In this document: in pieces, positions 1-64,000 of the stretch
Numbering within the stretch: position 1 is the first letter of the stretch
Layout of the letters: every line of letters begins with the position of its first letter
Notes under the pieces: model-generated
The model's database searches: none
Told to the model about the DNA's origin: nothing
The model's input: the letters and a program-made list of their open reading frames with translations, nothing else
Translations under genes and position numbers: made by a program
Assembly (NCBI GenBank): GCA_964016885.1
Contig: CAXHJY010001167.1
Span: 1-64,000, forward strand
Length of the DNA stretch: 64,000 nucleotides
Direction: 5' to 3'
Origin: Eledone cirrhosa
Lineage: Eukaryota

Positions 1-1880
<1,880 letters not shown>

Positions 1881-2215
1881 TGATTAATTTCTTACCTAAA
1901 ATAAATGCCAATCTTTTGTATCGGAAATTAGGAGAACCGATTGACATTAGATAAAATATTAGTAGTACTTATTTTATTAACGTTAATACCATAAAAGATA
2001 AAGACGACGTTTTAATAACGAGGATTAGCCTACATATTTAGATAGATGACTTTCATAGCGATATATATGTTTTTTATTTGGAAGCCTGCTATAATGATGA
2101 TAAATGATACAATGGCAAACCAAATGATATATGCTATCTTCTCGAGCTACAGTGGATTTAACTTTTTAGTATCAAGAACATAAGTAACGAATCTCCCAAG
2201 ATATAAGTTTGCCAT

Positions 2216-2249
<34 letters not shown>

Positions 2250-2281
2250 TGTATGTATGTATGTATGTATGTATGTATGTA

Positions 2282-2648
2282 GTTACCGATGATGTTGATC
2301 TTTTCTTCTTTTTGGGTTATAGCTACTGTCGCTCAGAGAATGAGATTGGCTCAGTGCACAGTCTTTCCTCACTTTAAAAACAATCTTCACGCTCAGGCAT
2401 TGCACGGTAGCATGGTGGATTGTCAGTGTCGGTACAGGGTGGGACCCTATGCTTTGACGCATAAGGTTACGGCCCTTGCCGAGGTCAACTTTGCCTTTCA
2501 TCCTTACGGGGTCAATAAAATAAAGTACCAGTAATGCACTGGCTAATTGCTGGACTTGTGCCAAAGTAGAAACAATTAATTAGTAATTATCAATTATGTT
2601 ACATCGTGCAATGGCCATACTCGATAACGAGGGGGCAGCCGTCATCAT
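2282..2648 (+). mobile_element. RTE-derived non-autonomous element, family B (3' portion), interrupted by a SINE at ~2414-2577
   Basis: Matches 34427-34630 and the reverse complement of 14570-14730; ends in the TGGCCATACTCGATAACGAGGGGGCAGCC hairpin followed by an ATGT tail. Confidence 0.75.
2414..2577 (+). mobile_element. tRNA-derived SINE, family 1 (nested copy)
   Basis: Core GCCGAGGTCAACTTTGCCTTTCATCCTTACGGGGTC...AAATAAAGTACCAGT and tail GTGCCAAAGTAGAAACAATT, shared with ~10 other copies in the window. Confidence 0.85.
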
Positions 2649-2660
2649 GTATGTATTATA

Positions 2661-2960
2661 GGCGCATGGCTTAGTGGACTTGCAATCGGAAGTTTGTGAA
2701 TTTGATTCTCGGACCGGGTGATGCGTTGTTTCCTTGAGCAAGACACTTTGTTTCACGTTGCTCCAGTTTAGTCAGCTGTAGAAATGAGTTGCGACGTCAC
2801 AGGTGCCAAGCTGTATCGGCCATTGTCTTTCACTTGGACAACATAGGTGGCGTGGAGAGGGGAGGCAGGAATGCCCGGACTTGTGCCTCGGAGGGAAAGT
2901 TTCTAGGTGCAAACCCCATGGTCATTCGTGAACGACCGAGGTCTTTACCTTTACCCTATG
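2661..2960 (+). mobile_element. tRNA-derived SINE, family 2 (CORE-like body)
   Basis: GGCGCATGGCTTAGTGG A-box-like head and TTCCTTGAGCAAGACACTT core; homologous to the flanks of the array in 30692-31800. Confidence 0.7.
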
Positions 2961-3658
2961 TATGTATTTATATACAGAAAACACTCGGTTTAAATTATTA
3001 ATAGGGTAGGTTTTGTCCGCGTGTATTGACCTGACATTTTCATTATTTTCTTTAATATTACTGTTACAAAGCTATGTAATGAATGGAGGCCGAGGGGACA
3101 GTATCATAGCCGAGGAAAACTGTTGGACGAGAGAGAGTATGAGATTAATTCGTTTGTGGACATTATATGGAGAGTGGCACCAAATAGGAACAAACGAAAC
3201 CGGATAGAGAACGTCTTCGCTTCACTCTGGGCAAATAATGATTCAGAATGATGATTATGATGGTGACAGCGATGAAGATGATGATGATCATCATCATCGT
3301 CATCATCATCATGATCATGATCATGACGATGATGACAATGATGATCATGATGATGATGATATAACTATCATATACTCCCACTGCTTAGGACTCAACTCAA
3401 TAGATATCTTAATTGGCCACTGACATGAGCGGTACTTTTATTTCTGGATATTACATGTAAGTAATATATTATATAACTCCGCGATTAGATATTTCCTGCT
3501 GCTTGTTTAGATGATATACATGCCCTCTGATGAAAACCTAACTAGTCCTGAAAATTGGTAAATGGTGTTTATCATTTTTTCAGTTTACGCATGTTTGTAT
3601 GTCTATATACTAAAAATGTGTAAACTTATATACATATTTATTTAGTTTAGGTGTCTTC

Positions 3659-3709
<51 letters not shown>

Positions 3710-3940
3710 GAAACACACAGATACATGCGGACACACACATATATACATGAATGCATCCGCACCCAACTGTGAGTTAAGGGTGCTAACTTCACCGATGTTG
3801 CTCAATGAATGACTGGGACAGACCAATTCAATTTGAACTAGACTGAACCACTATCAGAGTTAAAAATACATTATGAAGAGAGAAGAAACATTTAGATATA
3901 ATTAGTAATAAAATGTATCATACCTAAACTGTTCCTAAAT

Positions 3941-4028
3941 TCCTCGACTACGTAGTTTCGTGGCATAAACAAAAACAATATATCAAAGATATAGAGTCCT
4001 TGCGAGGTCTGCCGACTTATCAAGAGGA
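3941..4028 (-). ncRNA. Type I hammerhead ribozyme, U3-A8 core variant (mirror copy)
   Basis: Near-exact reverse complement of 4698-4786. Confidence 0.8.
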
Positions 4029-4697
4029 TACCTCATTTTACTAGTCTCAAGAACGCGTCTACACGACGTGAGAAAGAATCCCAAAAGGCGGAGGGGGAGA
4101 TAGTCACGCGATATAACGGTCGAGAAACAGAGCTAAGCCTCTTATAACCACGAAGAAAATACCACGGAGGCGGAGGGGGTATTCATATCGAGGCCGTAGA
4201 AGAGGTAGTGAAGAAGGCGAGAAGTATGAGTAATGGAAGCTTTCCAGTTGTCCCCACACTTCAAAGATTGCTCGACCAGAGGGAGTTATTAATATTATTC
4301 AAATTGAATTGGTCTGTCCCAGTCATTCATTGAGCAACATCGGTGAAGTTAGCACCCTTAACTCACAGTTGGGTGCGGATGCATTCATGTATATATGTGT
4401 GTGTCCGCATGTATCTGTGTGTTTCTAAATATATTAATAACTCCCTCTGGTCGAGCAATCTTTGAAGTGTGGGGACAACTGGAAAGCTTCCATTACTCAT
4501 ACTTCTCGCCTTCTTCACTACCTCTTCTACGGCCTCGATATGAATACCCCCTCCGCCTCCGTGGTATTTTCTTCGTGGTTATAAGAGGCTTAGCTCTGTT
4601 TCTCGACCGTTATATCGCGTGACTATCTCCCCCTCCGCCTTTTGGGATTCTTTCTCACGTCGTGTAGACGCGTTCTTGAGACTAGTAAAATGAGGTA

Positions 4698-4786
4698 TCC
4701 TCTTGATAAGTCGGCAGACCTCGCAAGGACTCTATATCTTTGATATATTGTTTTTTGTTTATGCCACGAAACTACGTAGTCGAGGA
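4698..4786 (+). ncRNA. Type I hammerhead ribozyme, U3-A8 core variant, long stem II insert
   Basis: Stem I TCCTC/GAGGA; core TTGATAA; stem II GT(C)GGCA...TGCCAC; GAAA; palindromic stem III ACTACGTAGT; predicted GUC cleavage after 4781. Confidence 0.8.
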
Positions 4787-4858
4787 ATTTAGGAACAGTT
4801 TAGATATGATACATTTTATTACTAATTATATCTAAATGTTTCTTCTCTCTTCATAATG

Positions 4859-4920
<62 letters not shown>

Positions 4921-5987
4921 GTGTGTGTGTGAATTAGAAATGTATATGTATGTACAAAAAAATAAGATAGTAGGGAACAACTTTGGAAAATAAACCGATA
5001 AAGAGAAGCACCGCATATACTTCTCTCTGGTAACATTCTAGGTAGGTCTATCATAGCTAGGAGTACCATATGGGACCATTTAATGAATTAAGAAAGAACA
5101 GTTAGCCAACTTCCTTAGGAAGTCTTAGTTTTAACCCTTGACACCAAACCTCTTGAAATAAGCCCTGAATCTATGATACAAAACGGTTTTGCTTGAAAAT
5201 GTTCATATTTATTTTAAACCTTCCGTCTTAATTTTATATAAGAAATGTTAAGTTCCAGGCACCAGCTCAATAATAAGAAAGTTAGTTATATTACTAAACC
5301 CTCAAATTTCTTGATTATTTAAACAATTATTTGAAAAGCATAAGTAGTGTCTTTTCTTAGAAATATGGTAACGAAACGATTAAATCACCGAATCTCCACC
5401 ATATAGTTGTGAAAAAGATATTAATGTCATCAACATAATCTTTGGTTAAGTCTTATGTGCGCAAGTTTACCAGGTGTTCGTGAGTTCAATTCTCTGATAG
5501 CCTTTTCGTATATATCCTAATCTAAGCTGAAGACGCGAGTGAAATCACAGCTAATACCATCATATCGCGGGAAAATCTAATTTCGTGGTCTGAATAGAGG
5601 ATTCAGTTCAAATTTGTGAGACCATTACGGAATACTAGAGGCCCCTGAATACGACCGGAATGTATAGCCATCAAGATGTTGTTGCTACAATAACCAAGAT
5701 ATGAACATAATGGGAGATATTATTTTGCGTTCATTTTGCCCTGCTTACACAGGTTGGATTAAGCCATGGCTTATCTAGGTTTTATGGGCATTAAGCGGCT
5801 GACAAAACAAGACAACCCTCCCATCTGAAAAACTGAAGCAACGTGGAAATGAAGTGCTTAGCTCAAGGAAACAACACGTTACCCGGTCCGGGAACCCTTG
5901 ACCTTATGATATGAACACAGAAGTAGACAACATGCCTTCACTTATAACTACAATATATGTTTCAATTCTATATTTCCTATTTTGCAG

Positions 5988-6051
5988 ATTCATTCACTCG
6001 AACCGTTGATTGAATTGGTTATTCAAGGTTATCTCGTCCCTCTCATTAATG
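5988..6051 (+). CDS. LBP/BPI-family lipid-binding protein, third-last exon (IHSLEPLIELVIQGYLVPLIN-)
   Basis: tttgcag acceptor and gtaagt donor; 64 bp, phase 0 to 1; splices in frame to the next exon; typical BPI C-terminal motif 'lvPliN'. Confidence 0.88.
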
Positions 6052-6395
6052 GTAAGTTCCCCCACATCTCTTTTCCATTTCTCTTTTTTACCCTATGTTA
6101 TATCTAGTGCACGATATGCTCCACATGGTAGGATACGTTTATCTTGAGGGAAAAGAAAAGTGTAGGGTTTCGGACAGAAGACTTTGCGTCGCAAGACGAA
6201 ATGTTTATTATTAAACACATAATTTTCTATCCAATGAAATATTCTGTTATATTCTTCTCTTCAGCTATGTTGAAAAGTAAGACTCCCCACTGCCACTCTA
6301 CTCACCAGTATTGAGTGCTCAATTATTTAACGTCTGAGTGTTATAATACTGCGGGATTTCAAATACGCATATGCACACGCACACACCTTACAGCC

Positions 6396-6551
<156 letters not shown>

Positions 6552-6643
6552 ATACTATCTCTTTTCTTTCTTTATATGCCTCTTACATCTCTCTCTCGCG
6601 TCTTTCTTCAGTCATACTATATATAACTGTAAACTTTTCACAG

Positions 6644-6720
6644 AATATGGAGCGAAAGGAATTCCTCTTGTGATACCGAAAAAGGTTAGCTTCAGAGACA
6701 CAGAACTCACCATAATGGAG
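6644..6720 (+). CDS. LBP/BPI-family protein, penultimate exon (EYGAKGIPLVIPKKVSFRDTELTIME)
   Basis: ttttcacag acceptor and gtaaaa donor; 77 bp, phase 1 to 0; KGIPL matches the BPI/LBP 'kGfPLP' motif. Confidence 0.88.
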
Positions 6721-7006
6721 GTAAAACAAAAATATCTTTCTTCCATAATGAATATCACAAGGCCGTCATTTGGTCGATCTTGTCATAATTATTTCTACTT
6801 TTTGGCACAAGGCCATCAAATACCCAGTACATTACTGGTACGTCATAATGATCACTAAACCGTTGTTATTTCTTCAGCAATGTCAATAATATCACAATTG
6901 TTTTATTTGTTTAGTTTTGTCATAACGATTGATATATTGTTGTTGTGTCTTGTCATAATGTTTATAACAATGTTGTTGTCTTCAGTTTTGTCATAATGAA
7001 CATCAT

Positions 7007-7180
7007 AATTGTTTCTACTTTTGGCACAAGGCCAGCAATTATCCAGTGTATTACTGGTACTTTATTTTATCGACCCCGTAAGGATGAAAGGCAAAGTTAA
7101 CCTCGGCGGGATTTGAACTCAGAATGGAAAGGGCCGTAACTCTTTGCGTCAAAGCATGGCATCCGACCCTCTACCTACAA
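7007..7180 (-). mobile_element. tRNA-derived SINE, family 1
   Basis: Reverse complement of the 15338-15530 copy. Confidence 0.88.
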
Positions 7181-7443
7181 TAATGTTGTTATTTCATATA
7201 CGTGATCTACATGTATGTGTATAACTACAAATTTATATATGAGGTGGGTGCATATATATATGTGTGTGTGTGTATGTGTGTGTGTTTGACTGTATGCATA
7301 AAGCTGTGTAAGTACATTTGTCTACATCACTGCTCACATGTATGTATGTATGTAATGTATGTATGTGTGGTTATGTCATTGTCGCTTCCAGGCAGGAAAA
7401 GTTAATAGATAAACGTAATTTTGCCACACACACACACACACGA

Positions 7444-7488
<45 letters not shown>

Positions 7489-7508
7489 AATATATATATA
7501 AATATATA

Positions 7509-7550
<42 letters not shown>

Positions 7551-7857
7551 ACATATATAGAAACTTAAAGAGATGGTTTGAATGAGATTAGGAGATGAAT
7601 GCTGTAGTTTTTCTAGTAGGTTCTCATCGCATAATGTTCCCTCAAGCTGCAAAGTCATTTATACATGTGTGTCTATTGAACAAGGAAAATTAAACAATAG
7701 TCGAATATAGGTTCTTGATAAGTTCATGAGAACCTATCTTCGACTTTTGTTTTATTTCCATTGTTCAATACACACACATACACAAACACCCACACGTGTG
7801 TGTATAATATGTTTATATATGTATATTTATTTGTCATGTGTATTTGTTATTTTCCAG

Positions 7858-7902
7858 AATGCTGCTGTAATAGGGACTGACTTGACAATTCATGAATTTT
7901 AA
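7858..7902 (+). CDS. LBP/BPI-family protein, last coding exon (NAAVIGTDLTIHEF*)
   Basis: ttttccag acceptor; IGTD terminal strand motif; TAA stop; AATAAA at 8005 and 8105. Confidence 0.85.
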   Translation, partial: NAAVIGTDLTIHEF

Positions 7903-8104
7903 TTTCTTAAAAAGAAAAAAAAATGTTGTAAATATGAAACAAATATAAACATTTAAAAGATATGAAAAAAAGACAAGTAACTGCAAGAAAAATGAAGAAA
8001 ATGAAATAAACCTACAAAACAATGTAACAATCAAACAACCGAAAAAAGTCAAATTATAATTCCAAAATTTTTCTTTTAGCCGTAATGGCTTGCACATATA
8101 TTAC

Positions 8105-8110
8105 AATAAA
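8105..8110 (+). terminator. Candidate polyadenylation signal of the LBP/BPI gene
   Basis: AATAAA ~200 nt after the stop, followed by a GT-rich stretch (aagtgtgtggctgg); an alternative signal lies at 8005. Confidence 0.45.
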
Positions 8111-8469
8111 CATTATAAACACGAAGTTTACAATAAGTGTGTGGCTGGGCAAACAAAATTATATAAACCGAATGTAGAGACCTGGACGTAAAAATTTGAC
8201 AAAACGTGAAATATATATCAATTTTTGTTTATAAAACTTAATAATTAACATAAGATATGAAAGGAAACACGAAAATCATTTATGGTTACCTATCCACACA
8301 CTGTTGGGAACCCACCAGTTCAGACGAGTCAGAGCACCCCACATTTCTGCTCATCCACCAGATATTATATAACTTTCCAATTAATTGAACTATGAAATAT
8401 ATTAAAATATCAAAATACTACTACTACTACGACTACGACTACTACTACTACTACTACTATTTGATGTTA

Positions 8470-8880
8470 TAGATTCGTGGATTAGAGCATCATCGGATAA
8501 ATGCCTTGTGTTATTTCATTCCACATCTTTAAATTTTCAGTTCAAATGCTACTGTTGTCGTCTTTTCTTTTCGTCATTCCGAGACCGATAAAAACATACC
8601 AGTCAAACATTGGGGCTCATATATACTGGACTATATCCCTCTCATACAATTTGTGACTTTGTGCCTATATTAGAAATATCTATTATGTATTTCGAAAGGA
8701 TCGTGGTTTGGCAGAATCACCAGAGCTCTTTGCGTTCTGAATTCAAATAACGCTGTGGCTGACTCTGATTTTCATCCTTTCTGGTCAATAAAATAAAGTA
8801 CCAGTCAGGCACCGTAGTCAATATATCGACTGTTCCATCCTATAAAATAGCTGGCTTCATGCCTATGATAGAAACAAATA
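8470..8880 (+). mobile_element. Two older, degenerate SINE family-1-like copies in tandem
   Basis: gagttcaaat-like B-box, ataaaataaagtaccagt core and gtgcctata..tagaaa tail, each present twice. Confidence 0.6.
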
Positions 8881-9558
8881 TGTATTTCAAAAACTGTTTA
8901 ACAGGCATATCGTAATTTGCTTAGCTGATAGGTGTTGTGGCTTAGTCGACGTAGGAAGGGCAGACACCATGAACGTTTCAGGGTTATATATATTTTAAAT
9001 GAGGTACAGTTCATCCAACGTGCTTCCTCATAGTATCCGCCTGATAAATTTCACTTATACGGCTTGAATTAACCCAAGGTTATTAAACAAATAACGCTGA
9101 TCAAAGGAGCCGCCATGCAATCGGGTTGAACTCGAAAGCACGTAATTGCGAAGCGAATTTTTTAACCACAGGACTGTGTCCGCTTCATGCTTTTTAAATG
9201 GATTCTTGTATGGAGTCTTTTTTCAGTTTTAGCTTTCTCTGATTGCGCTATTCAATAAATGATATACCGGATCTGTTCTGTTCCTATTTTATTTTTATTT
9301 ATTTATTGTTTATCATTTGATTCACGAGATGAGACCCAGAAGGATTTAAAACATTAATATACTTAGAAAAGTTATTGTTCCAAATCAAATACAAAGGGCT
9401 GATGTGGAAATTTGAAAACTCTTTAATAAATATGATTAAGCTATATATATAAAATTATACACATATCCACATAATTGCTCTGACTATTTGTTTTTTATCA
9501 ATTCCTTCATTGAACAAAACTGGTAATGGCTGGACACCCTCACATGTATGTCTATACT

Positions 9559-9654
<96 letters not shown>

Positions 9655-9773
9655 TCAATAAATTTGTTCATTGCTCCCTTGTGGCTGAGTAAAAAGGTTG
9701 GCTGAAACGGACTGCTCCTATATATATATGTATAAATATACACACATATATATATATATGTATATATACACAC

Positions 9774-9816
<43 letters not shown>

Positions 9817-9905
9817 AGGGAGTGTAACGCGGAGTTACTATAGGTTCACTCGATGTTTAGGTTCACTCAGTATCGAGGTGTAGAGCTAGACAGAGTGTAA
9901 TATAA

Positions 9906-10097
9906 TAATTGTTTCTACTTTTGGCACAAGGCCAGAAATTAACCAGTACATTACTGGTACTTTATTTTATCGACCCCGTAAGAATGAAAGGCAAAGTTAA
10001 CCTCGGCGGGATTTGAACTCAGAATGGCAAGGGCCGTAACTCTATGCGTCAAAGCATGGCGTCCGATCCTCTACCGATACTGCCAATCCACCGCCCT
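9906..10097 (-). mobile_element. tRNA-derived SINE, family 1 (full length)
   Basis: Full head-to-tail match to the other copies; A/T-rich flanks. Confidence 0.9.
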
Positions 10098-10296
10098 AAT
10101 AATATAATAATATAAGGACGAATGGTTACTCCTTCATTACCTTTATTGGTTGTCATTACTACTACAGAGGTCCGACGAGCTTTTGATTCCTGAACCGGGC
10201 CAGATCGATACAGATCGAACCTTGAGCTGATCAGTAGTGAAACGCGCGTCACCAACCGATATACGTAATTAATGAGTAACCACTCGTCCTTGTATT

Positions 10297-10384
<88 letters not shown>

Positions 10385-10488
10385 GTGTGTGTGTGTGTGT
10401 GTGTGTAAAATGTAAACAGAAATAACAAAAGTAACAAAGCAAACGAGACAGTACATGGGAGAAATATATTAGTTTATAAGAACAAAAT

Positions 10489-10767
10489 GAGGTTTCCCAT
10501 TGAGGTTATTATGGATGAGACTCCGTTAGGAACTGTGAAACCTTTCCCAGATTGGTCGCTCAAGAACCATATCAGTGATATAGACACATCTCCAGCCCCA
10601 ATCTGCTCATCAGACTTGTTAATCAAGCAAAACCAGAATCTGATCCATTTCTGATTAGCAGATTAGGGATGGAGTCGGGTTCTATAACACAACTATGGAT
10701 CTTGAGCCACCCATCTGGGGAAACTTTCGCAACAGACTATTCAATACAAACGTTAATGTGAAACCTC
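10489..10767. repeat. ~280-bp imperfect palindrome (old MITE/foldback)
   Basis: gaggtttc/gaaacctc, ttcccagattggtcgctcaagaaccata/tatggatcttgagccacccatctggggaa, aatctgctcatcaga/tctgattagcagatt. Confidence 0.75.
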
Positions 10768-11136
10768 GTTCTCCTATAGCAGAGTGTGGTATTATTGGTA
10801 GCTTTATCAGTAAACCATAAATCTGCTGAATCACCTTATATATATATATATATATATATATAATGTGTGTGTGTCATTATATATATGTATAATGTGTGTG
10901 TGTGTACTTACGCAGACATTAAGTGTAGAATGGCTTTCGTTGAAATTCCTTCGTTTGCATTTCTATTACATTATTAATTCATATATTTTTCACATGGCGA
11001 AGAGTACAACAATTTTATGGTGGAATAAAGTGGAATGAGATTTGAAGTAGAAAGGATTTCGTACATATATACATGTATACATATGCACATACATACATAC
11101 ATACATGCATGCATGCATACATACATACATACATAC

Positions 11137-11746
11137 ATGGTGGCTGCCAACTCGTTTTCGAGTACGGCCACTACTTTATATCCATGTAGGAGAACCCCTA
11201 CCGATACGCTGAACGAGTGTGACTTTTTAGTCTAACCAGCGACTTCAAAACTCTGGTACAAACACTACACTTGTGACAATTATTGACACATAGTGCTGGG
11301 CCCATGGTACCATGTGACGACAAATGCAGAGAGATCTCCAGATATAAAGCAATGCCTGTGCCGTGAAGCTTTTATAGTGAGCAAAGGCACTGCACAAAGC
11401 CAGTCCCACTCTCTTAACCAAGATGATATTTACCAAAAAGAAGAACAAGTCAACATCATTGGATATCATCAGGGTTGCAGGTGTTATATCAGAGTTTTCC
11501 TTCTCCTAGAATTCTACCTTGACTAAGGCTAAGGGGTCATCTCTCCCGGTGATTTTGGATGGCCATTGACTCTTAAGAGCTCCTTTGACCTTTGACAGGT
11601 TTTGTTTTTAGTCCTGCAGGATGTCCAAAGTCACCCTCCTCACCAAGAAACCTTGGTGGGGTTGCCAGTTTAGTCGCCAACGACCCGACCATGAGACAGG
11701 TTGTACTGGGATACATGTTACCAGTAGCACCAACTGGTGACCTGAC
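11137..11746 (-). mobile_element. Bipartite RTE-derived non-autonomous retroposon, family A (full length)
   Basis: ~610 bp, near identical to 61821-62430. Minus strand has the RTE-type 5'UTR motif CTAGGAGAAGGAAAACTCTGA, a C2H2-finger ORF end, a 3' hairpin and an (ATGT)n tail. Confidence 0.8.
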
Positions 11747-11886
11747 ACATACATATATATACATACATATATACATACATACATATATACATATATATAC
11801 ATACATACATATATATACATACATACATATATATACATACATACATATATATACATACATACATATATATACATACATACATATAT

Positions 11887-11919
<33 letters not shown>

Positions 11920-12016
11920 CATACATATATACATACATATATACATATATATATACACATATATATATATATACATACATACATATATACACACATATAT
12001 ATACATACATACATAC

Positions 12017-12047
<31 letters not shown>

Positions 12048-12456
12048 CACACACACATATACATATATATATATATACATACATACACATACATATATAC
12101 ACATACATATATACATACATATATATATACATACATACACATACATATATACACACACATATATACACATATATATATACATACATACATATATATTACA
12201 TATTTACATATATATATATACATACATACATATATATACATACATATATACACATACATATATACATATATATATATACATGCATACATATATACATACA
12301 TACATACATATATATACATACATATATACATATATATATATACACACATATATACATACATATATATATACACATATACATATATATACATATATATATA
12401 CATATATATACATACACATACATATATATATATATATACATACATATACATACATA
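11747..12456. repeat. Compound (CATA)n/(TA)n microsatellite
   Basis: Directly visible. Confidence 0.97.
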
Positions 12457-12974
12457 TGGTGGCTGCCAACTCGTTTTCGAGTACGGCCACTACTTTATAT
12501 CCATGTAGGAGAACCCCTACCGATGCGCTGAACGAATGTGACTTTTTAGTCCAGCCAGCGACTTGAAAACTCTGGTACAAAGACTACACTTGTGACCATT
12601 ATTGACACATAGTGCAGGGCCCATGGTACCATGTGATGACAAGTGCAGAGAGATCTCCAGATATAAAGCAATGTCTGTGATGTGAAGCTTTTATAGTGAG
12701 CAAAGGCACTGCACAAAGCCAGTCCCACTCTCTTAACCAAGATGATATTTACCAAAAAGAAGAACAAGTCAACATCATTGGATACCATCAGGGTTGCAGG
12801 TGTTATATCAGAGTTTTCCTTCTCCTAGAATTCTGCCTTGACAAAGGCTAAGGGGTCATCTCTCCCAGTGATTTTGGATGGCTATTGACTCTTAAGAGCT
12901 CCCTTGCCCTTTGACAGGTTTTGTTTTTAGTCCTGCAGGATGTCCAAAGTCACCCTCCTCACCAAGAAACCTTG
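12456..12974 (-). mobile_element. Family A RTE-derived element, 5'-truncated copy
   Basis: Near identical to 11137-11654; lacks the 5'-terminal ~90 nt. Confidence 0.8.
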
Positions 12975-14430
<1,456 letters not shown>

Positions 14431-14569
14431 CATACATATATACATCCATACATATATCCAACCATCCATCCATCCATCCATACATACATACATACATACA
14501 TTGCATACATACATACATACATACATACATACATACATACATACATACATACATACATACATACATACA

Positions 14570-15138
14570 TGATGGCTGCCCCCTCGTTATCGAGTATAGA
14601 CATTGCACGATATACCATTATTAATAATTATTAATTAATTCTATCGTGCAATGCCTGTGCGTGAAGATATTTTTTGAAGTGAGGAAAGACTGTGCACTGA
14701 GCCAATCCCACTCTCTGAGCGACAGTAGCTATAACCCGAAAAGCTAGGAGATACGGGTCCTTCAATCCCAGTGGTTTGATCGCTCGATCGGGTGTCCAGC
14801 CCGACTATTTCTATGTCCCCGCGCATATACATACACATGCACCCATGTAGGACAAAAAACAAAACTTGACAAAGGGCGGAAGGACTCATAAGAGTCAACG
14901 GCCATCAAAAAGTATGTAAATATGTATATACACATGTGCATGTGTATGTATATGTATATGTGTATATACATGGGTGCATGTGTATGTATATGCGGGGGGA
15001 CATAGAAATAGTCTTAATCACCCTTCATTTTGGACAAGTAAACTTGGTGGGATTGCCGGTTTAATCGCCGACGACCCGATGATGCGACAGGTTGTACTGG
15101 GGTTACATGTTACCAGTAGCACTCAAGAGTGACCCGAC
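14570..15138 (-). mobile_element. Family B RTE-derived element with both termini and an internal inversion
   Basis: Termini homologous to family A; 47-bp inverted repeat at 14803-14849/14967-15013; flanked by (CATA)n. Confidence 0.75.
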
Positions 15139-15337
15139 ATACATACATACATGCACACATAGTGGGAAGCCTACTTGGGTCCGAGTACGGTCACTTCTTA
15201 GAACGAAGAAAAAAACACACATACACATACATCAATTCATAAATGCACACTCACGTAATACACATACACGCACATACACTACATGCAACTCTACCCCAAA
15301 TATAAATATATATTTAATGTTGAATGGCATTATATAA

Positions 15338-15530
15338 AGGGCGGTGGATTGGCAGTTTCGGTAGAGGGTCGGACGCCATGCTTTGACGCATAGAGTTACG
15401 ACCCTTGCCATTCTGAGTTCAAACACCACCGAGGTTAACTTTGCCTTTCATCCTTACGGGGTCGATAAAATAAAGTACCAGTAATGCAGTGGGATAATTG
15501 CTGGCCTTGTGCCAAAAGTAGAAACAATTA
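15338..15530 (+). mobile_element. tRNA-derived SINE, family 1 (full length)
   Basis: GGCGGTGGATTGGCAG head, GAGTTCAAAC B-box, conserved core and tail. Confidence 0.9.
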
Positions 15531-15623
15531 TATACATTGTAGTAATGTAAAATAAAAGAATAAAGGAAGTACATACATATAAACATATATACATATATGT
15601 ATGTATGAATATATGTATGTATG

Positions 15624-15713
<90 letters not shown>

Positions 15714-16166
15714 CATATATATATACATATACATATATTGTCTTTTTATTTATCAACAATGAAGTGTGTGTGAGTGTACATTGTGTTTGAGCCCTCACCA
15801 TCCCCTGCATACATCTCCTCCCTTTGTCCTGCATGTCCTTCCGCTTTTTAAGTTACATTCAATTGCTTTCATGATGTGTTTTCTAATACAATTGATAATA
15901 ATAATTATTTTTACACAAATAGGTATTATACATTTTTCCTTAAGACGAGAACATTATGGGATGTTGTGCTGTTTATGCATCACAGGAATAGCTGCTACAT
16001 CGGTTCTGAGACCTGGAGAACCAGGAATGCCTGATACGCCCTCTTCTAAAGCAATCCCCTCTGTCTCCTTGAACCACTTGCTCTCTTAAAAGTTTAAAAA
16101 TATCTTTATCAAGCCTAGAAACTCATCAACCCAGAGTTTATCACGGTTTCATGTGGCGAAGTAAAC

Positions 16167-16514
16167 CACTCTCTGATCTTGAATAATGACCCCACCCCAC
16201 CCACTTATTAACTTTCCAGATTCCCCACCCACCCCCATGCTTATTAAATTTTAATAATATATTTCCGGCGAAATTTTATTGTAAGTGATTCATATTGATA
16301 CAGCAGTTGGAGAATCTAATTATTTTATTTTACATTTTAAAAACATTATATATGACACAAAACGAACATTACAAGAATCTCCATATTTATGAACGTAGAC
16401 TACACAATTACCGATTCCCCCACCCGACGTGTATTCCATATAAGAATTCAAACATATGTCCAAACCTCCGCTTATTCCAACCCCCAGCTCACTATTATTT
16501 GGGACCCGAGATTA
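16167..16514. mobile_element. MITE, ~345 bp (TIR approx. TACTCTCGGGTCYYRAATAAT)
   Basis: Homologous along its length to 51169-51503; ends are degenerate inverted repeats. Confidence 0.65.
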
Positions 16515-17154
16515 GAACGCAACGCTAGAGAACAAGGTCGAAAAAAAAAAAAATACTACTCACACCTCTACAGGTGTTTTAATGATATGGATCCCAATTT
16601 TGGACCGGAGAGATGTCCGATGCAGGCGTTAACCTTCAGCTGGTGCTAGACCATATTTATCCTCAAGTGAGTGGACTGGAGTAACACGAAAAGACGTTGC
16701 TTTGCACAATGACAAAATGTGATGTCCTGGCCGTAATTACGATCGTGAGAGCAGCACCCAACCGCATGATAACACGTCTTCATTATAGTATATTTTTGCC
16801 TTACGAAATTTCTCTATTAGGTTCTGGCTGGCGATGTTTCTTTCATTGGTGTGTTTTTAATTATAACTTTTGCAAAGAAATTAAATAAACGCTTCAGCTC
16901 TGCATTAATTAATTGCGCTCTGGATAAAAAGAAAATATTAAATATATATATATATATATATATGAAAAAAGGGAGAAAAAGACGATTATTAGGAAGAAAA
17001 ATATATTTTTTTTTCCTTTTATTTTTTTCTCTTTTTTCTGGGTTAGAAAATGTTTAAAACAAAATATTTTACTTTGTGTGAAATGTTAAGGTATTAGTTA
17101 ATTTATTTATTAATTAACAATGGCATTTATTTATTTATTTATACATTTTAATTG

Positions 17155-17243
<89 letters not shown>

Positions 17244-17329
17244 ATGAAGTGCTAGCAAAAAGGATTACATAGCTCCAACATTCTAGTTGCCTGGCTCGGC
17301 TTGGCAAATGCATATGACTCTGTTCCCTA

Positions 17330-18230
17330 TGCAAAGTGTCGAATTTCATTTACATTATAGTATGTGTGGAAGAGCTCCTAAAGTAGTATATTGAATATAT
17401 GTTCGTGCCATTTACCACCAATAAATTCACGACACTAGAAGAAACAGTGTACTACACATTTTCTGGTGGTTATGGAGTTGCTATTTCAAGATAAAATAGC
17501 AGAAAATAACTGACATTGCAACTTCTTCAAGCTCTTACGCATCACATAAGCTCCTTAATGATAGGAGAAAACATTCGTCGCGTCCTGTTGTACGAGCTTT
17601 TCTAGCTTATATGGAGCCCCGCACTGCCACACACACACTTCATTCTTAATCCAAATAAAAAAAACCCACCAGTCGATAATATGGGGTTAGGTTAAATAGT
17701 CATGCTTGAAATTTGAGTGGAGCAGATTCAAACGATTAGGAAGTACTCTTAAATGATGCTCAGTAGGTTATTAAGATCAAGACCAAGTTCAGACACAGAC
17801 TACCAACCGTTGACAGTTGTGGTTTGACAGGGAATTCCAAAGGGTTATGTTAGACTACCAACCGTTGACAGTTGTGGTTCAACAGGGAATTTCAAACTGT
17901 TGTGTTATCAGTATGGCCATTTGCCGAGGCTCTTATGCCGAGTCCAAGTGCAGGAAATACCGTCAAGAGAGGAGAGTATGGAAATATATACTTGTAAATT
18001 CCTAAGAGAGTGGTTTGGTCTCTCGCCATACATTTACGGGAATTGATTAATATAATTCTACTGCCAAACTCCAGATACCCTTAATATAGCTGATGAAGGA
18101 GATTAAATGAACAAAACTTGCAGCTACGTGATGCCATGTAATTCTGTAGATGTCATTAATTCTGAAAACTAGACCAAATCGGTGTATATATAATAAGTAA
18201 CGTTTTTTTACGGCTACAAGTTTTTTTTTT
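17330..18230 (+). mobile_element. Decayed Penelope-like element 3' region (possible GIY-YIG remnant, degenerate hammerhead at 18090-18167)
   Basis: NFIYIIVC...IYHQ*IHD-like remnant; CTGATGA, long imperfect stem II and GAAA downstream. Heavily degenerate. Confidence 0.4.
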
Positions 18231-18524
18231 AGTTGTTGTTGGTGTTGTTATCGCTTATTAATAGCAATAACAACAGCAAGCATCATACAAAACTACATCT
18301 TTGTAGGCATTTCAAATAAAATCGAACACTTTTCCTGAAACGGAAAAGACCCCCCCAGCGAATACACACTGGGCGAGGGAGAGATTTAAACGTCGTCAGA
18401 TCTGTGAAAAAATGCAAATTGTTGAGACCGAGAGTCAATGATGTTTGCTAAATTATATGAAAGCGTTTTGATTTAGGTAAAATGAAGGAGAGAAAATTCG
18501 ATTTAGCAAGGTGGAAAATTCGAT

Positions 18525-18690
18525 TAAATCGACTCAGTATTTGACTTCTGCTTTATTTTATCGACCTCGGAATGATGAAATTCTAAGTTGACTTCGACTG
18601 AATTTGAACTCACAACCGTAAAGAAAGCTACTAAATGCCGCAAAGTATTTTGTCCGATGCTGTAATGATTCTGCCAAGCTACCACCCTCC
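18525..18690 (-). mobile_element. Older SINE family-1-like copy
   Basis: ttttatcgacctcggaatgatgaaa...gaatttgaactca matches the reverse core. Confidence 0.65.
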
Positions 18691-19043
18691 ACAACGTTAT
18701 ATGAATGAATGCTGGGAATGTAAGTGTTCGTCTGATGACTTGTGTTATTAAATATAAGAGTGTGGGCCATTGAGTGGTGTACGGAAGAGATGTTAGTGGA
18801 AACCTCCATCGCTTTACTTTCTCCTTTCTTACTTATACTTCACTTCCACCACTCCACCACAATCAACATTTCCTCCTACGTTTTCATTAACTTGCCACGC
18901 TTCGCTTCTTTCTGTCTTTCTTTCTTTCTTTATTTATTTATTTTGTACTTTCTCCATTATCTCCATCCCCATCACAACTACCACTACAGCAGCTATTATC
19001 ACAACCAACAATTCCTGCTTCTTCAACACCATCGCAATGACGA

Positions 19044-19245
19044 ACACCACCACCACCGTCACCACCACCACCGTCACCACCACCACCACCACCACCGTCA
19101 CCCCCACCGTCACCGCCACCACCACCACCGTCACCACCACCACCACCGTCACCCCCACCGTCACCGCCACCACCACCACCACCACCATCACCGTCACCCC
19201 CACCGTCACCGCCACCACCACCAGCACCATCACCACCGCCACCTT
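19044..19245. repeat. (CAC)n/(CACCGT) degenerate trinucleotide repeat; a (TAG)n/(GTG)n tract follows at 19500-19900
   Basis: Directly visible; source of the His-, Thr- and Val-rich ORFs. Confidence 0.92.
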
Positions 19246-19628
19246 CTCTTTCTCCTCTACCGCCACTGTCTTATCATACACTTTGTAGTAGAGTTAATTA
19301 ATTAGAAATTAACTTTATCGCCAGACTGGGACTGTTTAGAGTATTTGGTGGAATAGCGTTGGTGGTTCCAATGTTTGCTGTGGTCTTGTTGGTGGCAGTG
19401 GTTATAGTGGCGACGATGGTGGTGGTTGTCATACTAGCAATGATGGTAATGACAGCAATGACTGCGGTGTTGCTGTTTCTAGTGGTTGTTGTGATAATAG
19501 CGGTGGTATGGGAGTAGTGGTTATAGTGATGGTTGTGGTTGTAGCACTGATGATAATAGTAGTAATAGCTATGGTGCTTATAGTAGTTGTTGTAGTAGTA
19601 GATGTTGTAATAGTAGTTGTGGTGGTAA

Positions 19629-19702
<74 letters not shown>

Positions 19703-20454
19703 ATGGTAATGGTAGTGTTGGCTATTGTACTATTGTTGATGATAGTGCTGGAGAATGAATGCAGTAGTAGTGGTGTAGGTTGTTATGATATATGTTATGG
19801 CGAGGGATGTGTGTAAAGGTGATGGTGGTGGTGGCGGTGGTGGTTGTGGCGGGGGTGGTGGCGATGACGTTGTGGTGAGGTAGGGTGGAGGTGGAGTTTA
19901 TGATGGTGACTGAGGAGCTAGTTGCAGCATGGTTTCTATTGTTTAGACGTCTGGTCAGTCCCGGCTTTGAACTGGTTGGCTGGTAGGTTTATAAGTAGGC
20001 AACCTCAGCTCTGATATATAGTTGAAGGACCATATATATATGTATACATATGTATGATTTAACAGTAGCAGTAACATAGCGTTTTCATAATGAAGGCGCA
20101 TATAACCAACATACAAGTCTCACTATGAGTATCTCAAACTCTGATCAACTACCTATTCAGTGACGTTAATTTTCTAACAATTCATCCTTACGGGGTCGAT
20201 AAAATAAAGTACCAGTAATGCACTGGTGGATTGCTGGCCTTGTGCCTAAAGTAGAAACAGTTAATTTTCTAACAATTCGCTAGTTTGGGGAAATTGTGCT
20301 TCTTTTTAGGGAATCGATCTGGAAACACTGGTAAAAGATCGCATGGTTCCAATTTGGCTGTTATTTCTAGCAGATCTGATAACCCTAGTAGTGGTTCTAT
20401 TGTTTGCTCGGGTTTGGCTATTATTTCGAGCAGATCCCTAATAAACATTATAAA

Positions 20455-20628
20455 GTATCGGTAGAGGGTCGGACGCCATGCTTTCCAGCATAGTTACGTC
20501 CCTTTACGATCTGAGTTCAAATCCCGCCGAGGTTAACTTTGCCTTTCATCCTTACGGGGTCGATAAAATAAAGTACCAGTAATGCACTGGGTTTTTGCTG
20601 GCCTTGTGCCTAAAGTAGAAACAATTAT
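20455..20628 (+). mobile_element. tRNA-derived SINE, family 1 (a 3' fragment also lies at 20183-20262)
   Basis: Match to the shared family sequence. Confidence 0.88.
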
Positions 20629-21399
20629 AACCCTAATAAAGATTTTCTATCAGCTGCGATTTGGTAGCTATTTCTAGCAAGTATAGCAACCCTTCTACAA
20701 TGCCCCTGTTGCTCGGATTTTGTTGCTATATCGAGTGATCACGTGGAGACTCCCAATATGGTTTGTCGTCCAATCTATTTCTGTAGGTTCTGATGTACCA
20801 TAGGAAATGCGGGCGAGGAGGGGGACTCCATCGGAGTGTGACATTACTGATCCGTCTGCACTTATCTCTGCTGGTGTGTATTCCTGTGTTTGATGTTAAT
20901 GGAGTTATCAATGTTGACGACCATTTCTCTCTGACTCCCCATTCTCTCTCACACCCCTCCCCCGTCTCTCTCACACCCACCCATCCCACACATCCTCCAC
21001 TCTCTCTCTTTATTTAAAGTTAGTGGGAGTAATACAGTTCTTAGGATGTTGTAGTAGTAGTTAATTGTTACTTAACCTTATCCTTCCAATGCATTCCATT
21101 CGGTATAACGGTATAACACTGCCATTTTGTGTATCAGGACCTACATTGCACAAAGCATCTTTTTTTATTAACAAGTTAAAGTATCTTTTGGAGGTGAGTT
21201 GGCTACTATTTCTAACGGGTAGAACAACCGCGTAGAAGCTCTGGAGTCGTTACAAATGTGGCGGGGCTGTTTACATAATGATTATAGTCAGAAGGGAAGG
21301 ATTAGTGTTGTTAGTATGGTTTTGCAGTAATATTGTGAAATGGGTAGTGAAACCCAGTGCCTAGATACTTAGCGCCACAAGCTAGCTATACAATATAAC

Positions 21400-21830
21400 T
21401 TCTCCAAGTTATGCGCCCTATTCTACCAATAAATTTAACTCGCTGACAAGCCTAGTTTTGATATTTATTGCTCTGACTACATCGAGGAAATTACTAACCT
21501 TGTATTTTCCTCAACACAATCCACACTCACCAACGACAAATTATGTTACATACGCCCTCTTCACAGCTTTGGATATCCACAACTTGCAAGTATTTATTAT
21601 ATATTTAACTTAATTATACAAATTAGTATAACATTGTGATATTTTAAGGTTCGGCAATGCATCTCTCTGAGATCTGCCTTCAATTCGGCTGCTTAGTTGG
21701 TTTTAATAGTAACGCCAGCCCTGGGTGTATTAAATGTTTTTGGTTGTTTTAGTGTTAACTAGGGTACATAGTCGGTCCCATTTTAAGGTATGGGCACATT
21801 TTTCTGAGGCCTATCAGGTATAGGGGCTCA
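21400..21830 (-). mobile_element. Degenerate LINE 3' end (RTE-like); related copy at ~27370-27790
   Basis: Shared block ttaaggttc(g/a)gcaatgca..tctgag.tctgc..ggctgc.t.gttgg in both copies; minus frame resembles an RTE C-terminus. Confidence 0.45.
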
Positions 21831-22499
21831 GTACTAATCTATGTATGCTGCGGGTTTGTATGTAGGGGCTTCCTGTAGCAAAGAATGTGTGGCATCAACA
21901 AATTCCGACACATTCACATATCTGGGAGATACTTCTGTTTTAATATTTTGGATTTGTTGTGCAGGTAGTTTGTGGGTGGGGTCTCTCGTTGTTTAACTCC
22001 AAGCCAGTTTCAATCAGGCAGACACGATCAAAAGCATTCCAGCATTGTGCTCAGCACATGTCACTTATGGCCACGTTATTCAATGTGTCGTTCTAAGACA
22101 GGCGGCTGGGAGATGAGATAGATAGATAAGTAGATAGATAGATAGTTAGAGGGAAAGAGAGAGGGGGGGGGGATATGTAAATAGATGGTTGGATAGATAA
22201 ATAGACGGATAGCTAGATGGATGGATATAAAAATAGACAGATTGATGGATAGATATATAGATAGATGAAGAGAGAGGGGGCTAGAGAGAGATGTATAAAT
22301 TCGGCTGCTTTTACTTCTATGTCAAGCGACCCTCGCTGGCTCATTATAGTGTGTTGTGATTGCTGTTGTTAGTAGTGGCGGCAGTAGTGGTGTAGAAGTG
22401 GTGATGGTGATGGTGACGGTGATGGTGACGGTGATGGTGGGACTGTTGTGGGGCTACGTCGTTCGGAGTCAGTGACGGAGTTGTAGCAATCCATGATAT

Positions 22500-23210
22500 T
22501 GACGTAGAAGTCGCCACCACCACCACCACCACCACCTTCACTCATCCCCCGCCACAACACCACTATGTTTGTTATGAGCTTCCCCACTCCACAACCACCA
22601 CCACCACCACCATAGCACGCCCACCGTTCCACTAAAGGCATGGACACCACCACCATCATTTCCACCTTAACTATAACCATCCCGCCACCAATATCACTAT
22701 AACCGTAATAACACCCCCGACCATCACTATAACACGCCACTGCAACCACCATCACCACCACCACCACCTCTACTACCGCCACCACCACCACCACCACCAC
22801 CGCAAACATCACCACCACCACAACGACGACGACAACCACCACCACCACCACCACCACCACCATACTACCACCACCGCCCCCAACACTACCGCCACCACCG
22901 CCACCACTACCACCACCGCAACCACCACCACCACCACCACCATACTACCAGCACCACAGCCACCAGCACCACCACCACTGCCCCCGTCCCCCCACCACTG
23001 TCACCATCGCTGTTGCTGATGTTATTGTTGTTGTTATACCAAGATACGGCCGCATCGTCATTGCAACAGAACAGCTGCAACCACACATAACGAACGCCAC
23101 CATGGTGAGGCCATCACCCACAGTGCCACCGCCGTCGCCGTCCATTACAACGACGACGACGACGACAACGATGATGATAAGGATGATGATAAGGATGATG
23201 ATGGCAGTAG
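22500..23210. repeat. (ACC)n/(ACG)n/(GAT)n low-complexity tract
   Basis: Directly visible. Confidence 0.9.
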
Positions 23211-23416
23211 TGTATTGGCCGCTGTTAGCAGGTCCCTGGCCTATGCTGCTCCTGGTACTGTCCACCGCCACTCCACAACCTCAGCATTTCGATAAGGCTA
23301 GTTACCTAATAATGCCACCTGTCCGCTGGAACGTGTCAACACCGGAGATAACCCTGATCATTGTATCGGAAACTGGGATAAATTACACCGCCTATACCTC
23401 ACTGGGTGAGTAGATT

Positions 23417-24372
<956 letters not shown>

Positions 24373-24527
24373 ACCGGTAGAAATCGTTGGAACATCCTGT
24401 GTCACTCGGTTCGTAGCGTACTGCAACTATTCTAAATAATTTGTTATATATTTGGAGCTGTTTGTGTGAGTAATTATATATATATATATATTGTTATACT
24501 TGGAGGGGGTAGGGGTCATATTGTTGT

Positions 24528-24722
24528 AATAATTGTTTCTACTTTTGGCACAAGGCCAGCAAATTACCCAGTACATTACTGGTACTTTATTTTATCGACC
24601 CCGTAAGGATGAAAGGCAAAGTTGACCTCGGCGGGATTTGAACTCAGAATGGAAAGGGCCGTAATTATATGCGTCAAAGCATGACGCCCGACCCTCTACC
24701 GATACTGCCAATTCACCGCCCT
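24528..24722 (-). mobile_element. tRNA-derived SINE, family 1 (full length)
   Basis: Match to the shared family sequence. Confidence 0.9.
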
Positions 24723-25032
24723 ATTATTGCCAGAAATAATAACAGAACACACTCACTGTTTGGTTGGTTTTCGCTTCTTTATCTTTTATATCTCCACAGT
24801 TAATTCATTTGGTCAAAAATACAGATGTAATATATATATATATATAGTCTATTAAAGTTCTTTCGTTGCACATCTGCAACATCATCAGTGGTACTATTAT
24901 ATATATGCGCACATGCATGCATACACACACACATATTATATATGTATATATATATGCGCACATGCATGCATACATACACACACATATATTATATATGTAT
25001 ATATATGCGCACATGCATGCACACACACACAC

Positions 25033-25089
<57 letters not shown>

Positions 25090-25260
25090 TCAGATACCTG
25101 TATGTATACACACTCAAACATTTATGTACATATACACACATATATAACATATTTACCTGTGTATGTGCGACTGCGTATGCATGTGTATGTATGTATATAT
25201 ATATATATATATTTGTATATAGAATGATATGTATTATCCCTACCGCAGTGCCAAGCGGTT

Positions 25261-25295
<35 letters not shown>

Positions 25296-25336
25296 ATAAT
25301 ATTAATAAATGGAAACTATCTTTATAAAACCATATT

Positions 25337-25397
25337 TATTTTATTATATATATTTCAAGGGTACCAAAATTTTGGCACGCTCTCATCAGATAAAATA
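25337..25397 (-). ncRNA. Type I hammerhead ribozyme, canonical core
   Basis: Minus strand reads TATTTTAT-CTGATGA-GAG C GTGCCAAA AT TTTGGTAC C CTT-GAAA-TATATA-TA^-ATAAAATA: 8-bp stem I, ~11-bp stem II, palindromic stem III. Confidence 0.85.
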
Positions 25398-25528
25398 CAA
25401 AAGTTTTACAGATAGTGACATATCCCAAAACAAGAACCTGTCGTTATACTCCAGAAGAAAACTTGTAGAGTGCTTCGAATCTGTTATAAATAAATTTCTT
25501 GAATAACCAACATATTAAATAACTCTTT

Positions 25529-25579
<51 letters not shown>

Positions 25580-26062
25580 AGAATCGGGGACCCGACGACT
25601 GAATTCTTGCTATTTCAACAGCTAATATTAATTTATTATTATACGATTTTCAGTCAGTGATCTGCGCGTATGTTGGGACGCCACTTTGAATTGATCTAGT
25701 CTAAATTACTCATTTTTTTTTCGAATGGCTGAGCTTTACACCCGGCAGTGAATATATACCACTTTATATCGGTGTACACATGTATAAACCAACATACTGT
25801 GAAACCATAGTTAAATACATACCTGCTTATATATAGACACCTCGAACTATATAGGTTTAGCTGGCCTCCTACAAGGTTGCATCTCATAGGTTTTTCGCTT
25901 TTTTAATGACAGCGTCTCAGTTCATTCATGAAAAGGAACGTACTATGAAGTTCAAGATGACAACGCACCGCCTATACTCACGATTTCAACATCACAATCA
26001 CCAAGTCACTTCTTTACTGTCTGTAATTTGTTTTAATTGTTTCGACTAATGCCATTAAATAT

Positions 26063-26100
26063 ATGAACTTATGTTTCGGTCTATTCGACTTCGTCAGTAT
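26063..26100 (-). ncRNA. Hammerhead ribozyme core (stem I imperfect)
   Basis: Minus strand reads CTGACGA-A-GTC GAATA GAC-C-GAAAC ATAA GTT. Confidence 0.55.
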
Positions 26101-28056
26101 ATTGCAGTCTAATCGAAAATATCTATCTGTGCGTAGAGAATTAAGCCGAAATCTATATCCAAACTGTCCTTTACCTGAGCATGTACATTAACTTGAAACA
26201 TTTTTTTTTTTTAATATCTCACCTTTTTGGTAATAATTGGCTCTGGATATGTTGCTTTCTTTCTCTAACTTACAAAGAGGTTGCAATAAAACAATCATTC
26301 CAGTTACTCTTTGTAAGTTATAACTGTAAACTGATCTTCATAATTCAAAATAATTTTTGCTTGTTTATTTACTCTGAACAAGACATAGTGTCTATAAAAC
26401 CCATGTTTTCCTCTACCATTCAGGTGAAGTAGAGATTGGAGAAGGATATTAGCATATATTTAGAGATAGCGTACTATGTATTCAAGTTTTAGAATAGCTG
26501 CAGCATATCCCCGTGTGTCTCTAACAGACGATTAAAAGGGTGACAAGAAGGGCACCCGCCCATAAAACTCTGCCTTAGAAATCCCGTCGACCTCATATCA
26601 GCATAAGAGAGTGGACGAATAGACATAAAACCTGACGATGATGATGTTGTTGATGATGGACTCTGAGGACTGCAAATCTGACGCACACACACTTCCATAT
26701 GTATATAAAATATTCAGTATTTTCCGTCTGAAAACTGGTTAGTGTATAATATTCTCCCTCAAATTCTTGGCCGTACAAACAAGTGTTGCTTTGACTAAAG
26801 GATATTCTTTTCCTGTAATAAAAGACAGCAACCATACCTCACATTTTTTTTCGAAGGGCGGCGAGTAGAGGTGGGGGCCTTGAGATTTGATTTCCTATAT
26901 TGTATATGAACCATTTTAATACCAAGCAATCTGAAACCATCCCTGATTCTACGATACCAAGTTCTTTATTTAAAGTGTTTATATTTATCTAAAAATCTCC
27001 TTCCTAATTTTATGCATGAAGCTCTCTTAAGTTATGTACTAACTTAATGAAAAAGTTAGTTATATTACCAGATTCCTACAAATTCTTTTCAAAATTACTT
27101 GAAAGGGTTAAGGTGATGAAGTGGCACTGTTGTTAAAGCGTAGAACAAGATCGCCTGCAGTAGTTGTTCCTGCATTCTAAGTTCAGAATGAAATACTTTA
27201 CAGCTAATGATTGTAACCTGATGAAGTATATTGTTACACTTAGTAAATACTCGACGCCTGAGTATTTAACGCCTGAGGCTAACTCTACAATGTTTGCTCC
27301 CTCTCTTCCGGTTATATATCCCATTCTTTCAAATATAATAATTTAAAGTATAATAATTTCAACTTACAGTTTGGTAAGATGACGAACCCAGTTTGTGACA
27401 CTTCTTGCCCTGACAATACAAAGAAAATCTGTAAACCTGCATTTTCTACTACATATTCCACACTTACCCATGTCAAATATTGTGATAGGTCTTAAAACCA
27501 TTCGGCCCTCTTCCCCGCTTAGGATATTTCTGTAACACTGCTACAAGTTAAACGTGTAGTGATTTATTTATTGATTGCAGGAAATTATTACACATTTATT
27601 TGATGACACAAATTTGTATAAAACTATGATTCTTTAAGGTTCAGCAATGCACATTTCTGAGGTCTGCACTCTATGTGGCTGCCTTGTTGGCCTTAATGGA
27701 AGTGCTGACTTTGGTTACACCCATTAATGCTTTATAATTGTTCCGACATACCCCAGTACAAAGCATATTGATCTTTTTTAATCACATTTGTGGTCAGTCA
27801 GATTGACTGTGTTCCATGATCGGGATTCGCAACATGCCTTTGTGAGGAAAACATTTTCTCCTCATAGTTCCGTTTCTCCTTTATATGTATATATCATTAT
27901 ATCATTATATATATATATATATGAAACTACTTCGCATTTTCTTATTTTATATATATATTATATATATATATATATATAAAATAAGAAAATGCGAAGTAGT
28001 TTCCGATGTTAAAGTCCTTTATTGACAAGGCTGTGATACATATTTCGATGACGAAA

Positions 28057-28320
28057 GGGACAGAAAGAACACAACTAGTTGGAAATTACAAGTACAATCC
28101 ATTAATGGAACAGTGAAAATATGTAAAACATTCCAAAAATGTTGCAACTCAAAACATACACATCCAGACATACAATAACATCCATATCTACACATGCATA
28201 CATACATAATCTACCTAGTTGATGTTGTGTAAATTCCAATGAGAGAGTCTTGTGTCTATGTTAGAAACCGACTCTCTCTCTATTGGGAAAAAATTTGTGA
28301 AATTATAAAACCAGAAGAAC
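28057..28320 (+). mobile_element. Second R4/Dong-type 3' fragment
   Basis: Matches 14100-14430 (acagaaagaacacaactagtt...ataaaaccagaagaac + CATA tail). Confidence 0.78.
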
Positions 28321-28767
28321 ATACATATACACACATATTCCCCCACTCCTTACATGACGTCTTGCTGAATGTTGCATAGTTCCAAATGGTTCAGCGACGC
28401 AAGTTGTAATTATGTACGACGCCGAATAAGTGTAATTCCGTGCTGTAGAGTTGACAAGTGATCTTTTGATTTGTATGGTTGACTGGGGGCTTATTTCCAA
28501 ATATTTTGGTTAATGCCATGGGAACTGTAGCAAGGAACCAATACAAAAGTCCATGGAGACCCATGAAAGAGATGTTGACAATGAAAACTACTACTACTAC
28601 TACTACTACTACTAATGCTGCTACTACTACTACTACTAATGCTGCTGCTGCTGCTGCTGCTACTTTCTTTATTGATCCCAAAGCCCCATATATACAATAC
28701 AAGCGTATGGAGATATATATGTATCTATATATACATGTCGACATATATAAACACACACACACACGCG

Positions 28768-28849
<82 letters not shown>

Positions 28850-29907
28850 CTCAGGTTCCATTCATTTCTCGTCACCTTTTACAAAATATTTCTTTCCCTA
28901 AATCGCTCAAGTAATTTCGGTCTCCATATGCTCTGGGGCCTGACATGGACCCTTTCCCAGATAAATTCGTTGGGCAAGAAAGTACTGTCTTTTGCAAAAA
29001 ACTTTATCCTTTCTTTCTCAGTTTCCAAGAGTTGTCTCCAGTCGAGCCATTTCTTTAGTTCTATAAAACTAACGAATGATAGAACCTTGTTATTGTCGTT
29101 GCTCTTTGTACTATATTTGTTCATTAAAATGAATATTTCAGCAATATCTTCTTTTGTTTGCATTTTTAGAATAAGGTTCTGTATGCTTATTTGTTTTTGT
29201 TTAATAATAAAAAATATATAATTTAATGGCATATTTAATTGCATTACTACTGTCACCAATGTCGCGAGCCTCCCTTCATGCGTGTAAATTTTGCAAATAG
29301 CTTTGCTAAAACAATGTTTAAAACGGTTTATATTGTCAACAGATAAACCTTATATCTACCGCATATAATGAGAAAGGAGTTAAAATATTCCGAAGAACTT
29401 TTTCGGTAATAAGACCAAAAATGACATTTTGCTCAAAGGTTATCGTCAGCTATTGAGTGGGGCATTGAGATGTTCTTTATGGGCTTCGGACATCTTCTAA
29501 TTATTTTATGTAAGATATATAATATACATAAGGATCATGGTTTAAAAAATGAGGCCATTACAAAATGAACTCGTCCTCGATGATGATGACGATAATTTAC
29601 ATTGGCACAAGTCACACATGTTATGGGACGGGAAATAATAGATTAAAGGAAACTGGAACCTGAGTACACCTGTGGTATGTAACTTATGAACCTATAAAAG
29701 AAATGAGGAAAAATATTATGCCATTTAAAATCACTTTCAGTAGTCTGTGAATTGACACGCTCAAATTTTGAGATTCTGTTATCGTTAAAAACGAGTATGA
29801 CATTGTAGATCAGTGGTCCTTTTTCACTTGCAATCCTGGGTTTCCTCAATTCCTCCTTGGTTTTGAATTGTCATCTTGTGGCCGTTTACCCGAACACAAT
29901 ATTAATA

Positions 29908-30120
29908 TTGGCAGTATTGGTAGAGCGTCCGACACACATGTTTTATGGCATAGGGTCACTCCTCTTTACGATCTGAGTTCAAATCCTGCCGAGGTTAGTT
30001 TTGCCTTTCATCCTTACGGGGGTAAATAAAATGAAGTACCAGTAATGTACTGGAGCCGATTTAATCAACTTTCTCCTCCCCCAAAATTGTTGGCCTTGTG
30101 CCTGAATCAGAAAGCAATAT
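29908..30120 (+). mobile_element. tRNA-derived SINE, family 1, longer subfamily
   Basis: Same head and core, with an extra gagccgatttaatcaact...cccc segment before the tail. Confidence 0.8.
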
Positions 30121-30691
30121 TATGAACAAGCTTTTCAAACTTCATTAACTGTATAGTGACAAACTTGATTGTAGTGAAGCAAGTCTTTTGATAATCATTA
30201 ATTCGTGTTGGATACATTAGTATTTCATTTCGTATGTATACACAATATACACTATTCTTTTCCATTCTGGATTCCTTCCTGATTAATATTCCTCTCCAGT
30301 TTCTCCCTGTCTAAAATTCCTCCCACAGGAGCCAAGTACCTCCCGTTTGAGAATTGCTGTTGTAGATTAACTTATAAAGGACTGCTATTATACTATAAAG
30401 TGGTTTTGTTATTTTTGTTGTTATTGTTGTTGTTACTGCTGCTGGCTGTTGTTGTTTACGCCTAGATTTAGTCCTTATTGTGCAGAACTATGATCAAAAT
30501 CGTTCTAGCCAATACCATGCGGAGTTTCATTTAATTATAGTGTGTCGAGGCACATATTATCCAATACGTGCTTCCTACTTTAAGTCGACAGGGTGTAATT
30601 TAGGGGGAGATATGGTCGAATAAACATACAAAGAGGCTCCCACGTCGACTTCGACTTGCCGTGAAAGTGCTTCAAGCATAGCTGTTGTAAA

Positions 30692-31800
30692 GGCGTGTGG
30701 CTCACTGGTTAGGGTGCATGGCTCACAAGCGTAGAGTTTTGAGTTTGATTTCCAAACCGGGTGACACATAGTTTCCTTGAGCAAACTATTTTATTTCATG
30801 TTGACCTAGTCTACTGAGCAAAATACTTTATTCCACGTTGACCTAGTCTACTGAGCAAAATACTTTATTCCACGTTGACCTAGTCTATTGAGCAAAATAC
30901 TTTATTTCACGTTGACCTAGTCTACTGAGCAAAATACTTTATTTCATGTTGACCTAGTCTACTGAGCAAAATACTTTATTCCACGTTGACCTAGTCTACT
31001 GAGCAAAATACTTTATTCCACGTTGACCTAGTCTACTGAGCAAAATACTTTATTCCACGTTGACCTAGTCTACTGAGCAAAATACTTTATTCCACGTTGA
31101 CCTAGTCTACTGAGCAAAATACTTTATTCCACGTTGACCTAGTCTACTGAGCAAAATACTTTATTCCACGTTGACCTAGTCTACTGAGCAAACTACTTTA
31201 TTCCACGTTGACCTAGTCTACTGAGCAAAATACTTTATTTCACGTTGACCTAGTCTACTGAGCAAAATACTTTATTCCACGTTGACCTAGTCTACTGAGC
31301 AAAATACTTTATTCCACGTTGACCTAGTCTATTGAGCAAAATACTTTATTTCACGTTGACCTAGACTATTGAGCAAAATACTTTATTTCACGTTGACCTA
31401 GTCTACTGAGCAAAATACTTTATTCCACGTTGACCTAGTCTACTGAGCAAAATACTTTATTCCACGTTGACCTAGTCTACTGAGCAAAATACTTTATTCC
31501 ACGTTGACCTAGTCTACTGAGCAAAATACTTTATTCCACGTTGACCTAGTCTACTGAGCAAAATACTTTATTCCACGTTGACCTAGTCTACTGAGCAAAA
31601 TACTTTATTTCACGTTGCTCTAGAAAAAAAATGAATTACGAAGACACTGGTGCCAAGCTATATCGACTTTGGGTTTTTTCTTGGCCAAATTCGGTGGCGC
31701 AGAGAGGAGAATTTTGTATACATAGGTAACTGATGGTCGTCAACAAAACCCCTTCTCTAGATATGTTTCCGGGAATAGCAACCCTATAGTTAGGCAATCA
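30692..31800 (+). mobile_element. SINE family 2 copy carrying an internal tandem expansion
   Basis: Head ggcgtgtggctcactggttagggtg...gagtttgatt; body resumes after the array with gttgctc...ggtgccaagctatatcg, as in 2661-2960. Confidence 0.75.
30778..31617 (+). repeat. 37-bp minisatellite, ~22.7 copies (TGAGCAAAATACTTTATTCCACGTTGACCTAGTCTAC)
   Basis: Units start at 30778, 30815, ... 31592; head-to-tail with no spacers. Confidence 0.97.
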
Positions 31801-32054
31801 TGGGTGCAAAGTCATTAAAAGTAAGGTTCTGAAGCTTTTTGGTCACAAAAAACGTTCACAAAAAGGTCATTCTAAAACATGTATGGAGGGTACGATTCGG
31901 AGTAAATGAAATAAGGGTAGACCACCGAGGCACAGGCGAGATAATGTCTATAAATCGTCTCGTCTAAATTTATATTGACACAAAATAGGAAACTTTGGGA
32001 AGAACTAAGTTATGTTAATACACAATCTGCCATATGTAGAAGACACCTAATGAT

Positions 32055-32240
32055 AATTGTTTCTACTTTTGGCACACGGCCAGCAATTACCCAGTGCATT
32101 ACTGGTACTTTATTTTATCGACCCCGTAAGGATGAAAGGCAAAGTTAACCTCGACGGGATTTGAACTCAGACCGTAAAGGGACGTAACTATGCTGGAAAG
32201 CATGGCGTCCGACCCTCTACCGATACTGCCAATTCACCGA
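32055..32240 (-). mobile_element. tRNA-derived SINE, family 1
   Basis: Match to the shared family sequence. Confidence 0.9.
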
Positions 32241-32585
32241 TGATATCAACTAACCAGTTAGTCGTAGATAATAACCAATTGAGTTTGAAACTATTGAATT
32301 GTTCTTTAAAAGATGGAAGCCTTTTTTTAATAGAAGAACTAGTGTTAAGTGCATCTTGTATGTATGTATGACCTTCTGGGTTTATTATTTTATAAATGTT
32401 CGTCATGATTTCCTTATAAAACAGTTCTAGTCCTGTAGAAGCCATTTCTATATTACACATTTATGCTCTTCTATGTATTGAATATCTTACTTACTGTGGT
32501 TACCCCCGATTGAACTCAGGATACACACATACACACACACACACGCACACACACACACACACACACCCACACACACACACAACAT

Positions 32586-32769
32586 AAATGAGGAATCAAA
32601 ACATAACAGAAATGTTTAGAATTTTGTTTTTCTCAATAAGGAAGCTCAATAGACTTTATCAAACATATCTTTTAATTTGGTTATTATGGCTCAAGATAAA
32701 GTCTATTCACCATACGTATTGAGAAACACAAAATTCTAAACATATCTGTTATGTTTTGATTTATCATTT
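32586..32769. repeat. ~185-bp imperfect palindrome
   Basis: aatcaaaacataacagaaatgtttagaattttgt...aatagactttatc versus gataaagtctatt...acaaaattctaaacatatctgttatgttttgatt. Confidence 0.85.
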
Positions 32770-33297
32770 GTATCTAATGACTCCAAACCATTTAATGCTT
32801 CAAACTTGTTGAGCTGTGTGGCTATAAATACCGTTCCTATTTCTAGCAGTACTATCGTCTATTTGCCATAGGTTTAACGTTATTTCATCATGTGCTTCTC
32901 AGTATGGTCGTCGCGTTGGACCTAGCTGTGATATTCCTAGGTATATTGATTTATTTACCATCTTCATTCTATATTTCCCTTAGAATAGTGAGACTAAACC
33001 TCTGAAGAGTACCTGAGTCTCATGTAGTTTAATCAAAATCGATAGTTTGTCTTCGATGATCGAATATATTGATTGATTTTTTTTCTTTCTTTCGATGATC
33101 GGTTACATAGATCATTTTTAGCCATACTCTCCAGATATGAAATAGCGCTATAACTTTTCACTCATGATTCCATCTATGTACATATTCTTCTATTGAATAT
33201 GTATTTGGTATATATACAATATACCGTGTTTCTCTTACGATATATGGCTCTTTCTCTCTATATATAAACATATATCGTTTAATTTGGTTATATATAA

Positions 33298-33335
<38 letters not shown>

Positions 33336-33395
33336 AACTCGTCCCATGGACTGAGTGCTCTACCACCACGGTATTACCTTCCAGTGTTCCACCAC

Positions 33396-33990
<595 letters not shown>

Positions 33991-34254
33991 CTTGACTCTT
34001 TCATTTGAATTTAGACAACACCAGCTTGGTAAATAGGTATCTATGCTTGGATGTCTTTGTGTGTGCAGGTACAGATGTTATTACATGTGTGGATCTTTGT
34101 GTGTGTGTGTATGTATGTATGTATGTATGTATGTATGTATGTATGTATGTATGTATGTATGTATGTATGTATGTATGTATGTATATATGTGTGTGTGTAT
34201 GTATAACGTATATATGTATGTATGTGTGTGTATGTATAACGTATGTATGTATGT

Positions 34255-34630
34255 GTATGCATATGTATGTATATGCGCGGGGGACATAGAAATAATTGGA
34301 CTGGATAACCGATCACGTGGTTAAAGCACTGGGAGTGAAGGACCCCTAGCCTCTGTCAGGGCATTCTTCTAGGAGAAGGCAACTCAGGAAACTGGGATAA
34401 CTCCGACATAAAACCTGCGGCTCAGTAGTTACCGATGATGTTGATCTTTTCTTCTTTTCGGGTTATAGCTACTGTCGCTCAGAGAGTGGGATTGGCTCAG
34501 TGCACAGTCTTTCCTCACTTTAAAAATAATTTTCACGCACAGGCATTGCACGATAGCATTATTTGATAACTATTAATAATGTTATATCGTGCAATGGCCA
34601 TACTCGATAACGAGGGGGCAGCCATCATCT
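34255..34630 (+). mobile_element. Family B RTE-derived element (5'-truncated); terminal 3' hairpin repeated at 34765-34800
   Basis: Contains the CTAGGAGAAGGCAACTC motif, the shared body, the 3' hairpin and an (ATGT)n tail. Confidence 0.75.
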
Positions 34631-34800
34631 TGTATGTATGTATGTATGTATGTATGTATGTATGTTTTTTTTTTATTTATTTATTTATTATTATTATTAT
34701 TATTTTTATTTATTTATTTTTTATTTTATTTTATTTTATTTTTATTTATTTTTTTTTTTTTCTTGTGCAATGGCCATACTCGATAACGAGGGGGCAGCCG

Positions 34801-34888
34801 CCCAAAATGTATATACACTTTAATTACCTATACAGGCAATATTTATTAAAATGCTGTTGAAGTGTGTATACATTTTTTGGACACCCTG

Positions 34889-34890
<2 letters not shown>
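34801..34890. mobile_element. Small Tc1/mariner-type MITE, left TIR clipped
   Basis: ccaaaatgtatatacactt ... aagtgtgtatacattttttggacaccctg-TA. Confidence 0.6.
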
Positions 34891-34920
<30 letters not shown>

Positions 34921-35299
34921 TGTATGTATGTATGTGTGTGTGTATGTATGTATGTATGTGTGTATGTATGATTGTAGAAGGCAATGAATGATGCCCTATG
35001 TGACAGAACATGGGTTGGACGGGTTTGTCCCATTTAGAGGCAATATTGGATCTATCTATCTGTCTGTCGGGCCTGTCTGCGTTCCCTTCTGTCGTGCCTG
35101 TCTGTCTGCCTGTCTGTCTGCTTGCCAGTCTACTTGGCTGCCTGTCTGCCTGCCTGTCTGGAAATCACTGATGCAGCAAATAAAGATGAAGTCAGACTGT
35201 CTGACTGACAGCGCCGCCACGAGTCCAGAAAGGAAGAGATGAATTGTGTGAACAGGCGTGTTCAGACCCTAATGTGATGTGTGTGGCTCAACTCAGCGT

Positions 35300-35309
35300 A
35301 TGTGTATGC

Positions 35310-35350
<41 letters not shown>

Positions 35351-35571
35351 TGTGCATGTGTATGCGAGTGTGTGTGTGTATGTATGTGTGTGTATGTATG
35401 TGTGTGTGTATGTGTATGTATGTGTGTGTGTATGTGTGTATGTATGTGTGTGTGTATGTGTATATATGTGTGTGTGTGTATGTATGTATGTGTATGTGTG
35501 TGTATATATGTATGGGTATGCGTGTATGTGAGTATGTGTGTGTATGCGTGTGTGTGTGTGTATGTGTTTGG

Positions 35572-35640
<69 letters not shown>
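35300..35640. repeat. (GT)n/(GTAT)n microsatellite
   Basis: Directly visible. Confidence 0.96.
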
Positions 35641-35642
<2 letters not shown>

Positions 35643-36959
35643 GCTGCTAAGTGGAGGGACCGTGTTTTCTTTTGTGTATTGTTATGCTGGTGTTGGTAGT
35701 AATGGTGGTTATGATGGTGTTTTTCGCGTATGTTGTTTTGGGATTGATGACTACGTTATTTTTGTTGTTGTTGCGGTGGTGGTGGTGGTGGTGGTCATCG
35801 TGGTGTTGCAGTTGCGATGGTCATCGTGATGGTGTTGTAGTAGTTGTAGGGAGGGGGTAGTGGCGATGATGTTGTTGTTCATGTTGCGGTGGTGGTGCTG
35901 GTGGTGGTCGTCGTTGTCTTTGTGATGGTGGTGTAGTTGTTGTGGGTAGTGCCCGGGATGTTGTTGTTGTTGTGGTGGTGGTGTTGGTGGTGGCCGTCGT
36001 CGTAATAACGTTGAATTTGTGGTGGTGGTGTGGTGGTGGTTCCTGTGATGTTGACTTTACTGCTGTTATCGTGCTGGTGTTGATGATGATCGTGGTGGGC
36101 CTGGTCTTAGGTCATGTAATCCTTTTGCTAATGTTAGTGATGATGACGATAATTGTTTTCGTGGTTACGGTAGGGGTGATTGTGGTAATGGTGGGGTATT
36201 AGTGATGGGGGTCATAGAAGTTATGGTTTCTGTGGTGGTGGTGATGGCGGTGGTAATTGTGTTGTTAGAGAAAGCAAGCTTAGTCTGTCGTCTGCTTGAA
36301 CATAATCACCTGGCCTTTGGATGCCTTTAGAGGAATGCCGTTTGTTGCACGCATTCGAATCAGACCCACAACTTGAGAATACTTTTCTTCTTCCCTCTTA
36401 CAGGTCTCAGAGGCAATGAAAAGGGTCATGAGCACCGAACTTCCCTTTCAGATTGATGCAATGCTGATGATATTGATGGCGGTATATTAAGTACGTTCGA
36501 TAGAATTGGGTTGGGGTTTGGGGATTCAATATACCACTAATATAGAAGTGATCTTTTTGGAGGCGTGCCAATGTACGGCTGTTCATTACTCACAGTAAAG
36601 GCAAGTAAAGAGTTTGAAACATTGGCACGTGTAATAAGCTATCTGTATGACCACTCCCCTCTCAGGCTTTGAAGTTTGGGTGGTCTACAGTCGTCACACT
36701 ATGTCTTTCCTCGTGAGATGCTTTCAGTGCATCTTAGAAATTATAAGAAGCATGTGCCTGACACTGAAATAATTTCAATGACCAACAACAAATGTATTAA
36801 GACTAATCACCCAACAGCATCTGCAGTCTATGGGGAACATGACAGTTATGAAGATGATAATAGTAATAATAATAATAATGATGTTGGCGACGAGATGATG
36901 ATAGCTGATGGCGACGGCGATCATCACAAACTTCACCATAACCACCACCACCACTATCA

Positions 36960-38750
36960 ACATCACTACAGATATCACAGACACCAACAACAATGTCCCA
37001 ACCAAACTCAACCAAACCCTCATTTGCAACAACAAACGCAAACCAAACGAATGAAAAATCGCACGAATTACACAGCCATAAATACAACAAAAAAAAAAAG
37101 AAGAAAGAAACTGGTGCACCACTTCAAACCCAACACTACAATTCACAGAAAATGATTACATTACCTCCAAAGAGATTACACAACATGCATACAGATCATA
37201 CACATCACACAAGAAACACACTAATTTCAAGGCAAAATTCCCCACTGCAATTGGGGACTTCTACACTACATTATCAAAACGGATATATGAGATTCACTCA
37301 TCTGACAGGGTGGAAGGACCATTATCTCTCCATCCACAAGAACAGACTAAGTAACCTTTTCTCACTTTTCCTCCTCTTTATTTAACATGGCTTTCCCCAG
37401 GATTGGCAGTATAAATGCACGTGGCCGGGGGCCGTCTTGGAAGCAGGGCCACATGCTAGACGACCCCAGGTCACTGAACATAGATGTAATGACCATCAGA
37501 AAGACAAGAATTTCCGACGCACAAGCCATTTCACCCATATTTTACGGCTATGAAGTGTTCGAATCTCCAAGCCGACCGAGATTTGGGTGTGGAGTCGCTG
37601 TGTTGATTCGGAAAGGCCTGGATTTCACGATACGGACCATCTTCCTGAAACCAGCGACGAGCCTGCCTTTACGCTAGTGGCTGTTTTTGCCTCTATATGG
37701 GCAGAAAGACCTGATTTCTTCAGGTGCCTGGAGAACATTCCAGAAACGTCCTGGCATGCAATCAGATTACGTGATTTCCAGCTTTAACTCAAAGGAGAAC
37801 AGGTGTAATCTCCCTTTGTTAGACTTTGTTGCAGTCCTGGATCAAGCGTAAACTGAGAGGGAGTTCATGGAAATTAGAATGTCTTCAAGCGCTCACAGCC
37901 GTCACCCAATCGGGCAGTGCAATCGGTGGAAACTCCTACTCGGCGTTCTGTAGAGGGTTAGTGGTGGGGGAAAATGACGAAGTTCTTGGGAGAGTTAACA
38001 AAATTCAACGAGCGACTCTTTTCCTGAGGACCTTCCAGAAATAGATAACTTTCAGAAATCCTTCGCCTGGCAGTGTTACCGGGGAGCTTTGCCAGTTTGA
38101 GATAAACTCTACAGGCATGGAATCCCGTTCGCCGGGCCTTTCTAAGAAGCATGCAGGGCAATGAAACCGTTCTGCATACACTCTTCAAGTGTCCGAGAAT
38201 TGTTGACTTGTGGTTTTCTGCCGAATACTTACTGTCACGTGTGGCATGAATCCGACTATCAACTGTGTCCATTGTGAAAATCTTCCGCCGTCTTCTTTGA
38301 TTGTTGAAGGACAAGCAGTTTTTATTTGTCTGGTGAGCATGAGAAAAGTGGTCATGTGGTGGATGCGTTTGAATGGGCTAAAGACAAACCCCTTTATCTT
38401 AAGAAAAAATCAGGGTGGAGAGGGAAATGCTGCCTTACTATCAGTTTGTTGAAACTGGGTGAGAGAGGTCAGCATAATCTGAGTGAATGGGCTTGCTCTG
38501 GGTATGCACATGAGTATACACCTGAGAGAGGAAACTTACTTGCCCTAGTAGTCAAGGATACCGTGGCTTTTTGTGGGCTTTCTCCACGAGTGACCCTCGT
38601 ATCTCTCCCTTTTGGTGGAATTTGTTAAGTTTGATTATTTAATCTTTGAGGTAAACCTTTCTTGTACACAAAAACTAACACACTGGACCATCGTGAGTCG
38701 TCTTTATTGTCATCTTAATGTAAGCCCTGTGGGGCTAATAAAGAAACCAT
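36960..38750 (+). mobile_element. Degenerate, internally deleted Tx1/L1-clade LINE
   Basis: ORF2 start MAFPRIGSINARG..SWKQG parallels 54148; jumps at ~37830 to the C-terminal region LQSWIKRK..WKLECLQALTA; ends AATAAAGAAA. Confidence 0.8.
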
Positions 38751-39127
38751 TATGTTTGTGGCGATGAGAGAGAGGAAGAGGCAGTCATTTGTTTCTACTC
38801 AGACTATTAAACGTATCCTTTTTCACATTAATTACCAATAATAATAATAACAATAATAATAATTGTCCCCAGTCTCTCTTTTACGACTTCATCTCAGTTT
38901 GTGTGTGTGGGAGTGAGTATATATATGTGTGTGTTTGTGTGAGTGTGTGAGTGTGTGTGGTATGTATGTGCGTGTGTGTGTGTGTATGCGCCTGTGTCTG
39001 TGTGAATGTATGTATGTACGTGCGTGCACAGGCACCTTTACTTATTTATTTAGTTGATAGCTATTCCTCTTTCCAGACACGCGGCGTCACTTGTTCCGTT
39101 CTGAAACCTTGAAGTCACCGTCTGGTT

Positions 39128-39170
<43 letters not shown>

Positions 39171-39269
39171 CATATATATATATATGCATGCAATACACGC
39201 GCGCTCACAAACATATATTTGGAGGTATATATCTATACATATATCTGTGTTGATATCTGTATGTTTGTA

Positions 39270-39518
39270 AACATATGTATGTATGTATGTATGCATATGT
39301 GTATGTATGTATGTATGTATTATGTATGTATGTATGTATGTATGTATGTATGTATGCATGTATGTATTATGTATGTATGTATTATGTATGTATGTATGTG
39401 TGTATGTATTATGTATGTATTATGTATCTATGTATTATGTATGTATGTATGTATGATGTATGTATGTATGTATGTATGTATGTATGTATGTATGTATGTA
39501 TGTATGTATGTATGTATA
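39270..39518. repeat. (ATGT)n microsatellite
   Basis: Directly visible. Confidence 0.96.
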
Positions 39519-40099
39519 GCTATAAGGTTACGAGAAGTTGGTAAGTAAAATACACTGAGAGAATATCAATGAGGGTGGGTGGCTGACCTTTTTTGAAAAT
39601 AGTTTCCACTTGAAATGGTTAGTTTATTCCAGTGCAACTCCACAGCGAATATAGACTTGTAATATAAATATACAGACACAGACACACAAACATCCTAATG
39701 TAAACATAAACGGATGCACAAACTAACATACAAACTCACATATAACGTGTTGGATTTCAGTTGATTCGATCAACGTGAAAGTGATTGAACTTTCCACAGA
39801 AACGTGCACACTTAAATTAGTTTCAAGAGAGATTCAGCATGACACAGTATGTGACAAGGTCTTCCCTTATGAAATTACAGGTACAACACATTTTATGCAG
39901 TCCTGCCAACATCTAAAAAACCCAAACGAGGAGTACCATGAAAAAAAGTGACCCCAAACGAAGAGAATTGAGGCAAATGGGGAGATTTTACATAATGAAA
40001 GCTATACTCATTTTCACAAGAGAAGACATCTCTCATCCACTCCAAAGTGGGTGAGAGATGTCTCCGTCCGACGAGGGGAGTTGACAGGTCTGTGTATTA

Positions 40100-40220
40100 A
40101 GCAATGTAAAATAAAGCTTGTTCAATAAAGTTTGTTCAAGGACACAGCAGGCTGTTGGGATTCGAACCCACGACGTTGTGATCGTGAGCCGAACACCCTA
40201 ACCACTAAACCACGCACCAC
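40100..40220 (-). mobile_element. tRNA-derived SINE head (family 2-like)
   Basis: Minus strand reads ggtgcgtggtttagtggttagggtgttcggctcacgatcac...gggttcgaatccc (A and B boxes). Confidence 0.65.
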
Positions 40221-41879
40221 GCACATACACACATACCTCACACACACACCTCACACACATACACACAAACACACACACAAAAACAAATGCACGAACACAT
40301 TCATATCATCAGAATTGTTTTATTTTTAACATTTAACCCCCTCCTCACTTAGGCTTCAAATCATTGAGAAATGGGATAGGAATAGTCACGTAAGTCGACA
40401 TTGATTGGCACATTAGTCTTATACCCAGACTTATGATTTGGAGAAGAACTTTTTAGGTACAGATCCGTATGACAAACGTTTGACTTATCCCATATGAGGT
40501 TTTTCATTTATTCCCTTTTATTATTATATTCAATAAGCCAACCGTCGTCAGATTCATACGACCCGATAATGACTTTCACGCACTTTCAATTACTGAAAGA
40601 TAACAACAATTAAGGTGACGCAGTTTTAGTGCAAAACTAACCACATCCATCATAGGCTAGACTAGTATAGTCGATAAGGAAAAATAGCACAATACCGTCT
40701 ATTCTCCATTAGATTTATATCTATCTTTTAGCATCAACAAATATTATCTACAATGAAGATTAATTTATTGAGATATTTTATTAGTCACTTAAGCACTAGG
40801 ATAGCTGTGTGGTTAAGAAGTGCATTTTGCAGTCCCATAGTTTCGGGTTCTGTCCCACTGCGTATCACCATGGGCATGTGTCTTTTGCTATATCCTTGAG
40901 TTGACCAATGCTTTATGTGTGCAAAAAGATGGTAGATAGAAATTGTACACCACCAAATATATTATATAACTCTATGCGTGTATGTTTGTGTGTGTGTGTG
41001 TGTGTGTGCATGGTTGTGTCTGTATGTGCCTGTGTTTACATCTACACTGCTTCACCCTTTAGCATTTAAACTGGCCGTATCCGGCCAGAATTCTCTCGTC
41101 TCTTTCTGTCCAAACTGGCTGTAACTAGCCACTCATACTGATGTTAAGGTATTATTTTTAAAATAAATACATGAAAATCTTGTAGATTCGATATTATGTG
41201 AGATAATTATATGAGGTAAAGTCTTTATCATGAAAATACAATAGTAAATATAGAGTAATGGAAATGCTAAAGGGTTAAGAGCCAGAGCTGTTTGTTCGTA
41301 TGCTGTAACTTAGCAATTCAACATGATGAGATCAATGAAATAAGTACCAGTTCTAAAAACGATATAATTGACTAAAACACTTGAAGGTATGCCTATACTC
41401 CAATGACTTGATCTAGTAGACGAGTCGAGTAAAAAAAAAAATACACTGGATTTTGAGCTTCGATGGCCTTTGTATCTCCAAATTGGTAAGATTAATTTGA
41501 ATATCTTTGAAACGTTCGACCTCATTTGTTTGCAAACATGAAACACTAACTTTGGTGTACTCTGGTGGCAAAATAAAATACATAAGATGCTTGTAGATGA
41601 AATAGATTACAGTGAATTAATTTGCGATCAGGACTGAAAAATTCAACGTTTCGAATAATAAACATTTTCAGAGAGAGAAGAAAATTAGAAGCGGCACAAA
41701 CTTAACGTGGTTCATCACAGGAATGTATACGAAAAGATATACGATATGTTTATATATAATTATGTATAATAAGCAGACGTGCGTCTAGCTTTGAATTCTT
41801 TTAAAGCCCTGATCGTATCACAGCAATCTCAGTAGTAGCGAGAATGTCAGACAGCTGTTTCTGGATTTTTTATCCCACA

Positions 41880-42265
41880 TTTTCTTCTTCTTCTTCCCGA
41901 GGGTCGTGGTGGCAGAGTTCTCAAACACTCCTTCCAGCAGGTTTTATCAGAAGCAACCGTCTCCAACTAAGTATCGGAGTTGTTGTCTCTCAATTCGGAG
42001 AAGTAGTGCCTCTACCTGAAGTGACTTTCTAATCTCTAAGCTACGCACTCTATCGAATAACGTTACCACAAAGACCCTTCGGAGGAACCCCATTTCAGCC
42101 GCTTGTATTCACGATCATATTCTTTCGGACGTTACCCAAGATTCCTGAGCATAGGTAAGGGTTGTCACGGATACCGAATTGAAGATAGTGAATTTGGCTT
42201 TTACACCTACATCCTTTCTTCTGATTACTGAATGCTGGAGCTGGCGCATTACTACACCAGGAGTA
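41880..42265 (-). mobile_element. RTE-clade (Expander/Rex3-like) LINE 3' fragment
   Basis: Minus frame reads KAKFTIFNSVSVTTLTYAQESWVTSERI*S.IQAAEMGFLRRVFVVTLFDRVRSLEIRKSLQVEALLLRIERQQLR; (GAA)n tail. Confidence 0.85.
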
Positions 42266-42611
42266 TGAGATTGATGGTTAGCTTTTTGTTGCTCTGGTGT
42301 CTCTAAATGAATGCCTGACTCGATGGTTATACACCCCTATAAGAGAAAAGATATACGGAGAAGCTAATACTAGAGTTACTAAAATTTCACCATAAAAATG
42401 GAAGCTTATAAAATCAATTGATTCATAGCAAATTAAGTTAATTTTTCATGTATTTTGGTATACTAATTCTGGAAAACCGAAAAAAATATCTGGAATTGTT
42501 GGTTCTTACATATTGGTTAAACTAATCACTTTTGCGTAAATTAGATGCTAAGTGATTCGTGGTCCGAAATGTTATGCAATTATCTATGTATATATCTGTC
42601 TTTCTATCTAA

Positions 42612-42662
<51 letters not shown>

Positions 42663-42806
42663 GAAATATCCACGGTTAGTTGGGGCAACTAACCTTACAT
42701 AGATCGATAACGAAATATGCGTACGATATATCATTATTACCTAGAAACGATCTTAAAGCAGAGAAGTATATTCCTAATGACTTGAATTTTTATTTCATTA
42801 TTTTAA

Positions 42807-43303
<497 letters not shown>

Positions 43304-43344
43304 TAGAAAGACAGATATATACATAGATAATTGCATATATATAT

Positions 43345-44790
43345 AGTGAAAAATGGAACGGGAACAAAACAGAGAGGCAGTACGAACAAGGTTTATTAGT
43401 TTCACGCTCTTGAGAGGGGGGGCGTTTCGGGCATAAGCCCTTCTTCAGGCGAAAAGTGTGTGAGAAGAGAGTTCCGAGGGTGTGTAGGGGAGTGGTGGAC
43501 AGACAATTAGAAAGGGGGGGACGGTGGAAGGGGTACAAATAAAAATAAATATAAAAAAAATAAAAATAAAAATAAACATGAAGATAAACAAGTGGTGGAA
43601 GGGTGTGGGGCGTGTAGGGGTTGTGGCGGGTGGAGTGGGGAGAGGGAGGCGGGGTGTCCGAGCGGGGAGGGCTGAAGGTGGTGTATGTGTGTAGGTGTAC
43701 GTGTGTGTGTGTGTGTGTGTATGTGAATGTGAGAGTTGGGGGAAGAACGAGGTTCCATGTTCAGGAAAAGGTGTGCGTGTGGCGTGGGGTGTAGGTCGGT
43801 GTGTGTGTGCGCGTGTGGATAGGGAGGGGTCAGAGGGGTGGGGGAGGGGGAGAGGATTCCGGAGGCTGAGTGTGTATATATGTGGGGGTACGCACATTTA
43901 TACGTATTGTGGAGTATGTGGCGTGGTTGGAAAAAAAATGTTTGTGAGTGTATGTCCGTGGGTAAGTTCCTAAGGTAGTTCCGTAGAGGGTGTGGTGAGT
44001 TGCCGGATATTTTCCTTGTGATGGAGTTGATGGTGGGAACGATGGCCGATGTGTGTAATCCGTAGTTGTGTTGGTCGGAAGAGGGGAGTGTGGGGTTCGC
44101 GCACAACAGGAAGTAGTCAGAGTGTCAAGGCAGAAGGAGGGTAGAGGAGAATGACAGGTGGAGAGGGCTGTGTGTCTGTGTGTGCGGAGAAGTGGTCAGA
44201 GGGTCAAGGCATAGCAGCAGTAGAGGAGAATGGCAGGTGGAGAAAGTCGGTGTCAGTGTGTGCGGAGGTGCGGTGGACAGGGGGAGAGGATGGTTAGGTG
44301 TGAAAGATGGAGTGGGGAGGGGGTCGTGCGGGGGGAGGGTGTGTGTATTTGTAGAGGTGTTAGTGGGATGTCTGTGTGTGTGAGAACGGGTGTGGGTGGA
44401 GCGAGAAGAGGGAGAGAAAAGTGTGGGGGACGGTGGAGGGAGTGTAGTGTACTGGTGTGTGTGTGCGTGTTTGGATGAGTGTGTGTGGTGAAGGGGGTGT
44501 TAGTGGGTGTTAGTATACTGGTGGTAGGGTGTGTAGAGTGGGTGGTGTAAGTGGGTGTGGGTGGGTGTGTGTGTTCGTGTGCGTGGGGTTGGTGGGATGT
44601 TACTGGTATTAGTTGTGGGGTGGTGGGAGTGGATGTGTGTGTGAGGGTCAGTGGTGGTAGTAGAGTGTGTGGATAGTGTGAGTGCGTGTATATATGTACC
44701 GGTGGGCGTGTGCGTGATAGGGGGAGGGGGCAGGGGGGAAGGGGGAAATATGTTAGTATTGTTAGTTGGGGGAGGGTTGTCGGGGTGGAT
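43345..44790 (-). mobile_element. CA-rich hammerhead-bearing Penelope-like non-autonomous element, long copy (cleavage triplet mutated, 43421-43448)
   Basis: 43345-43870 is homologous to 45593-46106; CTGAAGAAGGGCTTATGCCCGAAACGCC on the minus strand; TA tracts at both ends. Confidence 0.7.
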
Positions 44791-44944
44791 ATATATATAA
44801 TATAGAAATGGCTTCTATAGGACTAGAACTGTTTCATTTGGGAGAAATGAATATATATATATATACTATATATAGAGTTATAAACTCAAACAGTCTTTTA
44901 CAATTAATTAGCTCAAAGAAAGAAGTATTTCTGAGCCGTGAAAT

Positions 44945-45578
44945 ACAAGTTAATATAAATTAATATATGATAAACACTAATATAATCATACAAGTGTTTG
45001 TATTACAAATGACCAAGTTAGCTAGATTGAAAAATACTAATTAGATTAATACAGTTTGCCTGTCTCGATTTAAAATAATAAATCAATAAAAACAAACCCA
45101 TATTGGCAATAGCCGTGATACCTGGACAAATTTAAATTTCAAAACCCAAATAAGTTTCTCAACGATAATTGAAGAAGTGAAAAATTCCATTTCCTGTGGT
45201 CATCAGCAGGTATCCAGAAAAATTGGTATGTTTCACCTCGAAATACTTAGGAGGACTAGTAGTCAAGTGTTAACGCACATGGTTTTTCAGCTCCTAGCTA
45301 TCCCAGCTATCCTTCAATTATCGTTGAGAAACTTATTTGGGTTTTGAAATTTAAATTTGTCTACGGAACAGGTTTGGGTTTTGAAATTTAAATTTGTCCA
45401 GGTATCACGGCTATTGCCAATATGGGTTTGTTTTTATTGATTTATTATTTTAAATCGAGACAGGCAAACTGTATTAATCTAATTAGTATTTTTCAATCTA
45501 GCTAACTTGGTCATTTGCAATACAAACACTTGTATGATTATATTAGTGTTTATCATATATTAATTTATATTAACTTGT
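44945..45578. repeat. Near-perfect inverted repeat, ~230-bp arms, ~140-bp spacer
   Basis: 44945-45174 is the reverse complement of 45312-45578; the right arm has a ~26-bp internal duplication. Confidence 0.93.
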
Positions 45579-45592
45579 TTATATATATATAT

Positions 45593-46103
45593 AGTAAAAA
45601 ATTGAACGGGAACAAAACAGAGAGGCAGTACGAACAAAGGTTTATTAGTTTCACGCTCTTGAGAGTGGGGTGGTGGTGGGGAACGACGTTTCGGGCATAA
45701 GCCCTTCTTCAGGTGAAAAGTGTGTGGGAAGAGAGTTCCAAGGATGTGTAGGGGAGTGGTGGAGAGACATATAGAAAAAAGGGGTGAGAGGAAACGGTAC
45801 AAATGAGATTAAATATAAAAGCATAATAAAAATAAAAATAAACATGAAGTAAAACAAGTGGGGGAAGGGTGTGGGGCGTGTAGGAGTGGTGGCGGGTGGA
45901 GTGGGGAGAGGGAGGCGGGGTGTCCGAGCGGGGAGGGCTGAAGGTGGTGTGTGTGTAGGTGTACGTGTGTGTGTGTATGTGAAAGTAAGAGTTGGGGGAA
46001 GAACGGGGTTGCATGTTCAGGAAAAGGTGTGTGTGGGGTGAGGTGTAGGTCGGTGTGTGTGTGCGTGTGTGGATGGGGAGGGGGGGGGGGGGATTCCGGA
46101 GGC

Positions 46104-46106
<3 letters not shown>
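45593..46106 (-). mobile_element. Short copy of the same hammerhead-bearing element, flanked by (TA)n
   Basis: Homology to 43345-43870. Confidence 0.72.
45683..45714 (-). ncRNA. Minimal type I hammerhead ribozyme
   Basis: Minus strand reads AC-CTGAAGA-A-GGGC TTAT GCCC-GAAAC GTC^-GT; palindromic ACGT stem III; stem I very short. Confidence 0.75.
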
Positions 46107-46141
<35 letters not shown>

Positions 46142-48607
46142 TGTGTGTGTGTGTGTATGTATGCATATATATATTATATATAACATCGTGAATGAGGCAT
46201 AATAGCTATTTAAAACACACATATATATTGTGTGTGGGAGAGAGAGTATGAGAGAGAGAGAGAGATAGAGAGAGAGAAAGAGAGAGAGAGAGAGGTGGAA
46301 GAAGCTAGAAAGTTATCTCATTTTGTTTTTAAACAGCCTTATCGTGATTAAACTTCGAAAGTTTATAAAATGAAACTATTTACCGAAACATGAAACTTTC
46401 TAATTCTAAATGTACGGTGCTGAGTTGAATAGTTATTTTTTTTTGTTCATTTTATTTTCGACATTTGAATTTCTGTATTTATTTATATTTTGTTTTGCTT
46501 AAACACACTAACACAATGACGTCATTTTACTTAATATTTATATGTCGTTGTTATCTTTTAAACTGACTGTTTGATGTTTCGTTTTTCGCTGTTTGGAATT
46601 TGGAGGTTTGTGCTTGTTAACAGGCGGTATTGTTGATGTTGGGGCTGCTATTTTTGAGGTGTCTGTGTTCTTTTTGAGGGAGGAATGTATGTCATTCAGG
46701 ACAGCTCGTTAGTAATGAATTAACAGTTGTTGGACCTCCATCGACTCTGACGATGAGTGATCCAGTTGTTTGATCAACGGAACAACTTGCCGTACGGTAT
46801 TGAGCATAAGGTTCTAACCATAAAGTCACGCACCTTCACTGGTTTACAGTAATGCCAAGCACGCTGGCTTAAACTAATAAGTAAGCAGTTTGTTTCACAA
46901 TATAGAGGTACCAAGTTCTATGTCCATGCTTGGCTTTTTGGGCAAGTTTCTTTTCCCAAAGACTCGAGTTAATCGAAACATTGTAACTCGAATTATGAAG
47001 TGAGAAACAGTGCGGAAGGCCGTCAGATGGATTGTACCTGTAATTCAAATGGATAGCAGATAGATCTCTTCAAGGAGACATTACTTTCAAAGAAAAATAT
47101 TGCTCTATCAGTAGAGAAATTTCAGTACCCATGACATATGTAGTAGGTCCTCCAATAGTGGTCGGAGAAAGGGAGAAAATTATGCTTAGACCGGCGAATG
47201 CTTGCACAGAGGTGGACGCCATAAAAGGTAACCAACAGTTAATTCGTGGTGATAAACTAAGTGATGGGCCTTTTCGAAAGAAAGAAAGAAAAAAAAACAC
47301 CAGGGACAAGAGCATCAACAACTGTGCCATTTGTCGGTTCAAGAAGAGATAATTGGGGCTATTCGAGGTCAAATTTGTCTCTCATTGTTTCAAGTAAGAT
47401 TGATAAATAAGTACCAATTACGTATTGAGGTCAATTCTGCTACCTCTTTCTCTCTGTCTCTCCTGGGCCACATTACCCTACGGCCGGATGCCTTGTCTTT
47501 CAGTTATGTCGGGACCCTTCTAGAATTTCAATTATTCACTCCACTATAGCAAAAATTAATGATGGGCCTTTCATCTCCGCGAGGTTTCTTGGCTTCTGTC
47601 TAGTCAAACCTATGGCTTTAATTCTCACCTTTTCTCTTTCTCTTCGGAAAAAAATCGCCTGTACTCAGGCCCAGAGTTGGATGCTCTCCGCCAGATTTAA
47701 ATATCAAAGGCTCAAAACACGTCGGACAGGAGTTCAGGGCTTGAGGTTAAAAAGAAAAAAGAAGGAAGACTTAATCTGCTTTCCAAGCTCACACCATCAC
47801 CCTATCTGTTCTTTTAGCGGAGTTTACGCGGCTGCAAGTATTCGGGAGAGTCCCCAGTCTGAAGATAACCTCTTCCCATTCCTTCCACAAGTATCGGAAG
47901 CACTGAAAATAAGGGGTAGGTCATAGGCACTCCCTTCCCACATTGACTATATCAAAATATCAGTAATAACATCAATAACATATTCACACACAAGAAAGCT
48001 CTAAATACGATACTCGGATCTACAACAACAGTGATAAAAGCAAAGGAGCAGCTTTTATCTGTTACTAACAAAGTCTAAAGCTTAAGAGTAGACTAGATTG
48101 CGGTAAAAAAAAATTGTTGCCTGTTTAAAGGCATGTTTAAATGAATTAGGCGTTGGTTTCCATCCTGGCGTCTGCGAACCTCTTGAGGTTCGTATAGGTA
48201 ATAAAAGGGGTCAGTGAACTGAAATCAAAATTCCAAGCATTTGGGAAAACATAACATACACACACTATTCGGTATCAATTCATTGAATGTAAACAACGTT
48301 TCTCACTTCCTAATCTGAGAGAGAAATAATTGTAGTATGTTAGGGTAGATGGGTGTAACGTGGCAAAATTCATTAAAATAAAAGGGGTTCCTAGAAGTGA
48401 AAAGGAGCTGGGAACTACTGCACTTGGCGGAAGTGTGCTATATATGGGCCAACTACTTATATTTCATATGTGTCCTTTAAACAAAAATAACAGCAGCTAC
48501 GATAGCGACACCATCATCATCAATAATAATTCATTTAGAAATGTTTTAAGAATTTATTTTTCTTCCTTTTCTTGTAATTTGTTTTTCGGTCTGTTATTTA
48601 TATCAAG

Positions 48608-48772
48608 GACAATACATACAGAAACGCAGTCATCAAAGGTTATGGTTGGCACTTGTAAACTTTGATAAGAGCATCGCTAAACTGGAGGAGAATATCATTA
48701 GTTTAGCAGCAGACCTCGAGGAGTTAGGCATGAATAGATCTTATATTTTCATCGCTGGACACGGTGAAGCAG
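48608..48772 (+). CDS. Internal exon of a probable alpha/beta-hydrolase-fold protein (QYIQKRSHQRLWLALVNFDKSIAKLEENIISLAADLEELGMNRSYIFIAGHGEA-G)
   Basis: Long polypyrimidine tract + AG; CAG|gtaaga donor; 165 bp, phase 1-1, fully open; IFIAGH-x-x-x-G resembles a nucleophile elbow (FlAGHSlGG). Confidence 0.6.
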
Positions 48773-49329
48773 GTAAGACATCTATTATTAACTTTCTTTT
48801 CACACAATCTGCCTCAACAGGTTTTCGCTCGCTCCAATTTACTTCAGGCAACTTTACGAGTATCATATTGGAAGGAATTTTACAACTTTAAACTCCTACA
48901 CCACCAATGTTAAAGGTAGGCGGAGATTTGAAGTAAAGCTATATAATCCCGTCATTGTGAAGCATGACGAAGACCAACCTTCTCTAGTAGGCATTTACTA
49001 GCGTACGTCCACTCATGTTAACAGTGTCTCATGCACTTGGAGAAGTCATCAGAGCCCCAGCAAAAGGTCACGTTGATAATATCATACCTTGCTCTTCTCA
49101 GCCAAATGACAACTATTCATGACAGGAAGTTACTATCAGTTTCAATTTAGCCTTCATTTCAATACCACCCTCAGTAACATTTAAGGATATTGTGTAGATA
49201 GCGGTAAATCTTCAAAATGGAACTCCTAATTCATAAATTGAACTCTATAGTCTGAGCCCACGTTATATACAGACTGCATTACACACGCACACACACATAT
49301 ACACACACAGATACACACACACCTACATA

Positions 49330-49370
<41 letters not shown>

Positions 49371-49496
49371 CAACGAAGGCCGTATGGACTCCGTTTATTT
49401 TTGAGAATCGAAACCGAATCGGTAAAGGTAACCATAGTAAGTAAAGTTAATTTTTTTTAATTTATTTTGAAACTTTTTCTTATTTGCTAAACCTTG

Positions 49497-49556
<60 letters not shown>

Positions 49557-49564
<8 letters not shown>

Positions 49565-50505
49565 TGTAGTTCCTGTCTGTTTGTTTGTTTGTTTGTTCAC
49601 GAACTCCTCCTATGGTTTTGGAGATAGACCCCCCCATAACCATATATATTCTAAAACTACATTGCCCAGGGTACTTGGATAAGTATATTTCATTTTAATC
49701 AAAGTGTTCCCCGGGAACACAAACCCCCGCTGAAAATGTTTTCCCTTCGATTGATATGAAATTTAAACCATAGGTAAATGAGAAGATATGATGCCTATTC
49801 ATAAAAGTTTTGAATTGATATTTTGAAATAAAATTATTTACAAGATCAAAATAAGAATAAGATTTAATAATGTAATTTTGAGTTGATATATTACAAAAAA
49901 TAATGTTTTCCAATTTTTCATACATTACATTTTACATTAAGTAATATTGAAATGTATATATATATATACATACTACTGTACGTCTGTATACATATATGTA
50001 TGTACGTATACATACTTATATTTAGGTATCAGCCGTACTAAGAGTGAGAAATGAAATTTTGTTTCATTCTTTTCCATTTATCGTTTTCGGTGCGCCCGGC
50101 CGACTAACTCACTCGATATGCAAATTAGGCTGCTCAGCCGTTAATATGCATAAGGAAAGTATATACTTTCAAACTTCCAATCATCTGACAGAAAGGTATA
50201 CGATGCTGACGATAGCTAATAAGCTTGAAACTAGTACATCGTTCCTGTGTCACTGTTCAACAAAAAGGCGACGATGCTGGCCGAGCACTGTACGGCGTAA
50301 TTCGGGCTGTTTGTTTACAAACAAACCGAACATTATAATAAATGTTCGGTAAAGCCATACGTACATATATATATGTATGCATGTATGTATATATATACAT
50401 GTGTGTATATATATATACATACTACTGTGCGTCTGTACACATATACGTATACATACTTATATTTAGGTATCAGCCATACTAAGAGTGAGAAATGAAATTT
50501 TGTTT
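49557..50505 (+). mobile_element. Possible non-autonomous Helitron-like element with an internal ~100-bp direct repeat (49955-50068 / 50405-50508)
   Basis: Starts tatataaagttgtagttcctgtct(gttt)n, as in Helitron-like short repeats; the direct repeat is visible; 3' terminus not identified. Confidence 0.4.
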
Positions 50506-50904
50506 CATCCCTTTATATATATATATATATATAAAGGGGCTGTGGAAGCATTTCTGAATTGGGGTGGGTGGGGGCGAGGTAGGCAAATTTGGATAATTTT
50601 GTTGTAGAGATTAGTTCTTTGCACTCTATAATGGTCAGACAACTTTGATATGTGGTAAACATCACCTGTACATAAATTGTAACGTATATGCAAGTAAATG
50701 TGTGTTTTGCTAGTTTTGGGAGAAAATATAATTATTGGAGGTGTGTGTGTGGGGGGGGGTATTCCCCCCACCCCTACCCAGTTCCACCACCACTGTATAT
50801 ATATAATTTTAAAAAAATATGGTCTGTGCCCTTTCTTGAGGAGTTAATATATCGAAGTTCTTCGCATTTGGTAAGAAATTGGTATAATACCCAATTTTTT
50901 CATC

Positions 50905-50963
<59 letters not shown>

Positions 50964-51168
50964 GTATATATATACATATACATTCATTAAATATGGCTAT
51001 AGGTGAGCTTTGTTACTCTAAAGTTTCACGTGCGCACTCATAGGATCACCAGTCTTGTCTGGTGAGTACGCAGGTGAGACTCCAGAGTAACAAGGCTTAG
51101 CCATAATAAATAAATATTTAAACTCTACTTCGATAAGTTTTCATTCTTACGTCCGTCAATAATTCACG

Positions 51169-51503
51169 TACTCTCAGGTCTTGAATAATTATCCCCAATC
51201 CCGCTTATTAATTTGACATATACCCCCTCCCCCCTCCACGTTTTTATTCCACCCCCACCGTCCACACGCTTATATTAAATTTTGTTAATCTATCTCCGGC
51301 AAAATTTTATTATAAGTGATTCATATTGAAGTGGAAAATCTAATAATAATTTTATTTTATATTGAAAAAAACCTTATATATGACAAAAGAAGAACATTAC
51401 AAGAAATCCCATATTTACGAACATAGAGTATACAATTGTTGATTTCCCAAGACCCCCACCCGCATTATAGTCACATCCTCCTATTATTTGGGACCCGGGA
51501 GTA
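51169..51503. mobile_element. MITE, second copy
   Basis: TACTCTCAGGTCTTGAATAAT ... ATTATTTGGGACCCGGGAGTA terminal inverted repeat. Confidence 0.7.
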
Positions 51504-52109
51504 CCACCAAACTCTTCTTCTCTTTATGTCTATCACACAAAACTCTGTTTAATCCCCCCTCTCTATATCTACTAAAACTAAACTCTACCCCTCTCTATAT
51601 CTACCACGACACCACTTCTCTTATCCCACTCTTTACATCTAAAACTAATACACGCTCTAACTCTATATGAATATCTACACTTATCTCTCCCAATCCCCCT
51701 CTGTATATCAATCACCCCTAAAATCTCCCCCTTTCTATATCTGCCACACGGCACTCTCCCATTATCCCTCTCTGAATATCTACAACCAGAAATTCTCCCC
51801 CTCTCTATATCTACAACTTGGTACTCTCTTCCAATACCCTTCTATTTATCAATAAACATCATTCTCTCCCTCTCTCTATATCTAGCACACAACACACTCT
51901 CCCAATCCCCCCTCTCTCTCTACCATACAACAATCCCTCTCATTCTCTCTCGCTCTATCCATCACTACAAAACTCTCCCCCTCTCTACATCAACCATACA
52001 ACACTCTCTCCCAATGCTCCTCTCTATATCAATTAACATCAAACTCTCCCCCTCTCTATATCTACTACACAGAACTCTCTCCCAACTCCCGCTCTATATC
52101 AACTACCAC
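51504..52109. repeat. Degenerate CT-rich minisatellite (aactctccccctctctatatc-like), left half
   Basis: The same repeat continues at 57808-58420 after the LINE. Confidence 0.85.
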
Positions 52110-52309
52110 TTGATATAGACGTGAATTACTTCGCTCCGGACTTTTACGGATTATTGTCAAAAACTGTGAGTTCATTGCTCAATTTAATAGCATTGTTTAG
52201 TTTAACCCCATGCCTGGACCTTCAGACGTTGAGTCAACTAATTTTCGCCCCTTTCTGGGGCGAAATTTTCATTTTCATCTCAAAAACTGTGTAGACTTGG
52301 TAGTCAGCA

Positions 52310-54106
52310 ATGGATGCCATTTCAACCTCGCACACTGTCGTGAGTGCCACGTCCACTAAGAAAAGTGGTGGAGGGAAGGTAGGAGTACAAAGCTTGCAGC
52401 CTTCCCCCATCGCATTATCGAAAAACGTTGAAAATATTTAAACCAGGAAACCAGATCCGGTAAATAATACCAGCACCAACAAGAACAATGACAATAAGAC
52501 CACAACCAACAACTGCAACAATAGCAACACCAAGGAAAACATGAACAATATTACCAACAGTGACAACAACAACAGCAACAAAAAAGACAACAACACCAAA
52601 ACAACGTTCGCACAGACTGTAAAAAAAAACGAACTATACACGCCAATTGACATAACAAATGCTAAACAACTACTACAAGACGCAAAACAATTGGTGACTT
52701 TTGGCGAAAACGGTGCTTTTAGCATCAATTCTCCACAGGAATTACGTAGAGAGGCTGTCCTGAAAACTGTGGTTTTCAGGACAATATCGAACGAAACAAG
52801 AAAACCAGCTCAATTATCACAAAATGAGATTGAGTTGGTTCTAAAAGATGCAATGAAGGACATAACCTTCATACAAAAATGAAAACTGTTTGGTAGCATT
52901 TCGATGCTAATGAACAAGCAGTCAACAGCACAAAAATACTCGGTATCACCCATTGTGTCCCCCCGCTTCACCTTTTTCCCCACATAGAGGGGAAAAAGGA
53001 CACAAAGAATAAAATAATGAGTATCACACCAAATATGAATATTTGGTGGATACTATGTGGAATCATTGACTTTGATGAAGACAGGATAATTTCAATAGGA
53101 AAGTCCTCCGGAGGTGTATTTGGTGGGACCAGCGTAGAAGTTCTGGTGCAAATGAGCCCAGAACGAATAGCGAATAGTCCACAACGCGTGCCTCTGGACG
53201 GGCTAACTTATATAAACATTTCAGTGGGGGCAAGGCGGCCGTCATGTTACCACTGCTTAAGCAGGGGTCACCTGAGGGCTGCCTGTCCTCAATTAACGAG
53301 TAAAAAAAAAAGGCTCTTCTGCCAACCCCGAACACAACAACACCACCACCACCACCACCACCACAACAACAACAACAACAACAACCACAACAACACGGAA
53401 AAATAACAACACAAAACACTGTTCCACCCAACCCCTCCCCACCTAAAACAAATACAAAAGCAACCACAACAAAACCCCTAAATATACCCCTCCCCAACAA
53501 CACGTATCAACGTCACCCAGTGACGACGAGGAAGAACCCTTTCAACAGGTGAAAAGGAAAAAAAAGGCACCACATTAACAAAAATGCTACAAACACACAA
53601 CCACCAGCCCAAACAGAACAAACATCACAAACAAATAAACCCACCTCTCCCAAAACATTACACATACTACAAAACGCAAACACGCACAAGAACAACAAAC
53701 AAAAACAAACACAACACAACAAAAACTCTATACATACATTAACAAGAACAATAAAACGTTGATGAAAGCAATAGAAAATAACCCTTCGGTGGAAACCGAA
53801 GAGATCACTTTCACCTACGCAGCGAACAAACCGCACCTAATGATGATTAGGGTCCCAACGGAAACCTATGTAACTTTGAAAAACAACCATCCAATGCATG
53901 GGGAGACCAACTGGACCAAACCACTTAACCACGTCCTATTGAGATGTTTCCCCACCCCTACACCAGACACCCACACCCCACCAAACACCCTAATCCCACC
54001 ACACACTGATGTCCTCACCCCACCACAGACCACCACCCCACCAAACAACCCTTCCAACACCCCCATGGAAATTGTGCAGCCTGGTCCCCAGGAGACGAAG
54101 AGGTAA
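52310..54106 (+). pseudogene. Tx1-like ORF1 (gag-like; zinc knuckle CYHCLSRGHLRAAC), broken by stops and frameshifts
   Basis: ORF pieces 52541-52882, 53017-53406 and 53759-54106; an upstream in-frame ATG at 52310 is followed by a stop near 52439. Confidence 0.75.
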
Positions 54107-54147
54107 GTAATTTCCTTTCCTCTTCCTTTTAACTCTTCAGCACCAAC

Positions 54148-57100
54148 ATGGCCAATATAAGAGTTGGATGTGTGAATTCACGCAGCCTGGGGATGTCCTG
54201 GAAACAGGGCAAACTCTTAAATGACCTCATGTCGCACAGAGTGGATGTAATGGTTATTTGCGAGTCCAAGATCAGCAGCGAGCGCCAACTGGCCCCCATC
54301 TTCGACGACTTTGAGATCTACGCATCTCTCTGTCAACCGAGGGGTGGGGTTGTCGTTCTGCTGCGAAAATACCTGGGTCTTGCTACACAGAAAGTACACC
54401 TGGACCCGAAGAATCGACTGGTAGATTTAGACGTCGGCAGTAGTGAAGGTGGCGCTTTCAGGCTGGTGGCAGCGTATGCCCCATCTGGGAGTCCGCGACC
54501 GGACTTCTTCCGACGCCTGGAGAATTTCCTGGGAACGTCTCGCTCCTTGCTTTTAGTGGGGGACTGGAATGGTATCCTGGATGCACGTTGGGACTATGTA
54601 GGGGCATGTCCCGATAAAGGGGGTTGTAACAGCCTCAAACGATTAATCGGCCGATTTGATCTGGCCGATAGATATCGACTAGATTTTCCGACTGTGCCAC
54701 TGTGGGCGTGGACTTATCGCACCGGATCATCTAGGTCGTACCTAGATAGGTTCCTAGTTAGAAATAAGGATTGGGACATATTAAGCTGTCCACGAATGTT
54801 CATGGTTGACTATTCGGATCACAAGTTGGTGACCGGAGTGGTCAACCTTGATAGAACTCATAGACAGAGACCCGGTTACTGGAAGCTAAACTTGTCTTTA
54901 CCGACAAACAAAGCTTACAGTAAGCGGATTAGCACACTAGTTAAGCAGCGGTTGACGGGGGCAATTGTCAACATCAGGTGGTGGGGCTCTCTCAAGAGAG
55001 GAATTAGAATAGAATCGATAGGTTTTAGTCAGGAATTAGTATCAGATAGGAATAGAACTGAAAGGGAATTAATAGATAGAGTAGAAGAGGCGATTAGGAG
55101 TGACAACGTGGCTGGCGTCAAAAATTGCTCTAGACCAGTTCTTTGATGCAAAGCACGAGGGCTGCGTTGTCAGGAGTAAAATACGTGCTCTGGATAACGA
55201 GGGAGCCAAAGCCGTTAGCTGGGCCCGAGTGACAGAGGCAAAAAGTGGAAACAAGTCTACGATTCGGTCTTTGAAGGACCAGGATTGATGCGTGATCCTT
55301 GAAACTGAGCGGATGAGCGCGGCCTTTCAACGGCGCTTTGCACGACTGTTCGGGAGGGGCGGCGGGCCGGGTGAGGCCATGGATTTCGGTCCATACTTCG
55401 ACGATCTGGTGCGACTCTCGGACGGGGAGGCGAAGTCCTGCGAGAGGCCGATTTCAGCCGCTGAAATAGGGGAAGCGCTGAGCCAATGCGGCAACCGCAA
55501 ATCTCCGGGTCTCGATGGTCTACCATACGAACTTTATGTAGCGATGCCGGGCTTGTTCTCCGGTCTCCTCGAGGCGGTCTACTGCAACTGGCAACAGAAC
55601 GGGAGAATTCCCAGTTCTGTGACCAAGGGCGTAGTCACGCTGGTGAGGAAGGACGAGAACAGGGGGGGGGGGGGCATAGATAACTTCAGGCCCATAACAC
55701 TGTTAAACACAGAGTTAAAGATTTTGGCCAAGGTGTTAGCGAAGAGGTTGGCGCTTGTCGTCGGGAACCTGGTGGGAGAAGCGCAGACATGCGCAATCCC
55801 GTACAGGTCCATACACGACAACCTCCACCTCATGCGATACATCGTAGAGAGGGTAGGGAACGAACTCGGCTTTGGTGGGTCCCTGATCAACTTGGATCAA
55901 TCTAAGGCGTTCGATAGAGTTGACCATCGGTACCTGGATGCGGTGCTCGCGGCGGCAGGCTTCGGACCCGTTTTCAGGGGCTGGATTGCTGCAATGCACA
56001 GAAGCAACACCTGCTCGAGGGTCAAGGTGAACGGCTACCTCTCGGAGCCGTTCCAAATCACGTGATCCATCCGACAGAGATGCCCTCTCTCCTCCCTCCT
56101 GTATGTGCTGGCTCTCGAGCCACTACTGCGGAAGCTGGAGCTGTTGCAGGGCATCCCCTTGGAACCGGGATTGCGGAAAGCGGTGTCGGCCTACGCCGAT
56201 GACGTGACAGTAATGGTGTCGTGCGCCTCGGAAATCGGGCAGATCGGCACCTTACTGGAGGAATATGAAAGGTTCACAGGAGCCAAGCCGAACCGGGACA
56301 AGTCCGTCGGTTTGCATCTCGGGACGTGGAGGTGCAAACCGCTGCCCTCCGACGGATGCTGGACGGAGGGACCGGTAAAGCTGCTCGGGTTCTGGTTCGG
56401 ACCGGGCCTCCAGGTGGAGAAAAACTGGGACGAGGTAACGGGCAAGGTGTTTGCACTTTCCCAGAAGTGGGCCGAGTGCAAACTATCCCTGAAAGGTCGA
56501 GCGGAGGTGGCGAACGCTTATATAGCGTCCGTCATTTACTACCGCTTGACCGTCGTGCCTTGCCCAGAGAAAACACTCGCCAAAATGGAGCGCGCGCTCT
56601 TCCGATTTCTTTGGAAGAAGCGGGCTCCTTTGGTGAGAAGATCCATCTGCTGTCAACACCCTTCGAACGGAGGGCTGGGGTTGCCGTGGCTGACGATGCG
56701 TAGACACGCATTAAGGCTACGGCACCTCCAGGTATTCCTTACCGGTCTGCCGGTGTGGACCCTGTTTGTGAGGCGAGCCTTTCCGAGACTCGTCTCACTC
56801 ACGGAGCTGCAATTCTGGGTCAAGCAAAGACCGAGAAAAGTGGGCGACTGGCACATTGAATGTGCCCAGGCGCTCACGGCCCTCTGGCAAGCGGATCCGG
56901 CAATCAGTGGAGACTCAACCTCAACATTCTATAGAGGGTTGGTGCGCAGTAAGTGCGACGACGCTCTCGGACAGGCTCTGGGCATGGAGGAAGATGAGCT
57001 GGCCAGTCTGTTCGGTAGGACGTTTGGCCCGGGACCGATGGACAACTTCCAAAAGTCCCTGACTTGGCAATGTTACCGAGGAGCTCTACCCGTTCGGGAC

Positions 57101-57565
57101 AAGCTCTACAGACACGGGCGCCCGGGTAGGGACCCCTCAAAGAAGATCTGTCCGAGATGCGTGCGTGACGAGGAAACCGTCGCACACGCATTCGTACACT
57201 GCCCGGGCGTTGCTGACCTGTGGGGCTATGTGGAACGACTACTGTGGTGGGTGGGACCAATCCGGTTGACCACCGAGAACATTGTCACGATCAAACCGCC
57301 TCCCCCTTTCAAAAACGAAGGAGAGGCGGTTTTCCTCTGTGTGATAGCTATGGCGAAAGAAGTTGTATGGTGGACAAGGTTGAAAGGGCTCATGTCAGAC
57401 ACCTTTCTCTCCGGCCAACAACTGGTCTTTTTTTTCAAGTACCACTTTAGAAGAAGGATCAGAATGGAGAGAGAGGTGCTCTACCCCAGCAAGTTTTATG
57501 AAAGGTGGGTGAAAGTAGCGAGAATGGCCCGAGTGAATGGGCCTTCTCTCTATATCAGCCTTTAG
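54148..57565 (+). pseudogene. Tx1-like ORF2: AP endonuclease + reverse transcriptase + C-terminal zinc finger
   Basis: APE motifs (N-S-R-S-L, E, YAP, GDWN, SYLD, SDH); RT motifs (KSPGLDG, NFRPITLLN, LDQSKAFDRVDH, YADD); CPRC..ETVAHAFVHC. Frameshift near 55120 and stops near 55286 and 56063. Confidence 0.95.
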
Positions 57566-57807
57566 GTGAGAGAGGAGAAGAATGAGAAGAGGAAGGAAGC
57601 ACCCGCTCTTTGTGCTCCTGAAGAGGAGGGTTGCACATTTTTCGGGGGTGTGTGCGACCCATGTCAACGCTCCTCCCTATTGAGGACATCGATTGTTAAA
57701 TTTAATTTGTTAAATGTTATTTTACACGTCTTTTTAAATGTATGTAAACTCCCCCCTTTGTATTTGTCCCAATCTTTGATGCCCTGGTGGCAAATTAATA
57801 GAAATTT

Positions 57808-58420
57808 ATATCAATAACCACCAAACTCTCCCCCTCTCTGTATCTACGACACGGAACTCGCTTCCAATACCCCTCTCTATATCAATAAATATCAATCTCT
57901 CCTCCGCTCTATATCTACCACACATCACTCTCTCTCTCATTCCTTCCCACTCTATCTATCACTAACAAACTCTCCCCTCTCTATATCTATCAATACCTAT
58001 CTCTATCAATCCTCTCCCTTGATTCATTACCACCAACATCTCACCCTCTCTAAATCAACCATACAATATACACTCCCCCTCTATATCAATTAACAACAAA
58101 CTCTCCACCTCTCTATATCTACTACACAGAACTCTCTTCCAATCCCCTTCTCTATATCAATTTACACCAAACTCGCCCTCTCTATATATCTACTAAAAGA
58201 TACTCTCTTCCATTCCCCTGTTTATACTAATTATCACCAAACTCTCTCCCTCTCTATATCTTCCACACGGAACTCTCTTCCAATACCTCTCTCTATATCA
58301 ATAAATATCAATCTCTCCCCCTCTCTATATATCCAATATACAATACATTCTCCCAACCTTCCTCTCTATGTCAATTACCCACAAGCTCCCCGCTCTCTAT
58401 ATCTATATATATCTCTCCCT
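57808..58420. repeat. Degenerate CT-rich minisatellite, right half
   Basis: Same unit as 51504-52109. Confidence 0.85.
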
Positions 58421-58549
58421 TCTGTCTCTACATAACATGTACATAGATTGTAGTGCATATACAAACAGATGTGTGTTTTGGTAGATTGGGGAAATAAGTA
58501 TAATTATTGTGGAGGGAGGGGGGTTGGCCCCCTACGGCCACCGCCCCTG

Positions 58550-58674
<125 letters not shown>

Positions 58675-58836
58675 CGTGCGCGTGTGCGTGTGAAAGTGCG
58701 TGGCTGAGTGGTGAGAGAATTGGATTCGCAATCGTGAGGTTGTGAGTTCGATTGCCAGACAGGGCGATGCGTTATGGAGTTGCGACCAATGGAAACATAG
58801 TTTTCTCGGTCCGATTTGACGAAAGTCGACCGACAG

Positions 58837-58889
<53 letters not shown>

Positions 58890-58892
<3 letters not shown>

Positions 58893-59645
58893 AATATAGA
58901 TTCAGCGAGAATCGCATTTCGGCGGGGAGAAGAGGCGAAACGAAACGCAAAAATCAGATATGATACTGGCAAGCGCTCGATAGTTATAAAACCAGAGCTT
59001 AACAATATGTTAAGAGGCCATACAAAACTGAAATAGTGGTCAAGAAAGCGTCAACCACCTAAGTAAGCCAAAAGGCAAATCAAGCAGGTCAAAACAAAAT
59101 AAAATAAATGATAAAGAAAACACAGACCCGGACCTGTTGGAATTGATGTTAAAATCCAAATGCAGGGTTTCTATGACACCTAAATGAAGATACTGTCTGC
59201 TAAAAATATAAGCTTTAGGTATAATGATCGAACAAGGAATATCACGTTATCAACAGGTATTTTGCTCCGTACCAAATTTGTGAGTGACACAGAGGCACGT
59301 AAAAGCACGTGTGGAATTCACAAGAGGAAAGAACCCCAGGTTTTGGCAAATGAATTCACTATGTGTATACCATGCAAAAAATTGCATAAATAGCACAAAT
59401 CGAATAAGCTCTCAACCAGGTGGATTTTAAAATAAACTTATACAATTAACCTGTCAATAAAAATTATTAACAAGTTAATTGAAGACACGGGAAATTAATG
59501 CAAATATAGATTCAGCGAGAATCGCATTTTGGCGGGTAGAAAAGGCGAAACGAAACGCAAAAGTCAGATATGATACTGGCAAGCGCTCGATAGTTAAAAA
59601 TACAGAGCTAAACAATATGTAAAGAGGCCATACAAAACAGAATAG
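58890..59645. repeat. ~150-bp direct repeat (58890-59038 / 59500-59646) with a diverged third copy at 60282-60400
   Basis: caaatatagattcagcgagaatcgcattt...ggcaagcgctcgata...agagct..caatatgt..gaggccatacaaaac. Confidence 0.9.
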
Positions 59646-60105
59646 TATTATTAATATAAAGCATTGTGAGATATGAAATATATGACTAATAAGTTTCAGA
59701 AAGCTGGTTCAAAGCGGTAGATATTAATAAAGGGAAAAGGATGACAGGTAAAATAAAACAAAGTAATAATTTTAACTAGTATATTTCAACATAACATTCC
59801 AGGTCTACAACCTCTTTTCAAATGTAAAAATGAAAACAATTCAAAACAAAATGGACGATCGCTTTCGTTTTTCCATATGAAATATTATTTTGAAATATAG
59901 TAGGTAAAAAGAAAAAAAGGCATTTCTTTTATTTTGTTTTATTTGTTATCCATTATATATTTCTACCACATTATATCGACTTCCAAAAATTTATTAATCA
60001 TTTATTACACACACTCACATACGCATATATATATATATTCTGAGTTTCAGAAGATCCTGTAAAAGGGCCGAAATATATGTTCTACAGATTTATATATATA
60101 TACTT

Positions 60106-60213
<108 letters not shown>

Positions 60214-60214
60214 C

Positions 60215-60275
<61 letters not shown>

Positions 60276-60496
60276 TAAATTAGCGAGAATCGTTTTCAGC
60301 TCAGGAATTAATGAAAATCAACGTCCGATATGCGTGGCAAGCGCTCGATGAATCATATGAATCAGAGCTACAACATACGTTAAGGGCCAAACACACTGTG
60401 ATGATGGTTAAACATATCATCCGCACAGCCAAAATCAAAACGACCAAGTAATTCGGGTCAAACAATAAAAATATATGTGTTGATACTTTCCCGTTG

Positions 60497-61820
<1,324 letters not shown>

Positions 61821-61822
<2 letters not shown>

Positions 61823-62430
61823 GGTGGCTGCCAACTCGTTTTCGAGTACGGCCACTACTTTATATCCATGTAGGAGAACCCCTACCGATGTGCTGAACGA
61901 GTGTGACTTTTTAGTCCAGCCAGCGACTTGAAAACTCTGGTACAAACACTACACTTGTGACAATTACTGACACATAGTGCTGGGCCCATGGTACCATGTG
62001 ACGACAAGTGCAGAGAGATCTCCAGATATAAAGCAATGCCTGTGCCGTGAAGCTTTTATAGTGAGCAAAGGCACTGCACAAAGCCAGTCCCACTCTCTTA
62101 ACCAAGATGATATTTACCAAAAAGAAGAACAAGTCAACATCATTGGATACCATCAGGGTTGCAGGTGTTATATCAGAGTTTTCCTTCTCCTAGAATTCTG
62201 CCTTGACAAAGGCTAAGGGGTCATCTCTCCCGGTGATTTTGGATGGCCATTGACTCTTAAGAGCTCCTTTGCCCTTTGACAGGTTTTGTTTTTAGTCCTG
62301 CAGGATGTCCAAAGTCACCCGCCTCACCAAGAAACCTTGGTGGGGTTGCCAGTTTAGTCGCCAACGACCCGACCATGGGACAGGTTGTACTGGGATACAT
62401 GTTACCAGTAGCACCAACTGGTGACCTGAC
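61821..62430 (-). mobile_element. Family A RTE-derived element, full length
   Basis: Near identical to 11137-11746; intact C2H2 remnant [23 protein letters not shown] at 61882-61953. Confidence 0.82.
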
Positions 62431-62442
62431 ATAATATACTCA

Positions 62443-62480
62443 CCTTTTGAAAAGCAGAAGAACTGCGAAACCGGTAAAGG
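62443..62480 (+). ncRNA. Minimal type I hammerhead ribozyme, U3-A8 variant
   Basis: CCTT-TTGAAAA-GCAG AAGAA CTGC-GAAA-CCGG-TA^-AAGG; palindromic ACCGGT stem III. Confidence 0.82.
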
Positions 62481-62628
62481 AACCAAATAAATATATATAT
62501 TTAAAAAAAAAATAAGACTTCAGTTGCATTTTCGATTTCATCCCTTTTTCTTTATACTTCCACTCGTGTAGGACACCTCGGTTATTTTTCATTTTGTAAA
62601 AAAAACCTCACTTTCTAATATATATATG

Positions 62629-62660
<32 letters not shown>

Positions 62661-62664
62661 CATG

Positions 62665-62732
<68 letters not shown>

Positions 62733-62750
62733 CATGTATATATATATATT

Positions 62751-62801
<51 letters not shown>

Positions 62802-62802
62802 G

Positions 62803-62860
<58 letters not shown>

Positions 62861-62869
62861 CATATATAT

Positions 62870-62932
<63 letters not shown>

Positions 62933-63023
62933 CATATATATATACATATATATATATATATACATATATATATACATATATACATATATATATACATATA
63001 TATATACATATATATATATATAC

Positions 63024-63054
<31 letters not shown>

Positions 63055-63083
63055 GATATACATATATATATATATATATATAC

Positions 63084-63168
<85 letters not shown>

Positions 63169-63169
63169 C

Positions 63170-63220
<51 letters not shown>

Positions 63221-63238
63221 AATATATATATATACATG

Positions 63239-63306
<68 letters not shown>

Positions 63307-63310
63307 CATG

Positions 63311-63342
<32 letters not shown>

Positions 63343-63490
63343 CATATATATATTAGAAAGTGAGGTTTTTTTTACAAAATGAAAAATAACCGAGGTGTCC
63401 TACACGAGTGGAAGTATAAAGAAAAAGGGATGAAATCGAAAATGCAACTGAAGTCTTATTTTTTTTAAAAATATATATATTTATTTGGTT

Positions 63491-63528
63491 CCTTTACCGG
63501 TTTCGCAGTTCTTCTGCTTTTCAAAAGG
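63491..63528 (-). ncRNA. Minimal type I hammerhead ribozyme, U3-A8 variant (mirror copy)
   Basis: Exact reverse complement of 62443-62480. Confidence 0.82.
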
Positions 63529-63582
63529 TGAGTTGAGATGGAGGGTCTGTGGTTTTTCTCACATCTGGTTGGTCTCTAAATG

Positions 63583-64000
<418 letters not shown>

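Follow-up and report, generated by a model that had tools for sequence, protein, structure and literature searches.

The stretch of DNA analysed here (the window, 64,000 nt) holds at 3701-4861 two segments, A and B, that each occur twice in inverted orientation and are interleaved in the order A-spacer-B-A'-B', and it raises the question of how such a structure is made and what it does where it lies. The layout had been described in an earlier note made from the letters alone, and was confirmed. A (3701-3837) and A' (4298-4434) are identical (137/137), B (3866-4294) and B' (approximately 4431-4861) show, apart from their edges, two differences, a single substitution and an indel of 1 nt within a stretch of T, and the spacer between A and B (3838-3865) is 28 nt long. 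The (TA)n borders of the description are also present, as (TA)20.5 at 3666-3706 and (TA)13 at 4859-4884.

Layout of the locus and its 591-nt unit

Comparison with other genomic copies, a check proposed in the earlier note, defined the unit of which the locus is built. A genome search (3.0 Gb) gave 72 matches, mostly 92-100% alike and many of them in tandem with a period of 591 nt; numbering of the unit starts at the predicted hammerhead cut. A, spacer and B are consecutive in one such unit and A'B' is the same unit with another start, the minus-strand arm (3701..4294) reading as B, spacer and A and the plus-strand arm (4298..4861) as A'B' (Table 1). Since each arm follows the tandem unit without a break, the locus has one junction. 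Two template switches had been proposed as its origin and are unnecessary. The dot-plot pattern does resemble two inversions, but tandem arrays contain both A'-B' and B-spacer-A as continuous sequence, which refutes a one-off interlocked duplication of that kind. The ends seen here are moreover found again at 75 loci, and we give such a duplication next to no credence. Formation by reverse transcription, the other half of the proposal, was borne out. The duplication is not peculiar to 3701-4861 either, since 75 of 80 two-arm loci have this layout.

Table 1. Coordinates of the insertion, its parts and the neighbouring exons in the window
Feature	Position	Strand	Remarks
Left (TA)n target microsatellite	3666..3706	.	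Arm boundary blurred by common TA letters
Arm ending at site 2	3701..4294	-	594 nt; unit 243-591 then 1-245; 3' end 3701
'Tail' between both fixed 3' ends	3701..3865	-	165 nt, unit 81-245; A plus 28-nt spacer
Type I hammerhead motif	3941..4028	-	U3-A8 core variant; predicted cut after 3946
Head-to-head junction, single	4295..4297	.	3 extra nucleotides
Arm ending at site 1	4298..4861	+	564 nt; unit 109-591 then 1-80; 3' end approximately 4861
Type I hammerhead motif	4698..4786	+	U3-A8 core, 58-nt stem II; predicted cut after 4781
Unit 1-80	4782..4861	+	Hairpin (unit 1-71) ending 9 nt before site 1
Right (TA)n target, then (AG)n	4859..4916	.	
LBP/BPI-family third-last exon	5988..6051	+	
LBP/BPI-family second-last exon	6644..6720	+	
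LBP/BPI-family last coding exon	7858..7902	+	With stop

The exact hammerhead pattern has 6,641 matches in the genome (control, 0), and the first 100 of these fall in 47 loci, which by extrapolation suggests approximately 3,000 loci of the family, with arrays reaching 9.5 units per locus. The unit has a GC content of 41% and is non-coding, with no long open frame in six-frame translation and no RT + GIY-YIG ORF. Its copies are dispersed, head-to-tail tandem units of low GC with one type I hammerhead motif each, as in retrozymes, and it was filed as a retrozyme variant because its core is U3-A8 and not C3-G8. That the locus is a young insertion of a non-coding retrozyme with a predicted hammerhead, and that it has a single junction, we hold jointly to be very probable.

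The metazoan non-LTR retrozymes of PMC7229834 and bioRxiv 10.64898/2026.07.22.740005 share with this unit, as far as the accessible text of both goes, the non-coding tandem organization with one type I hammerhead per unit, the absence of visible LTR, PBS and PPT, dispersal as dimers to multimers and co-occurrence with Penelope-like elements (PLEs). The length of 591 nt is above the 150-450 bp given in PMC7229834 and inside the 51-972 bp of bioRxiv 10.64898/2026.07.22.740005. Unlike these retrozymes, described there with a canonical ribozyme, the present unit combines a U3-A8 core with a stem II of 58 nt and is strictly targeted to (TA)n; comparison with 40 PLE loci revealed no pLTR homologous to it. 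The accessible parts of the same two papers leave unanalysed the two fixed 3' ends and the inverted arms seen here, the word 'inverted' being absent from PMC7229834.

The arms at 3701-4861 differ at 2/494 compared sites, and by this measure the insertion is very young. Target duplications are undefinable within (TA)n; a search with the right flank indicated a region without a second copy in the genome, hence no pre-insertion allele. The locus is an ordinary member of its family and probably inert.

Two GC-box-like decamers (4548 and 4630; 4548..4639, + strand) occur in the sister family too, and are a possible internal promoter. Immediately left of the element, at 3527-3560, a degraded hammerhead-like core was seen by eye. 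Circular unitigs of the unit exist, in which circles and tandem DNA look alike. The unit was also met in single low-depth unitigs of runs from several organisms, which fits cross-contamination from a very high-copy repeat, and horizontal transfer is not claimed. Seven variants from the pattern search had been taken for ribozyme-destroying deletions; five of them are point or small-indel changes and two are 20-nt loop deletions. L188 was discarded as the source of L182, as their haplotypes differ.

Two fixed ends and their likeness to Penelope-like elements

In total, 138 loci were parsed: 47 position-ordered clusters (all clusters listed in the first 54.4 Mb of C1), 60 loci picked by site 1 (from the first 61 of 67 listed site-1 ends beyond 54.4 Mb of C1), 27 found by similarity and 4 from the pattern search. 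The parse left out a sister-family arm in L071 and counted once the duplicated insertions in L077 and L248, where the whole insertion is repeated 2.55 and 2.65 kb apart, a local or an assembly duplication. Two head-to-head arms were present in 80/138 loci. In the 75 with the layout described above, one arm ends at unit 74-85 (site 1) and the other at unit 240-256 (site 2), about 80 and 245 nt after the predicted cut, respectively; the other five have one odd end, and the same site occurs twice in none (0/80). Two loci scored as single-arm also bear short site-2 stubs.

The 47-locus set has an inverted 5'-truncated copy, head to head, in 25/47 loci, and its canonical pairs are mixed without exception (22/22). 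Its single arms end at site 1 in 11 cases and at site 2 in 10, not counting the site-2 arm of L096, which has a deletion; because single arms use both sites equally, an independent choice of site would give half like pairs. The 60 site-1-picked loci have a site-2 partner arm in 32, an odd one in 1 and a site-1 partner in 0. In the genome, exact ends running into TA number 2,352 for site 1 and 1,060 for site 2, and inspection by eye of the first 100 listed ends of either kind revealed no head-to-head same-site pair within 10 kb. TA-rich sequence follows 214/216 canonical arm ends. In this family, whose young insertions run to thousands, a rule can be counted: each start site gives one arm, and both arms are of one haplotype. 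The value of the analysis lies in this family-wide rule and in the evidence for a single template, not in the locus itself.

These counts bear on whether the structure is real. An assembly artefact was considered, namely a fold-back chimera on a small unplaced contig (74.6 kb) that starts in a TA run, with a junction at 4295-4297 bridged by no listed read or contig, although the individual sampled may differ. Against it, the arms are permuted and not mirrored, differ at two places and end at the two fixed sites of the family; TA loose ends at both sites were found in the independent run X2, and the layout is common to 74 other loci on large contigs with different junctions. An artefact is accordingly very hard to believe.

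Each site lies approximately 10 nt 3' of a long hairpin (z -4.9 for site 1; z -5.5 for site 2, mononucleotide shuffles); in the tail the hairpin spans unit ~171-234 and ends approximately 11 nt before site 2. The sister family also has the site-2 hairpin (z -6.7), and its ends are at equivalent places, 74 and 239 nt after its cut. Priming of both target strands at two fixed sites of the template RNA is, in our judgement, well supported and quite probable. Separately, cDNA ends appear to cluster near unit 1-30, 165-182 and 570-591, close to both hairpins and to stem III of the ribozyme, where synthesis may pause.

Two alternative 3' ends, an inverted truncated copy and microsatellite or AT-rich targets, all found here, are also the marks of non-autonomous PLEs. 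Insertions of endonuclease-bearing PLEs (PMC8557442, PMC3846280) display, in the accessible text, the same partial tandems, inverted 5'-truncated copy, tail at one end and microsatellite targets, and non-autonomous multicopy head-to-tail derivatives are mentioned in PMC8557442. Unlike those insertions, the present family has no ORF and a tail of 165 nt against 30-40, and either arm may be the longer. Closest in biochemistry is the PAc (Poseidon) reaction of PMC11167929, in which a purified PLE protein, for which a dimer is predicted, cleaves AT-rich targets on both strands, extends both and uses the same kind of two internal start sites bounding a tail. The portions of that paper at hand do not tie the two sites to two inverted arms, and circular templates go unmentioned in them. 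How PLE tandem and inverted insertions and their one-sided tails form is called undefined in the literature available in part to us.

The genome contains 10,597 GIY-YIG candidates and several long RT + GIY-YIG frames in which a CX4CXXC motif precedes the nuclease. This motif is attributed to Neptune and Nematis in the accessible part of PMC8557442, and the autonomous PLEs of the genome would by this motif be of Neptune/Nematis type. The hammerhead of PLE family A is of the U3-A8 kind, and its stem III is palindromic. Copies of this family stop either 76 nt or 141-143 nt past the cut, and both two-arm loci examined show one end of each sort; L147, of another PLE family, likewise has two different ends. 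Apart from TG/TA repeats, the unit itself shares no homologous sequence with the 40 PLE loci compared (out of more than 10,000 GIY-YIG candidates), and a pattern search for a shorter-stemmed relative matched only the family itself. A relative in L071 was rejected as an autonomous partner, being a sister retrozyme about 71-76% alike. Loci L153-L181 represent an older sister retrozyme family with 1,990 first-look candidates, the same two ends and the two-arm layout. Within the window, two short terminal stubs of family A, at 62440-62620 (+) and 63350-63560 (-), have their tails towards each other on either side of a long TA run, and both contain a U3-A8 hammerhead; as both end at the second site of family A, they are probably two independent insertions.

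Templates of the paired arms

Haplotypes were compared in 45 two-arm loci whose arms have 150 or more sites in common. Arms differ by 0.59% within a locus versus 1.97% between loci; the within-locus difference is below the between-locus median in 44/45, and the partner is the closest arm in 35/45. Both arms at 3701-4861 have a variant present in only 2 of the other 137 loci, and rare variants occur in both arms or across tandem units. Shared haplotypes point to one template, and are compatible as well with a pair of RNAs made from a single source locus or with gene conversion at a later time.

A shared haplotype would be explained directly by a single priming followed by fold-back and self-priming of the cDNA or by antisense copying, with the tail derived from an endonuclease resolving the intermediate, as suggested for PLEs in PMC3846280 and PMC8557442. 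Mirror junctions, which such a process would leave, are slightly above chance among the 71 simple loci (4 versus 1.3 expected, P 0.04), but the other 67 are non-mirror, and neither arm is contained in the other in 23 of the 71, 3701-4861 among them. Few mirrors and non-contained arms indicate that the arms were mostly copied from the template and not from each other. Single arms ending equally at either site, and the match in kind of the two ends to the two in vitro start sites (PMC11167929), also speak against fold-back, which we regard as improbable; the non-mirror junctions argue in the same way against the self-priming and resolution accounts, as far as the accessible text of PMC8557442 and PMC3846280 sets them out. 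Arm lengths are not positively correlated (rho -0.23), which counts against joint priming of both strands on one RNA. The 71 junctions are blunt or have an overlap of 1-17 nt in 53 cases and have inserted bases in 18. The junction of L017 contains approximately 150 nt copied from the flank 0.5 kb away, placed between both arms; it had been taken for a PLE piece and proved to be a copy of that nearby flank.

The form of the template was assessed from the extent of the arms and from the arrays. Both arms pass the priming site of the other in 38/75 loci. On a single linear RNA the arms should abut, yet they do so in only 5/75 (7.9 expected by chance). In L104, eight variants against the family majority are fixed in all 7-8 copies, and arrays of up to 9.5 units with fixed rare variants fit a circular monomer, an indirect form of support, as a homogeneous source array or gene conversion would give like arrays. 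Circular templates were proposed for more-than-unit cDNA in PMC7229834 and PMC4209133, and PLE mobilisation together with circular templates for retrozymes in PMC7229834 and bioRxiv 10.64898/2026.07.22.740005, as far as their accessible text shows; in print, the copying of retrozyme circles by PLEs rests there on co-occurrence and pLTR similarity.

Two-site PLE priming could also have proceeded without a circle, the template being a linear read-through transcript of several units or a pair of RNAs from the same source array. Ribozyme cleavage is dispensable for insertion in vitro according to the accessible part of PMC11167929, and 8/9 frog retrozyme dimers did not cut in that of bioRxiv 10.64898/2026.07.22.740005. 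Some arms (L209, L217, L043, L089) stop at or beside the cut site, which fits a linear cut RNA as template, and L081 hints at two RNAs in one event. On the other hand, 5' truncation of a linear transcript could only shrink arrays, yet loci reach 7-9.5 units, and rare variants fixed in every array unit need a one-unit bottleneck somewhere. We consider the linear template rather unlikely, and a circular RNA template on balance, if narrowly, probable.

Joins between retrozyme and PLE sequence are of interest for the same events. Two of 62 screened loci, L081 (C1 ~23.442 Mb) and L089 (C1 ~36.739 Mb), have a retrozyme arm that passes into a PLE end with no TA run between them, and a contig of run X9 joins the retrozyme directly to family-A terminal sequence at window 3997. 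The joined PLE pieces are only 89-92% like the references, that of L081 being 92% like family A and unique in the genome. These joins are hints of possible chimeric insertions from two RNAs; that of L081 may be older.

Taken as a whole, a PLE RT/endonuclease likely primed both target strands on one, probably circular, RNA, a reading to which we lend fair credence. Tandem copies elsewhere would be transcribed, and paired hammerheads would cut the transcripts into pieces that are closed by ligation into circles of 591 nt. An enzyme dimer would then cut (TA)n on both strands and start a separate cDNA at each site, 1 and 2, immediately 3' of the long hairpin there. Both cDNAs would run round the template for independent distances, displacing the product of each other, and the two cDNA ends would be joined through microhomology or a few added bases, while failure of one arm would give a single-arm insertion. 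Beyond the in vitro data, this reading needs one inferred step with which the counts agree, namely that the two sites of one RNA are shared out between the target strands, one to each.

L1 twin priming, reportedly introduced by Ostertag and Kazazian in 2001, is said to have both target strands prime on one RNA and to yield a head-to-head inversion with microhomology, with a second site that is variable and two pieces that abut. Here, by comparison, neither site varies, and the stretches of template copied into the two arms overlap. More tentatively, the inverted repeats and tails of PLEs in general could be one phenomenon, a dimer acting on a single circular RNA with two hairpin-marked sites, that is, rolling-circle twin priming. 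If this is true, these retrozymes are a genome-wide record of such priming, and possibly of A-to-I edits of the template as well. In the published work searched (most subscription papers, including those on early Penelope, were outside reach), no count of end pairing and no application to retrozymes was found. The literature already has retrozymes derived from PLEs and inverted arms with a tail on one side only; in that search no published quantified rule or single-template evidence was met.

The host is probably an octopod, since the best match of an LBP/BPI paralogue in its genome is named Octopus sinensis, and its animal group is known for heavy RNA editing. Clusters of sense A>G changes fixed in all array units were noticed in L102, L104 and L023. 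The ratio of sense A>G to T>C is 14:10 among rare array-fixed variants (P 0.04), 8:2 among those with three or more copies and 19:10 among shared sites, against 21:25 among single-copy changes. The excess in fixed versus single-copy changes gave P 0.45, with no neighbour preference. A-to-I editing of the template RNA is therefore only hinted at.

Hammerhead motifs and the LBP/BPI gene

The earlier note had placed one hammerhead on each strand, with the plus-strand cut after 4781; one type I motif per strand was found, and that position holds. The plus-strand motif consists of a 5-bp stem I (4698-4702/4782-4786), the core UUGAUAA (4703-4709), stem II (4710-4767) and GAAA (4768-4771), with stem III spanned by a 10-nt palindrome. 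The canonical C3-G8 core with tertiary loop contacts is absent, the U3-A8 variant occurring instead. Rfam reported no hammerhead at the gathering score in the whole window and none at E<=10 in 3600-5000, and when 4690-4800 is folded without constraint its stability does not exceed that of shuffled sequence (z 0.47). Because of these results, the call of a ribozyme rests on the motif, the constrained fold and conservation in the sister family, which retains the core and the palindrome and has a stem II that differs in sequence yet still pairs. The minimal PLE hammerheads of PMC4209133 have, in the accessible text, the same U3-A8 core, a bulged base at the start of helix II, a palindromic helix III and a dimer-type design, and include opposite-strand motif pairs 100-700 bp apart. 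Unlike these, the present motif has a much longer helix II and a non-coding tandem carrier.

Sequestration of the ribozyme in a duplex of approximately 430 bp, also proposed before, agrees with the fold prediction. In the predicted fold of the plus-strand read-through, B:B' pairs over 428/429 nt and covers 89/90 ribozyme nucleotides, and A:A' is not formed. The ribozyme of the plus arm is thus predicted to be silent, zipped into the 430-bp duplex in host pre-mRNA. Read-through of a head-to-head pair, on whichever strand, meets the antisense arm first. With one cut site per strand the copy would not release unit-length RNA, and it is predicted to be harmless to the host pre-mRNA and unable to release the unit. 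Two-arm copies of this kind would place long dsRNA in introns.

The element had been assigned to an intron of the LBP/BPI gene. It does lie upstream of three spliced terminal exons of that family, 1.1 kb before the first acceptor and with the ribozyme motif of its plus arm sense to the gene, as claimed. No upstream LBP/BPI exon was found between 1877 and 5900, and the contig begins at window position 1; on the strength of the downstream exons an intronic position is likely. The three exons splice in frame. Against a profile built from five cephalopod-type LBP/BPI proteins, 5988-6051 and 6644-6720 together reach 14.8 bits, where the highest of 2,000 shuffles gave 6.3; adding 7858-7902 raises this to 25.2 bits, which ranks first among 302 candidates. 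Scans with one exon at a time gave nothing significant.

A regulatory dsRNA or ribozyme switch selected by the host was weighed as a role for the element. The plus arm is sense to the gene, and its only substitution, G to A at 4804, removes a splice-donor-like site at unit 22/23 that the other arm keeps. The insertion, however, is very young and typical of its family, and the same substitution is present in 4 other loci (picked with the plus arm as query), which could be chance. Selection against the splice donor at 4804 is unsupported beyond chance, and a host-selected switch is highly improbable. A contig of run X8 leaves the unit exactly at the consensus donor (window 3924, unit 22/23) into at least 255 foreign bases, a weak hint that this donor is used. 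Further along the window, a broken LINE with endonuclease and RT frames extends over approximately 52400-57600 (+).

What the first reader, a model, noticed from the sequence alone, without database searches (positions are those of the whole stretch)
25293..25530. ~240-bp solo unit between two (TA)n tracts carrying a near-perfect hammerhead
Seen: canonical CTGATGA/GAAA core, 8-bp stem I, ~11-bp stem II, an AUA triplet, and a stem III that is itself a TA repeat (ATATATAT). Inference: a TA-repeat stem III could pair in trans with another copy. This is the smallest clean example of the unit and the best candidate for an assay.
Basis: partly seen in the sequence, partly recalled or inferred. Interest (0 to 1): 0.7.

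Follow-up and report, generated by a model that had tools for sequence, protein, structure and literature searches.

The report
Head-to-head Penelope leader copy with hammerhead
This 239-base piece is two short back-to-back fragments of a Penelope-type jumping gene, one of them carrying a hammerhead self-cutting-RNA motif, and the many similar pieces in the genome likely mark where the gene's RNA starts and show it was likely copied while still uncut.

Summary
The hammerhead is real (type I, minus strand, cut site 25345/25344) and larger than reported: stem I extends to 25315-25416, and stem II covaries across sister subfamilies. The 'solo unit' is not a monomer. It is two oppositely oriented fragments of a ~3.9-kb Hydra-clade Penelope-like retroelement: a hammerhead-bearing pLTR arm and an 88-nt 'tail' arm, both 3' ends facing (TA)n. 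Outer ends are fixed; 23 of 24 look-alike copies have different inner junctions, so each likely arose separately. A 35-mer of the wider family occurs 11,420 times. In 96 sampled arms, 39 start at or just inside a TCACT initiator-like motif, none in the 65 nt before it, often with an extra G (cap-like); 86 span the cut site. So short units likely copy the capped, uncut 5' leader. pLTRs preceding an ORF ignore that wall (0 of 19), hinting at a second, circular or tandem template. Stem III is a self-pairing palindrome (known dimer design); this copy has private defects and is a poor assay pick. The scan noted similar two-armed Penelope hammerhead repeats elsewhere in this genome. Known kind; cleavage untested.

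The parts
25263..25292 (.). left (TA)n tract, target microsatellite
25293..25445 (-). arm B: 5'-truncated pseudo-LTR of the Hydra-clade element; 3' end at the first fixed end (site 1, 25293); 5' end about 17 nt inside the TCACT initiator-like motif
   Evidence: 93% to locus L057 positions 323-488 of the reference; start at reference 323, motif at 306
25315..25416 (-). extended type I hammerhead: distal stem I 25416-25403 with 25330-25315; internal loop shortened by 3 nt in this copy
   Evidence: predicted fold, coordinates, alignment, pair counts
25390..25397 (-). proximal stem I, 5' strand (pairs with 25344-25337)
   Evidence: 98.8% of cells paired in 32 copies
25383..25389 (-). CUGAUGA box
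   Evidence: CTGATGA in 232 of 279 parsed arms
25357..25382 (-). stem II: 3 bp + C.C + 7 bp, closing pair G.U
   Evidence: 4 of 10 pairs change on both sides among 32 copies
25346..25356 (-). GAAA box and the 8-nt palindrome ATATATAT (stem III; 2 bp as monomer, 8 bp between two hammerheads)
25344..25345 (-). predicted cleavage site after the AUA triplet (untested)
   Evidence: hammerhead topology; triplet ATA in 198 parsed arms
25444..25445 (.). head-to-head junction of the two arms, 2-nt TT microhomology
   Evidence: sequence against native order in L051/L057
25444..25531 (+). arm C: 88-nt 'tail'; in the parent it follows site 1 directly and runs on into the leader and the ATG; 3' end at the second fixed end (site 2)
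   Evidence: 92% to L057 reference 484-575; tail continuous with leader and ORF start in most of 30 ORF-start loci
25532..25578 (.). right (TA)n tract, target microsatellite

Best explanation
The 239-bp unit is two head-to-head fragments of a Hydra-clade Penelope-like retroelement inserted in (TA)n, likely made when the element's enzyme primed both strands of a cut microsatellite on the uncut 5' leader of its RNA. Shown: the parent is a ~3.9-kb element (RT, CxCX5C linker, C-terminal GIY-YIG-type nuclease, ~1.5-kb 3' UTR) whose pLTR holds the hammerhead, then two fixed ends about 90 nt apart (site 1 about 55 nt and site 2 about 145 nt after the cut site), then the ATG about 200 nt after the cut site. 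Shown: head-to-head pairs mostly combine one site-1 arm with one site-2 arm; short arms stop at a TCACT motif about 130 nt before the cut site; most arms span the cut site. Inferred: TCACT is the transcription start, the extra G is the copied cap, each target strand primes at one of the two internal sites, both cDNAs run toward the capped end, and their ends join by microhomology. Inferred: the hammerhead cuts poorly alone and works as a double hammerhead between the 5' and 3' pLTR copies of a partial-tandem transcript; this solo copy is a dead by-product that would not cut itself efficiently.
For: Parent and domain order: L309 is pLTR-ORF-pLTR; HTH_animal/RVT_1 clusters, lead only; 35-44% identity to four full-length RT-nuclease proteins; linker and nuclease motifs. 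Hydra features from PMC8557442 section 11. Inversion and fixed ends: (23 distinct junctions of 24; 26 of 31 classified head-to-head pairs are one tail plus one no-tail arm, p about 1e-4). Wall: of 96 arms, 26 start at -5..+5 and 13 at +6..+15 of the motif, 0 at -70..-6, 23 run at least 79 nt beyond; genome-wide 249 matches with a non-native base before the motif in one sister subfamily (40 of 40 inspected are true breaks) against 11 at a site 12 nt inside (5 of 11 true breaks); in the window's subfamily 22 of 23 such matches are breaks against 5 matches at a second CACTAT. Extra G: 42 of the first 100, 22 of 40 inspected, including plain (TA)n-G-ACTAT joins in L225, L226, L235 and L179; the parent base is C in 55 of 59 read-through arms and never G. 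Uncut template: 86 of 96 arms span the core. Papers: two internal RT start sites bracket the tail, both strands are cut and extended, and the hammerhead is not needed for insertion in vitro (PMC11167929); TCACT initiator-like motif in a rotifer pLTR (PMC3846280); untemplated G read as cap copy for L1 (PMC9341517).
Against: No RNA data: start site, cap and cleavage are inferred from DNA only. Many G cases can also be read as fold-back or microhomology: all 10 G cases in the window's own subfamily sit in a TTTG context that can fold back, and several in the sister subfamily match the other arm. The 96-arm sample is mostly sister subfamilies from the start of one contig. The +12 control pattern needs a 7-T run, which lowers its count. 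PMC11167929 found RT start sites not homologous to the target, so TA-like annealing at the two sites here is not established. No intact ORF was seen in the 15 long loci read, and Pfam gave no hit on 8 fragments. Energies are model values; the palindrome helix alone adds only 1.8 kcal/mol.
Confidence: 0.8

Rival explanations
1. The unit is a monomer of a retrozyme or SINE-like element that is transcribed, cut by its hammerhead, circularised and re-inserted as a unit.
For: Size fits metazoan retrozyme monomers of 150-450 bp (PMC7229834 passages); the outer ends recur in about 24 of the best matches; other hammerhead families in this genome are reported as tandem arrays by earlier AI notes (not checked).
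Against: The two halves are inverted relative to the parent; 23 of 24 inner junctions differ; 17 divergent, 3 convergent and 1 same-strand close pair among the first 100 exact matches; 35 head-to-head against 2 same-strand pairs in loci L088-L187; the one true short tandem seen (L306, 285 nt) lacks the hammerhead core.
Confidence: 0.04
2. The wall at TCACT is a reverse-transcriptase stop or recombination hot spot (structure, pyrimidine tract, fold-back), not the RNA's 5' end; short arms are ordinary 5'-truncated copies primed in the 3' pLTR.
For: Hairpins lie just inside the motif and fold-back joins are common there; pyrimidine-rich sequence lies upstream in several subfamilies; PMC3846280 explains head-to-head junctions by self-priming.
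Against: No breaks in the 65 nt beyond the motif although 23 arms pass through; cDNAs that reach the same sequence after crossing an ORF do not stop there (0 of 19 at the wall, 10 beyond, one of them by only 9 nt), which a sequence-intrinsic stop would not predict; plain (TA)n-G-ACTAT joins.
Confidence: 0.15
3. The hammerhead cuts efficiently as a single motif (the long stem I supplies tertiary contacts), and cut RNAs are common templates or mRNAs, for example for cap-independent translation.
For: Long, conserved stem I with an internal loop; AUA is a natural though slow triplet (PMC1636495 abstract); 5'-UTR type I hammerheads promote cap-independent translation in fungal viruses (PMC13725137 passages); 4 of 19 ORF-preceding pLTRs start within about 10 nt of the cut site against about 4 of 96 short-sample arms.
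Against: Stem III is two A-U pairs with predicted probability 0.002; closing pair of stem II is A-U or G.U in 263 of 279 arms; no clear genome-wide spike at the cut site (337 matches, 6 of 30 inspected true breaks, against 94 matches, 5 of 12 true breaks, 10 nt downstream); single Penelope hammerheads showed no cleavage in PMC4209133.
Confidence: 0.15

Closest known systems
Hydra clade of C-terminal EN+ Penelope-like elements (Craig et al. 2021, PMC8557442; sections 10 and 11, passages, and parts of the supplement tables seen), including Hydra-1_Obim
   Same: RWK-type motif (RWR here), DKT, C-terminal GIY-YIG-type nuclease without cysteines between the two boxes, CxCX5C linker, CxxC and CxH near the end, (TA)n target, type I hammerhead with short near-palindromic stem III, tandem and inverted pLTRs, tail.
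   Different: Longer (about 3.9 kb against generally under 3 kb) because of a ~1.5-kb 3' UTR; tail about 88 nt against 30-40 bp quoted for PLEs; hammerhead sequence unlike that listed for Hydra-1_Obim (compared by eye); tens of thousands of arms in several subfamilies.
Minimal hammerheads of metazoan Penelope-like elements (Cervera and de la Pena 2014, PMC4209133; parts 1-2 of 4 read)
   Same: Type I, in pLTRs, palindromic 15.2-16.2 region, long helix II, mostly dispersed single motifs and close opposite-strand pairs, dimer-dependent by design.
   Different: Closing pair of stem II is mostly A-U or G.U rather than G10.1-C11.1; stem I is long (8 bp plus a distal helix); conserved C.C mismatch in stem II; stem III is 8 nt.
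PAc, Poseidon element of Anolis (Frangieh et al. 2024, PMC11167929; parts 1-2 of 4 read)
   Same: Two internal start sites that bracket the tail; both target strands used; AT-rich target; uncut RNA is the main template.
   Different: In PAc the hammerhead overlaps the ORF start and the sites lie inside the ORF; here hammerhead and both sites lie in the 5' leader, 200 nt before the ATG, and both sites are TA-like.
Metazoan non-LTR retrozymes (PMC7229834 passages; preprint 10.64898/2026.07.22.740005 part 1 of 5)
   Same: Short, AT-rich, type I hammerhead, pLTR-related.
   Different: No head-to-tail repeats of this unit; it is an inverted composite with one hammerhead and a variable inner junction.

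Membership tests
Type I hammerhead ribozyme | CUGANGA, GAAA and NUH in type I order with stems I-III | tested here: met
   0 hits in 100 random windows
Type I hammerhead ribozyme | structure kept across relatives | tested here: met
   90.2% of cells paired against 39-57% for slid controls; 4 of 10 stem II pairs change on both sides; stem I varies mostly by G.U swaps. Sequences are related, so this is not a probability.
Type I hammerhead ribozyme | G10.1-C11.1 closing pair | tested here: not met
   G.U in this copy; A-U 136 and G.U 127 of 279 arms. Non-G-C closings also appear among published Hydra hammerheads.
Type I hammerhead ribozyme | loop I-loop II tertiary contact and self-cleavage | not testable with these tools
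   needs in vitro assay; no Rfam hammerhead model matched
EN+ Penelope-like element | single ORF, RT followed by GIY-YIG nuclease | tested here: met
   read in pieces from broken copies; 35-44% identity to four full-length proteins; alignment; no intact ORF seen
EN+ Penelope-like element | pLTRs in partial tandem and inverted arrangement, optional tail | tested here: met
   (L309)
Hydra clade | RWK motif and DKG changed to DKT | tested here: met
   RWR and DKT in L056, L310, L311 frames; relatives show RWR/RWK and DKT/DKS
Hydra clade | CxCX5C linker; no CCHH cysteines between GIY and YIG; CxxC and CxH near conserved E and N | tested here: met
   (L054, L056, L311) against the definition
Hydra clade | (TA)n insertion and canonical hammerhead | tested here: met
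   74 of 134 arms end in TA repeat, 48 of 52 tails are followed by TA
Hydra clade | placement in the Hydra branch of an RT tree | not tested
   no tree built; reference Hydra proteins were only seen in a paper supplement
Neptune clade | CCHH motif and CX2-5CxxC linker | tested here: not met
   my first guess of Neptune was dropped
Non-LTR retrozyme | head-to-tail repeats with a hammerhead in each unit | tested here: not met
   only samples of the genome's copies were read
Non-LTR retrozyme | expressed as circular RNA | not testable with these tools
   no RNA holder listed

The most novel reading that the evidence does not exclude
The genome holds a natural 5'-RACE library of a Penelope-like element that separates two templates: capped, uncut linear RNA, whose leader is copied from both target strands into tens of thousands of short head-to-head units, and a second template that runs past the start site (a circle made by double-hammerhead cutting and ligation) that yields full-length, promoter-regenerating tandems. 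The hammerhead would thus be the switch between abortive and productive transposition.
Probability: 0.3. Interest if true: 0.68.

Novelty: new member of a known kind. Interest (0 to 1): 0.42.

Why it matters
The single locus is ordinary: one decayed by-product among many thousands. Its family is useful. What Penelope hammerheads do, and how head-to-head pLTRs and tails arise, are stated open questions in the papers read (PMC8557442, PMC11167929, PMC3846280). Here the copy ends give testable coordinates: a probable start site with a cap-like G, two priming sites used one per strand, mostly uncut templates for short copies, and a different template for ORF-crossing copies. Four searches aimed at Penelope structure listed no paper showing such a genomic 5'-end wall, but the library lacks most subscription papers.

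Tried and rejected
Rfam: no hammerhead match. Fold of the 78-nt core is not unusual against shuffles (z -1.46). Pfam on 8 ORF fragments and PDB sequence search: nothing useful. RNA runs: no RNA holder listed; contigs of three runs of unknown kind were laid only for native order and variants, their depth is not a copy number. Neptune assignment: dropped. L1-style twin priming on one RNA: the window's arms happen to abut, but tail-arm starts spread from reference 435 to 513 and both arms often hold the hammerhead, so it is not the rule. Spike of 5' ends at the cut site: not shown; 24 of 30 inspected matches were small indels with the hammerhead in place; the upstream control hit a sister subfamily (4,911 matches) and was unusable; the 20 further regions were picked by letter and not counted. 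L306, a 285-nt tandem whose joint falls at the cut site, looked like a copied circle but a similar 10-nt word lies in the ORF at the joint, so it was rejected as proof. breakpoints were limited by distant references and one search used contaminated references; both were replaced, in which 2 of 96 rows (L123+, L157+) are visibly miscalled and were left in the bins. In one search, 11 of 30 loci had no anchor upstream of the leader and were not counted. crashed. Look-ups of earlier findings by sequence and by words returned nothing.

Full report
Observation. The minus strand carries a complete type I hammerhead: 8-bp stem I, CTGATGA at 25389-25383, stem II at 25382-25357, GAAA, the palindrome ATATATAT and an AUA triplet, with the predicted cut between 25345 and 25344. 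It is the only such hit in the window and none arose in 100 of 100 random windows of the same dinucleotide make-up. Rfam has no hammerhead match here. Folding a longer stretch shows that stem I continues into a distal helix, so the motif spans 25315-25416. The insert lies between (TA)n tracts at 25293-25531.

The unit is a composite. A search of the 3.0-Gb own genome gave 59 listed matches from 40 scored of 2,330 candidates. In several, the first 88 nt of the query lay next to the rest in the opposite orientation. The native order is hammerhead, site 1, 88-nt tail, site 2. The window therefore holds a hammerhead arm (25293-25445, minus) and a tail arm (25444-25531, plus), joined head to head over a 2-nt microhomology, with both 3' ends in (TA)n. 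Loose ends of contigs from three public runs of unknown kind show the native sequence before 25444. In 24 look-alike copies the outer ends recur and 23 inner junctions are distinct.

The parent. Walking upstream gave a ~3.9-kb element with a broken ORF, a ~1.5-kb AT-rich 3' UTR and the hammerhead pLTR. In most of 30 loci at the ORF start the pLTR and tail run straight into a leader and the ATG, so the tail is part of the 5' leader; the cut site lies 198-200 nt before the ATG and L309 is a whole pLTR-ORF-pLTR tandem. Pfam and PDB gave nothing; the atlas pointed to RT and HTH_animal clusters (lead only); four full-length proteins matched at 35-44%. The alignment shows a CxCX5C linker, no cysteines between the two nuclease boxes, and CxxC and CxH near the end; RWR and DKT are in the N-terminal frames. 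These are the features given for the Hydra clade, which also targets (TA)n and has canonical hammerheads (PMC8557442 section 11); an octopus member, Hydra-1_Obim, is listed with a different hammerhead (supplement). No tree was built and no intact ORF was seen in 15 long loci. The host species was not determined.

Abundance. A 36-mer of the hammerhead's 3' half has 1,797 exact matches, a 35-mer downstream of the cut site 11,420, and a further sister group 4,911; reversed controls gave 0. These are lower bounds on arms, across several subfamilies.

The hammerhead across the family. In 279 parsed arms CTGATGA occurs 232 times and GAAA 259 times; stem II closes on A-U (136) or G.U (127); the stem III segment is ATATATAT (135) or ATATGTAT (47), both self-pairing. 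In 32 aligned copies 90.2% of cells pair against 39-57% for slid controls, 4 of 10 stem II pairs change on both sides, and stem I varies by G.U swaps; the copies are related, so events are fewer than cells. Stems I and II are predicted to form, stem III as a monomer is not (probability 0.002); a double hammerhead scores -56.6 against -51.8 for two free folds and -44.0 for two monomer hammerheads. This matches the dimer design published for Penelope hammerheads, where single motifs did not cleave (PMC4209133). The window copy lacks 3 nt of the stem I loop and has a private change in stem II.

How the short units likely arise. Among loci L088-L187, 35 head-to-head pairs stand against 2 same-strand pairs, and 26 of 31 classified pairs join one tail arm to one no-tail arm (p about 1e-4). 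This fits two internal start sites that bracket the tail and use of both target strands, as shown in vitro for an Anolis element (PMC11167929). In 96 arms taken in order from one contig, 26 begin within 5 nt of a TCACT motif about 130 nt before the cut site, 13 more within 15 nt inside it, none in the 65 nt before it, and 23 run far beyond. Genome-wide, 249 matches in one sister subfamily have a non-native base right before the motif, and 40 of 40 inspected are true breaks, against 11 matches and 5 breaks 12 nt inside (that control needs a 7-T run). In the window's subfamily 22 of 23 are breaks. G precedes the motif in 42 of the first 100 and 22 of 40 inspected breaks, while read-through arms have C in 55 of 59 and never G. 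Some G cases are fold-back or microhomology, including all 10 in the window's subfamily; a few are plain (TA)n-G joins. An initiator-like TCACT was noted in a rotifer pLTR (PMC3846280 passages) and an untemplated G is read as a copied cap for L1 (PMC9341517 passages). I infer a capped start site. Since 86 of 96 arms span the hammerhead core and no spike at the cut site was shown, the templates were mostly uncut or re-ligated.

A second template. pLTRs lying directly before an ORF behave differently: 0 of 19 stop at the wall and 10 pass it (one by 9 nt only), against 39 and 23 in the short-arm sample (Fisher p 0.0002); 3-4 of the 19 start near the cut site. Copies that cross the ORF thus seem to come from an RNA that continues past the start site. 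A hammerhead-made circle, as proposed in PMC4209133, would do this, but so would read-through of tandem loci or a template jump; the data do not separate these.

Comparison and verdict. It works like, and by motif is a member of, the Hydra-clade Penelope-like elements; it is not a retrozyme monomer by the tandem criterion (PMC7229834 passages; preprint 10.64898/2026.07.22.740005 part 1, whose supplements are closed). Earlier AI notes on other pieces of this genome describe two-armed Penelope hammerhead repeats with two fixed ends; my reading was formed before that look-up and I did not check their families. The locus is a new member of a known kind. Interest rests on the family-level footprints, which make start site, template state and hammerhead role testable. 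Cleavage, cap and circles are untested.

Noticed in passing
window 43448 and 45712 (minus; within 43335-43881 and 45583-46118): Two copies, 84% alike over about 550 bp, of another repeat with a hammerhead-like core (CTGAAGA, extra A, 4-bp G-C stem II, GAAA) and a possible 6-bp stem I; stem III region differs between copies. Probably another Penelope-like family.
   Followed up: partly
window about 24847-24898 (minus): A ~55-bp fragment between TA runs with CTGATGA, extra T, a perfect 6-bp stem II and GAAA, but no stem I partner; a truncated hammerhead of an unrelated family 400 bp from the finding.
   Followed up: partly
window 26097 and 3527: Further degenerate hammerhead-like cores with weak stems.
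   Followed up: no
window 30778-31617: Tandem array of a 37-bp unit, 22.7 copies, 97% matches.
   Followed up: no
window 51671-52109 and 57807-58405: Related degenerate 70-71-bp tandem repeats at two places.
   Followed up: no
window 24527-24717 and at least seven other places (7005, 9902, 15343, 20454, 29903, 32048, 2412): A ~185-bp SINE-like repeat that also interrupts many copies of the Penelope-like element at AAT runs.
   Followed up: no
L306:1087-1549: 285-nt direct repeat made of leader, tail and ORF start, joined at the hammerhead cut site and lacking the core; circle-like, but microhomology can explain the joint.
   Followed up: partly
L057:2759-5042: A 466-bp tandem and palindromic array sits between the two long arms of one element copy; not identified.
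   Followed up: no
L281-L292: A very uniform sister subfamily (4,911 pattern matches) with a longer stem II ending in C before GAAA; looks younger and may hold intact ORFs and better assay candidates.
   Followed up: partly
L051, L054, L311 (ORF, before the linker): Asparagine-rich stretches in the ORF, recalling the N-rich inserts reported for rotifer Penelope elements (PMC3846280).
   Followed up: no

Follow-up and report, generated by a model that had tools for sequence, protein, structure and literature searches.

How does a short repeat element come to lie twice at one locus, in opposite orientations, together with the microsatellite beside it? The question is raised by a palindrome near the end of the window (the whole 64,000-nt stretch that was analyzed), which is AT-rich, microsatellite-laden eukaryotic DNA. 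It bears on a wider one, since PMC8557442 calls open both how Penelope-like elements (PLEs) make inverted structures and why they favor microsatellites.

By sequence comparison within the window, we found that 62438-62841 and the reverse complement of 63130-63533 agree at 402 of 404 positions. Both mismatches fall at 62503-62504, the border of a T/A homopolymer, where T3A10 stands opposite T5A8. Each 404-bp arm consists of 180 bp of unique sequence (62438-62617 in the left arm) and 224 bp of interrupted (TA)n, and the arms enclose 288 bp (62842-63129) that are not mirrored. Within the mirrored (TA)n, all 15 alternating stretches are equal in length and every interruption is mirrored. The arms are tail-to-tail, so that both hammerhead motifs and both element 3' ends face the center. 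The initial annotation had described a palindrome with mirrored microsatellite interruptions, and we found that this palindrome is indeed present in the assembly. Its further proposal, that the element and the flanking microsatellite were copied as one unit, was also borne out, with about 224 bp of TA sequence added. The features of the locus are as follows.

61159-61821 (+): upstream paralogous block of the interrupted TA tract, an older direct duplication; the start at 61159 is tentative, as it is set by one shared AA interruption
61822-62432 (+): high-copy interspersed repeat of 610 bp that separates the two tract copies and forms the left flank of the insertion; 97 to 98% identical copies at 11138-11747 and 12457-12974
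62433-62438 (+): outer junction, a short TA remnant with an AA interruption and 1 to 2 nt of possible microhomology
62438-62841 (+): left arm, the probable young inverted copy of 63130-63533, with 180 bp of a PLE-type 3' end and 224 bp of interrupted (TA)n in reversed polarity (G-type; 11 G, 2 C)
62443-62480 (+): minimal type I hammerhead motif from a pattern scan, with a U3-A8 core and palindromic stem III; cleavage is predicted after 62476
62557-62617 (+): optional 61-nt "tail"-like 3' extension; other family copies stop at 62556 and continue into TA
62819-62842 (strand not assigned): inner junction, a 24-nt pure alternating TA run and putative fold-back priming site; source run, 63130-63152
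62842-63129 (+): unmirrored center of native interrupted TA, the putative fold-back loop; direct match to 61217-61508
63130-63353 (+): right-arm microsatellite, C-type, probably native and the template of the copy
63354-63583 (-): right-arm element, a 230-bp 5'-truncated PLE-type 3' end with a hammerhead motif at 63528-63491 and 50 bases more than the left arm
63585-64000 (+): downstream TA tract, a member of the same pattern family; from 63912, it holds a third, partial copy of the center's pattern

The arm element and its hammerhead motif

We aligned contigs from 4 of 23 listed runs (X15, X16, X18, and X19) to 62300-62624; X15 and X16 represent one sample, and the sequenced sample may be an individual other than the assembly source. 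Summed word depth for the arm element was about 1e6 in X15/X16. Because summed depths were near 1e6 in these runs, we consider both the arm element and the 610-bp repeat to be very high-copy. Loose contig ends before 62438 (in 18, 22, 3, and 1 contigs) match 63534-63583. That stretch is therefore element sequence, and truncation has gone further in the left arm. Within the window, these 50 bp are all that we have of the element upstream of the 62438 equivalent, and two exact-motif scans of metagenome contigs returned 0 loci, which yielded neither a parent element nor a linked coding part (RT plus GIY-YIG). The family is thus dispersed, high-copy, and 5' truncated, as is a PLE pseudo-LTR fragment. 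By hammerhead class, copy number, and truncation, we call the arm element a putative PLE-type end.

At the 3' side, loose ends behind 62556 were seen in 22, 26, 1, and 2 contigs of X15, X16, X19, and X18, respectively. The family accordingly has two 3' ends, 62556 and 62617, which both run into TA and lie 61 nt apart; the published PLE tail is 30 to 40 bp. Both palindrome arms carry the full tail and the flank, unlike these two usual ends. The arms also share minority family alleles at 62520 (where about 69% of X15/X16 depth differs) and at 62560 (where 86 to 90% differs), and they are therefore copies of one another. At no position did almost the entire family depth disagree with the left arm, and the right-arm variant at the mismatch is absent from the family variants listed at ≥2%. 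In run X16, the letters at one contig joint (62487 to 62471) resemble the element's upstream extension, reversed, which hints at head-to-head inversions of this family elsewhere.

Both arms match a hammerhead pattern with a 4-bp stem I, a U3-A8 core, a 4-bp stem II, and a palindromic stem III. The initial annotation had called these ribozymes intact. The pattern is present in both arms as it said, but "intact" goes too far: Rfam gave 0 hits at the gathering score in the whole window, and the MFE fold, although it includes stems I and II, is no better than those of shuffled sequences (z = -0.93). For these reasons, we treat the hammerhead as a predicted motif match. At E ≤ 10 over 61800-63600, there was no hammerhead among 61 Rfam matches, which were mostly AU-repeat miRNA models far below their thresholds. 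Strict scans of the window found only the two arms and one other motif (25395-25339). We recognized the remaining hammerhead-like motifs by eye, and most of their folds fall short of significance (z = -0.40, -1.26, -2.35, and -1.40). U3-A8 minimal hammerheads and opposite-strand pairs of them have been described in PLE ends (PMC4209133), and minimal hammerheads of this sort are reported to be weak alone (PMC4209133 and PMC11167929).

As annotated initially, the left arm begins 5 nt before hammerhead stem I. Such a start could be read as a sign of ribozyme action, but we rejected the arm start as a ribozyme cut: predicted cleavage, at 62476/62477, lies 39 nt inside the arm. The copy was therefore not ended by self-cleavage, and the hammerheads were probably passengers of the copying event.

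We compared the locus with known structures. Like the Cercyon-type PLE hammerheads (PMC4209133), the motifs here combine a U3-A8 core, a helix I of 4 to 5 bp, and a minimal palindromic helix III, and they occur at high copy and in opposite-strand pairs. In contrast, helix II is 4 bp here, compared with 7 to 8 bp in the S. mansoni families, and the two motifs lie about 1,050 bp apart, compared with 100 to 700 bp in published opposite-strand pairs (PMC4209133). PLE inverted pseudo-LTRs (PMC8557442 and PMC3846280) likewise have two opposed 5'-truncated ends, one of them shorter, with a hammerhead in the end, an optional 3' tail (shorter than the putative one here), and a TA target. However, those of endonuclease-positive PLEs are usually head-to-head with their 3' ends outward (PMC8557442 and PMC3846280), and the palindrome here is instead tail-to-tail, which is the rarer PLE geometry. 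Nor do its arms end at their own 3' termini with a tail on one side only, as in the canonical form; both arms have the tail and 224 bp of flanking microsatellite, around a 288-bp host spacer. Non-LTR retrozymes (bioRxiv 10.64898/2026.07.22.740005) are also short noncoding hammerhead sequences derived from PLE ends, but they form direct tandem repeats. We found no direct tandem units bounded by hammerheads, and the window contains two inverted copies only. Published work already covers inverted PLE ends, U3-A8 motifs, TA targeting, and fold-back insertions. Among the published cases that we found, none was a tail-to-tail PLE pair with mirrored microsatellite in the flank, although subscription papers and supplementary PLE alignments may hold some; the available sections of PMC9977147 and PMC13282606 contain nothing on such a structure.

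Direction and relative age of copying

Interrupted TA tracts serve as barcodes. They give the direction, extent, and relative age of copying, all of which pure repeats hide. We found that the center matches the upstream block in exact runs of 152 bp (62929/61304, with 11 interruptions, the G marker included) and 102 bp (62828/61202). The token alignment of the two scored 29, against 7.3 ± 1.6 for the null, and 0 of 500 shuffles scored as high. These runs and this score support the claim that the center repeats the upstream interruption pattern, including its rare marker. The match does not end where it was first placed, since it runs on to about 63307: the center and the right-arm TA lie on one diagonal (1625 to 1629) with 61217-61680. 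The downstream tract also matches the upstream block, in exact runs of 135, 109, and 86 bp, the last being the third copy at 63912.

By eye, we counted about 8 events that separate the center and right-arm TA from the upstream block, and 0 between the mirrored tracts. It follows that the tract was duplicated directly before the inversion arose. The same counts do not support a reading in which the center was copied from upstream in the same event.

Polarity gives the direction of copying. On the plus strand, six other local tract segments (W0, X0, Z0, the center, the right-arm TA, and the downstream tract) are C-type, with 32, 20, 16, 19, 11, and 20 C versus 0 to 2 G, and the left-arm TA alone is G-type. 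The switch from G-type to C-type falls inside the TA run of the inner junction. By polarity, then, copying ran from the right arm to the left.

We also asked whether the right-arm TA itself is native. Of its 11 C interruptions, 8 fall on diagonals 1627/1629 with 61526-61680 (P of about 0.001; 20,000 shuffles); the band was picked after inspection of the diagonals, so the test is partly post hoc. These diagonals tied for best among the 598 with any hit when C positions only were used. Continuation of the upstream match through the right-arm TA gave a P value of 0.0097 in an anchored alignment (DP) and 0.05 in an unanchored one. An exact-token test of the right-arm TA against the upstream tract found no match (P = 0.94); additional CATG and TAAAT marks break up the spacings on which it depends. 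The upstream diagonal thus appears to run on through the right-arm TA, which argues that the right arm is native and that the left arm arose recently, as an inverted copy made locally. The center and downstream tract without both arms align to the upstream block about equally well (P of about 0.01), and for this reason nativeness of the right-arm TA is favored but not proven. The 3' transduction from elsewhere that was first proposed fits poorly with a right-arm TA that looks native by the C-band and anchored tests.

Origin of the inverted copy

We propose that DNA repair produced the left arm recently and locally, as a fold-back (snap-back) inverted duplication, and we give this reading a probability of about one in two. 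In this model, an interrupted (TA)n tract would have been duplicated directly around the 610-bp repeat and then diverged. A young 5'-truncated PLE end (63354-63583, minus strand) would have inserted into the second tract copy. The tract would then have broken near 62842, and the self-complementary bottom-strand (TA)n 3' end would have folded back over 288 nt to prime within the TA run 63130-63152. From there, a polymerase would have read through 224 nt of TA and 180 nt of element sequence before its release 5 nt past the hammerhead. Finally, the free end would have been joined to the left flank by 1 to 2 nt of microhomology, possibly with the loss of some 52 bp. The size of this loss assumes that the AA at 62434-62435 is the paralog of the AA at 61160, a single marker.

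One fold-back and one end-joining reproduce the whole structure, with an insert that is the reverse complement of 63130-63533 (402/404). Consistently with this model, the insert is an inverted copy of adjacent DNA 288 bp away, and we found a 24-nt TA run at the inner junction and 1 to 2 nt of homology at most at the outer one. Fold-back priming at broken DNA ends is established (PMC7999016 and PMC11724301). As in the insertions described there, one end would be primed within the strand beside a break, the other would be captured by end-joining, and the product is an inverted copy of nearby DNA. The published insertions followed an induced break, whereas the setting here is a germline or an assembly. 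Those in PMC11724301 are also mostly 5 to 34 bp, and an insert of 404 bp with a 288-nt loop, primed in (TA)n, is long for such events. Two further observations count against a purely DNA-level origin: the copy runs toward the element's 5' end, as a cDNA would, and two other palindromes in the window, described below, have hammerhead-like, PLE-type arms. The latter point to PLE machinery as the maker of inversions here.

We also considered a PLE reverse transcriptase that would have acted in place, which we regard as possible but unlikely. Read-through sense RNA from the right arm would run into (UA)n; this RNA would either prime itself, leaving a 288-nt loop, or serve as the template for a primer end at a bottom-strand nick within that TA tract; and a 404-nt, 5'-truncated cDNA would be joined to the left flank. 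Self-priming on a sense template is predicted to give tail-to-tail repeats (PMC3846280). In PMC11167929, a purified PLE protein nicked and extended both strands of AT-rich DNA and accepted RNA that had not been cleaved, but in vitro initiation occurred at fixed sites in the element RNA without target homology, not 224 nt into a flank. The copying direction and the 1- to 2-nt junction fit 5' truncation, the right arm looks young by its family comparison, and both of the other palindromes carry templated inserts. On the other hand, a fragment of 230 bp cannot encode an enzyme and possibly lacks the region that the protein binds, and the route requires reinsertion at the element's own locus. If a PLE reverse transcriptase did copy read-through RNA into its own locus, priming in self-complementary (UA)n/(TA)n, it would give a tail-to-tail product and add an inverted microsatellite each time, and the interruptions would barcode PLE-driven microsatellite growth and palindrome formation in TA-rich animal genomes. 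Sequence alone cannot separate DNA repair from reverse transcription in place, and a single locus settles neither. The most likely reading is still an ordinary repair scar that includes a common element.

The initial annotation named an assembly artifact as its main alternative. We consider an artifact of library, amplification, or assembly (a fold-back chimera or a misresolved TA repeat) to be rather improbable but still a live alternative. The mirrored TA run lengths are identical, and slippage would erode such identity quickly. In addition, none of the 32 contig pieces listed (of more than 19,716) bridges 62437/62438, where a bridging piece is expected to be short between high-copy repeats; with so few pieces, and a sample that may come from another individual, this absence weighs neither way. 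However, an artifact would need two switches: different native flanks bound the mirror, and a 288-bp native spacer is enclosed. The arms also differ at 2 positions, with a right-arm variant not found among the listed family variants; the outer junction falls mid-element with a clean end; and the window contains two further palindromes, both of the documented head-to-head type.

It is quite improbable that both arms were inserted with their microsatellite from a distant donor, through two nicks 288 bp apart and one RNA, or that the center was copied from upstream in the same event. The right-arm TA has no exact run of at least 4 interruptions in common with the upstream tract and carries private CATG and TAAAT marks, and the near-equal alignment of the center plus downstream tract without the arms also leaves room for a donor. 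Nevertheless, the upstream diagonal runs on through the right-arm TA, whose polarity is the local one; same-event copying would leave unexplained a center that differs from its upstream copy beside a mirror that does not. The C-only spacing and diagonal tests speak against the two-nick model with foreign mirrored TA and do not support microsatellite import from a distant donor. Two independent insertions at the ends of the TA tract, later homogenized by gene conversion between the arms, would suit a family that is extremely abundant and ends in TA, but are highly improbable given the minority alleles common to both arms and the 224 bp of mirrored interruptions, and a copying step would still be needed.

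Other palindromes and repeats in the window

A head-to-head palindrome has arms at 3866-4295 and 4431-4861 that differ by 1 mismatch and 1 indel. Its center, 4298-4434, is an exact inverted copy of the flanking 3701-3837, and 3701-4861 clearly exemplifies a template jump to DNA close by, as judged from the window. By eye, we noted a U3-A8 hammerhead-like motif with a long stem II near 4700-4787. Another head-to-head palindrome has 206-bp arms (44945-45150 and 45373-45578) with 1 mismatch; a 50-bp inverted copy of 45125-45174 lies at 45312-45361, and a hammerhead-like motif was read by eye on the minus strand near 45120-45212. In both, the 3' ends point outward, as documented for PLEs (PMC8557442). 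The two cases show that PLE-type ends commonly undergo templated inversion here. Close to the second palindrome, the minus-strand sequences 43349-44800 and 45597-46100 represent two related element ends, 86% identical over 181 bp; both contain hammerhead-like cores and run out in TA tracts. Solo hammerhead-like motifs adjoin TA tracts at 3500-3665, 25339-25395, and 60050-60090; the second came from the scan, and the first and last were read by eye.

The three copies of the 610-bp repeat are 96 to 98% identical, and each sits in a TA/TACA microsatellite; diverged relatives occur at 2286-2656, 14561-15141, and 34258-34815. On either side of the copy at 61822 lies some 600 bp of interrupted TA, duplicated in direct orientation and since diverged. 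A short repeat end is present in three copies, at 58888-59037 and 59501-59646 (92% identical to each other) and at 60270-60400, two of which abut TA tracts. An old inverted repeat (59665-59801/59878-60019) is 67% identical.

We also found a broken LINE-type element at 52442-57565, which may have L1/Tx1 affinity. Of 8 proteins scanned, 3 gave Pfam hits (Exo_endo_phos, RVT_1, and zf-RVT), and these fall in three frames. A tandem array at 30777-31624 has a unit of about 74 bp, 95 to 97% identical. A SINE-sized family (about 200 bp) is represented by at least 6 copies, 89 to 97% identical, at 6999-7187, 9899-10108, 15329-15536, 20444-20631, 24524-24727, and 32050-32239.
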